In this document: piece after piece, positions 1-64,000 of the stretch
How the letters are laid out: every line of letters begins with the position of its first letter
How positions within the stretch are numbered: position 1 is the stretch's first letter
From: a virus
Lineage: Duplodnaviria > Caudoviricetes
DNA: 64,000 nt
Reading direction: 5' to 3' (one strand)
IMG/VR virus record: IMGVR_UViG_3300042013_000103
Made by a program: the position numbers and the translations under genes
Notes under the pieces: generated by a model
The model's input: the letters and a program-made list of their open reading frames with translations, nothing else
The model's database searches: none
What the model was told of the DNA's origin: nothing

Positions 1-937
1 ACAAAGCCAAGCGTTGCTTGAGGGCATTGAGTTCCGCGGTATCAAACACCCCGTCGGAGTCACTGTCACTTTTCAGGTCAGGCACCGGGAGCAGTTTAAA
101 GGACAATCCGCGGGCGGTGTTCACCATGAACTTCCAGTCGCGGAGTTCTTCCGTGTCGGTTTTGGTGGGACCCCCCGCGTACAGCGCTTTGTTCCCTTGG
201 ACGGGCTGTCCCCGGTACACGTCCGCATCGGTGCGGAACCGGTCATCGTCTTCAATGCGCTCCGCGGCTTTTAACCACGTCTGCGGATTGAACGAACTGA
301 AGTCCACCGCGGCTTCATCAGTGAACTCTTTGTCAAAGCTCAGTTTCGACAACACCCCGGTGAGGGTGTCCACGTACCGGATAAATACTTTGTCAAAAAA
401 GTCGAACGAGTTGTTGGACAACTCCACCAAGGGACGGACTTCGCCCGGGAGGACTTTACCGTCGAGCACGAACTTGGCGTGCGTCGGCAGGGTGTAAGTG
501 GTTTGGTGAGGTTTGGTTGACCCCAGGTTCCCCACGCGTTCCACCAGCATGTGCAGGTGTTCTTGAACCCGCTGTGCCCCCGAGTTGATCAACCCGGAGT
601 AATCGAGGGACTGGGTGAGCAGCAGTTTGATCATCGACATCGCCGCGTCCCATGTGGTCTTGGCCGATTCGGTGATGTCCTCTAAGCCCAACCGGTGTTT
701 GCTGGTGATGTACTGCAACATGGCCAGGTCCGGGGTCAGGGCGTGCTGCATAAAAGCGGAATGTACGGACCACTGGGTTTGCAGTCCATTGGCGGTGACG
801 TCTACCCGTGCGGCAGCCGCTTCTAGTCCAACTTGAAGGCGCGACAACAGTGCGCCAAACGAGTCAGACATATCGGTGGGGTCACCCCCACCGACTGTCG
901 TTGCTGGTAACGGGAGACGTTGGGTAACGTCGTCCAT
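1..937 (-). CDS. Virion head/inner-body protein (phiKZ gp92-like), 3' end runs off the window
   Basis: Not in the ORF track. Manual translation from ATG at 937 (MDDVTQRLPL...HRLGLEDITESAK...) stays open to base 1. It has a G-L-E motif typical of prohead-protease sites and follows the head-gene cluster. Confidence 0.7.
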   Translation of the reverse strand, partial: MDDVTQRLPLPATTVGGGDPTDMSDSFGALLSRLQVGLEAAAARVDVTANGLQTQWSVHSAFMQHALTPDLAMLQYITSKHRLGLEDITESAKTTWDAAMSMIKLLLTQSLDYSGLINSGAQRVQEHLHMLVERVGNLGSTKPHQTTYTLPTHAKFVLDGKVLPGEVRPLVELSNNSFDFFDKVFIRYVDTLTGVLSKLSFDKEFTDEAAVDFSSFNPQTWLKAAERIEDDDRFRTDADVYRGQPVQGNKALYAGGPTKTDTEELRDWKFMVNTARGLSFKLLPVPDLKSDSDSDGVFDTAELNALKQRLAL

Positions 938-938
938 A

Positions 939-1475
939 TTACACTCCGTCTTTGATGCGCATTGACACGGTGCCAAATAGCAGGTGCAACGTGTACATCA
1001 TGTCATCGAACCCTTTCTTGTGCGAACACCATTGCTGGATCATCGCTTCCGGGGACGTGCTGAGTTGCAGCAGTTGGAACAGACCACGGATGTCGTGACG
1101 GTTCTCCACCAGCTGTACGCCCGACTCCGGTTCGTCCGAGATCAAACCCGGCCAGGTATGGATGTCCAAGCGACGACGGCCCGTGGCGATAAAGCGCAAG
1201 GTGTCTTGCAGGAACTCATAGCTGTAACCGGTAACTTGGGCATTGGAGTCTTGACGGATGAACCAGTTGAAGTTCCCGGTGAACAGACGCAGCGCTTCGT
1301 TGATGACCTTCTTGCGAAAGTCCCAGTACACGGTGCGTTGTGGGAACACGGTGTATTCCAGGAACAGGTCGTGAATCTTGTTGTCGCCTGGACGGGAGAC
1401 GTACTGGTTCTGAGGACGTGCTTGGCCGCCCGAGTAAGCACGGCTTCCAAACTCTTTGACTCTGTTAGTAGCCAT
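939..1475 (-). CDS. Conserved phiKZ-like hypothetical/virion protein (gp91-like)
   Basis: 178 aa ORF tightly packed in the minus-strand head operon; assignment by synteny. Confidence 0.6.
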   Translation of the reverse strand: MATNRVKEFGSRAYSGGQARPQNQYVSRPGDNKIHDLFLEYTVFPQRTVYWDFRKKVINEALRLFTGNFNWFIRQDSNAQVTGYSYEFLQDTLRFIATGRRRLDIHTWPGLISDEPESGVQLVENRHDIRGLFQLLQLSTSPEAMIQQWCSHKKGFDDMMYTLHLLFGTVSMRIKDGV

Positions 1476-1486
1476 CGGTGTTCCCC

Positions 1487-2389
1487 TTAAGCCGCTTCCG
1501 CGCCAGCAGCTTTCTCTTCAACCTGCAACAGTTTATATTCGTAATCGGAAGCCCGACGTTCGAATTTCACGATGCGGTCTTGGATCACCAGACTCGACGG
1601 GTTGCCCGCTTGCAGTTCGCGCAGTTCTTGCAAACGCAGCTGCAGGCAGTAGTACTCTTCCTTCGCCGTTTGGTACGACGCAAAGCGCCACTCGGCCAGG
1701 AACTTGCCCATCAGCATCAACGGGTTGGACTGCGGACTGAAGCCTTCCAGTTGCAGTGGGTCAGCTTTGGCCGCACCCAAGCTGGAGAGGGCCAGGTCGA
1801 ACGTTTCGTCGTTGAGTTCAGCCGACGACGTGCCGTGGATGCGCTGTTTCAGTTCCTTGTCGGTCAGCGACATCGCGACGAACAGGTTGACGAACTGCTG
1901 CATGTTGGTGTGAATCCAATCCACTTCACCGGTGGACCACTTCATCGGCGCGGCTTTGCCCAGTTGAGCGGCTTCCGCCCCGACGAGGTAAAGCAGGAAC
2001 TTACGGCCATAACGCACGTAGAAGTTCATCGCGTCGACGTACTTCAGCACGGTGGCGCGGTTGAAGGTCAACGAGGTGTTGGTGAACTGCACCGAGAACA
2101 AGGCACGGGCTTCACGCTCGACCACGTCCAAATTCGTGCGCATGTTTTCCAACGACGCCACCATCACGTCAAAGCTGGAACCTTGGACCTTCACGAAGCG
2201 ACGCAGCACGACGTCGTAGTCGCGCATCAGCTTCGATTTGAAGGTATGCCCGGCAAAGCCTTCTTTCACGTCCAGCAACAACGGCGCCAGCGTTTCATCG
2301 TAGGCCGTCCGAATCCCTTCCAGCTGTGCCATCAGGTCACGGCGTTCCACGATAGGGGCGAGACCCTTTACATATTCAAGCAGTGTCAT
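1487..2389 (-). CDS. Inner-body/head protein (phiKZ gp90-like)
   Basis: 300 aa, helical with a coiled-coil C-terminus; directly downstream of the gp89-like gene. Confidence 0.65.
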   Translation of the reverse strand: MTLLEYVKGLAPIVERRDLMAQLEGIRTAYDETLAPLLLDVKEGFAGHTFKSKLMRDYDVVLRRFVKVQGSSFDVMVASLENMRTNLDVVEREARALFSVQFTNTSLTFNRATVLKYVDAMNFYVRYGRKFLLYLVGAEAAQLGKAAPMKWSTGEVDWIHTNMQQFVNLFVAMSLTDKELKQRIHGTSSAELNDETFDLALSSLGAAKADPLQLEGFSPQSNPLMLMGKFLAEWRFASYQTAKEEYYCLQLRLQELRELQAGNPSSLVIQDRIVKFERRASDYEYKLLQVEEKAAGAEAA

Positions 2390-2404
2390 AGACCACCCCT
2401 AAGG

Positions 2405-3634
2405 TTAAATGTTGGTTTGCATGGCTTTGTTGAAGACTTTGAACAGTTCACCGATGTCCGAACCTTTGTTCTTCTCCATCGCCTTGATTTCGTCGTAGCG
2501 GTGTTCGGTGGACAGGTCGATGCCGCGGTGGTAGATGCGCACGCGCTGGAAGCGTTCGTCGACCACGATCAACAGCAACAGGTAGCTGTTGGCGAAGATG
2601 GCGTCACGGACGGCTTTCTGTTCGATCTTGCCGTACAGCTTGGAACCGGCTTCTTTCAGCGTCTGGGTGGAGATCACCGCGATGTTGGAAGCGTCCGCCA
2701 TGCTCACCCGGCCGGTCGACATCGCCGCAGCGGTGTTGTCACGACGGCGGTCCATCATGGTGGAATAAGCGCCGGACTTGTCGTCCATCAGGGCTTTGAA
2801 GTGGGCGTCGATCATGTCTTGGCCCAGCACGAAGTCGCGCCAGAAACGCAACTGACCGGTCTGCACCATGAAGAAGCGCTGCGCCCAGTTATCCCGACCG
2901 TCGGCACTAAAGATATGTACGAGAACACTCGATGGCACCGGCACGGGGATCAGGCGCAACAGCACCGGGATCTTCGCTTTGTGTTCGCCGTCGCGCAGTT
3001 CGACGTTCAACAGTTTGCCCACGGCCAGGTTTTCTGCTTCGTAGATCTTCTGACCGTCCGAAATGATGGCGTCTTGCAGGCGCTCAGTTTTCTTCGCGTC
3101 TTTGCCTTGGGACTTGTCGGTGGATGCTTTCTCGCTGGAGTCTTCCAATGAGGCCACGGCCACGACGTCTTTGCTGTAACCGGGTTCGAAGGCTTCCACA
3201 GCCGGCAGACCGAGTTCAAACTTTTCAGTGCCCAGCGCCGTACGCAGACCTTTGGTCGCTTCGCGGCGAACCGCGTTGCCCAACGTCGTGCCGCCATTGA
3301 TCGAGCGGTGCGGGTTGAGGGTATCGAAGACGCCCAGAGTATCGATGCTACCCACGCCGCAGATCATGTTGACCGCTTGCAGGTAATAGCCGGCGTAGTT
3401 CGACAGGGCGAGTTTCAGGATGTCTTGCATGAACGGCTGGTCAACCAGCACTTGGTCAATCAGGCACACCGGTTCAACCCGAGCTGGCTTGGCCGCATCC
3501 GCCAAGGAACTCGCTTTAAAACCCGTACGCGACCAGTTGGTGACCGAATCGATCAAACCTACTCCGATGGACGTAGCGACGCTGGTGGCTACATTGGTAG
3601 CGGCCGCAGCGCCAATAGCGGCGAATGGTAGCAT
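2405..3634 (-). CDS. Inner-body/head protein (phiKZ gp89-like)
   Basis: 409 aa; SLADAAKPARVEP-type N-terminal motif, low-complexity linker with an S-L-E candidate cleavage site, AG-rich RBS. Confidence 0.7.
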   Translation of the reverse strand: MLPFAAIGAAAATNVATSVATSIGVGLIDSVTNWSRTGFKASSLADAAKPARVEPVCLIDQVLVDQPFMQDILKLALSNYAGYYLQAVNMICGVGSIDTLGVFDTLNPHRSINGGTTLGNAVRREATKGLRTALGTEKFELGLPAVEAFEPGYSKDVVAVASLEDSSEKASTDKSQGKDAKKTERLQDAIISDGQKIYEAENLAVGKLLNVELRDGEHKAKIPVLLRLIPVPVPSSVLVHIFSADGRDNWAQRFFMVQTGQLRFWRDFVLGQDMIDAHFKALMDDKSGAYSTMMDRRRDNTAAAMSTGRVSMADASNIAVISTQTLKEAGSKLYGKIEQKAVRDAIFANSYLLLLIVVDERFQRVRIYHRGIDLSTEHRYDEIKAMEKNKGSDIGELFKVFNKAMQTNI

Positions 3635-3673
3635 TTTCTTTTCCTTTCTTGATTTAAACAGCGAGTTATAAAA

Positions 3674-4711
3674 ATGGCATATGATGATTTCGCAAGTCAG
3701 ATCCTACAAAACACCGGACACGCTCCGAGGAATAAAGCCGTCCAGGATTCCTTCCAAGGCTTAAACATCATCGGTCGTAACCCTGGGTTGCCCGTCAACA
3801 CGTCGAACCATGGTTATACGTTTTTTACACGACCGTATTTGAATCTGTCGGATGAGAACTGCATGGTCGATCGCAGGCTCTCTCAATTATTGGTTCAGGA
3901 CTCCAATTCCATCCAACGGATGATCCGTGCGTACCTGGATCCCAGGGCGCAGAAAGAAGGACTGGAGTGTCGTGGGGTAGACCCACTCAACCCTTTCATA
4001 ACATTACTGTCGAACAACATGATGTCCTTGACCGGGTGGGAGGACTTTACGCTCAACATGGCCTCGTCCACACCGGGGGTTTACCGGGACGTGATGTCAT
4101 ATGTTGATGACGTGCCTTACCAGTACGGGACCTGGGACGCTTCGGCGCAATTCCGGAATTTGGAAGGGGACCCGATTACCCAGCTGTTCTTTCTATGGGA
4201 AGTTTACATGGGCTTGGCCAAGGAAGGGCGCATCATGCCCTACCCCGACGCGGTCCTGTTGAACGAGATGGATTACAACACGCGGTTCTACCGGCTGGAG
4301 ATGGATTACACCCGGACCTACGTCACCCGCATTTATGCCCCAGGGGCAGCCGTGCCCACCACCGCCCCCACCGGTCGCAACGCCGACTACACCGGCGACG
4401 GTTCGGAAACCGGCATGCAAGCCGTGGCGGAAAACATCGGCATTAACTTCCGCTGCATGGGCGTGACCACTTACGACTTTATCCTGCTGTACGAGTTCAA
4501 CGCCGTGATGGAGATGTTTAATCCCCTCATGAAAGACGAGAACCGTTCACAGGTCATGGTCCAATTAAAACCCTGGGAAAAAGAATTCTTCAACTACCGG
4601 GCCTACCCACGCATCAACGTGATCACCATGGAACTTGAGTGGTGGTGCCAACGGGCGTACTACGATCAAGTCGTCCAAGGGATGTTGCGCAAAGGCCCCG
4701 CTGGCCAATAA
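3674..4711 (+). CDS. Virion structural protein, probable baseplate/tube-related (phiKZ gp88-like)
   Basis: 345 aa ORF divergent from the head operon and upstream of the large baseplate gene; synteny. Confidence 0.6.
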   Translation: MAYDDFASQILQNTGHAPRNKAVQDSFQGLNIIGRNPGLPVNTSNHGYTFFTRPYLNLSDENCMVDRRLSQLLVQDSNSIQRMIRAYLDPRAQKEGLECRGVDPLNPFITLLSNNMMSLTGWEDFTLNMASSTPGVYRDVMSYVDDVPYQYGTWDASAQFRNLEGDPITQLFFLWEVYMGLAKEGRIMPYPDAVLLNEMDYNTRFYRLEMDYTRTYVTRIYAPGAAVPTTAPTGRNADYTGDGSETGMQAVAENIGINFRCMGVTTYDFILLYEFNAVMEMFNPLMKDENRSQVMVQLKPWEKEFFNYRAYPRINVITMELEWWCQRAYYDQVVQGMLRKGPAGQ

Positions 4712-4722
4712 GGTATTTAGAC

Positions 4723-7629
4723 ATGAGTGATTTTAAAGACAGGATGTACGCGGTCCGTCGGAACCCGGCGTTGATGAGCACGGTGGCGTACACCGAACTC
4801 GACAGCCAACTGGGCACCAAAGGGTCCTACGACGTTCCGGACGGTACCATTCCGTTTGTGTGGGCCATGGAACTGGGGGCCATCGAAACGGCCATGTGCA
4901 TCAACGAGATGGAAGCCTACGGCCGCAAGCTGTACACGCGGTTGGCGATCGATTCCGAAGAAGCCTACCTGCACATGTCGGACATCGACTTCATCGGGCG
5001 TTTTGCTTCCCCGGCCCAAACCGAGTTCTTGCTGTACCTCGATTACGAAGAGGTGCTGTCCAAGGCGGTGGCGTGGGGCACCGAAGGCATTCGCAAGCTG
5101 GTGATCCCACGGTTGACCCAGTTCGAAGCGGCCGGCCTCAAGTTCACCATGCAATACCCGCTGGAACTGCGTGTGATGCGCCACGGGGGCATTCAAGTCG
5201 AATACGACCTGACCGTACCGTCCCCGATCGAAACCTTGGCCACCAACCTCGTGACCTGGGAGATGAAATTGATCAACCGCGCCAGGGTGATGGAACTGCG
5301 CATCCCGGTGAAGCAATTCGCCATTGAATCCCACACCGACCCGGTCAACCCCTCATCGTTGTTTCAAAACGATTTTGCTTTCAGTGACCAGTTCTACTTT
5401 GCCCGCTGCTATTTGAGCGATGACGAAACGGGTGAATGGCGTGAAATCCAAACCACCCACTCGGACCAGGTTTACGACCCGCTGGAAGTGACGGCCGTTC
5501 TGCAGGTGGTGGGGAACCGGTTGTCGGTGGTGATCCCACCGGTCTACACGTTCAAGGGCATGGCCACCGGTCAATTTCGGATCGACATCTATACCACCCT
5601 GGGTTACATCGAACGGGACTTGGCGTCTTACCGCGTCAACCAGTTCAAGGCGACGTTCAACGACATCGACGATGACTCCACCTACGTGGACCCGATCAAA
5701 ACCTTCACCATCAACAACGTGTTGAACGTGGACCGGGTGGTGGGGGGTTCGAACTCGATGGGCTTTGAAGCCTTGCGGAACCAGATCATCGAGAACACCC
5801 TGGGCCCGAACAACGTGCCGATCACCAACGTGCAGCTCTCGGCCGAACTCACCCGTCGGGGTTACGCACTGGTGTCCAACATTGACCAGATCACCAACCG
5901 CCAGTTCTTGGCGTCACGTCGTTTGGGCGAACCCGTGGCGTTGGACATCATTTCGGGCGCGGGTACCGTGATGTCGATGTTGCAGGTGTCCATGGTGGAA
6001 CTGGCCCAATCGGCTCACGTGAAGGACAACGGACCCCGGATCACCCTCTTGCCGTCGATGCTGTACAACTTCCAGAACGGGAAGGTCACGGTGGTGCCCG
6101 ATGCTCAGATCTTGAGCTTGGTCAACGCCTCGGCGGAAAACAAAGTGCGGTTGATCAACGATGCCCGGTATGTGTACTCCCCGTTCCACTACGTGCTGGA
6201 CGCGTCCTCGAACAACTTTGATTGCCGGCCGTATTACCTCGACAACCCGATGATCACCCAGAAGTACTTCGTGGGGGAAAACGACACCGCGCAGATGCAA
6301 GCCTCGATTGACCTGTTCGAGATCCACAAGGTCGCCGAAGGTTACCAGGTCCAGATCACGCTGGTGTCGGATGCCCAGTTCAAAACGCTGGGGAACGACC
6401 AAGTCGCCGTGCAGATCGGTTACCAACCAGACGGGGAAACGGCGTACGTGTCGGTGAACGGGCGCTTCACCGGGCTCACCACCGCCAACGAACGGGTGTT
6501 CACGTTTGACATCAACACTGATTACGACATCAACGCGTTGGGGCAGTTATTCACCACCAACATGTCGATGTACTCGGAGGCGCAAAACAACTACGGGTTC
6601 AAACTGCAGACCGACCTGGACGTGACGATTCTGGTCACCAACACCCTGACCCCAGGTTACCAGCCGAACGACCTGGACGCCATGGTGCAGTCGCACCTGT
6701 TGCCGAACGTGTTCATGGTCGTGAACCGGGAACGCTTGGCCACCACGTTTGGTTACGACATGTCCCGGATCTGGCGCCGGAACCGCACCATCGCGTCGGC
6801 GGAGTCGTACCAGAAATGGGCCGAGAACGTGCAAGCGTACTGGGCCACGGACAAGTACCTGGAAGATGAAAACGGCAACGTGATCATCACGCTGGTCAAT
6901 GACGTCATCACCTACACCAAGGTCCACAGTGCCGGAGACCCGGTGGTGGACAGCAATGGCGACCCGGTGTGGCAGTACCTGAAAGGGGACACCAAACTGG
7001 ACGCTAACGGAGAACCGATCCTGTTGGAACCCCGGAAGATTCACCGGGAACTCACGCTGTTCATGGTCGACGGGTTGTTCTACTTCGTCACGGAAGACGC
7101 GGCAGTGGCGTACCAGAAAGAAATCCCGATGGAGTTGGTCAGTTGGGTGCAGTCGGACATTGACGTGGTCTCACGCAAGCTGTTGTCGGACAGCAAGATG
7201 TTCTTGTACCCGACCAACACCTTCGGGGAAACCTTGGCCACAGTGAAGGATGGGTTGGACACCACCATCACGATCGACCAAGCCATGGCCATCAACTTCT
7301 ACCTCTCGCACTCGGCGTACTCCAACGCCACCATTCGTCCGGCCTTGACCCGTACTGGGAAACAGACCATCAACGACATGTTTGGGGCGAAGAAGATCTC
7401 TGTGTCTGACATCATCACATCCCTCAAGGCGACCTCGGGGGAAGATGTGTTGGCCATTGAGGTCAGTGGGTTGGGGGGTAAGGATAACTTCCCTGTGTTG
7501 ACGGTAAACGACGACGCGGTGCGGTTGGCGTTGCGGAAGAAGCTGGTGGTTCTGGCTAACCAAGAACTTACCGTGGAAGACGACATCACGTTCAACTACC
7601 TGCGACACACGTTGCCAACTCCGGTGTAA
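4723..7629 (+). CDS. Large baseplate wedge-type structural protein (phiKZ gp87-like)
   Basis: ATG at 4723 with an AAGGT RBS (track start 4639 overlaps the upstream gene); about 968 aa, beta-rich; synteny. Confidence 0.65.
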   Translation: MSDFKDRMYAVRRNPALMSTVAYTELDSQLGTKGSYDVPDGTIPFVWAMELGAIETAMCINEMEAYGRKLYTRLAIDSEEAYLHMSDIDFIGRFASPAQTEFLLYLDYEEVLSKAVAWGTEGIRKLVIPRLTQFEAAGLKFTMQYPLELRVMRHGGIQVEYDLTVPSPIETLATNLVTWEMKLINRARVMELRIPVKQFAIESHTDPVNPSSLFQNDFAFSDQFYFARCYLSDDETGEWREIQTTHSDQVYDPLEVTAVLQVVGNRLSVVIPPVYTFKGMATGQFRIDIYTTLGYIERDLASYRVNQFKATFNDIDDDSTYVDPIKTFTINNVLNVDRVVGGSNSMGFEALRNQIIENTLGPNNVPITNVQLSAELTRRGYALVSNIDQITNRQFLASRRLGEPVALDIISGAGTVMSMLQVSMVELAQSAHVKDNGPRITLLPSMLYNFQNGKVTVVPDAQILSLVNASAENKVRLINDARYVYSPFHYVLDASSNNFDCRPYYLDNPMITQKYFVGENDTAQMQASIDLFEIHKVAEGYQVQITLVSDAQFKTLGNDQVAVQIGYQPDGETAYVSVNGRFTGLTTANERVFTFDINTDYDINALGQLFTTNMSMYSEAQNNYGFKLQTDLDVTILVTNTLTPGYQPNDLDAMVQSHLLPNVFMVVNRERLATTFGYDMSRIWRRNRTIASAESYQKWAENVQAYWATDKYLEDENGNVIITLVNDVITYTKVHSAGDPVVDSNGDPVWQYLKGDTKLDANGEPILLEPRKIHRELTLFMVDGLFYFVTEDAAVAYQKEIPMELVSWVQSDIDVVSRKLLSDSKMFLYPTNTFGETLATVKDGLDTTITIDQAMAINFYLSHSAYSNATIRPALTRTGKQTINDMFGAKKISVSDIITSLKATSGEDVLAIEVSGLGGKDNFPVLTVNDDAVRLALRKKLVVLANQELTVEDDITFNYLRHTLPTPV

Positions 7630-7630
7630 C

Positions 7631-7670
7631 GGCATAAGCCCCCTCCCGCACAGGAGGGGGCAATATGTCG
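7631..7670. terminator. Bidirectional hairpin between convergent genes, flanked by GGCATA and TATGTCG
   Basis: GCCCCCTCC-N6-GGAGGGGGC stem between stops at 7629 and 7673. Confidence 0.8.
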
Positions 7671-7672
7671 CC

Positions 7673-8857
7673 TTAGCGGGCAGCCTTGGTAATCGCTTCC
7701 AACGTCTTGACGACCGCGGCGCGATCATCCGGAGACATGGCAGAGGAGATCACCAGCTTGTGGATCACGTTGGACATCTGGGCGTAGAAGTTGTAGTAGC
7801 ACACCACGTAACGCAGCTGTGCCCGTTCCATCTCCACGTAGCCTTGAATGATTTCGTCGGCCACGCCCAAGATGGCGGTCACCCGGGTGATCAGTTGCTT
7901 GACGTTGCTGACGTCTTGTTCGGATTCAAACGGCAAACGCTTCAGCTCTTCCAAGAACTTCACAGCCTGTTCGTAAACCAGCACGATACCTTCCACGTTC
8001 ACACGGGCTTTGGTGTCGAACTGCGGGGTGAACATCCAGAACTGGTTGTCGACCTTTTGCGTGAAGTAGCCGGGCTCCGGGTCCACGGTCAAGAACTCAC
8101 GCACTTGGACCACGGCTTGGCCCAACCCTTCTTCGATGTGCGCGAAGGTGTCGGGGTTGATCTGACCGTGCTTGGCTTCACCCAGAACGATCTTGAAGCG
8201 GGCTTCGAAGCGTTGCATGATCGTTTCCATCGACCGTCCGGTGTTGGTGATACGGGCGTTGCAGTCTAGGCACCCGAAGGCCGCTTTCTGGAACACGTTC
8301 TGCGGGAGCTTGTCCGACAGCATGACCAGGTTCGCCACTTCCAAGGATTCGGCCAACGTCTGCGGTTGGTAGATCAAGGGCAGCAGTTTAAACAGCTTGA
8401 CCATCTCCAGCACTTTGCCGCGGACGGTTTCGGTTTTCTCTTGGACGGCTTTGCGGCCGGACACCAGTTCTTTCAACCAACGCACCCCGTCCTTGTATAG
8501 CTTAATGCCCAGGTCGATGAGTTTGCGGATGATCTCTTTCACTTTGCCGACGAAAGATTCTTGGGCGATCTGGTGGTTGAGGAAACTGCGTTGCGGGGTG
8601 AACAACCCATGGTAGGCTTCCAAGCCCGTGGTGGTGGCCAGGTCCGGGAGCACGTCTTTCAACGACCCCACGATCTGCGCGACCGCTTCCACGTCAGCTT
8701 TGGAGATGCCTTCCTGACGGACGGTGTCCACCATGTCTTCCAACAACTCCACCGCGTCGATCACTTGGGTGGCCAGTTCCACGTTGGGTTGCAAGGCCGG
8801 GCCAGCCGCGACGTCGTTTTCGTTTACAGGAACACCGGTTCCGAGTACGTGGTCCAT
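7673..8857 (-). CDS. Virion head protein (phiKZ gp86-like)
   Basis: Start reassigned to ATG 8857 (AAGGGG RBS); acidic propeptide-like N-terminus with G-L-E and A-Q-E candidate cleavage motifs. Confidence 0.6.
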   Translation of the reverse strand: MDHVLGTGVPVNENDVAAGPALQPNVELATQVIDAVELLEDMVDTVRQEGISKADVEAVAQIVGSLKDVLPDLATTTGLEAYHGLFTPQRSFLNHQIAQESFVGKVKEIIRKLIDLGIKLYKDGVRWLKELVSGRKAVQEKTETVRGKVLEMVKLFKLLPLIYQPQTLAESLEVANLVMLSDKLPQNVFQKAAFGCLDCNARITNTGRSMETIMQRFEARFKIVLGEAKHGQINPDTFAHIEEGLGQAVVQVREFLTVDPEPGYFTQKVDNQFWMFTPQFDTKARVNVEGIVLVYEQAVKFLEELKRLPFESEQDVSNVKQLITRVTAILGVADEIIQGYVEMERAQLRYVVCYYNFYAQMSNVIHKLVISSAMSPDDRAAVVKTLEAITKAAR

Positions 8858-8867
8858 GGTGATCCCC

Positions 8868-9305
8868 TTAAGCGGCGCCGCTTTCAACCAGCAGTTTGCC
8901 GATGGCGGTTTGCGTTTGCATGAAGTCCGCACGGCTGGTGATGAAGTTCACCGCACCTTGTTCCTTGCGGGTCAGGTTTTCTTCGGTGACTTCACTGCAC
9001 AGGGCCGCGCAGATCAGTTCGGCACTGCAGCCGCCGTTCAGCAGTTCGTAACGGATGCGCAGCAGTTGACGCAGCAGTTCTTGGGCCTTGCGCGTGTCGA
9101 CCGAGGTGTGCTCGTTGACTTCGTTCAGCAGGTCCTTGAACGGTTTGACCTGGGTTTCGGCGAACTGGTCAGAGTTCATCGCCGGGTCGAGTTTGACGTG
9201 GAACGCAAAGGCGTTGGCCAAGTACATGGCCCGAGCCAAACGATCATCACCGTTGGGGGATTTGATTTCTTTCAAGACACGGGAAATAGGGAAACCGACA
9301 TTCAT
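8868..9305 (-). CDS. Hypothetical/virion protein (phiKZ gp85-like)
   Basis: Start reassigned to ATG 9305 (GGAG RBS), which removes the overlap with the upstream gene. Confidence 0.55.
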   Translation of the reverse strand: MNVGFPISRVLKEIKSPNGDDRLARAMYLANAFAFHVKLDPAMNSDQFAETQVKPFKDLLNEVNEHTSVDTRKAQELLRQLLRIRYELLNGGCSAELICAALCSEVTEENLTRKEQGAVNFITSRADFMQTQTAIGKLLVESGAA

Positions 9306-9318
9306 GTTTAATGCTCCA

Positions 9319-10563
9319 TCAACGGGCAAGTTGTTTGAGTTGGTATGCTTGAACAAACATATCATTGTTTAGGAGGCCTTCGAGGGTCCGCTCTGTGGCT
9401 TCGTTCTGTTTGCCCTGACGGTAGTTAGGACGGAAGAAGTACAGCAGGCCATCGATCACGCCAGCGTGTTTGTTGTAAGTGTCCTCAATCACCGTCAACT
9501 GCTGGATGTCTTCCAGAATCGCGGGTTTGAGGGACGGGTCTTTCACGTTGCGGAGTTGGTTTACCAAATCCAACCGAATGCGGCGTGCGCGGTCTTTGGC
9601 GTGGTCGTATTTTTGCCCCAAGTCGGGGGCGAACAGGATCAGTCCCAGGACAAAAGGCGCCACCAGCAGATACCCCAACCCACGGACCACTTCCATTTTC
9701 CAGAAGTTCCCCACGGACTCGAAGTACCCGGGCACTTCCGCTTGGTCCACCCGGCTCAAGGCCAGCACCAGGTCTTTGCCAAAACCCAACCGACTGGGGA
9801 TCACGTCGGCCAATTGCTCGTCCCGGCGCAAATCGTTCTGGGTGGTGCCAAACAAATGTGGACGGGCCAACGTGCGCCACGACGACAGCACGGCCCGTCG
9901 GGTGTTCTCCACGGTGCGGTTGTGGATGAACTCGTTGCGCAAGGTCGGGTCTTGGATTTGTTTGGCAATCTGCGTGTGGTCGAGGATCTCGAGTTTGTAC
10001 ACGTTCGGCCGCTGACCCATCAACACTTCCGTGCCTTCGGTGAGCATGTAGTTCAACAGCACGTAATCGCCCATGGTGGCAAAGAAGTCAAACGCATGGG
10101 CGTACTCGTGCAGCAGCATCGCCGTGACTTCGCGGTCGGTGGTGTCCTCGAACGGACCCGCGAGGTAGGCGTAGGAGACGTGCAGCACGAACGGAAACTC
10201 GCGGGCAAACTTGCCCCCCACCACCATGCGATCCAGGTCCACCGTGAGCTCTTCGTACAGGCCCATCGACGACGTGACGTTGGTCTGTCCCAGCGCACCG
10301 GCTTGACGGGAACCGGAGTGCCCACTGATTGGGGCCAGTTGAATGGCCATGATGTTCTGCCGGGTTGTGTGCCACACCACCTCGATGGTGATCCCCCGGG
10401 AATTGAACAGGTCCACCAGTGTTTTGTTGGCCTTGGCGTCCAAGGTCTGGGTGGTGCGGTAGTGCGTCCGCAGGGCGGTCACGGCAGCCAGTACGTCAGC
10501 CCCAAACTGACGGTCCACGTTGACGTTCACGGCTTCCTTAGAAAGGGTAAAAGGGGCTTTCAT
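9319..10563 (-). CDS. Virion protein with HExxH zinc-metalloprotease-like motif (phiKZ gp84-like)
   Basis: 414 aa; LLHEYAHAFD motif, downstream E..AD motif and a hydrophobic segment (GLGYLLVAPFVLGLILF). Confidence 0.6.
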   Translation of the reverse strand: MKAPFTLSKEAVNVNVDRQFGADVLAAVTALRTHYRTTQTLDAKANKTLVDLFNSRGITIEVVWHTTRQNIMAIQLAPISGHSGSRQAGALGQTNVTSSMGLYEELTVDLDRMVVGGKFAREFPFVLHVSYAYLAGPFEDTTDREVTAMLLHEYAHAFDFFATMGDYVLLNYMLTEGTEVLMGQRPNVYKLEILDHTQIAKQIQDPTLRNEFIHNRTVENTRRAVLSSWRTLARPHLFGTTQNDLRRDEQLADVIPSRLGFGKDLVLALSRVDQAEVPGYFESVGNFWKMEVVRGLGYLLVAPFVLGLILFAPDLGQKYDHAKDRARRIRLDLVNQLRNVKDPSLKPAILEDIQQLTVIEDTYNKHAGVIDGLLYFFRPNYRQGKQNEATERTLEGLLNNDMFVQAYQLKQLAR

Positions 10564-10666
10564 TGTAACCGTCCTTTAGTGGGTTAATGGAATCATAAGA
10601 ATAGGGTGGCGCAGTTCTACTAGGGGGTCTAATGGTACATGATGGATTTGATTATTTGGGGCTAAC

Positions 10667-12415
10667 ATGACCGACCTAAGCTACACCAAGGCAGACGTAC
10701 TGGGGATCGAAGCAAAGCACATCACCTACGTCACCGACCAGTATGGCAAATACGACGACGCCCATGTCGTGAAAGAAATCATTCACTTGAAAGACGGTCG
10801 GAAAATCCCCAACCTCAAAGTGATCACCAACTACGAGCGGCCATTTTGGGTCACCGAGAAAGGGCGGCAGAACCACACCGAGAAGAAAGATTATGAGTAC
10901 GTCGCTAACACTCGCAAATACATGTCTACTCAAATCAACCTCAGCCGTTCCATTGCACGGGTACTGGGCGATTACAGCATGGGCCCCAACCCACGTTTAC
11001 GACAGTTGGCTCGCAGTCCTTTCCTTTACGGTTCAGACGTGTCGGGCGGTGCTTGTTTAAAGAACGCTTACCGTAAGCGGTGCCCGGACTTGATCTCGAA
11101 GAACACCGTGGCCGGTGGCGACATCGAAACCAACGTTTACGAGGCCGACAAAGACGGGCAGATCATCTGCATGTCCGTGACGTACAAGACCAAAGTGTTC
11201 CTGGCGTACTACAAAGGCTGGATCAAGGACATCCCGGACGTCGTCGAGCAAACGCACAAACTGGCCACGGAAGTGCCGGAGCTCAAAGAACTGATTGAGA
11301 AGCGGGGGTTGGTGCTGGAAGTGGTGGTGTGTGACACCCCTGCCCAAGTGGCGATCGACTGCATCGCGAAGCTGCACGAATGGAAACCGGACTTCTTCTC
11401 GTTCTGGAACATGGACTTCGACATTAGTCGCATCCTGAAGAACCTGAACCAATACGGCGTGGACCCGAAAGATGTGTTCTCGGACCAGTCCGTACCGAAG
11501 AACTTCCGCTACTTCGACTACAACCAAGCGCAAGCCAAGACCACCACCGCATCGGGCGTGACCAAGTCCAAGTCGATGGAGGAACTGTGGAACTGGGTGA
11601 CCACACCGGCACACTTCCAGTGCATCGACGCCATGTCGATTTACCGGGCATTGCGGATTGCGAAAGGCAAGGAACCTTCTTATGCCCTGGACCGTATCCT
11701 CAAGAAAGAACTGAAGATCAGCAAGCTGAAGTTTCCGGGGGCTGAACACCTCACCGGCATCGACTGGCACAAATACATGCAGACCGAACAGAAAGTGTTC
11801 TACGGTTTGTACAACATCGTCGACAGCATCCGTCTGGAACAACTGGACGAACACGTCAACGACCTGTCGTCGTCGATCACGATGTTTTCCAAGTACTCGG
11901 ACTTCAAGAACTTCAACTCTAACCCGAAGCGGCTGTGCGACGACATGCATTTCTGGTACCTGGCCCGTCCAGAACCCCGCGTGATCGGTTCCTCGTCGGA
12001 CAAAATGGTGCACGACCTCGACCGTTACGTGATCGGGCACGAGGATTGGATCACGACCTTGCCATCGTACATGGCAGGGCCCAACGGCATGGCATGCATT
12101 AAAGGCTTCCCCGGGTACGGGTCACTGATCTGGTCGCACGTGGCCGACTTGGACATTGTGTCGACGTACCCGACCGTGTCGCAGAACTTGAACATCGCCC
12201 GGGAAACCGTGGTGATGGAGTTCGGGCAGATGAAAGGGATTCCGGAAGTCTGGCGCCGAGAAGTCGGGGTGAACTTAACCGGGGGTCGGACCAACGCCGT
12301 GGAGATCTGTCAGAAGATTCTGAAAGGCCCTTCCATGGACCAGTTGCTGAAGAACTACCTGGCTATGAAAGCAGGGGCACCGATGGAGGCACAACCGTCT
12401 AGTCTGGGAAAGTAG
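10667..12415 (+). CDS. Split family-B DNA polymerase, 3'-5' exonuclease plus motif A subunit (phiKZ gp82-like)
   Basis: ExoI DIET, ExoII WNMDFD, ExoIII YNIVDS and polymerase motif A DLDIVSTYP. Confidence 0.85.
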   Translation: MTDLSYTKADVLGIEAKHITYVTDQYGKYDDAHVVKEIIHLKDGRKIPNLKVITNYERPFWVTEKGRQNHTEKKDYEYVANTRKYMSTQINLSRSIARVLGDYSMGPNPRLRQLARSPFLYGSDVSGGACLKNAYRKRCPDLISKNTVAGGDIETNVYEADKDGQIICMSVTYKTKVFLAYYKGWIKDIPDVVEQTHKLATEVPELKELIEKRGLVLEVVVCDTPAQVAIDCIAKLHEWKPDFFSFWNMDFDISRILKNLNQYGVDPKDVFSDQSVPKNFRYFDYNQAQAKTTTASGVTKSKSMEELWNWVTTPAHFQCIDAMSIYRALRIAKGKEPSYALDRILKKELKISKLKFPGAEHLTGIDWHKYMQTEQKVFYGLYNIVDSIRLEQLDEHVNDLSSSITMFSKYSDFKNFNSNPKRLCDDMHFWYLARPEPRVIGSSSDKMVHDLDRYVIGHEDWITTLPSYMAGPNGMACIKGFPGYGSLIWSHVADLDIVSTYPTVSQNLNIARETVVMEFGQMKGIPEVWRREVGVNLTGGRTNAVEICQKILKGPSMDQLLKNYLAMKAGAPMEAQPSSLGK

Positions 12416-12792
12416 TTTACCGGTGGAAGCGCTACGACGGCTATGAGTGTTCGAGTAAAGGGGACACGCGTTACAGTGCCCTCTTTGCGGTGCTGCCTGA
12501 CGGACGGACGATCGAGGAAGCGTACCAATTGGATTGCAAGGGGTGGCGCTCAGAGAGCAATGACTGGCGCTATGGCAAAGGAAAGCCTCCCAAAGACACC
12601 TCCGTCGACCTGTGGGCCGAGTACAAGCAACTCTGGAACACGTGGGCCGATGCCAACCCCGAGCTGCTGCAAGAGCTGGCCACCACGGCGAAGGAATACC
12701 ACGACTGCACCTTGTCGGACATGTTCGCCTCCACTGACATATCCCAAGCCAGAGCCCTGGCGGAGATCTTGAATGAACGCGCTGTCGTTTGA
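12403..12792 (+). CDS. NADAR-like (YbiA/T4 gp30.3 fold) domain; open from 12403, first canonical start only at GTG 12490
   Basis: Frame reads GKVVYRWKRYDGYECSSKGDTRYSALFAVLPDGRTIEEAYQLDCKG...NPELLQELATT...TLSDMF...SQARALAEIL. Order and spacing parallel the NADAR motifs FSNF, DG..TSEHYFQAQK, HAELRALLLAT, KLVE and NRLGYLL (manual comparison). Confidence 0.5.
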   Translation, partial: SGKVVYRWKRYDGYECSSKGDTRYSALFAVLPDGRTIEEAYQLDCKGWRSESNDWRYGKGKPPKDTSVDLWAEYKQLWNTWADANPELLQELATTAKEYHDCTLSDMFASTDISQARALAEILNERAVV

Positions 12793-12804
12793 AGGGGACT
12801 TAAG

Positions 12805-13161
12805 ATGAACCTGACTCAATGGTTGTTGGTCAAGCTGGCGGAAGAAGCCAATGAGATGGGCAAGGAAGCTCTAAAGGGCAGTCAGTTTGGGTTGGATTCC
12901 GATTTTCAAGGGACCACCAACGCAGAGTTGATCACCAAGGAGTACAACGACCTCAGGGCCGTCATTGGGTTTGGAACCCTGTTGAATAACCAGAGTCATT
13001 TTGCCAAGTTATTCAGTGATCTTCCTGATGCGGTGTTTTGGCCCCGGGCTTACAAGCTGAGCCACTACGCCTTGCAGTCGCACCGCATTGGTTTACTGAC
13101 CTTAAGCGAAGAGCAACTACGTCAACTGGAAGGCTACGCCAAACAACACCCCGTCAGTTAA
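12805..13161 (+). CDS. MazG-like nucleotide pyrophosphohydrolase-family protein
   Basis: KLAEEANE...KEYNDL acidic helix pattern typical of the all-alpha NTP-PPase fold; 118 aa. Confidence 0.6.
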   Translation: MNLTQWLLVKLAEEANEMGKEALKGSQFGLDSDFQGTTNAELITKEYNDLRAVIGFGTLLNNQSHFAKLFSDLPDAVFWPRAYKLSHYALQSHRIGLLTLSEEQLRQLEGYAKQHPVS

Positions 13162-13162
13162 A

Positions 13163-13200
13163 GGCATAATTGGCTTCCCCTAGGGGAAGCCAATATGTCG
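13163..13200. terminator. Bidirectional hairpin flanked by GGCATA and TATGTCG
   Basis: ATTGGCTTCCCC/GGGGAAGCCAAT inverted repeat between convergent stops at 13161 and 13203. Confidence 0.8.
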
Positions 13201-13202
13201 TC

Positions 13203-14405
13203 TTAAGGTACCAGTTCCAACACAGGACGCCAACCGTAGCCGGTTGCTGTGGAGTTGACTGGCTGATACCACATGCCGTCAATCGTCGGGTAACCAGGGG
13301 CACAGTGACCGCCAGAGGTACTCGCTTCTTGGCAAGTGGTCAGCTGGCCATTGGTAGACCCGCCATCAACACCCAGTTGTGCTGGAGTGTAGGTGCCGTG
13401 GACTGCGTTGGTCAGGCCGACCATGTAGTTGAGCCACTCTCGCCCGATCGCACTGCCGGGGGACGCGGTGGAACCCAACATCAAACGCACTTTGAACGTC
13501 CGCCCACCGATGACCACCGTGGTGTTGCCGGTCACCAGGTTTGCGGTATTCAACTGCTCCCAGCTGATGCCAATGCGAATTGGCAGTTTAGGGAAGTAGA
13601 TTTCTTTACCGGCGTCGATGAAGTGCATCCATGGCGAAGCCGTGTTAATCGAAGCCCCTGCCGTCAGGTTCACGGCGGTGGCCAACGCTTCAGGGGTGAT
13701 GAACGAGGCTGCCGCCACCTCCCCTTGGAACGGAGTCACGGGCAGCGTGGATTTCACAATGACCATCGGTCGCCAGCCGTTGTGGAAGTCCACTTGAGAG
13801 GGGATGTTGTACCACACTCCCATGATGTTCGGATTGGAGTTGGCACTGTAGCCCCGGACGTAGTGACCACGGCTTTCGGCTTCCAAGCACACCGTGGTGG
13901 ACCCGTTCGCGGTCGTGGCTGCATCTGCACTGATGCCCAGCATCTCATCGGTGTAATCGCTCCAATGGGGCGTGTCCCCCGGCAAGGAACCCCGGTAGAT
14001 GCCTCCGTAGATCGGGTACAGGAAGTTGTTCCAATCCCCACCGGCGTTGCTGTCGGTTGCTCCCGTGGATGGGTTAGCCGCGCCGGTCATGAAATGCACC
14101 ACGTGGTCCTCGCCGTTGATGGAAATAGTCTTCCCTGCTTGGGCGGTGTTGATTTGTTCCCACGAGAGATTATAGCGGAGGGTCTTACGGGCTAAGTAAA
14201 ACTCCAGTCCCTCGAGGGTGATGTAGTGCAACCACCCCACGTCCGAGTTGTGTACGCTGCCGGCAGTCAGGTTCAGTTCAGCGGCCAAGTCCGTCGCTGT
14301 GATGAAGTCCTCGTTGGACACATAGCCTTTGAACACGGTGTTGTCTAATACGGGTGGTGGTTCCCACGGTGCCCCTGACAGGGAACTCAACATGATCTCA
14401 AACAT
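13203..14405 (-). CDS. Virion tail-associated protein with two tandem copies of one domain (phiKZ gp83/gp131-135-type family)
   Basis: Two repeats of F.G.V....FIT...LA...NLTAG...W.H.I......SWEQ.NTA...GWRP. Confidence 0.6.
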   Translation of the reverse strand: MFEIMLSSLSGAPWEPPPVLDNTVFKGYVSNEDFITATDLAAELNLTAGSVHNSDVGWLHYITLEGLEFYLARKTLRYNLSWEQINTAQAGKTISINGEDHVVHFMTGAANPSTGATDSNAGGDWNNFLYPIYGGIYRGSLPGDTPHWSDYTDEMLGISADAATTANGSTTVCLEAESRGHYVRGYSANSNPNIMGVWYNIPSQVDFHNGWRPMVIVKSTLPVTPFQGEVAAASFITPEALATAVNLTAGASINTASPWMHFIDAGKEIYFPKLPIRIGISWEQLNTANLVTGNTTVVIGGRTFKVRLMLGSTASPGSAIGREWLNYMVGLTNAVHGTYTPAQLGVDGGSTNGQLTTCQEASTSGGHCAPGYPTIDGMWYQPVNSTATGYGWRPVLELVP

Positions 14406-14485
14406 ATTCCACCTGGTCGATATAAGTTACTAACACATGATAAAGCGGCATAAAACCCATCCCTGGCTAGAAGGATGGGTTAGAG

Positions 14486-15937
14486 TTACGCGAGGGTGGT
14501 GAAGTACTCGATCACGAACGCTTGGCGGGCGTGTGGCAGTTTGCTCACGTAGGCCGCGATGTCACACTGGGTACGGACCAGCTTGTTCGGGTCAGTGAAG
14601 ATGTGGAACAGTTCCAGGAGTTGAATGTGCGACTCTTGGACCTGACCTTCCACACGCAGACCACCGGTGAAACGGTAGATGTAGGTGTGGGAGAACATGC
14701 CACCGCGGTGCTTGGCAACGAAGTCCAGCAGGATCGACATGCCGCTGACGAAACCTTTCGGGTCTTCGATGTTGATCACGTAACGCAGGACGTCGTCCAG
14801 TTTGCGCTGGGCTTTCACGCCGGTATCAAAGGACACTGGGTGGTTAACACCGCACGTGCTGGCGTAGAAGTCCAGCAGGGTTTGAATGTAGGTGAGGTTC
14901 ATGTTGGACAAGCCTTCGTAAGTTTGGGCGGTGATGCCAATGGACTCAACCGGGGCCACAACGGCCTTGGCCGCCGGGGCGGTCGCTTTGGCACGCGGCT
15001 CGGTTGGCAGGGTAGACGGCTGAGGGGCGCTGGTCAGCTTGACGTAGTGCGCTTTAACGGCTTCAGGGGATGCGTCGCACTTGTAGTCGAAACGACGTAC
15101 CACTTCCACGGCCAGCTTCTGTACGGTGGCCACAGCGCCTTCTGGCGACACGATCGAATTCGCCAACCATGCGGTCAGTTCCGCATCGGTCCAGTCTTCG
15201 GCAGGGCGGGTCAGTCGGGTGAGGTCTTCAACCCACACGTCCGGAGCGGCTTGAGGGGGCACGATCCCCATACGCACGTATTCCACGACGCTGCGGGTGT
15301 TCCAGGCGGCCGGCACGATTTCGACTTGACGGAGTTGGGTCACCAGGTCAGTGTGGTGGGTTTCGTCGTATTCGGCGAAGTCACCGTTGAGGGCGTCGAT
15401 CAGCTCGTCTTTGGTGAGCTCACGGCGTGCACGGCTCGGGTCGACCACGCGGTTGCCATGACGGGTCACGCCATGCAGGACGCCATCAGCGGCCAGGTAC
15501 GCTTTGACTTCGTCGTCGGTCCAGTCTTCAGGCAGGCCCAAGGTCGCACGGGTCGCAACCACGTCCACTTCCACCACCGCAGGGGCAGCAGGGGCGGTGT
15601 CGTAGATATCGGCGGTGCCGATCAGTTTCTCGGCTTGGTTCTCGGCCGGGGTTTGGTCTTCGAACGTGATGGCTTCCACCGCACTGTCCACTTGCGGCAC
15701 GGTGCTCTCGTCAGTGGCCTTGGCAGTGAAACCTTCTTTGATCAGTTGACCGACGCGAACCTTCAGGTCCGACACAGTACGGCCTTTGCCACCTTTGGTG
15801 TGGAACAGGTTGTAATCCGCTTTGGACAGCGCAGGGTCCACCAGTGTTTTGGCAATCGCATTGCCGTCAGCAGCCAGCAGAATAGTGGCGGCATCGCTGC
15901 CCACCAGTTGCGACAACAACGTTTCTACGTTCGACAT
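14486..15937 (-). CDS. Conserved hypothetical protein (phiKZ gp81-like)
   Basis: 483 aa with AAGGA RBS and repeated DWTD.E..A.L motifs. Confidence 0.6.
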   Translation of the reverse strand: MSNVETLLSQLVGSDAATILLAADGNAIAKTLVDPALSKADYNLFHTKGGKGRTVSDLKVRVGQLIKEGFTAKATDESTVPQVDSAVEAITFEDQTPAENQAEKLIGTADIYDTAPAAPAVVEVDVVATRATLGLPEDWTDDEVKAYLAADGVLHGVTRHGNRVVDPSRARRELTKDELIDALNGDFAEYDETHHTDLVTQLRQVEIVPAAWNTRSVVEYVRMGIVPPQAAPDVWVEDLTRLTRPAEDWTDAELTAWLANSIVSPEGAVATVQKLAVEVVRRFDYKCDASPEAVKAHYVKLTSAPQPSTLPTEPRAKATAPAAKAVVAPVESIGITAQTYEGLSNMNLTYIQTLLDFYASTCGVNHPVSFDTGVKAQRKLDDVLRYVINIEDPKGFVSGMSILLDFVAKHRGGMFSHTYIYRFTGGLRVEGQVQESHIQLLELFHIFTDPNKLVRTQCDIAAYVSKLPHARQAFVIEYFTTLA

Positions 15938-15991
15938 GGGTATTTCCTTTGGTTAACAAATAGAGTACAGATTATTGTACTGTTAAGTAAT

Positions 15992-16342
15992 TCAGAAAGG
16001 GTAACGCTCTGGGTCGCGGTAATCGATCCCGGCGGCTTGGCACACTTGTTTTAACCGAACAATCTCACGTTCGAGGCGAGCATGCTCCACCTGAGCCGCA
16101 TTGTAATAGTCCTTCCCCACGTTGGTTGGGTTAAACACCCCCTTCCAGTGATCGGAGCGTTCCTGAAAGATTTCATAGAAGGACGTGTCCGTGGGGTCGC
16201 CCTGCGTGCTGATGTAACTGGCCGCATGCGCCAAATCATAGGCGCACCGACGCCCGGCTTTGATCAGCATTTCATTGATTGCCCGCAGTTCCCGAGTGGG
16301 CATGTTGTAACGCAGCCACTTACGTCTTAACCAATTGATCAT
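15992..16342 (-). CDS. Hypothetical protein
   Basis: 116 aa, GAGG RBS, follows a hairpin. Confidence 0.6.
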   Translation of the reverse strand: MINWLRRKWLRYNMPTRELRAINEMLIKAGRRCAYDLAHAASYISTQGDPTDTSFYEIFQERSDHWKGVFNPTNVGKDYYNAAQVEHARLEREIVRLKQVCQAAGIDYRDPERYPF

Positions 16343-16429
16343 CTTAAACCCTCCTAGTGAACATAAAGCTTCCCCGGCTGTTATCCCAGGGAAGCCGTCT
16401 GTATTATTAGCCCAGCGTGTAAAGTTTGG

Positions 16430-17749
16430 TTACGTGATTCGAGCAGCCAAGTCCATCCGTACGGTACGTAGCACCGTAGCATGCATTTTGGAAAGGAATA
16501 AGGAGAGGAAGCGACCCCCCACACCAGCAGCGGCAGCAGGAATGCCGTTCGGGTTCTCTGCCACCGCACGCCCGGCGCAGACCGCACAGATGTTCTTCCC
16601 TTTGCCTTGACCCGCTTTGCACGCCATCGGGCCACGGATGTCGATTTTCTTACCGACCAACGAATCGATGTTGTCTTTGGTGATCAGAATCGAGACGCCT
16701 TGCTGGATGTACGTGTACCCGAGCAAACCGGCTTTCACGAAGCTTCGCACCTGCGTCGGGATGCCCATCGTGGTGCCACAGTCCGGTTCGATGATTCGTG
16801 CCGTACCCACCATCCGGTAAATGGTCTTGGTCGATTCACCACCGAGTGCCGTTTGCGCCCCCCGGTTGTACGAACCGAAACGCAGGGAGTTGTTCATCGC
16901 CACCATTTTCTGGGTGTCAATGCCTTCTTCCAGCGACTTCGCAATGTACTCCACCGACGTACCGTCCGAGAACGGCGATTCGCCACCGAAGTGGTAGAAC
17001 ACCTTCATCCGGGTCCGGGCCGTTTTGGCCGAGGCCGTGTAGAACTCCTGGGACTCGTCCCCTTCCAAATACTGGTCATCGGCCGCTTTGTATGTCTGGC
17101 CGATCTTGGCAATGTACACGGGGTCGGTCAGGTGGTCCTTGTACTTTTCCGTTTGTTCGGCGCGGATGGCGTTGCGTTCCGGGGAACTGGTCATGGACTT
17201 GCGGGTCACTGAGGTTACCAGTCCATCCGCATAAGCCGGCATGGCCAGGCAGTGGTCAATGAACATCAGGTACTGCCACACGTGGAACTTCCCCTCGGGG
17301 GCTTTCGTAGTGCGGTCGCCATCGGGGCGGTTGCTGATCAAACGTTCTTCGACTTCGGCTTCCACGATCTTCGGGGAGCAGTAGCCAAACGGGAATTCAA
17401 ACAGCGTACCGAACGGTTCAATCAAACACAGTTGGTTGAAGAACACGTTGCCGTACGTGGTGATCTTGGTTTCCTTGCCGCGGTAGTTGGCAATCAACCC
17501 AGGGGTCAGTTCGAACGCATCCCGGAAGTGCAACGGCGCCCGGTCGGGAATCCAGTCTTCGAGGTAATGGCGTTCTTTGGTGTCGGGGTCGACGAAGAAC
17601 ACTTTGTCCTCGGCTTCCTTGACCAAATGCCGGGGGTAGTGGGGGTTGTCATTCCAGGTGTAGCACACGTTGAACAACCGGGTCATCCAATGGCGTTTCT
17701 TGCCCAGGCCATGTTGCAACCCCAGCAGGAAATAGTCACGCAGTTTCAT
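16430..17749 (-). CDS. Virion RNA polymerase beta'-like subunit (phiKZ gp80-like)
   Basis: EPDCGT, zinc-site C...NICAVCAG and downstream G.G.FLSLFLSKMH region resembling the beta' C-terminal half. Confidence 0.85.
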   Translation of the reverse strand: MKLRDYFLLGLQHGLGKKRHWMTRLFNVCYTWNDNPHYPRHLVKEAEDKVFFVDPDTKERHYLEDWIPDRAPLHFRDAFELTPGLIANYRGKETKITTYGNVFFNQLCLIEPFGTLFEFPFGYCSPKIVEAEVEERLISNRPDGDRTTKAPEGKFHVWQYLMFIDHCLAMPAYADGLVTSVTRKSMTSSPERNAIRAEQTEKYKDHLTDPVYIAKIGQTYKAADDQYLEGDESQEFYTASAKTARTRMKVFYHFGGESPFSDGTSVEYIAKSLEEGIDTQKMVAMNNSLRFGSYNRGAQTALGGESTKTIYRMVGTARIIEPDCGTTMGIPTQVRSFVKAGLLGYTYIQQGVSILITKDNIDSLVGKKIDIRGPMACKAGQGKGKNICAVCAGRAVAENPNGIPAAAAGVGGRFLSLFLSKMHATVLRTVRMDLAARIT

Positions 17750-18590
17750 TCGCGTATTCTCCTAAAAGCGCAAACACCGGTTTCAACGTCAGCTGCATGG
17801 TGCGCAACGCGGCGGTGTCTTCCTGGTAGTCAGTGATTAAAGTGTTGGTGTGGTTCGCGATGTCGGCCAAGGGCACGTCCGAGAACAGCACCAGCCCGAA
17901 GATCTCGTAAGCCGCCGCGGCGGGGTCTAGCCGGTCCAACCCATCCACGGCCAGTTGGTAGAGGTTGTCAATCGCTGCCCCCACGCGCAACCCGGCGTCC
18001 GACAGGTCAAACACCATGCTGAAACGTTCACGCCCTACACGGGCCACCACGCGGTTGATCAACCGAATGCGACTAACGGGTGCCAGCGGCGCTTCAATCG
18101 CCCCACGTGCAGCCATACGCGCTTCTAGCGTACGTGCAATGGCTTGAATCAACACATCGTCCACGGTTTGGATGTAATCTATGATTTGATCGAACTTTAA
18201 GCGGGTGAACATCGGGACCATGTGCGCAATGATCTCTTCGTTCGTGTGTTGCCCACCCATCAGCAGCACGATCTGGTCGGGGATGATGTAGTGGTCGAAT
18301 TCGGTCAAGGCTTTGACAATGGCCTGGCGCTGTTCTTGGGTCGCTTCGGTCGAGACCACGAGGTTGTGTTGAATGAAAATCTGGTTGTGGGCGTAATGAA
18401 TCACGTCGTCCAGACGACTGAGCAGCATCGCGTTGTCGGAGATCCCGGATTGGATCTCACACACCTGCTGGATCTCGTCGATGGCCGTTTCGTAGTTGAT
18501 GTGCTCTAAGGTCACCACACAATCAATGAGTACCTCTTTCCGCTCATCCGTAATGAGCGGTGTTAGGATACTGTCTAAATAGTCTTTCAT
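17736..18590 (-). CDS. Virion structural protein (phiKZ gp79-like)
   Basis: 284 aa, helical, overlaps the start of the gp80-like gene; synteny. Confidence 0.6.
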   Translation of the reverse strand: MKDYLDSILTPLITDERKEVLIDCVVTLEHINYETAIDEIQQVCEIQSGISDNAMLLSRLDDVIHYAHNQIFIQHNLVVSTEATQEQRQAIVKALTEFDHYIIPDQIVLLMGGQHTNEEIIAHMVPMFTRLKFDQIIDYIQTVDDVLIQAIARTLEARMAARGAIEAPLAPVSRIRLINRVVARVGRERFSMVFDLSDAGLRVGAAIDNLYQLAVDGLDRLDPAAAAYEIFGLVLFSDVPLADIANHTNTLITDYQEDTAALRTMQLTLKPVFALLGEYANETA

Positions 18591-18751
18591 TATAAAAAGC
18601 CCCTATGAGCGTAACGATCTGTTTAACATAGGGTTGCGGGCCCAGTACATTACCTCAAGGCAAAGGGGAAGAAATGTACTACATTACCCCACACTATGTT
18701 CAAAGCTTATTTTCCCTCAAGCTTACCTAACAACCGATAAGGGCTATACCC

Positions 18752-19825
18752 ATGCAAACTCCTGTATCTGCTGTTCCGGAAACCGTCCGTGTGATCAACG
18801 AACAAGGTGAACTCCTCAAAGAACTCGCCGTCGGTTCGGAGCAACACCTCGCCCTAAAAGAGTCGCTGGGTATCGATGACTCCGTGCGTGAAGTGCAACG
18901 CCTGTCCCCTATCTCGTTCAAAGTGGACACTTCAGACGAATGGCTGCTGACCCCACGTGGCTACACGTTCAGTGAAACCGATCTGGATCAGATCGCCCAA
19001 GGTGACGTGGACACCCGCCGGTTGGTGGAGTTCGATGTGACCACCACGGCGCGTACCCCGCACCCTGAGTCCGACGATGGCCTGACCATGCACATCGATG
19101 CCAATGATCCAGATCCGTGCTGCACGGTTCGAATGGTCCAAAACAACGGTGCGCGCGTCGATACCGGCGACCTGACCCTCAGCGTTGAAGCCGACCCCCT
19201 CGACCCAGTGGCCGCCGTAGAAAGCCTGGCCAAAGTGGTGTGGGCCCCTGCACAACCAGGCTCGGGCAAAGGTTACCGCAACCGCCGTCAACAAAAGGCC
19301 GATGCAATCGAAGCACACAACTTGCATTACGCAAGCATCGCTAACCAAGAACAACTGGTGAAAGGCATGGCGGCTGTCCAAGAAGAATCCAAGGCCTTGG
19401 CCGAAGGGTTGCTCAAGTCCGAAATGGCCTGGGAGATCCTCGAGACCCTGGCCACCACCTGCACCCAGTTGATGCTGAACACGCGCAACTTCGTGGAACC
19501 GCTGATGCTGAACCTGCAGACCGAAGTCCTGCCGAAACTGGCTGACCCGGTGGCGTTCCAAAAGAACTACCAGAACCTGCTGCACGACGTGGGTGCCATG
19601 ACCAATGCACTGCAACTGCTGGCCGCTGCCCACGTGGGCAAGACCGGGGTGCCGACCGACGCCGATTTCGCCTTGATCGAAGCGACCTCCCTGGGCTACA
19701 GCAAAGTCCAGCACCAACTGGAAACCGCCGTGAACCCACTGATCTACGGCATGATCAAAACCATGGGCGACGCAGGCATCTCTGAACTGGCCCTGACCCT
19801 CCCTGCACAGGACGTGGCGCAATGA
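18752..19825 (+). CDS. Hypothetical protein (phiKZ gp78 position)
   Basis: 357 aa with phage-like codon bias; ATGA overlap with the next gene. Confidence 0.6.
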   Translation: MQTPVSAVPETVRVINEQGELLKELAVGSEQHLALKESLGIDDSVREVQRLSPISFKVDTSDEWLLTPRGYTFSETDLDQIAQGDVDTRRLVEFDVTTTARTPHPESDDGLTMHIDANDPDPCCTVRMVQNNGARVDTGDLTLSVEADPLDPVAAVESLAKVVWAPAQPGSGKGYRNRRQQKADAIEAHNLHYASIANQEQLVKGMAAVQEESKALAEGLLKSEMAWEILETLATTCTQLMLNTRNFVEPLMLNLQTEVLPKLADPVAFQKNYQNLLHDVGAMTNALQLLAAAHVGKTGVPTDADFALIEATSLGYSKVQHQLETAVNPLIYGMIKTMGDAGISELALTLPAQDVAQ

Positions 19826-21426
19826 AAGACCTCAATGACCTGAACGGCAACCAAGGCCAGTTCGAAGAACCGACAGGCCCGGAAGTGTTGGGGGATTCGT
19901 TCACCAACGACGACGCGTTCCTGACCCCCGAACCACCAGCGACCCAAGTGCCGTCGGAAGACCCGGAAGTCGACGCGGACGGTTTGTTCCGCCCAGCGCA
20001 AGCCCCGGTGAACTTCACCGCCCAGCGCCCAGCGGACGGCCCGGTGAACCCGAAGCTGCCCACGGTGCTGTCGTTCCTGCGGGAATCCACCAAGACCTTC
20101 CAGAAACTCCTGGACCTGAACGAAGACTTGTTCGAGCGGTTGAACAACGGGGACATCCCGGAAACTGAAGCCGATCAGCTCTGGCAAATGTCGCTGTACA
20201 ACGGCATGAACCACGTCAACATGGAAGACACCCCGCGCCGCGCGACGGAACGAGAAGGTTCGAACTGGCACCAATCGCTGATGCATGGCGAGATGCAGCT
20301 GCGCCCGGGCAAGCCGAAACAGAAACCGACCAACGCACGCAGTTCCCGGACGGAAATCCTCAGTTACCTGACCAAGGAATCCGGCCTGGGTGCCACCCAC
20401 GAAGCGATGATGCCGCACTCCGGGATCTGGCTGCGCCTGCGTACCCCGACTTTGCAAGAAGTCGTGAGCATGCAACAGAAGCTGGCCCAACGTCGCGTGT
20501 TGCTGGGCAAGGAATCCAAGGGCATGGCGTTCTCGAACGTGGCGGCGATGATGCTGGACGCGATCACGGACCTGGCCTTGAACTGCGTCATCTCCAGCAA
20601 CATCAAATACACCACCGCGACCGACATCGAAGAACAGCTCTCGGCACTGGACGAACCGTTCCTGCACCACGCCTTGGGCACCGCGATGTACATCGACGGG
20701 TTCAACTACAGTCACCCGTGCATCGCCGACGTGCACAGCTGCACCGAAGTCACCAGCGGCAACCTCGACATGTTCGCGCTGGTGTGGTACGACCGCACCG
20801 AATTCAACCAGCAACAAACCTATCACTTGGCCCGTCGGTTCCAAGACGTGTCCCGTGAAGACATCACCAAGTACAAGACCCAGTTCGTTCGTGGACAAGG
20901 TCGCGTGGTGTGGTTTGAAAAGGTCGGCATTCGCTTGGAAGTGCCATCCATCACCGAGCGTCGCCATGCCGGCAACGCGTGGATCCAGGGCATCGTGGAG
21001 ATGACCACCGGGGCGTTCAACGAACAACCCCACGAAGCCAACCGGGCAGCGTACATCGACAAGCTGGCCAAAGCTTCCACCGCGCGCCAGTACGGTCACT
21101 GGGTCACCTCGATCTGGCACCGTGGTGACGAACAGGAAGGCCAACCAGCCGAACCGGTCATGGTCACGGACGATCGCCAGACCATCGACGAGTACCTGGA
21201 CAACATCATGTCGGATGATGCCTACTCGGAACGGTTCTTTGATGCGGTCACACGCTACATTGATGATTCGATTGTCGGCATGATTGCGATCGAGTCGTTC
21301 AACTGCCCAGCGTGCAACACCCCTCAAGCGAAAGCGTTCCACGAACGGTTGGAGCACCTGATCCCCCTCGACATGGTCACGACGTTTTTTACGTTGGCAG
21401 CCCAGAAAGTCAAGAACCTCAGATAA
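19822..21426 (+). CDS. Conserved Chimalliviridae protein (phiKZ gp77-like) with C-terminal CxxC
   Basis: 534 aa; acidic Pro-rich N-terminus, HPC....SC and FNCPAC cysteine motifs. Confidence 0.65.
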   Translation: MKDLNDLNGNQGQFEEPTGPEVLGDSFTNDDAFLTPEPPATQVPSEDPEVDADGLFRPAQAPVNFTAQRPADGPVNPKLPTVLSFLRESTKTFQKLLDLNEDLFERLNNGDIPETEADQLWQMSLYNGMNHVNMEDTPRRATEREGSNWHQSLMHGEMQLRPGKPKQKPTNARSSRTEILSYLTKESGLGATHEAMMPHSGIWLRLRTPTLQEVVSMQQKLAQRRVLLGKESKGMAFSNVAAMMLDAITDLALNCVISSNIKYTTATDIEEQLSALDEPFLHHALGTAMYIDGFNYSHPCIADVHSCTEVTSGNLDMFALVWYDRTEFNQQQTYHLARRFQDVSREDITKYKTQFVRGQGRVVWFEKVGIRLEVPSITERRHAGNAWIQGIVEMTTGAFNEQPHEANRAAYIDKLAKASTARQYGHWVTSIWHRGDEQEGQPAEPVMVTDDRQTIDEYLDNIMSDDAYSERFFDAVTRYIDDSIVGMIAIESFNCPACNTPQAKAFHERLEHLIPLDMVTTFFTLAAQKVKNLR

Positions 21427-21920
21427 ATGGGATTCCGTACACCGATGCCCGGTTCAGTCGTTTGGTGGTCGAACCCGCCGACGACAACGGGCACGTGACG
21501 AAACTGACCTTTGGTTTAGACCGCGTGGGTAAGCCGGGCAGCATTGACGACCTCCTTGAAAATGCCCCGGCCGTAAGACCAAGCACTGCCGAACGAATGA
21601 CCCGGGAAGCCTACCAAACCGAGTACGGGATTTGCGACCACAAGTCGCCCTTCCGTCACCCCTTTGCGAGTGTGTTACTGCACCCCAAAGAAAACGCGGT
21701 GGAAGGCGGGCCTTACCGGTCGATCTTGCGGAAGTACGTTCACTACCGAATCTGGGACACGTGGCACCTGTCCATCAAAGACTTCTTGGCGAGCGACTAC
21801 CCGGATGCGATGTACTACCTGCAGGTTTGTGAGTCCACGAACCTGAAAACCGATTCCGAAACAACGCGGATACAGAACGAGTTTAACCGACTCAATCCCA
21901 ACGCGCCGACAAAAAAATAA
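21427..21920 (+). CDS. Conserved hypothetical protein (phiKZ gp76-like), start uncertain
   Basis: Open frame GIPYTDARF...NPNAPTKK. The coupled ATG at 21427 is one base out of frame; TTG 21462 or GTG 21465 are alternative starts. Confidence 0.5.
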
Positions 21921-21925
21921 AGCGT

Positions 21926-21979
21926 CTACCCCCTCCCCTCCCCCAGCGCAAGCCAGGAGAGAGGAGGGGGTTTATGCCG
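21926..21979. terminator. Hairpin followed by TTTATGCCG
   Basis: CCCCCTCC...GGAGGGGG stem between convergent genes. Confidence 0.7.
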
Positions 21980-21999
21980 TTGTAACTAGCGAGCGTCGT

Positions 22000-22197
22000 T
22001 TAGGGAATCTTCAACGCGTAGAACCCCAGCACCGTCCAAGGCAAACAAGCCAAGAACATCAGGGTCCCCACGTTCCGGAATACCCAGCCACCCACACGGG
22101 TACCGGTGCAGAACATCAAGATCCCCGAGGTTGGTCCGGTGATAGCCCCGAACCAGATCGCCATCAGGATTACCACCCATTCAGGTATGGTGAGCAT
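22000..22197 (-). CDS. Small membrane protein
   Basis: ATG 22197 with GAGGAGG RBS; two hydrophobic segments. Confidence 0.65.
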   Translation of the reverse strand: MLTIPEWVVILMAIWFGAITGPTSGILMFCTGTRVGGWVFRNVGTLMFLACLPWTVLGFYALKIP

Positions 22198-22210
22198 TAC
22201 AGCCTCCTCT

Positions 22211-22411
22211 TTAATAAGGCAAGTTGGCACTTAACCACGCAGCGCCCTCAATACCAACGTAAACGATAAGACCGCCCACAAGGGCGATTAAGACAGCCTT
22301 GCACCGATTGCGTACACTCGGGCCCATGATAAGGCCACTGAGCCCCAGCAGGGCCATAGAGGCTCCTACCAGGATAGATACCGCCGGCCATACCACAGAT
22401 AATGCAAACAT
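22211..22411 (-). CDS. Small membrane protein
   Basis: ATG 22411 with GAGGTG RBS; two predicted TM helices. Confidence 0.65.
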   Translation of the reverse strand: MFALSVVWPAVSILVGASMALLGLSGLIMGPSVRNRCKAVLIALVGGLIVYVGIEGAAWLSANLPY

Positions 22412-22430
22412 GACATTCACCTCACCCAAC

Positions 22431-23039
22431 TTAGGTTTTATTCATGTTTGTAATATAGTCGTCAATGCGCGTGGAATGCGTTTCGTCGGGGAAGGACCCC
22501 GCCACGAACAGATCCAAGCGGCTGGAGTCAGCGGGTTGTTGTTCCATCACGCAACGAGTAAGGTAGTCGTCCACGTGCTCGTAACTTAATTGCAAGTGGA
22601 TCCGGCGACCGAGTTCGTTCAGGGACTGAACTGCCCGTCCCCGGTGCGGGTCTAAGGAAATCCGCACATCCGACCGGACCGGTAGGTCGGCTGTGAACAT
22701 AGGCTGTAGGGCTAGTGGATCGGGGGTCCTTGTTGATCTCACATACACTGGAGCATCTGTAGTAGGTAGTGAGGAAGGTAACTGGTCGATGCTGGTAAGC
22801 GCGGACGGCGTCAATGCATCGACAATGACCCGGTAACCGCTGCCATCGCCAACTAAACCGATCTCTGAGATCACGGCAGCTCGATCGCCCACTATCGATC
22901 CTAATGGACTGAGGCGATCTTCACGCGCAGCGAGGTGGTCTTTGGGCAACAACCCACCCAGGAACCGCCCCAGTTCTGACAGGACGATCTGTCCCACGGT
23001 ACGGCCACTGTTCCATTGCTTTTTGATGCGAGTCAACAT
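22431..23039 (-). CDS. Hypothetical protein
   Basis: ATG 23039 with AAGGAG RBS; weaker codon bias than core genes. Confidence 0.5.
   Translation of the reverse strand: MLTRIKKQWNSGRTVGQIVLSELGRFLGGLLPKDHLAAREDRLSPLGSIVGDRAAVISEIGLVGDGSGYRVIVDALTPSALTSIDQLPSSLPTTDAPVYVRSTRTPDPLALQPMFTADLPVRSDVRISLDPHRGRAVQSLNELGRRIHLQLSYEHVDDYLTRCVMEQQPADSSRLDLFVAGSFPDETHSTRIDDYITNMNKT
22450..22479 (-). promoter_or_regulatory. Phage early promoter
   Basis: GCATT-N14-GACTATATTAC; TATATTAC is the published phiKZ early-promoter core. Confidence 0.75.
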
Positions 23040-23050
23040 GGTGCTGCTCC

Positions 23051-23494
23051 TTAGAAGGGACTGGTCCAAGCGAAATAAGAAAGAGCCGCATCACCGACCT
23101 GGCACAACACGGTACCGATCAGTACGACGGCCGAACACATGCTGAGGGCCACGACGGCATAACAAGCAGAACTGTAGATGGATTCGTTGTGAGCCACGCG
23201 GTGGGCCAGGACCGCATCCATGGTCATGTCGGCAGCCAAGTAAATCGCAAACACCGACACGTACCAATTGTCCCAGAGTCTCGGGTTCGGAATCAAATAG
23301 GCGCAGACCAAGACCGTGAGGCACAGCATCACCGCCATGATGGCCATGGCTGTTTGACTTACCCAGCGTTTACCGCGGCGTTCTGGCTTGTCGTGGTTGT
23401 GACCATAACATGCGGTCAGGTAGAAGGCAGGGGGTGCTAACACCAACATCAGGATCACCAAAGCCACCGCTTGGATCAATTGCCAATCAATCAT
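23051..23494 (-). CDS. Membrane protein, about 4 TM helices
   Basis: 147 aa, four hydrophobic segments, GAGGA RBS. Confidence 0.7.
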   Translation of the reverse strand: MIDWQLIQAVALVILMLVLAPPAFYLTACYGHNHDKPERRGKRWVSQTAMAIMAVMLCLTVLVCAYLIPNPRLWDNWYVSVFAIYLAADMTMDAVLAHRVAHNESIYSSACYAVVALSMCSAVVLIGTVLCQVGDAALSYFAWTSPF

Positions 23495-23544
23495 TATCGT
23501 TCCTCTTAAATTAACAGCATAAAGCTTCCCCGAAGGGAAGCCTG

Positions 23545-25077
23545 TTACGAGATGCGTCGCAGGTACATCGTTTTGATCTTGCCTTTAAAGTCCTCTTCCT
23601 TGGTGGACCAATAACGGAGGTGGTGCGGCACTTGTTGGCACAGAGCACAGGTCAAACGTGGGGTCACGTCCGGGAAGTCCCGAAGTTTCCGCAATCGACC
23701 GGCGATCTGAATACTGTCCTTCTTGGACCCAGTGTTGTGGAACAAGACCCCTTCCCGCAGGTTAGGAATGTCCACGCCCGTGCCCGACGACTTGATGGTA
23801 GACCCCGTCAGTTCGTTGGTGAGGAGTTTGTTGTAGTCGCTGCCCGCGTAATGGGCCCCAGACACGACGTCAGGGAACTGCTCTTTCAGGTGTTTCATCA
23901 CCAGTTCAATAAAAGCCACGGTGGCAAACAACAACAAACACTTCTGACCTGGCAACCGGTCTTTGATGAACACCCCTTCGACAATCCGAGTGACAATGGC
24001 CAAGTAATCCGCCAAGCGCTTCGGGTTCTTCATCATCTCCGTTTCATAACGCGCATGGTTGTACGTGTTCTTAAACGGAGCGAGGTAGTCCTTGGGCTTC
24101 ACTTTGATGTCGTTGTACAACACCCCCATCACGTTGATGTACACGTCGTAGTTAGGCAGCCGCACTTTGGTGTGCTCTGGCAGCATGACGTCGATCATCT
24201 TGGTGACGTAAGCATTCCCAGTGAACGGCGTAGCCGAGAGGTAGATCTGTTTCGCCACGTTGGAGTACATGTCAATCCGAAACAACAGCCCCGGATCTTC
24301 CTGGATCTCATCGTGAATCACACAACCGACCTGCAGCACTTCGTGGAAACGTTGTGGGGGACAGTTGTAGCCCATGTCCGACAACCCTTTCTCGCCGTGC
24401 TTCTCGTACTTCTCGATGTAGTTCCGGTACGACGTGGTCGACACCAGGTACACGTCGATCTCGTCCAAATCGTTTTCAATCCCACGGTCAATCACCCGCA
24501 TGATCTCAGCCGACCCGGAGATCCGACAGAAGCGCAAACCAATGTCTTTATACGTGTTCATCAAGGCTTCGTCCCAGATACCGAAGTACTTGGGTGGAAC
24601 CATGACAATGCACTTGACCCCCAGTGCTTTGAGGATAGCCAACGAAGTTAACGTTTTGCCTTTGCCTGTTTGCAAGTCGATCCGAACAGAGATCATCCCC
24701 TCGCGTAAAGCGTCCTCTTTAATAATCTCCTGGTAATCCCGCAACACGTACTTTTCATACATGTCGTAGTAAGCTGTCGCGCTGCTCGGAGGCAGTACAT
24801 CCACCACTTTGATACGATTCGGTGTAATGAACTGGTTGCCCAGGTATCGAACCAAATCGTCATAGCAGTTACGGTGGATGGTGATTTCCCGGTGATCCTC
24901 GGTCAGACCATAGTACTTTTTCTTCAGTTCCATGATCATGCCGCGACCCGGGATCTTCTTCGGTTCCTTCAACGACAGACCTTCTAAGAAGCCCTGCATT
25001 TTGTAGAAGGTATCCCGTGAAAACCCCGTGAGGCGAACACCGTGGGAATAACGTTCTGCTATGAGTAACGGTTCCAT
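23545..25077 (-). CDS. Superfamily 2 DNA helicase (phiKZ gp75-like)
   Basis: Q-motif LRDYQ, Walker A LQTGKGKT, Walker B DEIQE, SAT, GTGVDIP and QIAGRLR. Confidence 0.9.
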   Translation of the reverse strand: MEPLLIAERYSHGVRLTGFSRDTFYKMQGFLEGLSLKEPKKIPGRGMIMELKKKYYGLTEDHREITIHRNCYDDLVRYLGNQFITPNRIKVVDVLPPSSATAYYDMYEKYVLRDYQEIIKEDALREGMISVRIDLQTGKGKTLTSLAILKALGVKCIVMVPPKYFGIWDEALMNTYKDIGLRFCRISGSAEIMRVIDRGIENDLDEIDVYLVSTTSYRNYIEKYEKHGEKGLSDMGYNCPPQRFHEVLQVGCVIHDEIQEDPGLLFRIDMYSNVAKQIYLSATPFTGNAYVTKMIDVMLPEHTKVRLPNYDVYINVMGVLYNDIKVKPKDYLAPFKNTYNHARYETEMMKNPKRLADYLAIVTRIVEGVFIKDRLPGQKCLLLFATVAFIELVMKHLKEQFPDVVSGAHYAGSDYNKLLTNELTGSTIKSSGTGVDIPNLREGVLFHNTGSKKDSIQIAGRLRKLRDFPDVTPRLTCALCQQVPHHLRYWSTKEEDFKGKIKTMYLRRIS

Positions 25078-25132
25078 AAAAATTTAACGAGTTGCTGGGG
25101 GCTTTACGGCCCCCAACAGTTCGCCCTCCCAC

Positions 25133-27100
25133 TCAGTGAAGCTTACCCCCCATCACAGCAAGATCATACGGATGATCGTTGCGTTGTTTGTTCAGGAAGC
25201 TTGCAGGGTTGTTTAGCGGCTCGTGCTGCTTCTCGAACGCCATGGCACCGGCCAAGGACCGATTCTGCATCAGTCGGTTGTATTTCTCGAATGTTCCCGA
25301 GATACCCGGTATAGGCAAGCGATAATCACGCAACTGCGCTGATCTAATCATCATAGCATAGACCAGGCATTCGCTATGCGCCAAGTTGAGCTGGATCTTT
25401 TCGTTCACCAGTGCGTTAAACGCCACCACTGCATCGATCGGGTCACGGTAGTTCTTCAGGAAGGTTTTCCCGGTGAACCCAATCTTGTCACTCGACAACC
25501 GGCTGCCTTCCGTGTCCGACCCAGAGTGCAGGAACGACTGAACCCGTTTCATGAACTCGTAGGTGTTAACGTGTTTAAACGGCAGCGTTAAGAACGGCAA
25601 CGAAGGTTCGAAGCCTTCCAGGTTGATGACGATGTTGTCGCGGTTGTCTGGAGACCACCCGACCTTCTTCACGTGACGCAACAGGTCGGTCGACAACGAC
25701 GCTTTCCGGTTGTACAGCGACACGGTCAGAATGTCCCCTTGGTCCTGTCCATCCACGGTGCGGATCAACCCGATTTTGGTCAGGTTGGAGGCCGCTTCCG
25801 CTGGGTAAGCCGACAGGTCTTTGATCATCAAGATGTCCGCCAGGGATTGGGCTTCCGACTTCTGTATCAGCAAGCGGTAACCCAACTTGGCGACCTCGGG
25901 TTGTAAGTAGAGGGTTTCCTCCACCTTCCCTTTCTTCATGTACTTCGCTTCCGTACCGGCCAGGATGTACTGCTCCACCGCTGAAGTGGCGTCGGTGTGT
26001 TTGGTCGACAACACGGACGAGGTGATTGCATCCCCCATCACAACCGCGGACACCCAACCGATGTTGGTGCCTTTCGGAATGTTGTACGACAAGCGCCCGT
26101 AGCAAATGGCACAGATGCCCTGTGGGTCTGGGTGCACACACGCCAACACCGAACGCATCTTGATGGACTTGCCGATCAGGTGCGTTTCGTTCCCGCGTAA
26201 CCACCCGCGGGTGCCGTCTTCTTTCAGGTAGTACTTGCCCGCCATGGATTTCAGCGTGGCCTTCAGTACCGGATAATCCACATAGTCCGCACCGCAATCG
26301 GTGTGGTGCAGGTTCATCAGGTACTGTGCGATCAGCTGAGACTTCCGGTTGAAATACTCGGTGACCCGCAGCAGCTCCTTGTTATAGAGCAAGGCTTTGG
26401 TCCCAGAGCGGGATTCGATCATGTTGCCGTACAGGTCCCAGATCCCGTCTACATACCCCACCAGGATTGGCTCGGCGAAGATCGTCGAGTTGATGTCCGT
26501 CGGGAAGCCGCGCGGCGCAAACGCTTGCAGCATCTGCTCCATTTTCTGGGTACCGGAACGCAACCCTTCCACCACCGAGTTGCCCCGGAATTTGGTTGGG
26601 TCGAGCAGGGCTTCTTTCGCTTTGCCGTACGCAATGTGTTCGATGCCGTACGTCGTGGGTTCGACGTTGGTGTTGGCCTCCCGGATGAGCGGATCGTTAT
26701 AGATCTCAGCGACTTCAAAGATCGACAGCGTGGTCACGTAAGGTGACAGCTTGATCGTGGTCATGTTGTACAGGATGTTGGTTGCTTCGATGGCGTACCG
26801 GGCCAGCAACTCGGTGTCGACCTGCTCGTTCAAATAGCTGTGGATGTGCCAGATCACCCGGTTCAAACAGCGCACCAAGGACTTGGACGACACCCGCTCT
26901 TCGTTCATGTGGTGTTCCTTCAGAATCGGAACGTCCGGGAAGAACTTGAACGGGTACCACAAGATCACAGATAATTTGGTTATGCGGTCATATGTCAACA
27001 CATCCCCATCGGCCATTTCGACCACCTGCCATTCTGAGGGCAGTCGCATCAGTTCGTCCACTGGCATGTTCGCCAGTTGCCGCGCAGTATATCTGTTCAT
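25133..27100 (-). CDS. Non-virion RNAP beta' C-terminal subunit (phiKZ gp74-like)
   Basis: Bridge-helix-like ESRSGTKAL, HTDCG, zinc site C...GICAICYG and trigger-loop-like VLSTKH. Confidence 0.88.
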   Translation of the reverse strand: MNRYTARQLANMPVDELMRLPSEWQVVEMADGDVLTYDRITKLSVILWYPFKFFPDVPILKEHHMNEERVSSKSLVRCLNRVIWHIHSYLNEQVDTELLARYAIEATNILYNMTTIKLSPYVTTLSIFEVAEIYNDPLIREANTNVEPTTYGIEHIAYGKAKEALLDPTKFRGNSVVEGLRSGTQKMEQMLQAFAPRGFPTDINSTIFAEPILVGYVDGIWDLYGNMIESRSGTKALLYNKELLRVTEYFNRKSQLIAQYLMNLHHTDCGADYVDYPVLKATLKSMAGKYYLKEDGTRGWLRGNETHLIGKSIKMRSVLACVHPDPQGICAICYGRLSYNIPKGTNIGWVSAVVMGDAITSSVLSTKHTDATSAVEQYILAGTEAKYMKKGKVEETLYLQPEVAKLGYRLLIQKSEAQSLADILMIKDLSAYPAEAASNLTKIGLIRTVDGQDQGDILTVSLYNRKASLSTDLLRHVKKVGWSPDNRDNIVINLEGFEPSLPFLTLPFKHVNTYEFMKRVQSFLHSGSDTEGSRLSSDKIGFTGKTFLKNYRDPIDAVVAFNALVNEKIQLNLAHSECLVYAMMIRSAQLRDYRLPIPGISGTFEKYNRLMQNRSLAGAMAFEKQHEPLNNPASFLNKQRNDHPYDLAVMGGKLH

Positions 27101-27113
27101 CTAATACCTATTG

Positions 27114-29210
27114 TTAGTTCGAGAACGCGTAAACAAACTTCAAACCACGGCATTCCAGCAGGTGGTCCAACAACCCCACTGGACGAGAACCCCCGAACGG
27201 TACTTTCTTGCGATCCACCGCTCGAGCAATCCGAGACGGGTACGGGGCCGTCAAGTACGCTTCTACCACCGCTTGGTGGGAGTCGGGGCTGTTGGTTTGA
27301 TCCAGCAGCTCCACGGTGGGTTCTGGGCCACAGGTCGCAATGTAAGAACGAGTCTCAGACTCGCCGTAACTGCGGATGGCCGATTCCCGACCCGGGGTCG
27401 TCGCACGGTCGTTCTTGTTCAGCTTGGAAGGCAACCCAAACTGCTGCACTTCCACGGAGCTCACAGCCGACCAGTCTTCACCGATCTTCTCCAAGCCCAT
27501 GATGTACAACGGACCGACCAACACGTTGTTGACGGTTTCCACCACGGTGCCGCCTTGGTCCCGATAGGTCACCGGGCCGTAGTTCGGGCGGAAGCGTGAA
27601 TTCAACATGCCGTTCACGGCGGCCATCAGGTCGACTTTGTCGTCCACCGGACTGTACAGGTAGTGTTTGCTTTCTTGGAAGATCGAGCGGACATAACGGG
27701 CGCGGTCCGGATCGTCCACCAACATTTCCCGTTGCGTTGGGGTGACGATGGCGTAGAAATCCATCAGCTCCTTAAACGCGTAATCCACGAACTGCGTGTT
27801 GCGCATCAGTACGTCGAGTTCCGGGTTGCTGAAGAAGTGGTGGCGATCAAACCCGGCCTCGATCTTCAACCGTTGCATCAAGTCGCGCGCGGCTGCGCCA
27901 AATCCATGCTCGTAGAGACGACCATAGTTGGCCCGACGAATCGTGGAACCACCGTAGATGATCACGTCCGCCCGGTTGCCCCATTTATCGATCGGCATGT
28001 CCTCGTTCTTCATGACCTTACAGATCACACCCTTACCACCGAAGAAGTCCGTGAGCTTGTAAGCGTTGGACGGACGCTTGATGGACTCGTAGGTGATGTT
28101 CACCCGCCATTCGTCCAGCGGATCCAGTCGGTACATCCGGGTGAGTTTCCGCCCTTCGTTAACCGGCATGTGGATCTGGGCTTCAATCAACAACATGTTG
28201 AACTCCGGGGTGAACCGGAAGTGTTCTTTGCGCGAGCGTTTGAGTTGCTCGGCGATGCGAATGATCTCCTTGTAGTACATGTGCATGGCACCGTAATACT
28301 TCATGAGCTGTCCGTCCATCCCCGTGGGGGTGTACGAAGGGTTCACGCGGTTATCACGGAACACGTCCACGTCAATAATAAAAGCACCCGGTTCACCGAT
28401 GGCCGCTCGATCGAACGTCCGGTCGAGGGTACGCAGTGCCCGGGGAGTCATCTCTGCAGGGGTGAGGTCGTCGTCATGGTCACGCAGGGCAAAGATCACC
28501 CCGTCGGCCCGGATACGTTCCCCCACATCGGGAAACGGCTTGAAGGTCTTGTCATCGCCATACATGTTCAAGAAGAACGACTTCCGACCGGCGTTGCCCA
28601 CCACTTGCGTGTAGGTGCGCATCGAGATTTTGTCGAGGCAGTCTTCGTTGATGATGAACCCGTCTTCGATGGTTCCTGGCACTGCCATGAACACCGCGTT
28701 CAAGTTCACGCCCATGCCGTACAACCCGTTGGCTTTTACCGCCGTGGAGTTGGCCAACACGGTGTCTTTGGCGATCAGTGCACCCACGTGCATTTGTTCC
28801 CAAGCCGCCCGGTTCCGCTGGAGGCGATACCCGAAGTCTTGGTGCATGGAAATAAACTCCGGCACCTGCAGCACGCCGATGGTTTTGTACGGGTCATTGT
28901 AATGTTCGTAGATGATGGTGGTCACCGGGTTCATCCGGATACTGTCATGACCTACGCCTGTTGGGTATTTCCGTAAGATGTGAAGAATCTGCACGTCTTC
29001 GGGGAGGCGAATATCAAACGTGTGTTCCGCGTAACGAATTTCCGAACCCGTGATTACCAACCGGGATTCGTTCCCTTCCAGAATGGGGGCTTGTCCTGCG
29101 TGGTTAACAAACATGGCCCCCCGAGCTGAAGACGTCGTACCGACATAAGGGTCCAGTGCGCTCACCCCTAACAACGTGGGGTCCAGTTCACGATTAAGCG
29201 GGTCAGACAT
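27114..29210 (-). CDS. Non-virion RNAP beta C-terminal subunit (phiKZ gp71-73-like), uninterrupted
   Basis: MGVNL..GTIEDG, KLTDFFGGKGVI (beta region H), GPLYIMGLEK and GESE motifs. Confidence 0.9.
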   Translation of the reverse strand: MSDPLNRELDPTLLGVSALDPYVGTTSSARGAMFVNHAGQAPILEGNESRLVITGSEIRYAEHTFDIRLPEDVQILHILRKYPTGVGHDSIRMNPVTTIIYEHYNDPYKTIGVLQVPEFISMHQDFGYRLQRNRAAWEQMHVGALIAKDTVLANSTAVKANGLYGMGVNLNAVFMAVPGTIEDGFIINEDCLDKISMRTYTQVVGNAGRKSFFLNMYGDDKTFKPFPDVGERIRADGVIFALRDHDDDLTPAEMTPRALRTLDRTFDRAAIGEPGAFIIDVDVFRDNRVNPSYTPTGMDGQLMKYYGAMHMYYKEIIRIAEQLKRSRKEHFRFTPEFNMLLIEAQIHMPVNEGRKLTRMYRLDPLDEWRVNITYESIKRPSNAYKLTDFFGGKGVICKVMKNEDMPIDKWGNRADVIIYGGSTIRRANYGRLYEHGFGAAARDLMQRLKIEAGFDRHHFFSNPELDVLMRNTQFVDYAFKELMDFYAIVTPTQREMLVDDPDRARYVRSIFQESKHYLYSPVDDKVDLMAAVNGMLNSRFRPNYGPVTYRDQGGTVVETVNNVLVGPLYIMGLEKIGEDWSAVSSVEVQQFGLPSKLNKNDRATTPGRESAIRSYGESETRSYIATCGPEPTVELLDQTNSPDSHQAVVEAYLTAPYPSRIARAVDRKKVPFGGSRPVGLLDHLLECRGLKFVYAFSN

Positions 29211-29215
29211 TGCAG

Positions 29216-29233
29216 CTACCTCTTTAGATTCAT
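29216..29233 (-). other. Leader mini-ORF MNLKR* upstream of the nvRNAP beta gene
   Basis: GAAGGA-N9-ATG AAT CTA AAG AGG TAG; the AAGAGGT inside it is the RBS of the ATG at 29210. Confidence 0.4.
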
Positions 29234-29269
29234 TCTATGATTCCTTCGACTACATGGTTCAGCAAACCT

Positions 29270-29294
29270 GTAATATAGTCTCGAAATTTAATGC
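29270..29294 (-). promoter_or_regulatory. Phage early promoter for the nvRNAP/helicase operon
   Basis: GACTATATTAC core; the GCATT element sits at shorter spacing (9 nt). Confidence 0.7.
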
Positions 29295-29308
29295 ATTGGT
29301 AAACCACT

Positions 29309-29671
29309 ATGGCCTTTACGATCATGACAGGCATGGCGAAGCCTGGAGAGCAACTCTACTACGAGCCGGGGTTCCGGTTGATCGTGGAGACTTGCCTCAA
29401 TCAGCTGAAACAACTGGCGGTCACCATCACTGACATTCCCGTGGATATGCTTTACCAATACGAAGGCAACTTCTACGGTTACCTGGTGGACAAAGGGATC
29501 CGTCCGGAACTCCATTGGATTTACCTTCGGGTCAACAACATGGAACACCCCAATCAGTTTGGGGCTGAACTGCGCAACCCGTTGAACCAACTACTGGCCC
29601 CACGGTTGATCGAACCGAATGAAAACGTCATTGGGGAGTTACGGGCGTATTACCTCAATCGAAAAAAATAA
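29309..29671 (+). CDS. Small conserved protein (phiKZ gp70-like), LysM/T4 gp53-like pattern
   Basis: YEGNFYGYL...ELHWIYLRVNNMEHPNQF resembles the gp53-type LYW.....N...P motif. Confidence 0.5.
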   Translation: MAFTIMTGMAKPGEQLYYEPGFRLIVETCLNQLKQLAVTITDIPVDMLYQYEGNFYGYLVDKGIRPELHWIYLRVNNMEHPNQFGAELRNPLNQLLAPRLIEPNENVIGELRAYYLNRKK

Positions 29672-29711
29672 GCCAAGCAGGGGCCCCGTGAGGAGCCCCG
29701 CTTATGCCGTC

Positions 29712-31055
29712 TTACAGGTAGCTGGTTGGAGTGGTCACGAATGGAAACGTGCTTTGTGGCATGCTCACACCACCAGACGTCACACCCGCGTACGGATTCA
29801 TCGGCTGCTGTGGCATCTGTTGTGGTTGTTGGAACCAGCTCGGTTGTACGAACTGGGGCTGTTGTGGCACTGCCGGCTGCATTGGTTGAAAGAACTGCGG
29901 TTGTTGTGGCTGCGCGAACAGGGTAGGTTGCATGCCCATGTTCGGGTTGTACCCTGGGTTCTGTGCTTGACGCAGACCAGCAAGGGCGTCTTCGATGCTG
30001 ACAGTGCCCGGGGCAGTCGCGGCAGGTTGCACCACGGCATTGCGCGTTGGGTGCGCGACGGTACGTTTCGGTTCCGTCTCCTGCTGGAACATCGCCGTGG
30101 ACTTCATGGCCGTGCCTTTCGGGGCAGCGAGCATTGTCGGCACCGCTTCTGCTTCGGCCGCAGCTTCTTCTTCCGTTTGACGCCCACCTTCGTTACCGCT
30201 CAACGCTGGGATCTCGTTGTAGACATCTTCGAACGTGTCGTAGATGTTGTCGGGGTAAGTGGGGAAGGGCTTCAGCGTGAAGTGCAAAGCTTCGCCGTAC
30301 AGTGCGATGGACTTGTTCAGCTGCTTGGTGACCTTGGCGTAGGCCTTGAGGAACGAAGTGAAGTACGGTGCCACACGGGTGGTCGTACCGGCACTGTATT
30401 CCTCTGGGTCATCGCCGCCGGGTACCACCAGCTGGAACAGCGCCCGCAGCACTTGGCGTTCTTTCTTCGGCACCGGAATGCCGTAGACTTTGCCCGACTC
30501 GTCCAGCAAGTCTTCCAGGATCGGGAAACGGATCACCGTCATCCGAGTAACTTTCTTCCCTTCGTACTTGCCGTCGGCTTTCAGGTACACCACCACCAAG
30601 CGATGGTTTTTGATCGCCGCGGCAATGATCTTGTCGTACAACGCCACGGTGTTTTTGCCCACGCCCGTCAGCTTGCGCAGGAAATCACTGGCGTCAGGAG
30701 GCAGATCTTTGTGGGTGCTTTGGTCCACTGCGATCTTCAGCAGTTCCGTGGTGATGTACTCCACCGCGTACGCGATGTTTGCCCGGGCGAACCGTTGCAT
30801 GTGTTGCAGCACCGGGGACGTCCCCCGGCGAGCCAGACTCTCTGACAGCGGGTGCCAGAAGGTGATGCCCTCTTCGCCGTCGCGGAGGGCTTTGTTGGTC
30901 GGAAGTGCCAGGCGCTGCCCTTCCACTTTGGCGGGCAACAAGGTACCGGTCGGTTGCAGGATACTCAAATTCCCCAACTCGTCCGCTTCGTAGCGCAGGG
31001 CCGGGTGAATTTTCTTATAGGTAGTCAGCAAACTGGATTGCATCTTGTGCTCCAT
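29712..31055 (-). CDS. picA: Probable phage-nucleus protein import factor PicA/Imp1 (phiKZ gp69-like)
   Basis: 447 aa directly downstream of the gp68-like gene, with a folded N-terminal region and a P/Q-rich disordered C-terminus; assignment mainly by synteny. Confidence 0.65.
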   Translation of the reverse strand: MEHKMQSSLLTTYKKIHPALRYEADELGNLSILQPTGTLLPAKVEGQRLALPTNKALRDGEEGITFWHPLSESLARRGTSPVLQHMQRFARANIAYAVEYITTELLKIAVDQSTHKDLPPDASDFLRKLTGVGKNTVALYDKIIAAAIKNHRLVVVYLKADGKYEGKKVTRMTVIRFPILEDLLDESGKVYGIPVPKKERQVLRALFQLVVPGGDDPEEYSAGTTTRVAPYFTSFLKAYAKVTKQLNKSIALYGEALHFTLKPFPTYPDNIYDTFEDVYNEIPALSGNEGGRQTEEEAAAEAEAVPTMLAAPKGTAMKSTAMFQQETEPKRTVAHPTRNAVVQPAATAPGTVSIEDALAGLRQAQNPGYNPNMGMQPTLFAQPQQPQFFQPMQPAVPQQPQFVQPSWFQQPQQMPQQPMNPYAGVTSGGVSMPQSTFPFVTTPTSYL

Positions 31056-32652
31056 TAATTTGAATTGGTGCGGCCACAGGGTGCACGTACGGTGCGTCGA
31101 AGCTGTTGAACACGTTCTGCTGCTTGTTGGTAGGGATCACTTCCCCCACGAGGTACAGCAGGTCGTTCGAGATCAACTGTGGCAATTGCGCGTTACGGGT
31201 GATCACCGGCGAGAACAGGCTGTCGGTGAACGTTGGGACTACGTACCGGATCGGCGAATTGTCGCCGGCCAGTTGGATGTCGATAACCGAATCACCGGCC
31301 AGGTCACAGGACATCGAGATCTGGAACGGCATTTGGTTGCCCCGGGAAATGGAGTTCAAACAGTCGGTCGCCATGCGCCGTTCAAATTCCATCAGGTGTG
31401 GGCGCATGTCGAAACCGGAATCGATCAACGACTTGGTGCCATCCCCGAAGAACTGGAAGGTGTAGTTGTTAGGACCGGTGCCGTTCATCACGGCGAACTT
31501 CACGTGGCGCAGGAAGGTGTCCATCATCAACGACGGAATCACCTGGCCCAACAACGAGGCAGCAATGGACGCTGGGTCAGAACCATGCATGTGGTTGGAG
31601 TGTTCAGCGAAGTTCACGATTCGCTTCGACTGACCGTTGTCCATGGAGAACTTGGTGACTTGGTCCGTGCCCACTTCTGGGAACAGGCGTACCAAATCCT
31701 GCAGCTCAACGTAACCACGTTCCATGTAGTTGGCATGGTCCTTCAGCATCGCCAAGAAACTGTTCTTCTGAATCTCTTGGTTGGCCACCCGAGCGTGCGC
31801 TTCACCCAACAACATCTCTGGGTTCAGTGCGCTGCCGGCCGACAGGTAATCCCCTTCGTTGGCCATGTTGGCTTCTTTCACGGCGTGGGAGTAAGCCCCC
31901 AGCGTGTCAGAAACGAACCGGGTCGGTGCCGTGTCACGGCGGTGGGAATACTTGTACGCACCACCTTCACCCAACATGGCGCTCTGGGTAATGTGCCGAT
32001 CAATCACACCGTCAATCAGCCCGGCTTCGGTAACGCGCTTGGCCACTTCCAGCGTTTGACCGATCGAGAAGATGTCTTCCGGACGGATCAAGTGTGCTGT
32101 AGGGGGCGCGAACATTTGGTTCATGCTCGAACCGATGTCCACAGGCGACACGATCTGGTTGGAACCGGCGATGACCATGTTCCGCACAGGGCCGTTGATG
32201 GTCTGTTGGATGGACTCGTTGATGATGGTTTCAGAGTTGAAGTAGATACGCATCTTCGGGTCGAGGAGACCACCGTACGAGATGTCGCAGTTGTCGGAAC
32301 TGCCGAAGAAGATCCGTTGTGTGGTCACGCCACCCATGAACGGGTTTTGTTCACGCACCTTCATGATGAAACGGAACCGACGCGATTTCCAGCCTTCACC
32401 GGAGATCCCGACTTTACCTTCCACTTGGGCCCGTGGGCAGACGATGTCCGACGCCACGTTCTGTACCGATGCCACACCCAGGTTGGCGCCTTCTTGTGTC
32501 GCGTACTGCAAGCGGCTGATCGTATCTTGGTTGACGTGCACCTCGAATGGACGCAGGTACTGTTCTTGGTACGTGCCGGTTTGCGTGAGGATGAACATCT
32601 CCACACCCAGCATGTTGTTGGTCCGATTCATATTCAGGTTAAAGCTTTGCAT
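31015..32652 (-). CDS. Non-virion RNAP promoter-specificity (sigma-like) subunit (phiKZ gp68-like)
   Basis: 545 aa, QTGTYQEQYLRPF N-terminus, conserved position between gp67-like and gp69-like genes. Confidence 0.7.
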   Translation of the reverse strand: MQSFNLNMNRTNNMLGVEMFILTQTGTYQEQYLRPFEVHVNQDTISRLQYATQEGANLGVASVQNVASDIVCPRAQVEGKVGISGEGWKSRRFRFIMKVREQNPFMGGVTTQRIFFGSSDNCDISYGGLLDPKMRIYFNSETIINESIQQTINGPVRNMVIAGSNQIVSPVDIGSSMNQMFAPPTAHLIRPEDIFSIGQTLEVAKRVTEAGLIDGVIDRHITQSAMLGEGGAYKYSHRRDTAPTRFVSDTLGAYSHAVKEANMANEGDYLSAGSALNPEMLLGEAHARVANQEIQKNSFLAMLKDHANYMERGYVELQDLVRLFPEVGTDQVTKFSMDNGQSKRIVNFAEHSNHMHGSDPASIAASLLGQVIPSLMMDTFLRHVKFAVMNGTGPNNYTFQFFGDGTKSLIDSGFDMRPHLMEFERRMATDCLNSISRGNQMPFQISMSCDLAGDSVIDIQLAGDNSPIRYVVPTFTDSLFSPVITRNAQLPQLISNDLLYLVGEVIPTNKQQNVFNSFDAPYVHPVAAPIQINGAQDAIQFADYL

Positions 32653-32681
32653 GACACAACCTCTTTGTGAAATATTTGGAT

Positions 32682-34265
32682 TCAGCTATTCAGCTTACCG
32701 AGGTGCAACACCAGCTCGGTGATCGTCGCCTTGATGTTGTTCGGCGGAATCAGCACCTTGTTAGCAGTCACTTGGCCCGACTCTTTGAACAGCCGGTCTG
32801 GACCGCCGTACACCCAGTGTGACGCGCGGATGGAGGCGTTGAGATCGTTGATAGCTATGCCCGCCATGTTCATGGGTTCGGCTTGGACCCCATTCTGCTG
32901 CATCCGCTGTTGACGCTCGTGCGGGTACAAGGCTTGCATTTCATCTTTGTACTTGGCCGGGATGCGCGTGGCCATGCGCGGTTGGTTGAGTTGATTGACC
33001 GACATGTGGTCGCCTTGCTGGAACAACCCCACCTGCAAGAATACCGCCAAATCCAAGAACTTCCAATGCCACAGCAATGCTTGGGCTTGGGCCAACAGTT
33101 TGTGCACCGACAGTTTCGGGATGTGGGGGAACGCCCGGGCTGGATACGCTTTGGCCATCACCCACTGCGCTAACAACACTTGGTGAGGGAAAACGTCAGC
33201 GGACTGGGCCATGTTGTTGACTTCGCCCATGCACTCGTGCAGCAGTGCAAAGTCCAAAGTGGGGTCCACTTTGCGCGTCAGTTTCTCCGCGTCGTTGGCG
33301 TCCAAAGTAAACGCCACGATGTCCCCGGGGGAGATTCGCTGCTTGGTCTTGTGGGCTTCGATGAACGAGGTTTTGTCCTCATCGTCCCCACCACCGCCTT
33401 CTGGTCGTTTCTCATTCACCCGGTCAGACGTCGACCGTTCCGTAGGACTCAGGTTACTATCAATGTACCGATAGATGTTGGAGACCATGCTGTGGTGCGT
33501 GGGGTCGTTCAGGGGAATGATGGTCAGACGACGAACCAGCACTTTCGACTGCAGGTGCACTGGGATCTCTACCGAGGACATCCCACGCCACAAGCTGCCG
33601 AGGGTGGTCGGTTCATCTTCCACACAGAAGCGCACGTACGCCGCCAGTTTCTCAAAGACCGTTTCCACTTCCTTCCCGTCGGGGCCGACTTCCCCCACCG
33701 GCCAGTTGGCCATTTCACAGTCGTCAATCAACCCCACGACTTCGTTCTCTTTGTAGAGTTCTTGGTCGCTGCCTTGGTCAATGTACTCCCCCCAGATCGG
33801 CACCAACGGACGTTCGGCCAAGGACACCGCCGCCAAGTTGATGTAGTCATGGCGCAAATACGTTTGCTCCGGTTTGTTGTACCGGGATTCCGACGTGATC
33901 ACCGATTCGATGTCCAGCGGAATGTGGATGTTCCCCACGGTCATCAACCACCGACGGAACGTGTCCATCGGCATGTAGGTGAACATCTCTTTGATGTAGT
34001 GCCGAAGCGTGAGTGCCACCCGCATGGAATCCATGGACATGTCCATGACATCACGGATCTTCACGTAACATTCCCACACGTTTTGCTGTACTTCGGGACC
34101 CATGTATTCCCAGTACGCGTTGATCTCTTCGAAGATGCGATTCGGATCGTTCAGGCGCACTTTACTAAAGGCTTTGCCCGTGGTCCAGACGCGGGTCTGT
34201 GTCCGGTGTTCTGCAGTGACTTCAATGAAACCGGTGCCCTGAAGGCCTGAAACAGATAGCTTCAT
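32682..34265 (-). CDS. Conserved core protein (phiKZ gp67-like)
   Basis: 527 aa; synteny upstream of the gp68-like gene. Confidence 0.65.
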   Translation of the reverse strand: MKLSVSGLQGTGFIEVTAEHRTQTRVWTTGKAFSKVRLNDPNRIFEEINAYWEYMGPEVQQNVWECYVKIRDVMDMSMDSMRVALTLRHYIKEMFTYMPMDTFRRWLMTVGNIHIPLDIESVITSESRYNKPEQTYLRHDYINLAAVSLAERPLVPIWGEYIDQGSDQELYKENEVVGLIDDCEMANWPVGEVGPDGKEVETVFEKLAAYVRFCVEDEPTTLGSLWRGMSSVEIPVHLQSKVLVRRLTIIPLNDPTHHSMVSNIYRYIDSNLSPTERSTSDRVNEKRPEGGGGDDEDKTSFIEAHKTKQRISPGDIVAFTLDANDAEKLTRKVDPTLDFALLHECMGEVNNMAQSADVFPHQVLLAQWVMAKAYPARAFPHIPKLSVHKLLAQAQALLWHWKFLDLAVFLQVGLFQQGDHMSVNQLNQPRMATRIPAKYKDEMQALYPHERQQRMQQNGVQAEPMNMAGIAINDLNASIRASHWVYGGPDRLFKESGQVTANKVLIPPNNIKATITELVLHLGKLNS

Positions 34266-34267
34266 TT

Positions 34268-34801
34268 CTACTTCCCGAGTTTGGTAACGATCTCCGCGAA
34301 CGTGGAATCGCTGCGCAGGTGACGTTCTTGGTCCAGCAACCAGCCGGATTTGGTTTGAATCAGGGTGTCATCGATCGTGTGACCCATGATCCCATAGACC
34401 GTCATGATCTCATCAACGGTTGGCTTGAACCCCAGTGAGCCGAAGTACGTGATCTCATGGACTTGGAAAGAATACCAAACCTTGCCCAGGGATTCCAAGC
34501 CGTACTGGTGCATTACGAATTCAGTACCGGTAGCCACCACACACCAGGTGTTGGTTTTGTCCCGAACCTTTTCGATGGAGGGTGTGCCAAACAAGTGCGT
34601 GTGTTTAACCACATCGACAATGGCGTCTTCGATCTGCTGTGCCCGCGCACGAACAAAGCTGTACACGTGTTTGTTGCAGTCGTCGTTGAACGCGTCCGCT
34701 TCTTCGCTCCAGCGCCGTTCTGGGAACCGGGTGAACACTTCTGTCCGGCATTCCGTGTACAGTGCCAACAATTCATCCGAGCCCATTTGCATTGGTTTCA
34801 T
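34268..34801 (-). CDS. Hypothetical protein with its own early promoter
   Basis: 177 aa, GAGGAG RBS. Confidence 0.65.
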   Translation of the reverse strand: MKPMQMGSDELLALYTECRTEVFTRFPERRWSEEADAFNDDCNKHVYSFVRARAQQIEDAIVDVVKHTHLFGTPSIEKVRDKTNTWCVVATGTEFVMHQYGLESLGKVWYSFQVHEITYFGSLGFKPTVDEIMTVYGIMGHTIDDTLIQTKSGWLLDQERHLRSDSTFAEIVTKLGK

Positions 34802-34843
34802 GGTGTTCTCCTCGTGTGTGAATTCTCAATTGCTATCCCAGTA

Positions 34844-34873
34844 GTAATATAGTCCTGAGTTTTTTTAAGATGC
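34844..34873 (-). promoter_or_regulatory. Phage early promoter
   Basis: GCATC-N14-GACTATATTAC; 29 bp identical to the chimallin promoter. Confidence 0.8.
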
Positions 34874-34944
34874 ACCAGAGGGCAAAAGGGCATAACAGTA
34901 TCTCCTCTATTTCGAGAAAGATACTGTTAGGTTATTATTGGTTA

Positions 34945-35721
34945 TTAGAAGTCGGGAACGTCAGCATCGAAGTTCGCTTTCGGAGCGGAGCTGTAACCAC
35001 CGCCGCCTTGACCGCCACCCTGTGGTTTCCAACCGCCATTGCCGCCACCGTTACCGCCGCCTTGAGGTTTCCAGCCGCCACCGGAGTTACCACCAGCACC
35101 CGCACCGTTGTTCATGTTGTTCGGGTTGGCCACGCCTTTGGCATTCGGATCGAAGCTGTTCACCAGATAGTGGATGACCAGATCGTACGCCGGTTTGGCC
35201 CAGCCTGCTGCGTAGCATTCGGACATCAGTTTCTGCGACGCTTGCGAACCATCACCCAGACGAATGTCGTGGTACTTGGACGGACCGAAGAAGAAGCGAA
35301 TGCGCGGACGGCTCGATTGGCCGGAGATACACGCGATGTAGATACGGCCAGTGGCTTCGTCACGACCCACTTGCAACGTGGTCAATGGCATCACCGAGTC
35401 GAGTTTCTTGCCCGCAACGAAGTCGTCTTGGTAAACGAACTTCATGACCGGATCCAGACCTGGCTCATTGCGCGACAGGCGCTCAATGTAGTTGGTGGCC
35501 GCCGCGAAAGTCGCGAGGTCAGTTTTGAATTCGATCTTGCCGTGCTGTTGGTCGCCATCCACGTTGGTACGCACAGTGATGCGCGGCTGGTTACCGAAGA
35601 CACCGACGCGAAGGGTAGGGCGTTTCTTGCCACCTTCGACGGGATCGGCAAACAACCAACCGTTCATGACCGAGAACATGTTGACGACGGCTGGTGGCAA
35701 TTGCTGTTGCTGTTGGGACAT
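34945..35721 (-). CDS. chmC: Probable ChmC-like nucleic-acid-binding protein with G/N-rich tail
   Basis: Beta-rich N-terminal domain, a G/N/Q-rich tail with GGWKPQGGG twice, acidic-aromatic end FDADVPDF, and position upstream of the gp67-69 block. Confidence 0.55.
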   Translation of the reverse strand: MSQQQQQLPPAVVNMFSVMNGWLFADPVEGGKKRPTLRVGVFGNQPRITVRTNVDGDQQHGKIEFKTDLATFAAATNYIERLSRNEPGLDPVMKFVYQDDFVAGKKLDSVMPLTTLQVGRDEATGRIYIACISGQSSRPRIRFFFGPSKYHDIRLGDGSQASQKLMSECYAAGWAKPAYDLVIHYLVNSFDPNAKGVANPNNMNNGAGAGGNSGGGWKPQGGGNGGGNGGWKPQGGGQGGGGYSSAPKANFDADVPDF

Positions 35722-35803
35722 GGGTGAGACTCCGGAATTAAATTAATGCACTTTGCGCAAAGTGACTAACAGGTTTCAACACGTATCATAAGCCTGATCA
35801 GTA

Positions 35804-36634
35804 TTATCTTCTCAGTTGCTTATAGGCCGCAATGAGCTCTTCGCTTTTGGATGACATGATGTCGTGATGAATCTTGTCTTGTGTGGTCATCCCCGTCCAG
35901 CGCTTGGCTACGGCGAGTTCCTTGAGTTGTTTCTTGACCTTGATCGATTGCGAATCCAACACAACCGAATCCCCAAACACCTGGAGCGTAAAGCTGTTGA
36001 AAGGCATCAAGGTATCTTCCTTAATACCGTTCAGTTTGGTGTACCACTGGTTGAAGGTCTTGAGCTTTCCGGTGTGCGACTCTAACAGCAGCAGTCGAGC
36101 AAACTGGGAGCGCCACAGCAGTTCGGTGGGGAAGTGGGTAATCAGCGCCACGGTCCCATCGGTCTTCGGTGGCAGACGGTCAATCTCCAGCACATCGACC
36201 CCAGACGCTTTAATACGCTGGAACAGTTCGATGCTGCAGAAGCGTTCGTACATATCGTAACCGAGTTGCTTCGGTGTTTTGGCCTGTTTGAAGTTGGCGT
36301 GGGGGAACGCCCACTTGATTGCGTCCTTAGACGCCATGTAGAAGCGCACACGGCATTTGGAGCCATGCTGGGCCAATACGGTACTGAGGGTTTTCACCTC
36401 TTCCTCCAGCACGTCCACAGCACCCACCAGGTCAATCTGCTGGGTGGCCTCGGAAGGCATGGCGGCGTACAGATTTCGGGCCAAGGTGCGGAGATTCACC
36501 CACACCTCCCGAACCGACTTCAAATCAACAGGCTGTCGGATGGGCTCAGGGAGAGTACCCAACAGTCCGGCAAAGGCTAAAGCGGTCCCGATACTAACCG
36601 GGATGTCCCCGACCGTACGTTCGATAATGTCCAT
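35804..36634 (-). CDS. Conserved protein with a possible degenerate 5'-nuclease (FEN/PIN-like) fold
   Basis: VWVNLRTLARNL, ALITHFPTELL and LQVFGDS patterns. Confidence 0.45.
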   Translation of the reverse strand: MDIIERTVGDIPVSIGTALAFAGLLGTLPEPIRQPVDLKSVREVWVNLRTLARNLYAAMPSEATQQIDLVGAVDVLEEEVKTLSTVLAQHGSKCRVRFYMASKDAIKWAFPHANFKQAKTPKQLGYDMYERFCSIELFQRIKASGVDVLEIDRLPPKTDGTVALITHFPTELLWRSQFARLLLLESHTGKLKTFNQWYTKLNGIKEDTLMPFNSFTLQVFGDSVVLDSQSIKVKKQLKELAVAKRWTGMTTQDKIHHDIMSSKSEELIAAYKQLRR

Positions 36635-36646
36635 GGTGGTTGGCCT

Positions 36647-37807
36647 TTAGAGGAATTCATTCAGGCGTTGCAGGCAACGACCTATAGTGGTTGGGTCAGC
36701 AGTTAATTGTTCCAACTCCTTCACCAACAACTGTTCGATGGAATCTTTGGTGATGTCCACGAACTTGGACATGTCGAATTTAGCCAAGGTTTCATTCATG
36801 GTGGATTTCTTCTTCTCCGTCTTCTCCACGATGATCGACCATTCGTACTTGGGGTACTCCATTCGGTAAGTGTCGATGTCCCCGTTGGCCACGTCCAGTG
36901 GATCGCAGCGCAGACGCACCGCAGAGCCCCGTGGGAGGTCTTTGAGCTTCTCCCGGATGGCCACGTTGAGTTCCTTGGTGTCGAGCCCGTGCACGTTCAG
37001 CGTGTCGTAACGCTTGGCCCGTCGGTTCTCCACAAAGATCACATCGGTCTTGCCGCACTCCTGCACGGAGAAGTCAAACATCCCTTTCGGGATTTCATCG
37101 CCGTGGCAGATTCGGTCAAACGACCCCGCCGCGTGGATCTTGCCGCGGATGGTCATGATGTGCACATGGCCAATCAAAATCTGGTACTTGACCAACGCTT
37201 GGTAGGCGGCTTCGTCGTGCGTCGGCTCTTCCACAATGCTCGGCAGCTGGTACCGGAATGCCCCGTGCATTATGGCAAAGTCCACCTGTTCCAACCCACG
37301 TTCCTTCAGCAGTGCCCGGACTTCTTCCAACGTCACGTCGGTCGAGGGGTTATGTTTGTCAGGGACATAAAGGAAGTGGGCATCCAAGCGTTCGTTGTAT
37401 TCGATCGTCAGATGCTTGCTGTAGTACAGGTCCACCGGGATGTTAGCGTTCAGCTTTTGCTCTACAAAGAACCGTGACTGTTCTCGGTCATGGCTGGGGG
37501 TGCCCTCCACGATGCGCAGCATGACATCATAGGCCGCACAGCGAAACATGAACTGCGTGATCCAGCGGTTGATTTGGTGTACCACTTCGTCGCCGTTGTT
37601 GAGCTGTCTATCGAACAGGTCCCCAGCAATGATCACCATGTCCACAACCTTGAGGACCTCGTCAGTGATCAACAGGTCAAGGTTGCGGATGATGCTTGCT
37701 GCCGACGTAAGGCGATGCCCGAGGTGGACATCGCCAAATTCGATATAACGAAAGACTCCAGGCTTTTTCGTTTTATCAGTCTTCATATTCGTCTGTGAAT
37801 GAATCAC
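36647..37807 (-). CDS. sbcD: SbcD/Mre11-like metallophosphoesterase nuclease
   Basis: GDVHLG, AGDLFD, GTPSHD, HGAF and GHVH motifs. Confidence 0.85.
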   Translation of the reverse strand: MIHSQTNMKTDKTKKPGVFRYIEFGDVHLGHRLTSAASIIRNLDLLITDEVLKVVDMVIIAGDLFDRQLNNGDEVVHQINRWITQFMFRCAAYDVMLRIVEGTPSHDREQSRFFVEQKLNANIPVDLYYSKHLTIEYNERLDAHFLYVPDKHNPSTDVTLEEVRALLKERGLEQVDFAIMHGAFRYQLPSIVEEPTHDEAAYQALVKYQILIGHVHIMTIRGKIHAAGSFDRICHGDEIPKGMFDFSVQECGKTDVIFVENRRAKRYDTLNVHGLDTKELNVAIREKLKDLPRGSAVRLRCDPLDVANGDIDTYRMEYPKYEWSIIVEKTEKKKSTMNETLAKFDMSKFVDITKDSIEQLLVKELEQLTADPTTIGRCLQRLNEFL

Positions 37808-38372
37808 TTCCGTTTGCCGGAATGCCCCCTGCCAGATGGTCCTGCGCGACTTTCACCACTTCGTTGCCGGCACTGTCTTCCACAATGAAGTCAGCCCCGT
37901 ACGCTTGTAGGATCGCTCGCAACGGCTTCAACACCGTTTCAGCGTAATCTGGAATCGCCGTGATGGCGTGGAGGTACTCCTGGGTTTTCCCATCGGCGCC
38001 TGTGATGTCCCCCAGTTCGTGGTCCCGTTTAAGGTGGTCCATGAAGTGGTACAACGTCAGGCCGTTTTCGACATTGGGGATCGTGGTGGAAGGGCGCAAT
38101 ACCAAACCCGGCACCGTGTGGACTATCACAGGGTTAGGGCCGTCAGTAACAACGTGCAGTGGGAAGGTCAGCTCCTTCACCACCACTTTCCACTGGCGCA
38201 TGAACTCTTCGCCGTAGGGCTTCTGCAGCAGGGGGATCAGGAACTGACGGAACTTGGATTCACTGATCGTCGGGTAATTTTCATTCACCGTGTTGACGAT
38301 CGCGTCCATGGACTTGTTGATCCCGGAAGTTACCCGTTCCCGACGAATATCATCGTTGTTGGGTGTGGTCAT
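37776..38372 (-). CDS. Conserved hypothetical protein
   Basis: 198 aa with an acidic C-terminus, translationally coupled to neighbours. Confidence 0.6.
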   Translation of the reverse strand: MTTPNNDDIRRERVTSGINKSMDAIVNTVNENYPTISESKFRQFLIPLLQKPYGEEFMRQWKVVVKELTFPLHVVTDGPNPVIVHTVPGLVLRPSTTIPNVENGLTLYHFMDHLKRDHELGDITGADGKTQEYLHAITAIPDYAETVLKPLRAILQAYGADFIVEDSAGNEVVKVAQDHLAGGIPANGSDSFTDEYED

Positions 38373-38914
38373 GCAGCACCGCCTTCGGGCGGCACTTCAC
38401 CACCATCCACGTTATGCGCCTCGGGTTCCGGCAGCGCAGGGTCAGCGGCCAACTCGGTGTAATTGAACAGCACCGCTTTGCGATTGGTGAACAGCTCGGG
38501 GCGTTGGGTGAACCAGTCGACGATGTGGGCCCCGACGTTCTCGACGAACTCTTCGGGGGTAACTGGCAACGACAGTTTGACGCCTTGTTCGGTTAAGGTC
38601 GCCACGAAAGACCCGGCGTTCTCTTTCACGGTGTGACCGTCCACCACTGCCACGGACCAACCCTGTTGTTTCAACGCCTTGTCTTCATGGGCGTGTTCAT
38701 GCGCATGGTCCAAAATACCCAGCACCGACTGCAGCACGTCACGAACGCAGGTGGTTGCCCGGTCCTTGAAGGTTTTCTCGGACGCCATCAGCAGACGGGT
38801 CACGGTCGCCATGGATTTTTCGAGGTTGAAGTTCTTCTCGGTCTGGGTGTTGAGGTTGTTTTCCAGGGTTTCTACGCGTTCCATCAGGGTAGCGTATTGT
38901 GCTTCAGTGATCAT
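38369..38914 (-). CDS. Hypothetical protein with N-terminal coiled coil
   Basis: 181 aa, heptad pattern, AAGGA RBS. Confidence 0.6.
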   Translation of the reverse strand: MITEAQYATLMERVETLENNLNTQTEKNFNLEKSMATVTRLLMASEKTFKDRATTCVRDVLQSVLGILDHAHEHAHEDKALKQQGWSVAVVDGHTVKENAGSFVATLTEQGVKLSLPVTPEEFVENVGAHIVDWFTQRPELFTNRKAVLFNYTELAADPALPEPEAHNVDGGEVPPEGGAA

Positions 38915-38925
38915 AGTAACTTTCC

Positions 38926-39330
38926 TTAACCGTTGTTGATACGTGCAATGTTGAGAACGCGTGACCCGGCGAATTGCACCAGCTGCCCCACGGTGTAACG
39001 TTTGCCTTCGTCCAGCACCACCCCCATGAATTTGATGGAGTACTGGTCGGGTTTGTCCGGGGATTGTTCGATGTTCACCGTGGCCGTGGCGGATTCATCA
39101 AACGTGGCCACCAGCTTATTCTGCAAGGTGGTTCGGAGGACGTCTTCCAGGGAAGGCAGGTCGTTGGCAAACTGCTTGAGCAGGTACTGCAGGGAAACGG
39201 ACTGGTTCCGATGGAGTTCGGAGTCCGAGGTGTTAGCCGTGATAAACGCACCGATGATGTAGTCCGCTTTCTCTTCGACCGTGTTCACCCATCCGTTCAC
39301 GCCGAGTGTCGGTATATGTTTCTGCACCAT
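38926..39330 (-). CDS. Conserved phiKZ-like hypothetical protein
   Basis: 134 aa, IPTLGVNGWV N-terminus. Confidence 0.55.
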   Translation of the reverse strand: MVQKHIPTLGVNGWVNTVEEKADYIIGAFITANTSDSELHRNQSVSLQYLLKQFANDLPSLEDVLRTTLQNKLVATFDESATATVNIEQSPDKPDQYSIKFMGVVLDEGKRYTVGQLVQFAGSRVLNIARINNG

Positions 39331-39433
39331 GGTAAAAACCCACCGAGAGGTAAAAAATAAAGGGTGGCAACGAGACCGAAGTCTCGCGCCTGGTCTACAT
39401 CATTGGGTGGTGTAGTCGATTTATCCCACCGAA

Positions 39434-39910
39434 TTACACGTCAAACACGATCGCATCGTTGGGGTCCACAGGAGGCTCCACCTGCGCGGCCAAGATCGCT
39501 TCCCGGAAAGTGGTGGCATGGCTTTGGAGGTTGCATTGCAGCTCTGGTAAGCGCCTACGGTTGACCACAGGGGCACCCTCAGGCTGGACGTGGATCGATC
39601 GCATCACCATGAAGCGTGGGGCCAGTGGATGGTCGAACGGAATGTAGAATTCATCGATCCGGATCTCGGGGTCCTCGACGTTGGTGATCCCGATTAGGAA
39701 ACTGCCATGGACTTCAAAACGGAACTCTTCGTTGCCATCAAAGGTGGCGTAATAATGGAACCAGTTCAGGTCGATGAAATCGTAGCTGTTGATCAGCTCT
39801 TCTTCCACGGCTTGGTGGGGTTCCGGCAACAGCAGGTTAATGGGAGCGCCGTTGCTGCTGACGTAATGCTCGGTGGTGACGTCATACACAATCTTAATTT
39901 GTTCAATCAT
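39434..39910 (-). CDS. Hypothetical protein
   Basis: 158 aa, GAGGT RBS. Confidence 0.6.
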   Translation of the reverse strand: MIEQIKIVYDVTTEHYVSSNGAPINLLLPEPHQAVEEELINSYDFIDLNWFHYYATFDGNEEFRFEVHGSFLIGITNVEDPEIRIDEFYIPFDHPLAPRFMVMRSIHVQPEGAPVVNRRRLPELQCNLQSHATTFREAILAAQVEPPVDPNDAIVFDV

Positions 39911-40340
39911 TGTCGGTTACCTCATTAGGGGGATAGCACATTTGCTGTATGAATGGATCCATTTGGCACTTTCGAAAGATGATCAAAAAGTTACCATCGG
40001 TCATGGTGTAGTCTTGCAGTTCTTCCGTACCGAACAAGCGTTTCATTTCAATGACTAACCGTACCAGCTGGTCGGCATGTTTGTTTAATTCGACTTTATG
40101 TCCCGGGGAGATTCGAGTGACCTCGTCCAACACAATGGCCAAGGGGACCTCATCATCGATGGGACCACCGGTATCAAAATACCACTTCGACACGAAGAGA
40201 TCGCCTTGCATAACCACGGGCTGGTGAAATAACACCCCGTGTATCTTACCGTGGTTGTGGTTAACGTTGTAGCTCAACACGTCCCAGAAGTCTTCTTCCT
40301 TCTTGGGTGTGATGGTAGCGGTAATCATGGCGAATGACAT
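39903..40340 (-). CDS. Hypothetical protein, paralogue of 40362..40781
   Basis: Shared MSFAM.TAT..PK.EEDFWD.LSYN N-terminus and TM.DGNFLI.FR.C motif. Confidence 0.75.
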   Translation of the reverse strand: MSFAMITATITPKKEEDFWDVLSYNVNHNHGKIHGVLFHQPVVMQGDLFVSKWYFDTGGPIDDEVPLAIVLDEVTRISPGHKVELNKHADQLVRLVIEMKRLFGTEELQDYTMTDGNFLIIFRKCQMDPFIQQMCYPPNEVTDND

Positions 40341-40361
40341 AACGCCTCCTTGGGCCTGGGT

Positions 40362-40781
40362 CTATTCAGAAGGAAGGGTAAAGTGTTTTACGTAGTCATC
40401 CATGTCACAGTTACGGAACAAGATCAAGAAATTGCCGTCGACCATAGTGAAGACATTCACCGCATCGGTGTTCAGCTCCGTTTTCAAAGCCCCCACCAAC
40501 ACCATTAACTGATCTTGGTGCAAAGCCAATTTCGTGGAGGGACTGGAACTGATGTGGGTGAACTCATCGACCAGAATCACCAAGGGCACTTCATGGTCCA
40601 AGGGGTCCTGGTTGTAGCAGAGCCACTTGGAGATGTGCAGGTCGCCTTGCGTGACCACCGGGTGGTGCAGGATCACCCCACGATGATGGCCGGTGTTGTA
40701 GTTGGGGTTATAGCTGAGCATGTCCCAGAAGTCCTCTTCTGTCTTGGGACAAACCGTTGCGGTGACCATGGCAAAGGACAT
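40362..40781 (-). CDS. Hypothetical protein, paralogue of 39903..40340
   Basis: Same shared motifs; GGAGG RBS. Confidence 0.75.
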   Translation of the reverse strand: MSFAMVTATVCPKTEEDFWDMLSYNPNYNTGHHRGVILHHPVVTQGDLHISKWLCYNQDPLDHEVPLVILVDEFTHISSSPSTKLALHQDQLMVLVGALKTELNTDAVNVFTMVDGNFLILFRNCDMDDYVKHFTLPSE

Positions 40782-40802
40782 AATACCTCCGCTAAAAAAG
40801 AG

Positions 40803-40840
40803 AACATAAGGCCCCTCCCGAAGGAGGAGCTTATATGTCG
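40803..40840. terminator. Hairpin flanked by ACATAA and TATGTCG
   Basis: GCCCCTCC-CGAA-GGAGGAGC stem. Confidence 0.7.
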
Positions 40841-40841
40841 G

Positions 40842-41456
40842 TTAGCCCAGCAGGTTACCACCTGGACTGGTTGGATCTTCTTCGTAGGTTTCCACGGCCG
40901 CTACAATCGTGTTCCAACTGCGGCAGATGTCCGCTTTCTCGTGCAGCGTCAGTTCCCGTTCGCCCTCTGGGAGGTCGTCGTAGTACTGGGTGTGCTGATA
41001 CGAGTTTTCGTCGTGGGTCACCACACCATCCATGACCCGGCGGAAGTCGTAGTGTAACCCGCCAATGTTCAAGCCATGGTGATTGACGTAACTGTCCGCG
41101 TAGCCTTCCACTTCCCCGTCCAAGTACATCTTGCGAATGGTCGGTTCAGCCATCAACCACCGCTGCATGATCGGGCCTGCGGTTTGCAGTTCCGGTACGG
41201 TGCCGAGGTAGTGGATGGTGTTCGATTGCCACGCATGGTCCGTTTTTGCCGTCAGGTTACGAAGCGCTTGAATCGCCGAGCTGGTATCGATCATCTGATA
41301 CAAAGCTTTCGCTTGATCAAAGAACTGATTCGCTGCGGTACTCAGGGTGCTGCGCATGGTGCTTGCGCGTTCCCCCAACCAGTTAGCTGTGTTGGTATCC
41401 AAATGACCGCCTGCATAGACGTCTATCAAATCAACACCTAAGGCAGAGTGATTCAT
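40842..41456 (-). CDS. Conserved Chimalliviridae core protein (phiKZ gp59-like)
   Basis: 204 aa; MQRWLMAEP, YADSY and DPTSP motifs; synteny. Confidence 0.55.
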   Translation of the reverse strand: MNHSALGVDLIDVYAGGHLDTNTANWLGERASTMRSTLSTAANQFFDQAKALYQMIDTSSAIQALRNLTAKTDHAWQSNTIHYLGTVPELQTAGPIMQRWLMAEPTIRKMYLDGEVEGYADSYVNHHGLNIGGLHYDFRRVMDGVVTHDENSYQHTQYYDDLPEGERELTLHEKADICRSWNTIVAAVETYEEDPTSPGGNLLG

Positions 41457-41468
41457 TGTCTTTCCTCT

Positions 41469-41867
41469 TTAAAGCGTTGCTTTGCGTTCGGTGGCCTGGA
41501 AGAACTTCCACACCGGGTGCTGCGACGGCAGGATGACTTCATCGACGTCCCGCAACTCAATGCGTTTGGGGATGACGTCGGATTGGTCGTAGATCCCGAG
41601 CTGTACCTTTCCGATGTCGCCGGTCAGGAACGTCAGGATGTAAACATCCCGCTCGCCGTTCAGGATGTTGAGTTCACGTTTCTCCCCGAAGAGCCCGGAA
41701 ATCCACCAGCCGTTTTCTTCGACTAGCAAATCAATCCGGTGTTCCCCGATGGCCCAGTACCCGTCCAGATCCCGGAACAACCGCGTATGGCCTTCTGGGA
41801 CCACAGTGAGCGCTTTGGGTGGAGTAGGTTCCGCAACTGGACCTTGTTGGTTTACTTCGTCGGCCAT
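41469..41867 (-). CDS. Hypothetical protein
   Basis: 132 aa, GGGGA RBS. Confidence 0.6.
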   Translation of the reverse strand: MADEVNQQGPVAEPTPPKALTVVPEGHTRLFRDLDGYWAIGEHRIDLLVEENGWWISGLFGEKRELNILNGERDVYILTFLTGDIGKVQLGIYDQSDVIPKRIELRDVDEVILPSQHPVWKFFQATERKATL

Positions 41868-42190
41868 GTGTAGTCCCCTTCCAGAACAAAGCGATTGATT
41901 TTAATACCCCCACTGATTTCCCAGGTAGGGTCAAACGTCAGGGCGGCGGCATGCAGCTGCGCGTCCCGGAACGTCAGGCGAAGTTTGTATTGAAGCTGAC
42001 CCAGTTCGGCCGTTCGCGGCAACTCCAAGTACGTGTACGTGGGTGCCCGTTCTTGTCCAAACCAGCATTGCACCAGTTCGGGAGTGACTGGGTGTTCTTC
42101 CAGATCGCAGGTGGGGTCACCTTTGGACACCACCCAATCCCCGTATTTGGGATCAGTTAGATCGTTTATTCGTGCAAAGGTCAGCTTCAT
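41852..42190 (-). CDS. Hypothetical protein
   Basis: 112 aa, AGGTG RBS. Confidence 0.55.
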   Translation of the reverse strand: MKLTFARINDLTDPKYGDWVVSKGDPTCDLEEHPVTPELVQCWFGQERAPTYTYLELPRTAELGQLQYKLRLTFRDAQLHAAALTFDPTWEISGGIKINRFVLEGDYTWPTK

Positions 42191-42203
42191 TGTAAAACAC
42201 CTA

Positions 42204-43667
42204 TTATGCCGCTACGGGCATTGCTGGTTTCGGCGGCAGGTAATCTGCGTGAACCCAGTTGACAATCGTTTCCACGATCGGCCCTTGGAGTTCCAGGTTC
42301 CCTGACAGTTCGTGTGGTTCGGAAATCGACAACACCCAGTTGTGCGGGGCAATGCGCTGGAGAGAATCCCCCAGGTAATCGTCCGGCATCAACGTGAGGT
42401 TCAACTGGTCACCGTCGAAGTCAGCATTGGGTGCCTTGAGCACCAACACCGACAGACTGATGGCGTTATCCGCCACGTCGGTTTTGACGATGGTCACTCG
42501 CAACAGCTGCGTACTGCCGCGTTGCAAGGTTGGGTTACGGTGGAACGAGCACATCAAGCCGTTGCGCTTCGATTCCCGGATCAGTTCTTTGAAGAGCTCA
42601 TCCAAGATCGCGTTGTAGCACAGCACGTTGTCGTACACAAAGCTGATTGCTTCGCGGGTGGTCATCCCATGCTTACGCTTGAGCTTGTTCACCAACGGGT
42701 ATTTCAACAGCTGGCACGCGATGCCCCACGGGATGTGGAGTTCGTCGTATTCGTGTGGGTCAGAGATCGAGGTGATCACCGCACGTGCCGTGAAGTTCAG
42801 TCGACCGCCCAACACGTGGCGACGGATCAACCCAGGCTTCTGTGCAATCCGCTGCTTGTCATAGTTTTCGTGGAAGATCGCCAGCAGCTTCAGCGCGCGG
42901 GCAATCCGGTTCTGGACTTTAATCGGTTTGAGGGGAATGGGACTCGATTTGATCGAGCTCACCGTCAACACCGCATCCATGGCCGCTGCAATCGGTTTGT
43001 CGATGTACACACCGGATGTGGTGGACTCGACTACGAAACACAGCTTCGACGGGATGGGGATGTTTTTGGGAAACAGTGCGTGTTTGTTTTCTTGGACGAA
43101 CGCGTACAGCTCGGCTTTGCCCGACGCAATGATGCTCGAGTCCAGCAGGAACTGAAAGATCTCATCGAAGTTACGGACGAAGTTGTTTAAACCCCGAGGC
43201 AACCCACGTTGGATCAGTTTGTCCATCTTCCGACGGGTTTCACGGGAACTGATCCCCTCGACGTCAACGTTGTACGTGGTGTTGGTCAACCATTCCAGGA
43301 AGTCCACTTCCTTCGTACACAAATGCCCCGACAACATGATCCACAGTTGAGGAGACACCAAGCGATCCACGCCCTCAGGGGCACGGATCCACATCGACGG
43401 CACGATCGGACGGTTGCTGGTGGAGACCACCGGCGTACCGCACGTGTTGCAGATCACACCTTTCTTGAACGCTTCTTGAATCGCCCCACAATCGCACGCC
43501 GCCGAGTTCTCGATGGCTTCTGCGTCCTGGTAATGCGAGTACAGGTAGCGCCCGAATTCTTCTTTCTCCTCCAGGTTGCTGGTATTGAAATCGTTGGCGA
43601 AGACCACTTGTCCTGTCTGTTCTGCCAACATCTCGTCATGATCGACGATCTGTGCATGTAAACCCAT
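42204..43667 (-). CDS. Non-virion RNAP beta' N-terminal catalytic subunit (phiKZ gp55-like), uninterrupted
   Basis: Catalytic NADFDGDQ, RNPTLQR, GGRLNFTARAVI and N-terminal zinc site CDCG...CNTC; ATG 43667 with GAGGGG RBS. Confidence 0.93.
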   Translation of the reverse strand: MGLHAQIVDHDEMLAEQTGQVVFANDFNTSNLEEKEEFGRYLYSHYQDAEAIENSAACDCGAIQEAFKKGVICNTCGTPVVSTSNRPIVPSMWIRAPEGVDRLVSPQLWIMLSGHLCTKEVDFLEWLTNTTYNVDVEGISSRETRRKMDKLIQRGLPRGLNNFVRNFDEIFQFLLDSSIIASGKAELYAFVQENKHALFPKNIPIPSKLCFVVESTTSGVYIDKPIAAAMDAVLTVSSIKSSPIPLKPIKVQNRIARALKLLAIFHENYDKQRIAQKPGLIRRHVLGGRLNFTARAVITSISDPHEYDELHIPWGIACQLLKYPLVNKLKRKHGMTTREAISFVYDNVLCYNAILDELFKELIRESKRNGLMCSFHRNPTLQRGSTQLLRVTIVKTDVADNAISLSVLVLKAPNADFDGDQLNLTLMPDDYLGDSLQRIAPHNWVLSISEPHELSGNLELQGPIVETIVNWVHADYLPPKPAMPVAA

Positions 43668-43749
43668 ACCTAAGCCCCTCGCAACACCAAACAAAAAAAG
43701 AGCTATAACAGACTCCCCGAAGGGAGTCCATTATGGCTTTGGTGTAATG

Positions 43750-44007
43750 TTAGCAGCCCTGTTGACGCGGAGTCACGATATTACCTGTGGACTCGGCCAA
43801 GTAAATGGCAGCGGCTTGAGCCAATTCGATCACCACGCGATCCGCATTCGGAAGTAGCGCTTTGACGCTCTTGTTCACGGCACCACGGAACGCCATGGAA
43901 TTGCTAATGCTTTGGCGATGCTCAACAGTCTCAGCCACCAGTTTAGAGATAGCCGAGAAACCCACGAGGGAACCCAGTGCTACTTTCACAAGAACCTTTT
44001 TCATCAC
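43750..44007 (-). CDS. Small hypothetical protein
   Basis: 85 aa, flanked by hairpins. Confidence 0.5.
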   Translation of the reverse strand: MMKKVLVKVALGSLVGFSAISKLVAETVEHRQSISNSMAFRGAVNKSVKALLPNADRVVIELAQAAAIYLAESTGNIVTPRQQGC

Positions 44008-44070
44008 GTCTTCCTAATTAGTCGGTCGGGCATAGGGCTGCTCCCGAAGGAACAGCCCCGTGCTTATTGC

Positions 44071-45969
44071 TTACTGGTAGATGATACCAGTCGAGCCCAT
44101 GATCGGGCTGGCGAAACCGCCGGCCTGTTGCATGCCGCCCATGTTGGCAACGCCAGTAACAGCGTACTGCATGATGGAAGTGTTGCCGGTGAAGCGCTGG
44201 CCGCCGAACACGTTGTGCATGTTCTCGATCGCTACGTTCAGACCCGCTTCAGCAGCGGATTTGTCCATGGCTTCGATCCACTTCGGGTTGTACACAGCAC
44301 GGTCAACGCGACCGGTGCGAACTACGGTGTTGCCCAGGAACAGGGACTCGAAGTTCTCACGCTGCTTGAAACGCACTTCCGGGTGGATGCGCAGGTCAGC
44401 CATGGTGGCGTAGAAGCTCATGAACTCAGCCTGATTGCCTTTCGACAGGTTCAGACCAGCCAGAACGTCCAGGTCGCGACGGTCGGCCTTCTCGCCTTTG
44501 CCATCGATGTAGTAGCCGGTGCCCACTTCGGAACCGTACGGGAACAGGATCTCGTCGGTGTCCACGTTGAAGTACTTGGTGAAGCACTGGCCGTACAGGT
44601 TGATGCACGCACGCACCAGAGCTTGCTTGGCGCGCATTTTGTTTGGACCAGCCGACATCGCATCCAGGTAGATCGAATCGATGGCAGCATTGTCGCCGAC
44701 ACGGTTCAGGTCGATCAGGAAGATCGGGTTCGGCTTGACCATCAGGTGCATCAGTTCAGCGAAGTGCGCGTCGGTGAAAGTGTCGGACTTGGTGTCGATC
44801 ATTGCCTTGCTAGGCTCGATCATGTAACCCAGAGCGCCGATGTCTTTCGGATCGTTCTTCACGCCCACTTGTGGGAGCAGAGCACGAGCCCAGGCTTGGC
44901 CGTAGGTAGCACGGTAAGCGTTACCGGTTGCGAAGATGTGCATTTCCATGGTGAAAGCTTTGACCCATGGAGCAGGACGCACGTCGGTGATGGTGATGGT
45001 TGGGGTGAACGGCGCTGCCTGAACTGGCGGCTGACCGTAGACCTGTTGTGCTTGCACTGGCGCGTATTCCAGCGACACTGCCAGCGACACCTGGTTCAGT
45101 TGGGTGTCCGAATCGTAGTACTCGTTGGCCTGAGCCTTGGACGCTTTGTCCGAACGGTTCAGCGAGACGATGATGTCGGAACGGATTGGGTTACCCAGGG
45201 AGTCTTCCACTGGACGACCGGTGAAGTCCATTTTGACGACCAGGACTTCGTTGTCCGCTTTCAGGTCGGTAGCGACCGAGAACGGAGCTTCGCCGTCCAG
45301 ACGCATCAGGATGTCGTCGCAACGGTTGACCGAGGTCAGCAGCAGACGGGTGCAGGCTTCGACCGACTTGACGTCGAACTCGCCGTACACGCCCAGAGCA
45401 CCGGCGCAGTGAACAACAGCGTTTTCCATCGACTGCTGCGAACGCACGTAGGCCGCGATACGGCTCCAGTACTGGGCAGTGAAGATGTCGCGTGGAGTCG
45501 GCTTGACGTCCAGGGTTTCGGTGATCATGCCGTTGGCGCCTTGGATCGGCACTTGACGCGGCTTGATACGGTCGTTGTCGTTTTCCAGGATCAGCGGACG
45601 GATCACGATGACCGCGTTGCCTTTGGCGTCCTTGGCGGTTTTGCAGATCAGGATGGCCGACATGCCCACTTCGTGAGTGTGACGGTCGAAGCGGTACACG
45701 TTGTAGTCGCTGGTCAGGATCTGTTGGGCCACAGCCTGTTTGCCGGCTTCGACGAAGGTGCTCAGCGCTTCAGCGGAACGGGCATCGGAACCGGTGACGT
45801 TACCGGAGCGTTGGAAGCGTTCGTTGATTGGCAGACCAGGGCGAGCAGGTTGGGCTTGTGGAGGAGTGTAGCTTTGTTGTGCTTGGGATTGCGCAGCACC
45901 CGGTTGCGAAGCCTGGCCTTGAGCGCCGGCTGGTTGACCTTGGGATTTGTCGCCGTGTTGAACTGCCAT
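44071..45969 (-). CDS. chmA: Chimallin, major phage nucleus shell protein (phiKZ gp54-like)
   Basis: 632 aa upstream of the nvRNAP beta' gene, Q/G-rich N-terminus, YRFDR motif, highly biased codon usage and its own early promoter. Confidence 0.85.
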   Translation of the reverse strand: MAVQHGDKSQGQPAGAQGQASQPGAAQSQAQQSYTPPQAQPARPGLPINERFQRSGNVTGSDARSAEALSTFVEAGKQAVAQQILTSDYNVYRFDRHTHEVGMSAILICKTAKDAKGNAVIVIRPLILENDNDRIKPRQVPIQGANGMITETLDVKPTPRDIFTAQYWSRIAAYVRSQQSMENAVVHCAGALGVYGEFDVKSVEACTRLLLTSVNRCDDILMRLDGEAPFSVATDLKADNEVLVVKMDFTGRPVEDSLGNPIRSDIIVSLNRSDKASKAQANEYYDSDTQLNQVSLAVSLEYAPVQAQQVYGQPPVQAAPFTPTITITDVRPAPWVKAFTMEMHIFATGNAYRATYGQAWARALLPQVGVKNDPKDIGALGYMIEPSKAMIDTKSDTFTDAHFAELMHLMVKPNPIFLIDLNRVGDNAAIDSIYLDAMSAGPNKMRAKQALVRACINLYGQCFTKYFNVDTDEILFPYGSEVGTGYYIDGKGEKADRRDLDVLAGLNLSKGNQAEFMSFYATMADLRIHPEVRFKQRENFESLFLGNTVVRTGRVDRAVYNPKWIEAMDKSAAEAGLNVAIENMHNVFGGQRFTGNTSIMQYAVTGVANMGGMQQAGGFASPIMGSTGIIYQ

Positions 45970-46043
45970 GATGGTGTTTCCTTTGTGTATTGAGGTTTCT
46001 TGATCAAGAGAAATCTTTACTACTCTGCGGTGTATCTGCAGTA

Positions 46044-46073
46044 GTAATATAGTCCTGAGTTTTTTTAGAATGC
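46044..46073 (-). promoter_or_regulatory. Phage early promoter of chimallin
   Basis: GCATT-N14-GACTATATTAC. Confidence 0.85.
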
Positions 46074-46257
46074 AATATAGGCCTTGTGACTCGGCATAAG
46101 CGCGAGGAGGTAAGGACCTGTGTTAGTCTTTACATAACATACTACATGTTGAGGTGCCTTAATTTTGTCTGTAAAGACCAGAGGTTGGGACATAAGCTTT
46201 TGTACTCAGGATCAACCTCACGGCATTCTCCTGTATTAAATGATGTTCGCCAGTATT

Positions 46258-47469
46258 TTATTCCCCTTTGACTTTGCGTTCCACGTCATCAGCTTCGCCC
46301 GTGAGTGTTTTCCCCAGGTCTTTCAAGGCGTTACGAGCTACGTCAAGGGCGTCGGCAGGTTCCTTTGCGTCCAACAACTGAATGCCTATCGTTTTGACGC
46401 GCGCAGCGATTGTGCCGATGTGGACCAACAGTCGACCCCGTTGGTGTTCGTGCGTCACGCTGTGGCGTTGCAGGCGACGTTCTTCCAGGTTGTGCGACAG
46501 CTGTTCGGTCACGCTGGCGAGTACAGCGCGTGCTTGCTGCAGGGATATAAAGCCTGCTTTCAGATCTTGACGCAAGGCCATTTTCCAGATGTCCAGTTCC
46601 ACCGGGTGGATCAGATAACCTTCTGGGATTGGCTCCATTGGTTTCAACTGAGTGGTGTCGCTGGGGATTTGGTCGACCAACATGCATTCGTGACCGAGTT
46701 CCACCTTCCTGATCTGCAACGCAGTCAGTTCCCCAAAGTGCAGGTTAAAGCTGGTCATCTCCCGTACTGCTTTCGGGATGTGGTTGTTGATCAGGTCCAA
46801 CGGTCCAGGCCCGGCGAACTCTGGCAATTCATGTGGCGGCGATGCTGGAGTCATGGAGAGTGCGTATTGAAGGGTTTGCGCGAACTCTGGGGTGAGTTGC
46901 ATGTTGTGCTCCAAATATCCCAGGGCTTGTTGAACGTAGTCGCGCCACTCAGGGGTGATAAGTTCGCCCGTTGTCTGGTTATGGAAGATGATTTGTCCCA
47001 GTCGTACGTACGCCTCCGGCACAATTTGGTGCAGCTGCCTGCCAAAACTTTCGTCTATCCAACGCAAGGCATTCCGCTGGATGCCGCTCTGGTAATGTTG
47101 GACGGCATCCGACAGATCGAGGATGTTACAAGCCACCAGTACACTGAAGGCCCCGCGCAGCAAGGCAATTTGAGTATGGTTTTTTGAGGCCAGGTCGAAC
47201 TGGCGGGGGTTGTTGATCGCGTTCTTCACGACGGTGACCAGCCGTTCGGTTTCGTTAAGGCAGATTGCGGTGATCCCCGTTTCCGTCAAGTAACCGACGA
47301 TGACGTCATGCACCATGCCACTTGGTACCAGGTCGGTGTTATTCCGCCCTGGACCAACAGGGACCAAGGGCCCTTTCCTGATCCCGTAGTTCTTACGTAA
47401 GGCATCAACGGCAGCTCGGAATTCTTCACGTAACGCTTTCTGCATGGGATCGGACCTCTTAAGTTTCAT
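46258..47469 (-). CDS. Hypothetical protein (phiKZ gp53 position)
   Basis: 403 aa, GAAGGA RBS, early promoter upstream. Confidence 0.65.
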   Translation of the reverse strand: MKLKRSDPMQKALREEFRAAVDALRKNYGIRKGPLVPVGPGRNNTDLVPSGMVHDVIVGYLTETGITAICLNETERLVTVVKNAINNPRQFDLASKNHTQIALLRGAFSVLVACNILDLSDAVQHYQSGIQRNALRWIDESFGRQLHQIVPEAYVRLGQIIFHNQTTGELITPEWRDYVQQALGYLEHNMQLTPEFAQTLQYALSMTPASPPHELPEFAGPGPLDLINNHIPKAVREMTSFNLHFGELTALQIRKVELGHECMLVDQIPSDTTQLKPMEPIPEGYLIHPVELDIWKMALRQDLKAGFISLQQARAVLASVTEQLSHNLEERRLQRHSVTHEHQRGRLLVHIGTIAARVKTIGIQLLDAKEPADALDVARNALKDLGKTLTGEADDVERKVKGE

Positions 47470-47504
47470 TCTATGATTCCTTCGGTGTATTACTTAGCCA
47501 GTCA

Positions 47505-47534
47505 GTAATATAGTCTTGACTTATTTTAAAATGA
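47505..47534 (-). promoter_or_regulatory. Phage early promoter
   Basis: TCATT-N14-GACTATATTAC. Confidence 0.75.
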
Positions 47535-47548
47535 AAAGGGTATAACTA

Positions 47549-48625
47549 ATGTATCATCTATTCAAGGAAATGCCCTTACACAAACTTGGCATCACTCAGT
47601 CCGTGCAGCTGCCGTACATCCGCAGAATCTACGCGGGGTTGATCCGAGACGTCCAGACGTATTACCGTAAGCGCCCGAAGTTTGTGGAATCGCAAAACCT
47701 GATCGCCAACATAATCAAACAGTTCGTGGTAGAGTTTCGTTCCGACGACCTCACCTATGCCAAGAAAGTGGAAGACCAACTCTCCAAGCTGGTGGGAACG
47801 TTAGGACTGAACTCTCCCGTGAATAAAGGAAAGATCTTTCCCGGGGTGACCTTGGGTCCACAAACCAGTGAAGTTGTGATGGCCTCCTTTGAGCGCTTTC
47901 CGACCGAAGGGCTAGGCCGGACCTGGCGCGAGATGAAACCGGTGCGGTATTTGTATCACACCCGCACCGATGTTAACCTGCCGATCATGAACAACACCAC
48001 CCCGGGGAAAGGTTACGGTGTGATTTCCGTGAACATCCCCATGCTGCTGGTGCAGTACCGGTACTGGTTGCGCCACCAGATCCAGGTCAACGGTAACGAG
48101 GTCGAAAGCCCGATGCGGTTTGTCGGGGGCTACGTGCTGCCCAATGCGATTGAATCGTACCTCGAGATCAGTTGGTTCAACCGCCTGGCCCGGAATGCCA
48201 AAGGGATCCCGAACCCGACTTACCCAGTGGCCCATCCGTTTTACATTACGGACATGTCTGCTCGGTTGGAGCAACTGGCCACCGAAACCAACAGCTACTC
48301 CGACCAGAAAGCGATTGGGGTGGAGGCCTTGGCGGCAGTGGTACCGGGAATTACCCAGAAGACCTTGTTCGACATCATCCGGCTCCCACGCGATGCGTTG
48401 ACGTTACAGAACGAATGGGCGATAGCCTTGGCTAGGTTCCCGTTCATCCAGTACCTTGCTCAGATGCTGCTACAGGGCGGCAGGTTCGATCGGGCGGAGA
48501 TGAACGAGATCATCATCGACCTGACCGAGTCCATGTACGACCAAGCGTTCCGGCAGCAAACCAACAATGACTTCATGAAACAATTCACTACTCAAGTGGA
48601 AGCGTTAGTAAAACAAATGCGTTAG
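47549..48625 (+). CDS. Conserved phiKZ-like protein, probably virion-associated (gp52-like)
   Basis: 358 aa divergent gene with AAGGG RBS; synteny. Confidence 0.6.
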   Translation: MYHLFKEMPLHKLGITQSVQLPYIRRIYAGLIRDVQTYYRKRPKFVESQNLIANIIKQFVVEFRSDDLTYAKKVEDQLSKLVGTLGLNSPVNKGKIFPGVTLGPQTSEVVMASFERFPTEGLGRTWREMKPVRYLYHTRTDVNLPIMNNTTPGKGYGVISVNIPMLLVQYRYWLRHQIQVNGNEVESPMRFVGGYVLPNAIESYLEISWFNRLARNAKGIPNPTYPVAHPFYITDMSARLEQLATETNSYSDQKAIGVEALAAVVPGITQKTLFDIIRLPRDALTLQNEWAIALARFPFIQYLAQMLLQGGRFDRAEMNEIIIDLTESMYDQAFRQQTNNDFMKQFTTQVEALVKQMR

Positions 48626-48629
48626 ACCA

Positions 48630-49076
48630 TCAGGCCTCAGCTTCGGCTGGGGCTTTATGCCGCTCTTCCCCGATCACGACCTTGGCCAACCCAGAACTAC
48701 CGTAGTCCACGGCGACTACCTTCCCGTTCCATAAGCCGACGGAATCCACTTTCATTTCGACGATGTTCGCTAGAAGCTCCGCATGGTTCGAGGTGGCCAA
48801 CTGTTCTTTAAACCGGTCTAAGTACAAGAACCGATCCGGCGCATCCAAGGCTTTCACTTCAACCCGCGGCATCACGTTCAACCAGCCCCCCGGCAAACTG
48901 AACAACAGGGGCGCGACCTCAGGCATGTTCATCGTGGCAAAGTCACGTTCCTGCATGTTGCCCATCAACCCTTCAAGGAACATGCGCCAACAATAGAAGT
49001 TTGGTACCTTCAAAGCGTACTTACCAACCAGCAACACCACGCGGGTGGTTCCATTACGGCAATACTTAATGTTCAT
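48630..49076 (-). CDS. Minimal protein-kinase-like fold protein
   Basis: GTTRVV (Gly-loop remnant), YALKVP (beta3 Lys), NMQE (alphaC Glu), EMKVDSVG (catalytic-loop-like) and VDYG (DFG-like). Confidence 0.5.
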   Translation of the reverse strand: MNIKYCRNGTTRVVLLVGKYALKVPNFYCWRMFLEGLMGNMQERDFATMNMPEVAPLLFSLPGGWLNVMPRVEVKALDAPDRFLYLDRFKEQLATSNHAELLANIVEMKVDSVGLWNGKVVAVDYGSSGLAKVVIGEERHKAPAEAEA

Positions 49077-49135
49077 TACGCGTCCTTATTGGCGGCATAA
49101 ACCTCCCCCGGCTTGACGCAAGGAGAGGTTTAGGT

Positions 49136-49276
49136 TCATTTCCGCTGGTACTGCTTTAACAGTTCCATGATTTTCCGGGCGTTGTGGGGACGCATGCTTT
49201 CACCGTTATTCCGGGCGCAGACGTCTTTTTTAAAGCGTGGGCGATCCAGCGCGTGTAACCCTAGCTTCCGGGTCAC
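49136..49276 (-). CDS. Small basic protein (46 aa), absent from the ORF track
   Basis: GTG overlaps the upstream TGA; reads MTRKLGLHALDRPRFKKDVC...YQRK* and ends at a hairpin. Confidence 0.4.
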   Translation of the reverse strand: MTRKLGLHALDRPRFKKDVCARNNGESMRPHNARKIMELLKQYQRK

Positions 49277-49389
49277 TTGCGTTTAACCGCTTTGGGTTGG
49301 AACCGGGCAAAGGCCGCCATGATGGTCGACGCTTGCAACTGTTTGGTGGTGGGCTTGCGCACAACACCACCGGAGAAATACGACGGCAT
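49273..49389 (-). CDS. Small basic protein (38 aa), absent from the ORF track
   Basis: GAGGT RBS then MPSYFSGGVVRKPTTKQ...AVKRK*. Confidence 0.45.
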   Translation of the reverse strand: MPSYFSGGVVRKPTTKQLQASTIMAAFARFQPKAVKRK

Positions 49390-49398
49390 GGAAGTACC

Positions 49399-50070
49399 TC
49401 AGAGTTCAGCAGTAGGAACGAGTGCTGCGGCCTTCGGGTTGAGGGCCACGGCGCGTTTGTAGAAGACCTCATGGAGTTCCACCACCGACAGAGCAGTGAC
49501 ACCGTCTTCTTTATAGAGTACGGCACGGTTCTCGTCGCCCACTGGTGTTGTTATCAGGTCGATCACCGGGGCATTGGCATCGGCCGCCATGATGATGTCG
49601 TGATCCGCTTGGCCGAGGAAGTCCACCAGCAGCGTGCGGGTTTCTTTGATCAGGTGCTCTTGGGCTTGTTCGTACGGGCTGCGGATCACGAACTTGGCCA
49701 AGTTGCCCATGATGGTCGCCGTGTTCAATCGGCGCTTTACCGCTGCCAGTTGTTTCTTGGACAGCTTTGGTTTCTTGTCTTTCAGGCTGTACGAACCGTC
49801 GGTTTGTTTGGTGGCCACTAGGGCACCCTTTTCGATTGGCATGATCGAATCGAATATGACCGTGTTCTCCCCACGTTCTGGGCAGATACCATCGGCGACT
49901 GGGAGTCGATCCGGGTTCAGGTAACCCAGTTCATCCACGTGCATAAGGCCGGACGGGATAGAACCGTCGGTGGACTTCGTCGCCAAGACCTTGCTGGTAA
50001 CACGGGACCCATCGTCGACCAATTTGGTCAGGACATCGGACTGCAACATTTCGGTAGGGAGTGGCAACAT
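49399..50070 (-). CDS. Hypothetical protein
   Basis: 223 aa, AAGGA RBS. Confidence 0.6.
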   Translation of the reverse strand: MLPLPTEMLQSDVLTKLVDDGSRVTSKVLATKSTDGSIPSGLMHVDELGYLNPDRLPVADGICPERGENTVIFDSIMPIEKGALVATKQTDGSYSLKDKKPKLSKKQLAAVKRRLNTATIMGNLAKFVIRSPYEQAQEHLIKETRTLLVDFLGQADHDIIMAADANAPVIDLITTPVGDENRAVLYKEDGVTALSVVELHEVFYKRAVALNPKAAALVPTAEL

Positions 50071-50080
50071 GGGTAGTTCC

Positions 50081-50431
50081 TTAGCTCATGAATTTAGTGG
50101 TAATAACATTTTGGATAGCTTTGCGAATAGCTTTGGTCAGGCGACTGACGCCATCTGAATAAGCGAGCAGCCTTTTGGGTGTCTTCGACTCGATAGTGAG
50201 TTCAGACTCCGGGTATTTGGTGAAACCGGGTTTCTTACCAGCCATGGTCTTGCGGTATCCTTCGGGGCAAGGAATCCCCGACGTCGGTAGAGCCACCACA
50301 ATGGGGTTGCGGAGGCATGACGGAATCAAGGGTTTGGTCCAGTTACCGTCGATGAGCGCGGACCGGTAAAAGAACAGGGGCCCACCGCCCATCAACAGGC
50401 GGGTGAAGTTTTCGGGGGTTTTCACGCTCAT
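50081..50431 (-). CDS. Hypothetical basic protein
   Basis: 116 aa, ATGA overlap with the upstream ORF. Confidence 0.55.
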   Translation of the reverse strand: MSVKTPENFTRLLMGGGPLFFYRSALIDGNWTKPLIPSCLRNPIVVALPTSGIPCPEGYRKTMAGKKPGFTKYPESELTIESKTPKRLLAYSDGVSRLTKAIRKAIQNVITTKFMS

Positions 50432-50556
50432 TCGGCGAAATACTCCGGGGGTAGTTTAACGATGCCTTTGCGCCAGGTGTTGTCACTGCGGTAGTACCGC
50501 GTCACGTACTGACGTAACTTGGCTGGGGTGATGGGGAACTTCAGTACACGCGACAT
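50428..50556 (-). CDS. Small hypothetical protein
   Basis: ATG 50556 (MSRVLKFP...) with AGGA RBS. Confidence 0.4.
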   Translation of the reverse strand: MSRVLKFPITPAKLRQYVTRYYRSDNTWRKGIVKLPPEYFAE

Positions 50557-50561
50557 GGGGT

Positions 50562-50804
50562 CTATCCTGCACGAAAGGTGGAGCTGATGATACCCGGTTC
50601 CACTCCCGGGTCGGCCACGCCTATGCGTTTGGTGTGCCATTTCTTCCGACCGAAACCACGGAGGCTTTGGTATGCTTCACTTTGGTCTTGAACGTGTCTG
50701 GGGCGGTACGCTTTGGCCAACTCTTCGGTAGACGCAACCACCACCAACGAGATGAACTCATCGAAATCCGTCAACCCCACCCGTTGCCTCAGCCAAATGT
50801 ACAT
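50562..50804 (-). CDS. Small hypothetical protein
   Basis: 80 aa, AAGGA RBS just after the polymerase stop. Confidence 0.5.
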   Translation of the reverse strand: MYIWLRQRVGLTDFDEFISLVVVASTEELAKAYRPRHVQDQSEAYQSLRGFGRKKWHTKRIGVADPGVEPGIISSTFRAG

Positions 50805-50814
50805 GTTCGTTCCT

Positions 50815-52941
50815 TTAATAATAGTCAGAGATCAATCGGGAGTTGTTCTTGTCCGACAGGAATACCCCCAAGGACTCGAGCAACAAGTAGAACACCCGCA
50901 TGGTGTTGGAGATCACAGTACGGACGTCTGCGACACGGGTCAGTACCTCTGGCACCCCGTAGTTCTCCACGACGCTGGCGGGCACGTGCATGGCGTTCAC
51001 AGCGGTCTTGCCGGTACGCATCTGCCACGCTTTGAAACGCATCTTCATGACCGGGTCTTCAATCGACTCAATCCACGCTTCCATCTCGGTGCGGTTACTG
51101 GCCACCAATGAAATCTTCACGAACTGGTACGGCGGTGGCGGCAGGTCGCCAAAGTTCGGTTGGAACACTTCCTTCCAGAACTCGTGCTTCTTGTACGTGT
51201 CGTTTTCTTCGGACTTGTACGCCGCAATCGGTTTCACCTGACCGGTGGTCAAGTATTCGGCCGAACCCGAACGGATCGAGTTGATGATGCCGCGTTCCAA
51301 ATCCCCCACTTCTTTCAACAATGCCGGCAGGTCGATCAGTTCTTCTTTCTTGATGGTTTCAATGATGCGCACCATCATGTTCTTGCCCGCATCGATGATC
51401 TTCGGTGGGCACTTACTGTCCCGCAGGCCCACACCCTTCACTTCCATCTGCGGGGTTTCGAAGTACACCCCTTCCTGTGCATCCCGCGACGCATAGTAGT
51501 GTTTCGACGCAGTGGTCATCGACAGCACGGCGAAGTAGTACTCGTTCTTCATCGCCAACAGACGCAACTTCTCTTTCGAGACGCCCATGTTCGCCGATTG
51601 GATGGCCAAGATGTGCGCTACTGCTTGCGAGACCAAAAACACCAACCCAAACACTAAACGTTTGGCGTCCGGAATGAAGGTCACCCGACCGAAGAACTCT
51701 TCCACCCAGTACTGCATCGTAAACATCGTCGAGTCGGTGTCTGAGATGACCGCAGCGCGACGATAGGACGTGGGGAATGCATGGATACTGCTCGGCACGT
51801 TCTTCGACATGAAGAGCACTTCCAGCATCGGCTTGTACTGGTTCAATACCTGGATCGAATTGTGCGCGGTGGCGTAGATCAGGTCAAAGATCTCCGGGGA
51901 GTCACGGGTCAAGGTTTCTGGGTTCCGGCCCCGCACTTGGTCGAAGCACAGGAAGTTCGCCAGCATCTTGGTGTCACCGTCATACGCTTCGAACTGCGCT
52001 TTGGTGATGTTCTGGTCTGGAGTCCCCAAGCGGGTCAGGTCTTCCAGGAACTTGCGCACCGCCACCTTGTTGAGCTGGTACAGGTGGTACAAGTCACCGA
52101 CGTACATGATCGCTGCACGTTCAATCGGCTCCATCGCCGACACCAACATATGCAGTTGGGTCGTGAAGTGTTGGTTCTGCCAGTAATGCGCCGTCGAGTA
52201 CAACATCATCCCGATGACGTCATCAGCAGTGGGGTACACAAACCCATAGTCCCGCACCACCGCATCCAGCTTCTTCAGGTCCGTGTTGCGAATGATCGAG
52301 ATGAAGTTGGCTTTGGTGATTTCAGGGCTGTAGTAGTGGCGATTGCCCGCAATGAACTTCTCGTTGTTGGCGTTCGCATACGACGTCGCCGTACGGCAGG
52401 TGGAGGTCAAACTGGAGTGCGTCGACTTGCAGTACAGGATCGTTGCCGAGGACACCGTTGCACCGGAGTACGAGTTATTGTTTTGCTTGAGGTTTTCTTG
52501 TTCACCTTTAAAGACCAGGGCTTTCTCAAACAGTTTGTCCCGCAACGCGAACTTCTGCAGGTCCTTAACCTTGGCCCGACCTTCCACGCCTTCTTGAATG
52601 TATTCCGAGTGGGTGGATTTGCGCACGTCTTCCGGCAGGTACGCGGTCATCGACGGAGCCAACAGCAGTTTCTGTTTCTTCACCCGGTTGAGGAACCCGA
52701 GGAACGTGACGTGTTTGAGCGTGCGGTCGCCGTACTCGTTCTTGTCGAGGATGATCGTCTTGGGGTTTTGGAACGCGTTGACGCCGTCCGGACGGACTTG
52801 GGTCTTCACGAATTCCAAACACACGTCAAATGGATCCCCTGTCATCAAGGACAGATACTTTGCGTTATCACCTAGGTACGCGTCGATGATCTCCAGATCT
52901 CGCTCGTAGTATTCGGCGTCTTTCAGAAAGGGGTTGAACAT
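50815..52941 (-). CDS. Split family-B DNA polymerase, catalytic subunit (phiKZ gp50-like)
   Basis: Motif B KQNNNSYSG, motif C ISDTDS, KNEY/KHYY and EVKGVGL thumb motifs. Confidence 0.88.
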   Translation of the reverse strand: MFNPFLKDAEYYERDLEIIDAYLGDNAKYLSLMTGDPFDVCLEFVKTQVRPDGVNAFQNPKTIILDKNEYGDRTLKHVTFLGFLNRVKKQKLLLAPSMTAYLPEDVRKSTHSEYIQEGVEGRAKVKDLQKFALRDKLFEKALVFKGEQENLKQNNNSYSGATVSSATILYCKSTHSSLTSTCRTATSYANANNEKFIAGNRHYYSPEITKANFISIIRNTDLKKLDAVVRDYGFVYPTADDVIGMMLYSTAHYWQNQHFTTQLHMLVSAMEPIERAAIMYVGDLYHLYQLNKVAVRKFLEDLTRLGTPDQNITKAQFEAYDGDTKMLANFLCFDQVRGRNPETLTRDSPEIFDLIYATAHNSIQVLNQYKPMLEVLFMSKNVPSSIHAFPTSYRRAAVISDTDSTMFTMQYWVEEFFGRVTFIPDAKRLVFGLVFLVSQAVAHILAIQSANMGVSKEKLRLLAMKNEYYFAVLSMTTASKHYYASRDAQEGVYFETPQMEVKGVGLRDSKCPPKIIDAGKNMMVRIIETIKKEELIDLPALLKEVGDLERGIINSIRSGSAEYLTTGQVKPIAAYKSEENDTYKKHEFWKEVFQPNFGDLPPPPYQFVKISLVASNRTEMEAWIESIEDPVMKMRFKAWQMRTGKTAVNAMHVPASVVENYGVPEVLTRVADVRTVISNTMRVFYLLLESLGVFLSDKNNSRLISDYY

Positions 52942-53075
52942 GGCGTGGTCCTATTCGAAGGTGTTCCGTAAACCGTCCCCTTACACCAAAACAGGAAATA
53001 GACGGATGCCATTAAGCATCCAGGTTCCCAAGGGGCAAAGCGATTTACAACTCACATGGTTGCCCACACCAGTAC

Positions 53076-53351
53076 TTATTCGACTTTCAGCCCAACACCG
53101 GTTTCATCCGTGGACAGCGTGACCACCATCTGCAATTTATGCGCCACACCCAACAAGCGTTCAATGGTGATTGACTCCAGCTTTCCATTCAAGATCAGGC
53201 TGCATTCGGAAATGGTCAGCCCCAAGACAAACGCCGCTTCCGTTTGAGTGCGCCACTCTTTCCGGATTCGTTTGGTCAGGTGTTTGGCCAACAGGTCTTT
53301 AAAGTCCGTAACGCAGGTCGGGGTGGGTCTTTTGGTGTATGTGCGACGCAT
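53076..53351 (-). CDS. XRE-family (HigA-like) helix-turn-helix regulator
   Basis: TQTEAAFVLGLTISECSLILNGK...TIERL pattern; GAGGT RBS. Confidence 0.75.
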   Translation of the reverse strand: MRRTYTKRPTPTCVTDFKDLLAKHLTKRIRKEWRTQTEAAFVLGLTISECSLILNGKLESITIERLLGVAHKLQMVVTLSTDETGVGLKVE

Positions 53352-53403
53352 GGTAACCTCGGGATGGCATAGAGCCCTCCTTAACAGGAGAGCCGTATGG
53401 GGT

Positions 53404-53811
53404 TTACTCGAATGTGACGGAGTCGGGGGTTTCGTTGTTGGCTTTGATGGCCAACAGGATCCGGTCCAACCGACGCTGGTCGATGTTCTGGAAAATCAGG
53501 GTGGCCGTGGAACCTTCCGAGATGACGATGGTGCCCGCTCGGATCCAAGGACTACCAATCACCGCGTATTCGCCTGAATCGAACTTAATGCGAATCCAGC
53601 TGTACTGCGTGGGGTCATTGGGAACCCCGGCCGGCAACGATGGGTACACGTTGGCATGCGCTGGGTAAATCGCTTCCCCCAAGGTCTGGGCCAACTGCGC
53701 GTCGAACTCACCGCAGTAGGTTACGTTCTTGAAGACGTTCCCCAGCTGAGCACTGGGGTAAACCTCGAAGGAAATCTTTTGGTTAACCTGTAGGTCAGAG
53801 ATTGTGGTCAT
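53404..53811 (-). CDS. Conserved small beta-rich virion protein (phiKZ gp49-like)
   Basis: 135 aa; ISFEVYP..LG, HANVYP.LP and W.RIK motifs. Confidence 0.55.
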   Translation of the reverse strand: MTTISDLQVNQKISFEVYPSAQLGNVFKNVTYCGEFDAQLAQTLGEAIYPAHANVYPSLPAGVPNDPTQYSWIRIKFDSGEYAVIGSPWIRAGTIVISEGSTATLIFQNIDQRRLDRILLAIKANNETPDSVTFE

Positions 53812-54202
53812 GCTTTCTGCTCCGGATGATTTTAGCTTGAGTCATATCTTTAGGCTCAATAATAAAACCAAACGTTCCCGTCAGGTCGATGGGGATGATT
53901 GAGATGACCTCGATGCCTGGATAACGCTTGACGTAATCCGCGTAAACCTTGTAGGTGTCGACCACGTCTTGGTCATCGTCTTCCAAAAACCCGTCGTCGA
54001 TCCGAGGGGATTCAATGATGGTGTTGACGAACTCGTCCATCACCGTGGTTTGAAAGGCATGCAGCAATTTCCGACGCATCTTGAAGGTTTCTTCTTCGAC
54101 TCGGTCGGCTTCGTTAAAACGGGAGGCAATGATCTCGCTCAGCCAGCGGGCGGCGAAGAGCGTACCGGGTTGGGATTGTTCTACGTGAAGTGTGTACGCC
54201 AT
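53795..54202 (-). CDS. Hypothetical protein
   Basis: Start reassigned to ATG 54202 (AGGGA RBS). Confidence 0.6.
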   Translation of the reverse strand: MAYTLHVEQSQPGTLFAARWLSEIIASRFNEADRVEEETFKMRRKLLHAFQTTVMDEFVNTIIESPRIDDGFLEDDDQDVVDTYKVYADYVKRYPGIEVISIIPIDLTGTFGFIIEPKDMTQAKIIRSRKHDHNL

Positions 54203-54212
54203 GTCATTTTCC

Positions 54213-54617
54213 CTAGTGAACGAATGCGACCCCCAGCTGCGTATAAGGGAGGTCAATGTACACTCGTTCCGGTTTGTTGTTGAGTGAAGGGTGTCTAAGG
54301 AACTCGAAGACGCTGTCCAGGTACGGGATCGCTTGCGCCATGGCGCTGTCAACCTCAAGGGCCGATAACAACTCCACGCCAGGCACCGCATAAATCAGGT
54401 CCCACAGGAAACCGAAGGCTGAGTAATCACGGTCCGGCCACTGCCATTGTTCCCGACGGTGGTACCGGTGTTCGTGCACTGCGTATCCAATTAAGGCATG
54501 TGAAAGGCGTATACGAAATAGCTCATGTCCGGGTATGCATATATGGCCAAACATACCCACGCTGGACATTACCAAGGTTCGTGTCCACGGTTTGCGTTGG
54601 GCAATGGGGAGCATCAT
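54213..54617 (-). CDS. Hypothetical protein
   Basis: 134 aa, ATGA overlap. Confidence 0.5.
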   Translation of the reverse strand: MMLPIAQRKPWTRTLVMSSVGMFGHICIPGHELFRIRLSHALIGYAVHEHRYHRREQWQWPDRDYSAFGFLWDLIYAVPGVELLSALEVDSAMAQAIPYLDSVFEFLRHPSLNNKPERVYIDLPYTQLGVAFVH

Positions 54618-55435
54618 AGGTAGTCCGTTCCGCTAGAAGAGACCTCGTCGTCACTGCGCACGTTGTGCCGGTCCAACCAATCGTGGATCACATCAACGTT
54701 ACTCGGATGAATCCAGTACTTGCCGTACATCTGGGTGCCCGGCTGAGGCGTTAGGTGAATGCGTTGTGCCAGATCCCCCACCCATTCCTGGAGGGCCTGC
54801 GGGGCATCAATGCTCACGAAGTCAATGCGTTCGTACCACTTGTACGTTCGGATGTACTCGTCCGATTCCGGCACGTACTGGCCTTGGTGCAGTATCATGG
54901 CTTCCGGCACGCAGCTGTCCCCGGTGATGATGAACATCTGGGTTTGGTTGGGTTTGATGTCCACCGATTGAAACCGGGTGATCTCGTTGCCTTGCACCAG
55001 GACTTGGTGGAACGACGGCGCCAAGATCTTCGCCAGGTGCACCACCACTTCCGTGAACCACTTACTCAGTTGCAGCAGCGCCTCACGGTCTTGCAGGTCA
55101 TCACCGTTGTACATTTTCATCGCCGTGGGGAAGGTTTCCCCTAAGTACATTTCGAAGTCCAGGACCATCCCCGGTTGAGGCACCACCGTGGGGTTGGATT
55201 GCAACCAGTGGTTCACACAACCGTGGACCAGCATGATCACCGAGACGTCATCGTCCAGATGGTGGTCAGATTCCGGGTTGCGGTAAGACCAGTTCTGAAT
55301 GGAGAGGGCGATCTTGTAAATCAGTTTTTGGATTTCTTGGGTGTTTGCCGTGATGGCCACGTTGGTCGGCAAAGGGGCTTCGTACATAGTGGTCGTCCAA
55401 AAAGAATCAAGGATTGGGTCGGATGTATCGAGCAT
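54614..55435 (-). CDS. Hypothetical protein
   Basis: 273 aa, AAGGAG RBS. Confidence 0.65.
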   Translation of the reverse strand: MLDTSDPILDSFWTTTMYEAPLPTNVAITANTQEIQKLIYKIALSIQNWSYRNPESDHHLDDDVSVIMLVHGCVNHWLQSNPTVVPQPGMVLDFEMYLGETFPTAMKMYNGDDLQDREALLQLSKWFTEVVVHLAKILAPSFHQVLVQGNEITRFQSVDIKPNQTQMFIITGDSCVPEAMILHQGQYVPESDEYIRTYKWYERIDFVSIDAPQALQEWVGDLAQRIHLTPQPGTQMYGKYWIHPSNVDVIHDWLDRHNVRSDDEVSSSGTDYL

Positions 55436-55445
55436 GAGGCGCTCC

Positions 55446-55835
55446 TTAAGCAGTCACTAGAATGATAACCCGCTTATGGTCCACCCCTAGGCACCGCAAA
55501 TCAACCGCCACGCCCATGGGGTCTTGGGTTTTCAACATACCCAAGATTAACTTGCGGTACTCGTGGTCAATGCGCTTGATCAGCGACCGGTACTCGGGAT
55601 AGAGGTCTTTGTTGGTCACATAGACTCCGCTATCCACGTAAATGTTCACCAGTTCACTGTACCCGGCCTGGGTGTTGTTCTCCAGAATCTGTTCGTACGT
55701 CAGGCACCCGGTGCAGTACCAGTATTCGTAGATGCTATTCAGGACTTGTTGCACGCAATGCTCGACCCGCCAATGCCCCAGTTCTTTGATCTCGTGTGTA
55801 GAAAGCCTCTGCTCTAAGACGATTAACAATTTCAT
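55446..55835 (-). CDS. Hypothetical protein
   Basis: Start reassigned to ATG 55835 (MKLLIVLEQ); overlaps the upstream gene by about 100 nt. Confidence 0.55.
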   Translation of the reverse strand: MKLLIVLEQRLSTHEIKELGHWRVEHCVQQVLNSIYEYWYCTGCLTYEQILENNTQAGYSELVNIYVDSGVYVTNKDLYPEYRSLIKRIDHEYRKLILGMLKTQDPMGVAVDLRCLGVDHKRVIILVTA

Positions 55836-56250
55836 ATTGTTCCCACTTGTCCGCGGTGTAAACCACGATAAAAATTGCCTTGTTTCGTTTGAACTGCACG
55901 GGGAACACGGCGTTGACTCCTTTGGGTAAGGCTTTCCACAACACCAAGGCCGTGTCAATAAAGAGCTTCTCATAGCGAGCAGCCCGTTTCCCTTTGCGCC
56001 TTTCAAAACCGTCGGGCATCCGCAACCAGTTCCCGGGAATCACAAACTCCCAGTCGTAGGTCATGTCTTCCCGTTCCACGGTAGCAATCCCGCGCATCAC
56101 CCAGTCGATGATGTCGTTAAACACCCCGCACGGTCCCACACCGACGTAGGCATGGCCGGTGATGATCTTGGAATGCAGTTTCTCCAGTTCTTCGTAGTGG
56201 GGGAAGTAGGTGGGGATGTCCAGCGTGTACACCAACTCTTTACGTTCCAT
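55735..56250 (-). CDS. Hypothetical protein
   Basis: Start reassigned to ATG 56250 (GAGGTG RBS). Confidence 0.6.
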   Translation of the reverse strand: MERKELVYTLDIPTYFPHYEELEKLHSKIITGHAYVGVGPCGVFNDIIDWVMRGIATVEREDMTYDWEFVIPGNWLRMPDGFERRKGKRAARYEKLFIDTALVLWKALPKGVNAVFPVQFKRNKAIFIVVYTADKWEQYEIVNRLRAEAFYTRDQRTGALAGRALRATSPE

Positions 56251-56300
56251 TAGATACACCTCTTGACAGCATATCGCCCCAGCCGAAGCCGGGGCGAAAG

Positions 56301-56564
56301 TTACGTGTTGACCACGGGGAGCGTTAACCCGCTGAGCGAGTTGCGGCAAGAATGGTGCATTTGTTCTTGCAGCAGGGCTTGCTTGGCTTTGGTCACCAAC
56401 ACGTATTGTTCAGTGGTTCCGCGGTGGCTGTAGGCATTGACCACGTAACCTTTTGTTTCCAGGGCCGACAGGGCGATGGCTTTGAGTGGGTCATTGACGG
56501 TGAACTCAACCACGTGGAACCCTGTCCCCTGATATATCTTAATACCTTGACGAAAATCAATCAT
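56301..56564 (-). CDS. Small hypothetical protein
   Basis: ATG 56564 in an ATGA overlap with the upstream stop. Confidence 0.55.
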   Translation of the reverse strand: MIDFRQGIKIYQGTGFHVVEFTVNDPLKAIALSALETKGYVVNAYSHRGTTEQYVLVTKAKQALLQEQMHHSCRNSLSGLTLPVVNT

Positions 56565-57484
56565 TGACGGTTCTCCATAATCCAACGCTCCGCGATGTCC
56601 ACTTCACCCGGCAACAACCGATCACCGCGCTCGTAGGACTCCACCAGTTCCAGGATTTCGCGCTCACTGGCACTGCGGTTCACTTCCCGGATGGTCAGCA
56701 AGCCATTGATCAAGTCGGCTTCGTAACTTTTGTTCCGTTTGATGTACGTCGAGAAGTACGTCAACCCGAACGCGTGCAGTACCTTGGAAACGACGTTAGA
56801 CTTGAAGGTGTCGTAATGGAAGATCCCCATTCTCGCCAACAGTTTGCTGTCCACCATAGGAGTGTGCTTGCTGAAGCGCAGCTGAGGATACAGTTCCACG
56901 AACACTTCCGCCACCAGTGCGGTAATAAACCCGGCGGTGAATTCCATGCCGTAGTGGGTTTCGAACTTCTCATGGATGTACTCGATCGGGTTGGAACAAT
57001 TCAACGAGATGTACGGACGTTCGTTCTCGTCCACGTACTCGTTCGCTTGCTCCCACTCGGACACGCGGTAGTCCTTGCCTTCCGCCATGGCCAAGATCCC
57101 CGCCATGGAAATGATCTTCCACTCGGTCCAGGTCTTTTCTTCGATGTGCCGGTAGATCTGCCCTGACAGTTCATGCACGATGCCGTCAATCGACGGTTCA
57201 CGGTCCACAATCTCGGCGATGTCGATTTGGTGCGGTTGGACTTGTTCCTGTTCGCAGTTAAACAGGATCGCGGCTTTGGCCAAGGTCCAGTCATACCCGT
57301 TGGTGGGGATCAACGATCGGGCCGCCAATAACTCTTCGGCCAACACTTTTACGTACCGCATCCCCATGGCTTTCGTTGGGAACGCAAAGGATGCATTTGG
57401 GTTGTTTTCTTTTAGGAAGATAAAGTAATCCAGCGCCACGGACACGTGTTGGCGCGCTTCCAGTACAATAAACCGCTTATGCAT
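56561..57484 (-). CDS. Conserved hypothetical protein
   Basis: 307 aa, GAGGA RBS. Confidence 0.65.
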   Translation of the reverse strand: MHKRFIVLEARQHVSVALDYFIFLKENNPNASFAFPTKAMGMRYVKVLAEELLAARSLIPTNGYDWTLAKAAILFNCEQEQVQPHQIDIAEIVDREPSIDGIVHELSGQIYRHIEEKTWTEWKIISMAGILAMAEGKDYRVSEWEQANEYVDENERPYISLNCSNPIEYIHEKFETHYGMEFTAGFITALVAEVFVELYPQLRFSKHTPMVDSKLLARMGIFHYDTFKSNVVSKVLHAFGLTYFSTYIKRNKSYEADLINGLLTIREVNRSASEREILELVESYERGDRLLPGEVDIAERWIMENRQ

Positions 57485-57503
57485 TTCTTTGTCCTCTAGG
57501 TAA

Positions 57504-57869
57504 CTATTTACGGCTGTACGTCAACCACATCCTTCGGTCTTGCCGAAATAGGTGTACGAAAGAGCCTGCGCTTTCGTTGGGTAAGGCCAGGATCTGGTAT
57601 AGCCAACTGCGTGCTTGTGTGTTTAGTTCAAACCATCTCAACTCGGGCAACGTGTTCTGCTGAACGTTGTAACCTGCAACGTAGACCATCTGAAAGCTAT
57701 TAATGGTGTAGGACAAGAAATTGTCAATTAATAGTTGACGCTTTAGGTGGCGTTCGGTCAGGGTTCCGGGGATGTACAAGGGGTGCTCGGTGAGCGCGTC
57801 CAGGACGATCCCGATCTCGTAGCCGATGATGGTCGAAGGGGGTTTGGTCATTGGTGAGACTCCAACCAT
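57504..57869 (-). CDS. Hypothetical protein, first gene of an early operon
   Basis: 121 aa, GGAG RBS, early promoter upstream. Confidence 0.6.
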   Translation of the reverse strand: MVGVSPMTKPPSTIIGYEIGIVLDALTEHPLYIPGTLTERHLKRQLLIDNFLSYTINSFQMVYVAGYNVQQNTLPELRWFELNTQARSWLYQILALPNESAGSFVHLFRQDRRMWLTYSRK

Positions 57870-57887
57870 TATTTATTTCTCCAGACC

Positions 57888-57917
57888 GTAATATAGTCTT
57901 GAGATTTTATGTAATGG
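57888..57917 (-). promoter_or_regulatory. Phage early promoter
   Basis: CCATT-N14-GACTATATTAC. Confidence 0.75.
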
Positions 57918-58026
57918 GTGCTGAGATTTTATATGACGATCCCTGAGCCCTGCTGTATACAATACGCTACCCAAGTATTATCTTACGAGCGATCGTTCAA
58001 CCAGTGGCCTCACAGGAGCCTTTAAG

Positions 58027-58827
58027 ATGAATCCTATCACGAAAGCGTTGTCGGATTTGAAGTTTAAGATCCCACCCGAGATTTTAAAGACCGCTTTCAT
58101 CACAGCGGAACAACAGCTATGCGGTTTGAACATTTCGCTGGAAACGTTGATCCGAGAAGCCGTGATCGAAGAACGCGTGATGGTCGACATGAACCTGATC
58201 GGCGGCGCGAAAACGTACATCCCGTTGGATTTCCCCGTTAAGTCGGAGTACATCGATCCGTTCTGCGTGGTCTACTACATCCCGGACGAGTACACCCAGC
58301 AGCGCGACATCGTACAGGTGTTCTCGATCCACTTCGGGATCTTGGGCTACCAGAACACCGGGTACGCCATGAACTACTCGGAATCGGTGATGGGGGCGGA
58401 AACCCGCAAAGTGCTGGATGCGGCCAAACGCTTGCCGGTGGCCCAGACCTCGTACATCAACATCATCAACCACAACACCATCATGGTCCGCTACATTTAC
58501 CTGCCGACGCATGCCGCTTACCTGAGCTGTCGCTTGGGCAATGACCAAGAACTGAACACAATCCGGGCCCAAGCCATTCCCGCGTTCTCCAAACTCGTGG
58601 AGATGGCGGTCAAGTCCTACATCTACAACAACATGTACGTGAGCATGGGTGAATCGGTGTTGCAAGGCGGTCAAGCGCTGGGTGAGTTCCGTGACAAAGT
58701 CATGGAGTACGCCGATGCGGAAGAACTCTACGAAGAGGCGCTGAAGCGCTGGCGGAAGATCTCCCGTTGCTTCAACGACCCCGAAGGCAACCGTCACCAC
58801 ATCCGCACGATCATGGCGGCCCCGTAA
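58027..58827 (+). CDS. Conserved virion structural protein, possibly neck/head completion (phiKZ gp42-like)
   Basis: 266 aa; [16 protein letters not shown]-terminus and KSYIYN motif; synteny near PhuZ. Confidence 0.6.
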
Positions 58828-58943
58828 TGCATTAAAAAGAAAGGAGTTCTCGCCATGCGCGTTAAAGAACTGGTTTGAAACCAAAAAAATAAATGACATA
58901 GGTCCTCTCCGGTTCGGAGAGGACTTTATGCCGTGTTGAGCGG

Positions 58944-59177
58944 TTATTGCACAGTGGCCAGCACACTGCTGACGATTTGTAAAGATCCATCATGGTGCAA
59001 GTGCACTCCACGGGGGCGGGGGTGAATCGTCGCGATTTGATTGTTCGCGAGGATGTCCCAAATGATCACGCAATGTTTCTTGACGATGATCTGGTGGTCA
59101 AAGGCCGAGTACAAACGTTTGGCTCGGGTCATTAAACGCTTAGCGTTGCTCACGATGTCAGTTTCATAGGTTTCCAT
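58944..59177 (-). CDS. Small hypothetical protein, about 80 aa module family
   Basis: AGGAG RBS; IATIHPR motif resembles neighbours. Confidence 0.55.
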   Translation of the reverse strand: METYETDIVSNAKRLMTRAKRLYSAFDHQIIVKKHCVIIWDILANNQIATIHPRPRGVHLHHDGSLQIVSSVLATVQ

Positions 59178-59279
59178 TATAGTTGCTCCTGTGACTTTGA
59201 GTTACACTTACTCCGTACCGGGGTTTTAGTGGGAAAGACGACATAAACCCCCTCCACACTGGAAGGGGCTATGTTGGGG

Positions 59280-59522
59280 TCAGTTGCGAATCATGCTGGC
59301 AAACAGGTCCACCACAATCCAATTCCGTTCGTGGAACGCAATGCGGTTTTCCTTCGGGAAGATTGACAGGATGTAGGTGTGGGGGCTGAAGATGCTCACT
59401 TCTTGGTTTTGTACCGTGCACCGGTATCCCCCCGGGTAGCGAATCTCTTGGGGTGGTGGATCCATGGCCAGAATGGTGGTGCCCCATCTGATCAGTTTAG
59501 CGGTGTGTTTTTCAGCCTTCAT
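59280..59522 (-). CDS. Small hypothetical protein, paralogue of 59519..59764
   Basis: ATG 59522 in an ATGA overlap; shared W..L...P.P...Y.GY.C.V...I.PKENR...H.N...VD.F. Confidence 0.65.
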   Translation of the reverse strand: MKAEKHTAKLIRWGTTILAMDPPPQEIRYPGGYRCTVQNQEVSIFSPHTYILSIFPKENRIAFHERNWIVVDLFASMIRN

Positions 59523-59764
59523 GGAGCGGTTCCGATCAGTACGATGAATTGGTCCACGGCCAGGCAATTGGCCACGTGCTGTTCCACCCGGTTTTCCTTC
59601 GGGTAGATGGTGAACAGCACCACGGTATCCGACAGCACGTGCACCACGGTCATTTCCACCCGGCACTCGTACCCGTTGTAGTGGGTGCGTTTGGGCAGGG
59701 GGCTTTCGTGCAACAAGGCCGAAGCCCATAACAACAACAAGTCTTTCTTGTAATCTCGGGTCAT
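59519..59764 (-). CDS. Small hypothetical protein, paralogue of 59280..59522
   Basis: GAGGAG RBS, shared motifs, early promoter upstream. Confidence 0.7.
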   Translation of the reverse strand: MTRDYKKDLLLLWASALLHESPLPKRTHYNGYECRVEMTVVHVLSDTVVLFTIYPKENRVEQHVANCLAVDQFIVLIGTAP

Positions 59765-59800
59765 GTAACGCTCCTCTTAACTACATGGTTTATCCCCGTT

Positions 59801-59830
59801 GTAATATAGTCGCAGAAAGCCTTCCAATGC
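59801..59830 (-). promoter_or_regulatory. Phage early promoter
   Basis: GCATT-N14-GACTATATTAC. Confidence 0.8.
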
Positions 59831-59840
59831 AAAAAAATAA

Positions 59841-59880
59841 GGCATAAAGCCCTCCCCGAAGGGAGAGGCTTTTATGCCAG
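59841..59880. terminator. Near-perfect hairpin GGCATAAAGCCCTCCC-CGAA-GGGAGAGGCTTTTATGCC
   Basis: Long inverted repeat right after the stop at 59881. Confidence 0.8.
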
Positions 59881-60360
59881 TCACAGCTCCATCAAGATCG
59901 CATAGATCTGCTCCAGTGTCCCGAAGGTATCGTAGATGCTGATCGTTTTTGGGATAAAGAACAAGGTGGCGTAATCCGCCCCCGCCTTTTTGATCGTGAT
60001 GGTGGTGGATCGAATGTCCACTTTAAACATCCCCACATCTTTAACCACGGGCACGTCGGTTAGGAACTTACGTCCGGCACCGAGCACTTCCTCTGTAGTC
60101 AACACCTTGGGCAACGACAGCGCCATCAATTCCTTGGCGATCAATGTCCGCAGGTCTCCTGACGTTTCCATGGCACGATGGTACATAACGCTCCCATCGT
60201 TCGGAAAAATGCTGACTACATCGTGTCCGTTTTTAGAAATACGCACATGGTCCGACATGAGATCGATCTTGTAATCACCCAGACGCGTCAAATGAACCAC
60301 GTCCGGAGTAAGATAACGTTTCGCGAAATCGAGCAGGATTTGTTCGTTGGGTGTGTTCAT
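59881..60360 (-). CDS. Hypothetical protein with two tandem ~80 aa modules
   Basis: GDYKIDL...VSIFP repeated as GMFKVDI...ATLFF. Confidence 0.65.
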   Translation of the reverse strand: MNTPNEQILLDFAKRYLTPDVVHLTRLGDYKIDLMSDHVRISKNGHDVVSIFPNDGSVMYHRAMETSGDLRTLIAKELMALSLPKVLTTEEVLGAGRKFLTDVPVVKDVGMFKVDIRSTTITIKKAGADYATLFFIPKTISIYDTFGTLEQIYAILMEL

Positions 60361-60466
60361 TTTCGTGTTACCTATTTGCTACTACATACCAGTCCCGTCA
60401 CCGGTCTGGGCTCTTACGCCCCTTGCGGGGCATAACTTTAAAATCCGAGCGAGCGGCAGCGCTCTG

Positions 60467-60958
60467 TTAAGCGGGTACCGCCAAAGGTTTCCGGAGAATA
60501 ACGCCCCAGTTAAAGGGCAGTGCTTGCTGAGTATAAAGGGAGTACTTCCGCAGCTTCGGGCATTCCTCATTAAACACGGTTAACGTCCGATGACTGGGGT
60601 TATCATCAATTAAAAAATAGAAGTTTTCTTTGAGGTCTTCGGTCTTGGCTGTTTGCACCGGGAATAGTTCCCCGCCGCCCCTCACATACCACCGCCGATA
60701 CTGCCGTTTCGCTAACCGTTCCTCCACGAGGGGATTAGAGATGAACTTTTTGATCTTTGCTCGCATCCCATTAGCATCATTCCAAGTGTCAACTGTATCC
60801 ACGTGGATGTAATCGCCCTGCACTAGGGCGAAGACGAACCCGTCCACCAGCTGGCGCAACCCGACAACGTGTCTGAGAATCATGGTAAAGGGAGAGAGCA
60901 CTAAACCCAGCTCGTTTGCTACGGCTTGGTCCAGTTGCTTAGCTATTGACTTGGTCAT
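60467..60958 (-). CDS. Hypothetical protein
   Basis: 163 aa, GGGAGG RBS. Confidence 0.6.
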   Translation of the reverse strand: MTKSIAKQLDQAVANELGLVLSPFTMILRHVVGLRQLVDGFVFALVQGDYIHVDTVDTWNDANGMRAKIKKFISNPLVEERLAKRQYRRWYVRGGGELFPVQTAKTEDLKENFYFLIDDNPSHRTLTVFNEECPKLRKYSLYTQQALPFNWGVILRKPLAVPA

Positions 60959-61050
60959 ATAGCCTCCCGCTTTAGTCTAGATTGGATGCACGGTAATATT
61001 CCTTCATTGCAGGTACGGTTTACACAGCATGGGACAGGCGAGTAGAGTTT

Positions 61051-61323
61051 CTACGTCAGGTTCTGTTGCAGCAGTTCCCGAAACTTGTCATCCACATTGA
61101 CTTTACCGGCGGCGACGTCAGGGTGGGACCGCGCTACGCGTTCCAGTCGTTTGACATCCAGCACCACGTTCGCGGGTTTGGGTTTCCCCAACACTTCATT
61201 CAGGGCAGACAGGGCCCCTTCCTTGATTGCGTCGATGGTTGTCTTGGTCGCGTAAGCTTCGTTGTGGCGTTTGATGTCCGCTTCACGCAGGCGGCGCTTT
61301 AACGTTTTCTTGGACTCCGTCAT
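61051..61323 (-). CDS. Small hypothetical protein
   Basis: ATG 61323 in a TAATG overlap; GAGGTG RBS. Confidence 0.6.
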   Translation of the reverse strand: MTESKKTLKRRLREADIKRHNEAYATKTTIDAIKEGALSALNEVLGKPKPANVVLDVKRLERVARSHPDVAAGKVNVDDKFRELLQQNLT

Positions 61324-61730
61324 TACGGCACCTCGGGTGGGGTGTAAAGTGGGATGCGCTGTTGTTTGGACGTGTTCCCATTGGCATCGGTCGTTTGTGC
61401 TGGGGACCAATACAACAATTTACCTAAATCACTGTCCACGGCAATGGTTACCGTGTCCAAGGTCAGAACGCAATCCATCGCTGGCTCGCCATTGGAATGG
61501 AAATCCCGCTCTCGCGTCCGTACTTCTTTCAGGGCTTCGTTCAACACCACGTATTCGCGTGAGCGTTCGCAATCGAGGCGCTCCACCAGAACCCTGCGCC
61601 CGTGGAAGACTTCGGTCAAGTCAGCGAAGCCTGCGTATTCCAGCGGTGACATGATCCGCACTAACTCGCCGTTGGGGAACTGAAACCAGTTGCCGGAACG
61701 GGACAGGGTGACGTAACCGTTGTCGATCAT
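61323..61730 (-). CDS. Hypothetical protein
   Basis: 135 aa, coupled to neighbours. Confidence 0.6.
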   Translation of the reverse strand: MIDNGYVTLSRSGNWFQFPNGELVRIMSPLEYAGFADLTEVFHGRRVLVERLDCERSREYVVLNEALKEVRTRERDFHSNGEPAMDCVLTLDTVTIAVDSDLGKLLYWSPAQTTDANGNTSKQQRIPLYTPPEVP

Positions 61731-62128
61731 GCACGCACCCCCTCAGGACTGTCCGACTGGTGTGCTTCTGCCCAGGCGTCGAATTCTTGTTTCGCTGTTT
61801 CCGCCAGCTTGGCGTGTTTGGACAGGTCGCGTTTGTAATCGTACTGCGGGGCACGGTACAGCGCTTGCCAGAACCAGTTGTCCGGGTACGGCACCAGGTG
61901 TTCCGCGGACTCTCCGTCGTTGATCCGGTGCGAGACGTACTGCAGCACCAGCGCCCACCGGGAGTTCTCACGGGGATCATCGATGAGTTTGGCCAAGAAC
62001 GCTTTGAGCATGGCTTCGTCGAGTTGAAGCTTGGCGGCCAGATCAGTGATGGTGATGGTTTCTTTGGCAACAATCGCACTCATCAGCGCGGCCATGGCCC
62101 GACCCATTAAGTTCAGGTGGTAAGACAT
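61727..62128 (-). CDS. Hypothetical protein, distant paralogue of 62128..62610
   Basis: Shared (D/E)LAA...L, W.L...... and WF..A...P motifs. Confidence 0.6.
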   Translation of the reverse strand: MSYHLNLMGRAMAALMSAIVAKETITITDLAAKLQLDEAMLKAFLAKLIDDPRENSRWALVLQYVSHRINDGESAEHLVPYPDNWFWQALYRAPQYDYKRDLSKHAKLAETAKQEFDAWAEAHQSDSPEGVRA

Positions 62129-62610
62129 CAGGGGGTTACCTTGTCAGTGAGGAGTTTGAGTTGTTCTGCACGAAAACGAGCCCGCTGGTTCGAGAAGTCC
62201 CATAGCGTCGCCTCGATCACCGATTTGAACGGCTCTTTTCCGAACTGGTGATCGGGTGTGCCGGTGGCTTGAGCAAGGAACCAGGTTGGAGGGCGATCGA
62301 CCGGGGTAGAGCGGCCGGTGTCCCCTTCATACACAACCGAATGCATGGTGCTGACCAACAGACGCCACAACCCATCCTGCTCCAACGCAATGTTGCGGGA
62401 CAAAAGGTCGTAGATGTCAGCGTTGCGCAGGTGCATGGCCGCAGCCAGTTCGTCCATGGTCGGGTGTTCGTCCAGCATCACTGCCTTGTACAACAAGGTC
62501 TTCAGGTAGTGACGCTGGAAAGCAATGCGGGGGTCGAACATTTCGAGGGTGATGCGTTGGTCTTGAGCAAACAATACGTCCATTGAAAGGTTCCTTTTGA
62601 TGGGGGACAT
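62128..62610 (-). CDS. Hypothetical protein
   Basis: 160 aa, coupled to the downstream paralogue. Confidence 0.55.
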   Translation of the reverse strand: MSPIKRNLSMDVLFAQDQRITLEMFDPRIAFQRHYLKTLLYKAVMLDEHPTMDELAAAMHLRNADIYDLLSRNIALEQDGLWRLLVSTMHSVVYEGDTGRSTPVDRPPTWFLAQATGTPDHQFGKEPFKSVIEATLWDFSNQRARFRAEQLKLLTDKVTP

Positions 62611-62648
62611 AAAAGAAGGCCCGAAGGCCCTCTCTTACGCACAGTCGA

Positions 62649-63602
62649 TCAGGAGATAACCAAGCCATCGCTGGTGAGGTTGTCGTCCACGTCGGTCATG
62701 GGTTTGCGGGTGCGGTAGGCGCCGAAGGTACGGGCCATGGCCTGACCGCGTTCGCTCAGGGTGTTGTGAATTTCATCCACACCGATGACGTTGATCACGA
62801 AGTGGGCTTGGTCACAGTCCATCGCATCGGGGTCGATCGGGAAACCCGCGGTTTTGCTGTACGCTTCACCGAAGGTGGTTTCCTTGGCCTCGTCCGCGAA
62901 CAACGAAGCAATTGCGATCGGTTCCAACACACCCGCCGCTTCAGCCCGCGAGTCGGTGATGAACAGGGTGGAGAGTTGTGGCTCGATCGGGTGCAGGCGT
63001 GAGTACTGCAACCAGTTCTGCACGTCTTTGGTGTCGAGGCGATGGTTGTTCTGCGAACTCAGGGTCAGCAGCAGGTCAATGCCCCATGCCGCCCGGTCGT
63101 TGGTTTCCGCAAACGAAACCCCGGTCTTGTTTTCCAGGTAGTGCATGACCACCGGGAGCTTCAGTTCCACGGCGTTCACTTCCAGGCCTTTCAACGTGTC
63201 ACGGGTGTTGCTCCATTGTTTCTTGGCGGTGTCGTCACCGACCACCACCAGCACCGTGGACAGCCCATCCTTCAGCAGAGAGCGCGCCAACAGCGGACCG
63301 ATCACCGAACCCGAACCACCACCGGCACAGAACACCACGATGTTGAATTCAACGCCCGGGAACTCGGCAAGCACGCTTGGGATTTGTGGCGCAGCTTTCG
63401 GGTAACTGTAGGAACGGTCAGAACCCGCACCGTGCAGCCCTTCGAGCAGGTAGATGTTGGAGTCTTGCATGTCGGGAGTGATGTTCGCATCACCGGTGTC
63501 GACGAAGGCGAAGCGGGGATCATTCGGGCCCATCAGGCGACCGATGTTGAAGCCAGTGCCGCCACAGAAGTACACACGGTGTTTCAATACAGGACTGCTC
63601 AT
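62649..63602 (-). CDS. phuZ: PhuZ phage tubulin (phiKZ gp39-like)
   Basis: T1 loop CGGTG.NIG, GAGSDR, tubulin signature GGGSGS and acidic C-terminal tail DDNLTSDGLVIS; ATG 63602 with AAGGT RBS. Confidence 0.92.
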   Translation of the reverse strand: MSSPVLKHRVYFCGGTGFNIGRLMGPNDPRFAFVDTGDANITPDMQDSNIYLLEGLHGAGSDRSYSYPKAAPQIPSVLAEFPGVEFNIVVFCAGGGSGSVIGPLLARSLLKDGLSTVLVVVGDDTAKKQWSNTRDTLKGLEVNAVELKLPVVMHYLENKTGVSFAETNDRAAWGIDLLLTLSSQNNHRLDTKDVQNWLQYSRLHPIEPQLSTLFITDSRAEAAGVLEPIAIASLFADEAKETTFGEAYSKTAGFPIDPDAMDCDQAHFVINVIGVDEIHNTLSERGQAMARTFGAYRTRKPMTDVDDNLTSDGLVIS

Positions 63603-63633
63603 GATTGTTACCTTATTGCTAGGAGTTTTGAGA

Positions 63634-64000
63634 TTAGTGGTCACTACGGGCAGTAATGGCCATGACGATCTTTTCGAAACAGTTGTAGAACAGAACTTCT
63701 ACGTAACCGTTGCACAGTTTCGTTTCCCAGGTGCCCCCGTTGGTCACGTGCGTGAGGATTTGTTCACGTATATAAGTAAGCTTGTAAACCTCGGGTTTCA
63801 ACCACAACGGGGCAAACAGTTCCGTCAACCATTCCAGCGAAGGCACCCGTCGCTTGGGGTTGTTGGTGTCATTGGCCATGAACCGAGAGGTATCCACGAT
63901 GTTGTTCTCGGCATCAAACAGCACCAGTAGCACACCGGCGTCTTTGGCGTATTTGTTGAGGGTGTAACCCCCTTGGGCGTCGATGTTATTGGCAATGGCC
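63634..64000 (-). CDS. Hypothetical protein, 5' end beyond the window
   Basis: The frame of the 99 aa track ORF stays open to base 64000 (...AIANNIDAQGGYTLNKYAKDAGVLLV...). Confidence 0.6.
   Translation of the reverse strand, partial: AIANNIDAQGGYTLNKYAKDAGVLLVLFDAENNIVDTSRFMANDTNNPKRRVPSLEWLTELFAPLWLKPEVYKLTYIREQILTHVTNGGTWETKLCNGYVEVLFYNCFEKIVMAITARSDH

Follow-up and report, generated by a model that had tools for sequence, protein, structure and literature searches.

How is a conserved protein domain translated when its reading frame offers no start codon? The question is raised by a 64,000-nucleotide stretch of viral DNA (IMG/VR record IMGVR_UViG_3300042013_000103; hereafter the window), in which a DNA polymerase gene ends on CTG GGA AAG TAG and the overlapping -1 frame continues into a second, start-less domain. 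The first-pass annotation had placed the heptamer G_GGA_AAG directly before this stop and had proposed a -1 programmed frameshift; the position and register of the heptamer agree with the sequence. On the comparative evidence set out below, a -1 slip on G_GGA_AAG probably fuses the polymerase to a start-less NADAR-fold domain, alongside production of the unfused polymerase. The features of the locus are collected in Table 1.

Table 1. Features of the polymerase-domain junction and its surroundings (positions in the window)
Feature	Position	Strand	Description
Polymerase ORF	10667..12415	+	582 aa, N-terminal part of a split family B DNA polymerase, as judged by sequence
GGAGG, Shine-Dalgarno-like run	12387..12391	+	14 nt 5' of the heptamer
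Upstream TAG of the -1 frame	12400..12402	+	Leaves 12403-12417 as the only interval for entering the domain frame
Slippery heptamer G_GGA_AAG	12406..12412	+	In polymerase register; candidate tandem -1 slip site (GGA AAG to GGG AAA)
-1 frame continuation, NADAR-fold domain	12412..12792	+	126 codons plus TGA; phrog_9995
0-frame stop TAG	12413..12415	+	Adjoins the heptamer; terminates the unfused 582-aa polymerase
GTT at the ancestral start position	12415..12417	+	Position 1 of the phrog_9995 profile aligns here
Neighbouring ORF	12805..13161	+	118 aa, co-oriented; own AGGGGA RBS and ATG; context only

The source of the DNA appears to be a phiKZ-like, nucleus-forming jumbo phage of the chimallivirus type from rhizosphere metagenomes. 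Its polymerase ORF matches phrog_3011 ('DNA polymerase') over residues 6-570 with an E-value of 2e-221 and is 66-74% identical to the C-terminal parts of the polymerases of phiKZ-like phages; the C-terminal part of the polymerase matches 289 phage records. The exonuclease motifs Exo I-III and polymerase motif A are visible by eye, and a weak match covers the exonuclease region of the RB69 polymerase; a Pfam search of the ORF gave no relevant match. Moreover, the gene order is common to the window, phiKZ, 201phi2-1, and Phabio. Judged from these sequence comparisons, the ORF is the phiKZ gp82-type (phrog_3011) N-terminal part of a chimallivirus split family B polymerase. The earlier label of 'exonuclease subunit' was roughly right. 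The neighbouring 118-aa ORF had no Pfam match, and a scan of positions 10400-13400 for terminators and promoters found none on the + strand.

At the junction, the heptamer GGGAAAG stands in the X_XXY_YYZ register, with GGA and AAG as codons of the polymerase frame. After the TAG at 12400-12402 that closes it, the -1 frame runs on without a stop to the TGA at 12790-12792, which amounts to 128 open codons counted from the heptamer. Because of this TAG and the 0-frame TAG at 12413-12415, the two frames are jointly open only over 12403-12412, just as the first-pass annotation had described. It had also named GTG 12490 as the first canonical start; indeed, this is the earliest ATG, GTG, or TTG of the -1 frame, and no purine-rich RBS lies ahead of it. 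Between the -1 stop and the first conserved residue, none of the five entry codons (TCT GGG AAA GTA GTT) is a start codon or near-cognate. Heptamers of the form X_XXA_AAG are classic bacterial -1 sites, as in dnaX (A_AAA_AAG) and lambda G/GT (G_GGA_AAG), and are slippery because the sole tRNA-Lys prefers pairing with AAA over pairing with AAG. Only five occur in frame among the 17,620 codons of the 55 long ORFs of the window, and the chance of finding one within the final four codons of any particular gene is about 0.001. Of the five, that at 12406-12412 is the only one that leads to a long conserved -1 ORF.

According to the proposed mechanism, the majority of ribosomes would terminate at TAG 12413 to give the 582-aa protein, and a fraction would slip back by one base, the tRNA-Gly in the P site re-pairing with GGG instead of GGA and the tRNA-Lys in the A site with AAA instead of AAG. 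Slipped ribosomes would read 126 further codons, yielding a 708-aa polymerase (582 + 126) with a C-terminal 125-aa NADAR-fold domain and the predicted junction ..SSLGK|VVYRW... We infer both the occurrence of the shift and its rate. The domain would formerly have been a free-standing phage gene starting M-Y-x-W-K-R, and with its start codon now reduced to GTT, no route to the complete domain other than slippage is apparent. Almost certainly, then, the domain could be produced only by a one-base backward slip at GGGAAAG.

This reasoning requires that the start-less segment be a genuine part of the domain. The domain matches phrog_9995 with an E-value of 2.9e-51, and position 2 of the profile aligns to residue 6 of the -1 translation. 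The family, with 164 homologues, has 27 invariant columns, all 27 of which are kept in the window copy, along with all 19 nearly invariant positions; internal stops are absent. Eight of the 27 invariant residues (E15, S17, G20, D21, R23, S25, A26, and A29) precede GTG 12490, as do all of the first 24 conserved codons of the domain. The earlier suggestion that the segment ahead of GTG 12490 represents the N-terminus of the domain is therefore borne out by the profile alignment and by these eight residues. Over the 24 start-less codons (12418-12489), pN/pS is 0.08-0.31 with saturated synonymous sites; for the domain compared with every relative, synonymous sites are likewise saturated, and pN is 0.09-0.28. 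Thus, the start-less N-terminal codons are under strong purifying selection, and the segment before GTG 12490 is evidently translated.

Comparison with relatives reveals how the start codon was lost. In free-standing homologues and some relatives, the ancestral start position is occupied by ATG, GTG, or TTG, and the closest relative (L050), whose domain is 78% identical, carries GTG where the window has GTT. Other start-less lineages show ATA, GTA, ACT, or ACA at this position. Loss of the start occurred on at least four occasions (GTT, ATA, GTA, ACT/ACA) and left the ORF intact; phiKZ is among the phages concerned. In phiKZ, the annotation behind gp82 comprises only a 38-aa C-terminal fragment, and gene callers have truncated or fragmented the domain ORF in most deposited genomes, including those of Viktualia, phiKZ, Phabio, D6, RVTF4, and PS119XW. 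The 38-aa annotation, PHIKZ082.1, has RNA-seq read counts in phiKZ omics supplements; the region is not listed in the readable part of the published phiKZ proteome supplements. A full-text literature search returned no report of recoding at a phiKZ-type polymerase. Two wastewater runs marked 'RNA?' gave partial contigs only, which end before the junction or lie elsewhere.

The identity of the domain was approached through its predicted structure. The AlphaFold (AF2) model has a pLDDT of 96.3 and the architecture of YbiA, an alpha-helical core with small flanking beta sheets. VIA-align returned 8bat as the top match (Z 8.2, 121 aligned residues, rmsd 3.7), followed by 2b3w (Z 7.4) and 8bau (Z 7.0), with the next-best structure at Z 4.2; no structure other than these three solved NADAR/YbiA entries matches the model clearly. 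The best PDB and AFDB names returned by Foldseek were NADAR, YbiA, and DUF1768, with weak E-values. Sequence methods gave a different picture: Pfam, including PF08719, had no relevant match for the domain or for 52 aligned homologues at E-values up to 10; a profile search of PDB sequences found no NADAR and only chance matches to ribosomal protein L3; hhalign of the domain against E. coli YbiA gave no signal (probability 0.1); and a feature search of the ESM Atlas gave no usable match. Invariant E38, Q42, K46, and D106 lie in motifs that resemble, by eye only, SEHYFQAQK and LVE of YbiA. The NADAR reference residues compared were E88 and K95 of the E. coli C7 NADAR and the acidic residue at the position of D171/E173; the Glu and Lys of NADARs are catalytic or phosphate-binding. 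The model thus supports a NADAR-like domain at the level of the fold only, and the 'NADAR-like' designation of the first-pass annotation holds for the structure and finds no echo in Pfam or profile searches. Elsewhere, the domain also occurs in single-ORF fusions with further enzymes that act on nucleic acids, for example with a phage family A DNA polymerase (P0128; phrog_17 with an E-value of 1.8e-87, plus phrog_9995), and its further partners include a T7-like RNA polymerase region, RNase H, a DprA/SLOG-like domain, and DUF4326.

Strong comparative backing for the frameshift reading comes from related jumbo phages, in which an in-frame X_XXA_AAG leads into the domain at 26 of 26 distinct -1-frame polymerase-domain junctions (C_CCA_AAG at 14, G_GGA_AAG at two, and A_AAA_AAG at ten). 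The -1 arrangement is present in more than 60 independently sequenced GenBank phage genomes, and the model phage phiKZ is among the relatives that retain the slippery site. At the position of the window heptamer, 16 junction variants (group A) hold C_CCA_AAG or G_GGA_AAG, with a stop directly after the heptamer or one codon later. When 14 group A variants (12 CCC and two GGG) were aligned on the heptamer, the 24 nt on its 5' side proved unconserved, with a mean commonest-base fraction of 0.49, in contrast to the invariant XXXAAAG. The X triplet is either CCC or GGG in these variants and never a mixture, and the codon preceding the heptamer encodes any of eight amino acids (L, N, S, P, A, V, K, or R), its third base always being X. 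G_GGA_AAG has two separate origins, one in the window and the other in L106, a relative with just 51% identity in the C-terminal part of the polymerase. In group C, which comprises Noxifer and nine others, A_AAA_AAG lies precisely at the end of the conserved polymerase sequence; here, the 0 frame continues into an unconserved tail of 8-32 residues, and the -1 frame encodes the domain. No -1-frame start was found near the group C junctions at or before the conserved N-terminal part of the domain. In five chimalliviruses that lack the domain, the final 60 polymerase codons contain no in-frame X_XXY_YYZ. These alignments indicate that the slippery pattern is conserved beyond coding demands, with switches between CCC, GGG, and AAA homotriplets. 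Among the 16 group A variants, seven still have an ATG or GTG on or beside the ancestral start position, frequently overlapping the stop codon of the polymerase, and in these seven, coupled independent initiation could in principle take place, the heptamer perhaps being a passenger.

Of the alternatives to a frameshift, the one that survives best, itself improbable, is that ribosomes ending at TAG 12413 reinitiate on GTT 12415 or GTA 12412 and release a free domain of ~14 kDa with no fusion. GTT does occupy the exact ATG/GTG position of the free-standing homologues and the closest relative, and stop/start overlaps are found in relatives as TAATG (PhiPA3 and L059), GTGA (PS119XW), and TAGTG (L050), the usual layout for translational coupling. 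However, GTT, GTA, ACT, and ACA are, to our knowledge, not initiators and not even near-cognates. Moreover, the group C domains have their N-termini 31-103 nt upstream of the polymerase stop, without a start and yet with a perfect A_AAA_AAG; post-termination restart therefore cannot account for this group. Nor does restart give any reason for an invariant XXXAAAG that switches between CCC and GGG beside unconserved flanks.

Less probable still is that the domain is a young pseudogene, its start lost through a GTG to GTT change, its ORF not yet decayed, and its heptamer an inherited polymerase C-terminus. A single base change would indeed account for the loss, given the GTG of L050. Against this stand the full retention of invariant and nearly invariant positions and the low pN at saturated synonymous sites described above, as well as at least three other start-less lineages, including many phiKZ isolates, that keep the ORF intact. 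The heptamer, too, went from CCC to GGG in the window lineage and yet remained slippery.

Another suggestion of the first-pass annotation was a short product initiated at ATG 12383, which lies in the polymerase frame with AGGGG at 12373-12377, as the sequence confirms. Given this run five bases upstream and a distance of eight codons to the heptamer, initiation there followed by the same -1 shift would yield a product of ~136 aa, either alone or beside the fusion. Conservation lends the idea no support: at the equivalent site, an in-frame start preceded by an RBS is missing from relatives, with phiKZ and Phabio lacking one throughout the last 12 codons, and the purine run at 12387-12391 is equally readable as a 5' stimulator. 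We give the short product very little credence, and it would add to the main model rather than replace it, since the frameshift would still be required.

That the true genome has the domain in frame or behind a proper start, hidden by an assembly or sequencing indel, is the least credible reading of all despite the short G and A runs at the junction and a related metagenome contig (L093) that is in frame via an extra C, because two independent metagenome assemblies share the junction (over 12100-12492, contigs from two sequencing runs that belong to separate studies done in separate years, at depths of 55 and 205, are identical with no gap) and the same -1 arrangement recurs in the GenBank genomes counted above. 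Transcriptional slippage was also considered and rejected for the window, where the runs are merely G3 and A3.

No conserved 3' stem-loop or pseudoknot was found behind the heptamer (RNAalifold consensus of -1.5 kcal/mol); single-sequence folds 3' of the heptamer give differing hairpins in different phages, and the 88 nt that follow the heptamer in the window fold no better than shuffles (z -0.3). Because no conserved 3' structure is present, the efficiency of the shift may be just a few percent. On the 5' side, GGAGG is found in the window only and is unconserved in relatives. By analogy with the known Shine-Dalgarno-like element of dnaX, it is a possible stimulator of -1 slippage, and the 0-frame TAG 12413 may aid slippage through ribosome pausing.

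The first-pass annotation had pointed to related jumbo phages as the place to look for conservation of the heptamer or for natural in-frame fusions. The heptamer is kept in relatives, and apparent in-frame fusions do exist: polymerase and domain form one continuous ORF in two contigs, L093 and L108. The L093 junction reads identically to the predicted transframe product. L093 differs by one C within a run of six, and L108 has a second frame break inside the polymerase; both continuous ORFs could be homopolymer or indel errors. In three other variants, a single in-frame TAG separates the polymerase from the domain. Finally, the domain lies in the +1 frame in twelve relatives of the D6, Psa21, and RVTF4 type, where a -1 shift cannot work; thus, the fusion model does not yet cover all lineages.

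A wider reading, which we put forward only tentatively and consider rather unlikely as it stands, extends this to all nucleus-forming jumbo phages of the phiKZ lineage: each would use recoding to attach a NADAR-like domain, active in nucleic-acid de-ADP-ribosylation or as a related N-glycosidase, to its replicative polymerase. The routes would comprise a -1 slip (on C_CCA_AAG, G_GGA_AAG, or A_AAA_AAG), a +1 or -2 shift on GAA_AAG_AAG, read-through of a single TAG, and gene fusion. In this scenario, the fusion would set the ratio of plain to armed polymerase, carry the eraser through the protein shell of the nucleus to the replication fork, and clear adducts that host DarT-type defences leave on DNA. 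For the window itself, we infer more modestly that the polymerase-tethered domain removes adducts of the ADP-ribose type from nucleic acid and perhaps enters the phage nucleus together with the polymerase. The first-pass annotation had likewise envisaged that a minor polymerase isoform could bring an ADP-ribose eraser to the replication fork as a counter-defence, possibly against DarT1.

The proposed frameshift has two well-known counterparts. The heptamer G_GGA_AAG is identical to that of lambda gpG/gpGT, which works without a strong stimulator and produces an extended isoform from overlapping frames; in the window, too, overlapping 0 and -1 frames would supply a C-terminally extended isoform beside the main one, with no strong RNA structure downstream. 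Unlike in lambda, where the product is a tail assembly chaperone, the window joins a polymerase subunit to an enzyme-like domain, its 0-frame stop directly abuts the heptamer, and the extension is a once-independent gene with a decayed start codon. The second counterpart is E. coli dnaX (tau/gamma), also a replication gene with two isoforms and tRNA-Lys -1 slippage on X_XXA_AAG, whose A_AAA_AAG heptamer is the very one used by the group C relatives. However, the dnaX shift truncates its protein, whereas the shift proposed here would add a domain, and dnaX is driven by an upstream Shine-Dalgarno-like element and a downstream stem-loop, in contrast to the lack of conserved structure here.

The NADAR/YbiA superfamily includes DarT1-associated NADAR antitoxins, and orphan NADARs of T4-like phages counter DarTG1 (PMC11543638, PMC11257639). 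The run of motifs in the window domain is similar by eye (G-D-x-(x)-F-S, D-G-[KR]-T, E-x-x-x-Q-x-x-(x)-K). At about 125 aa, the domain is smaller than the solved NADARs of 160-219 aa; unlike DarT1-associated NADARs, it has no DarT neighbour, and unlike known NADAR/YbiA proteins, it is fused or recoded onto polymerases. A parallel for such an arrangement is offered by positive-strand RNA viruses, whose polyproteins place NADAR or Macro domains beside the RNA polymerase (PMC9503650). In both cases, a fold that processes ADP-ribose would be physically joined to a viral replicase; the difference is that eukaryotic RNA viruses rely on polyprotein processing, whereas the DNA phage would rely on translational recoding.

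Should the frameshift prove real, phiKZ, the well-studied model nucleus-forming phage, would harbour a conserved and so far overlooked polymerase isoform with an additional enzyme-like domain; the prediction is directly testable in phiKZ, PhiPA3, or 201phi2-1. A replication enzyme would then join the short list of -1-frameshifted phage genes. Those known are mostly genes for tail chaperones, capsid proteins, and transposases. The junctions of this lineage would, moreover, make up a natural series of unusual clarity, with several recoding devices leading to one and the same fusion. They also lead to a concrete hypothesis on the way in which a counter-defence enzyme of small size may gain access to DNA that is enclosed by the phage nucleus.

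The polymerase gene of the window, a homologue of phiKZ gp82, overlaps an open -1 frame that encodes a phrog_9995 domain, and the first-pass description of this junction (ORF end, heptamer register, limits of the -1 frame and position of its GTG) was borne out base for base. GTG 12490 is the earliest ATG, GTG or TTG of the -1 frame in the window sequence, and no start or near-cognate start is found among the five possible entry codons, TCT GGG AAA GTA GTT (12403-12417). In the 55 long ORFs of the window, X_XXA_AAG occurs in frame only five times among 17,620 codons, and only the copy at the polymerase 3' end opens a long -1 ORF extending beyond the 0-frame stop. An in-frame A_AAA_AAG is also present at 395-401 in ORF 18-497 (+), 31 codons ahead of the stop; the -1 frame behind it has 41 open codons and ends 23 nt past the 0-frame stop. 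The 118-aa ORF that follows the domain gave no Pfam match at E up to 1.

Features of the junction in the window, in-frame TAG codons of related loci and single-ORF fusions of the phrog_9995 domain in proteins (P-numbers) from other phages and metagenomes
Feature	Position	Strand	Details
Polymerase ORF	10667-12415	+	582 aa; terminal codons CTG GGA AAG TAG
Heptamer GGGAAAG	12406-12412	+	X_XXY_YYZ register of polymerase ORF
Upstream stop of -1 frame, TAG	12400-12402	+	followed by 130 open codons up to TGA 12790-12792
ORF 3' of domain	12805-13161	+	118 aa; ATG, good RBS AGGGGA
In-frame TAG, L079	1682-1684
In-frame TAG, L081/L082	2120-2122
In-frame TAG, L094			stop after ..GAG GAT
Fusion P0128	phrog_9995 residues 1-120; phrog_17 109-884		phage family A DNA polymerase (phrog_17 E 1.8e-87)
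Fusion P0125			similar to P0128
Fusion P0148 and relatives			T7-like RNA polymerase region; cluster of 114 members
Fusion P0150			RNase H
Fusions P0130, P0131			DprA/SLOG-like domain
Fusions P0126, P0151			DUF4326

An assembly indel could mimic such an overlap. Contigs from two metagenome runs, at depths of 55 and 205, cover 12100-12492 with zero differences from the window and zero gaps; the runs belong to different studies and years. One of them may be the source of the window, in which case the other is independent. The same layout was found again in dozens of isolate genomes.

Junctions were collected from GenBank phages, IMG/VR, ENA/Logan contigs and JGI metagenomes, and five layouts were distinguished. 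The first (group A) comprises 16 variants with the domain in the -1 frame and X_XXA_AAG 7-10 nt upstream of the polymerase stop; the heptamer reads C_CCA_AAG in 14 (phiKZ, PhiPA3, 201phi2-1, Phabio, PS119XW, Viktualia, the closest relative L050 and others) and G_GGA_AAG in two, namely the window and the distant L106. Among the 14 group A variants aligned on the heptamer, XXXAAAG is invariant while the polymerase tails vary in length and sequence, the X triplet is CCC or GGG and never mixed, and the 24 nt 5' of the heptamer show essentially no conservation (mean commonest-base fraction 0.49). Eight amino acids are represented across these 14 at the codon before the heptamer (L, N, S, P, A, V, K, R), yet the last base of this codon is always X. 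A second layout (group C; 10 variants including Noxifer) carries a perfect A_AAA_AAG at the end of the conserved polymerase sequence, past which the 0 frame runs into an unconserved tail of 8-32 residues and the -1 frame into the domain, with no -1-frame start codon near the junction at or upstream of the conserved N-terminal part of the domain. A classic bacterial slippery heptamer is thus correctly positioned in 26 of 26 -1-frame junctions, and none occurs in the last 60 polymerase codons of the five domain-less chimalliviruses (SEGD1, FLC1-1B, EL, BONAISHI and RAY). On this comparative evidence, the -1 frameshift proposed in the first-pass annotation is well supported and likely to be correct. 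Junctions of the 201phi2-1 type (L003:589-625, L001:3085-3120, L056:1477-1512) have a 12-nt insertion, ..GTAAGCCCAAGT.., which appears to duplicate part of the CCCAAAGT heptamer region and puts S-P-S-I between heptamer and domain in the -1 frame.

The shift would proceed by tandem -1 slippage on G_GGA_AAG, and the 0-frame stop directly 3' of the heptamer may contribute a pause. As established for dnaX and lambda G/GT, tRNA-Lys pairs more strongly with AAA than with AAG, which would favour slippage at this site. Because no conserved RNA structure was found downstream of the heptamer, and a GGAGG 14 nt 5' of it is confined to the window, the frameshift rate is probably modest.

Free-standing homologues begin with M-[YF]-x-[WY], the Met aligning with GTT 12415 of the window. 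Within group A, this ancestral position is ATG in PhiPA3 and L059 and GTG in L050, 201phi2-1, Viktualia and L056; it holds no start codon in phiKZ-type junctions (ATA), L058/L061/L063 (ACT or ACA), Phabio (GTA; the aligned position reads GTA GTA) or the window. PS119XW has ATA; its sole nearby start is the GTG of the preceding codon, which shares bases with the TGA stop. The start has therefore disappeared at least four times while the ORF stayed intact, as would be expected if another route of translation exists. In deposited genomes, only a 38-aa C-terminal piece of the phiKZ ORF is annotated (PHIKZ082.1, L002:859-975, added from RNA-seq), three spurious small ORFs, two in wrong frames, cover the Viktualia domain (L001:3128-3477, CDS0342-0344), and domain calls are 5'-truncated in Phabio, D6, RVTF4 and PS119XW.

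Initiation at GTG 12490 would yield a protein predicted to miss the domain core. In a profile search, phrog_9995 aligned from its position 2 with the sixth residue of the -1 product (E 2.9e-51), so the segment 5' of this GTG is real domain sequence, as first proposed. The window keeps all 27 invariant columns of an alignment with 51 homologues, and eight of these residues (E15 to A29) are encoded upstream of GTG 12490. Over the 24 start-less codons, comparison with 12 relatives gave pN of 0.09-0.28 against a saturated pS of 0.7-1.2 (ratio 0.08-0.31). The invariant residues and low pN/pS argue that the start-less segment is translated and under selection.

In three further variants (L079, L081/82 and L094), the domain shares the polymerase frame but follows one TAG, with CTG or CTA as the next codon and without any start codon. 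No further TAG occurs in the 560 polymerase codons of L079, and all three are candidates for stop-codon read-through or suppressor tRNAs. Apparent natural in-frame fusions were represented by two metagenome contigs with polymerase and domain in one unbroken ORF (L093:1250-1355, L108:1279-1384), but either may reflect an indel error. The L093 junction, ..ESEPPK-VVSPSIVYTWKR..., is the exact transframe product predicted for 201phi2-1-type phages; its continuous frame is due to a single additional C, in a stretch of six, relative to 201phi2-1, and either a genuine fusion or a homopolymer error could account for it. L108 has a further frame break in its polymerase near 994-1027 and is less trustworthy. 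Both layouts point to a polymerase-domain fusion. Finally, in 12 variants of the D6, Psa21 and RVTF4 type (L007, L009-L012, L047, L048, L071, L074, L102-L104), an invariant GAA_AAG_AAG precedes the domain, which occupies the +1 frame; the ancestral start position shows GTG, TTG, CTG, ACG, TCG or nothing. A -1 shift could not serve this arrangement; candidates are coupled initiation, a +1 event or a -2 shift in which tRNA-Lys leaves AAG and pairs again with the AAA before it.

The upstream partner matches phrog_3011 'DNA polymerase' (E 2e-221) in a profile search, and its nearest nucleotide relatives, from Pseudomonas jumbo phages, reach only 66-72% identity. A weak match to the exonuclease region of RB69 polymerase was found, and Exo I-III and polymerase motif A, recognised by eye, mark the ORF as the N-terminal portion of a family B polymerase that is split. 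Stop-rich non-coding sequence breaks this gene in PhiPA3 (L005:27-370, ~340 nt) and L081/L082 (~1350-1800, ~450 nt) at one shared site inside motif A (..ADLD | IVSTYP..). The break looks like an intron, and the PhiPA3 record places the polymerase end there.

The domain was assigned to no known family by Pfam, PDB profile searches or hhalign. An AlphaFold model (52-sequence alignment; pLDDT 96.3, pTM 0.89) gave as its best match in an exhaustive structural comparison the Geobacter NADAR 8bat (Z 8.2, 121 residues, rmsd 3.7), followed by 2b3w, which is E. coli YbiA (Z 7.4), and 8bau, a NADAR from Phytophthora (Z 7.0), all three well clear of the next match (Z 4.2); Foldseek returned the same families with weak E-values. 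By eye, three invariant motifs of the domain have YbiA counterparts: G-D-x-R-F-S-A resembles GDFSNF, D-G-R-T resembles DGKT, and E38-x3-Q42-x3-K46 resembles SEHYFQAQK, a type of motif whose Glu and Lys are required in NADAR for ADP-ribose-guanine hydrolysis (PMC11543638). These matches and motifs suggest a compact, divergent NADAR-fold domain; the earlier label 'NADAR-like' thus holds for the fold but not for family membership by sequence. Searching long proteins that contain the phrog_9995 domain revealed single-ORF fusions to several nucleic-acid enzymes (see table), to which the domain has therefore been joined repeatedly. These fusions would fit a putative DNA or RNA role and delivery of the domain by the polymerase.

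A literature search found no paper describing recoding at the phiKZ-type polymerase-domain junction. A putative counter-defence role for the domain can reasonably be inferred. The proposed recoding mechanism is of a known kind; the gene pair is new, conserved and located in a model phage group.
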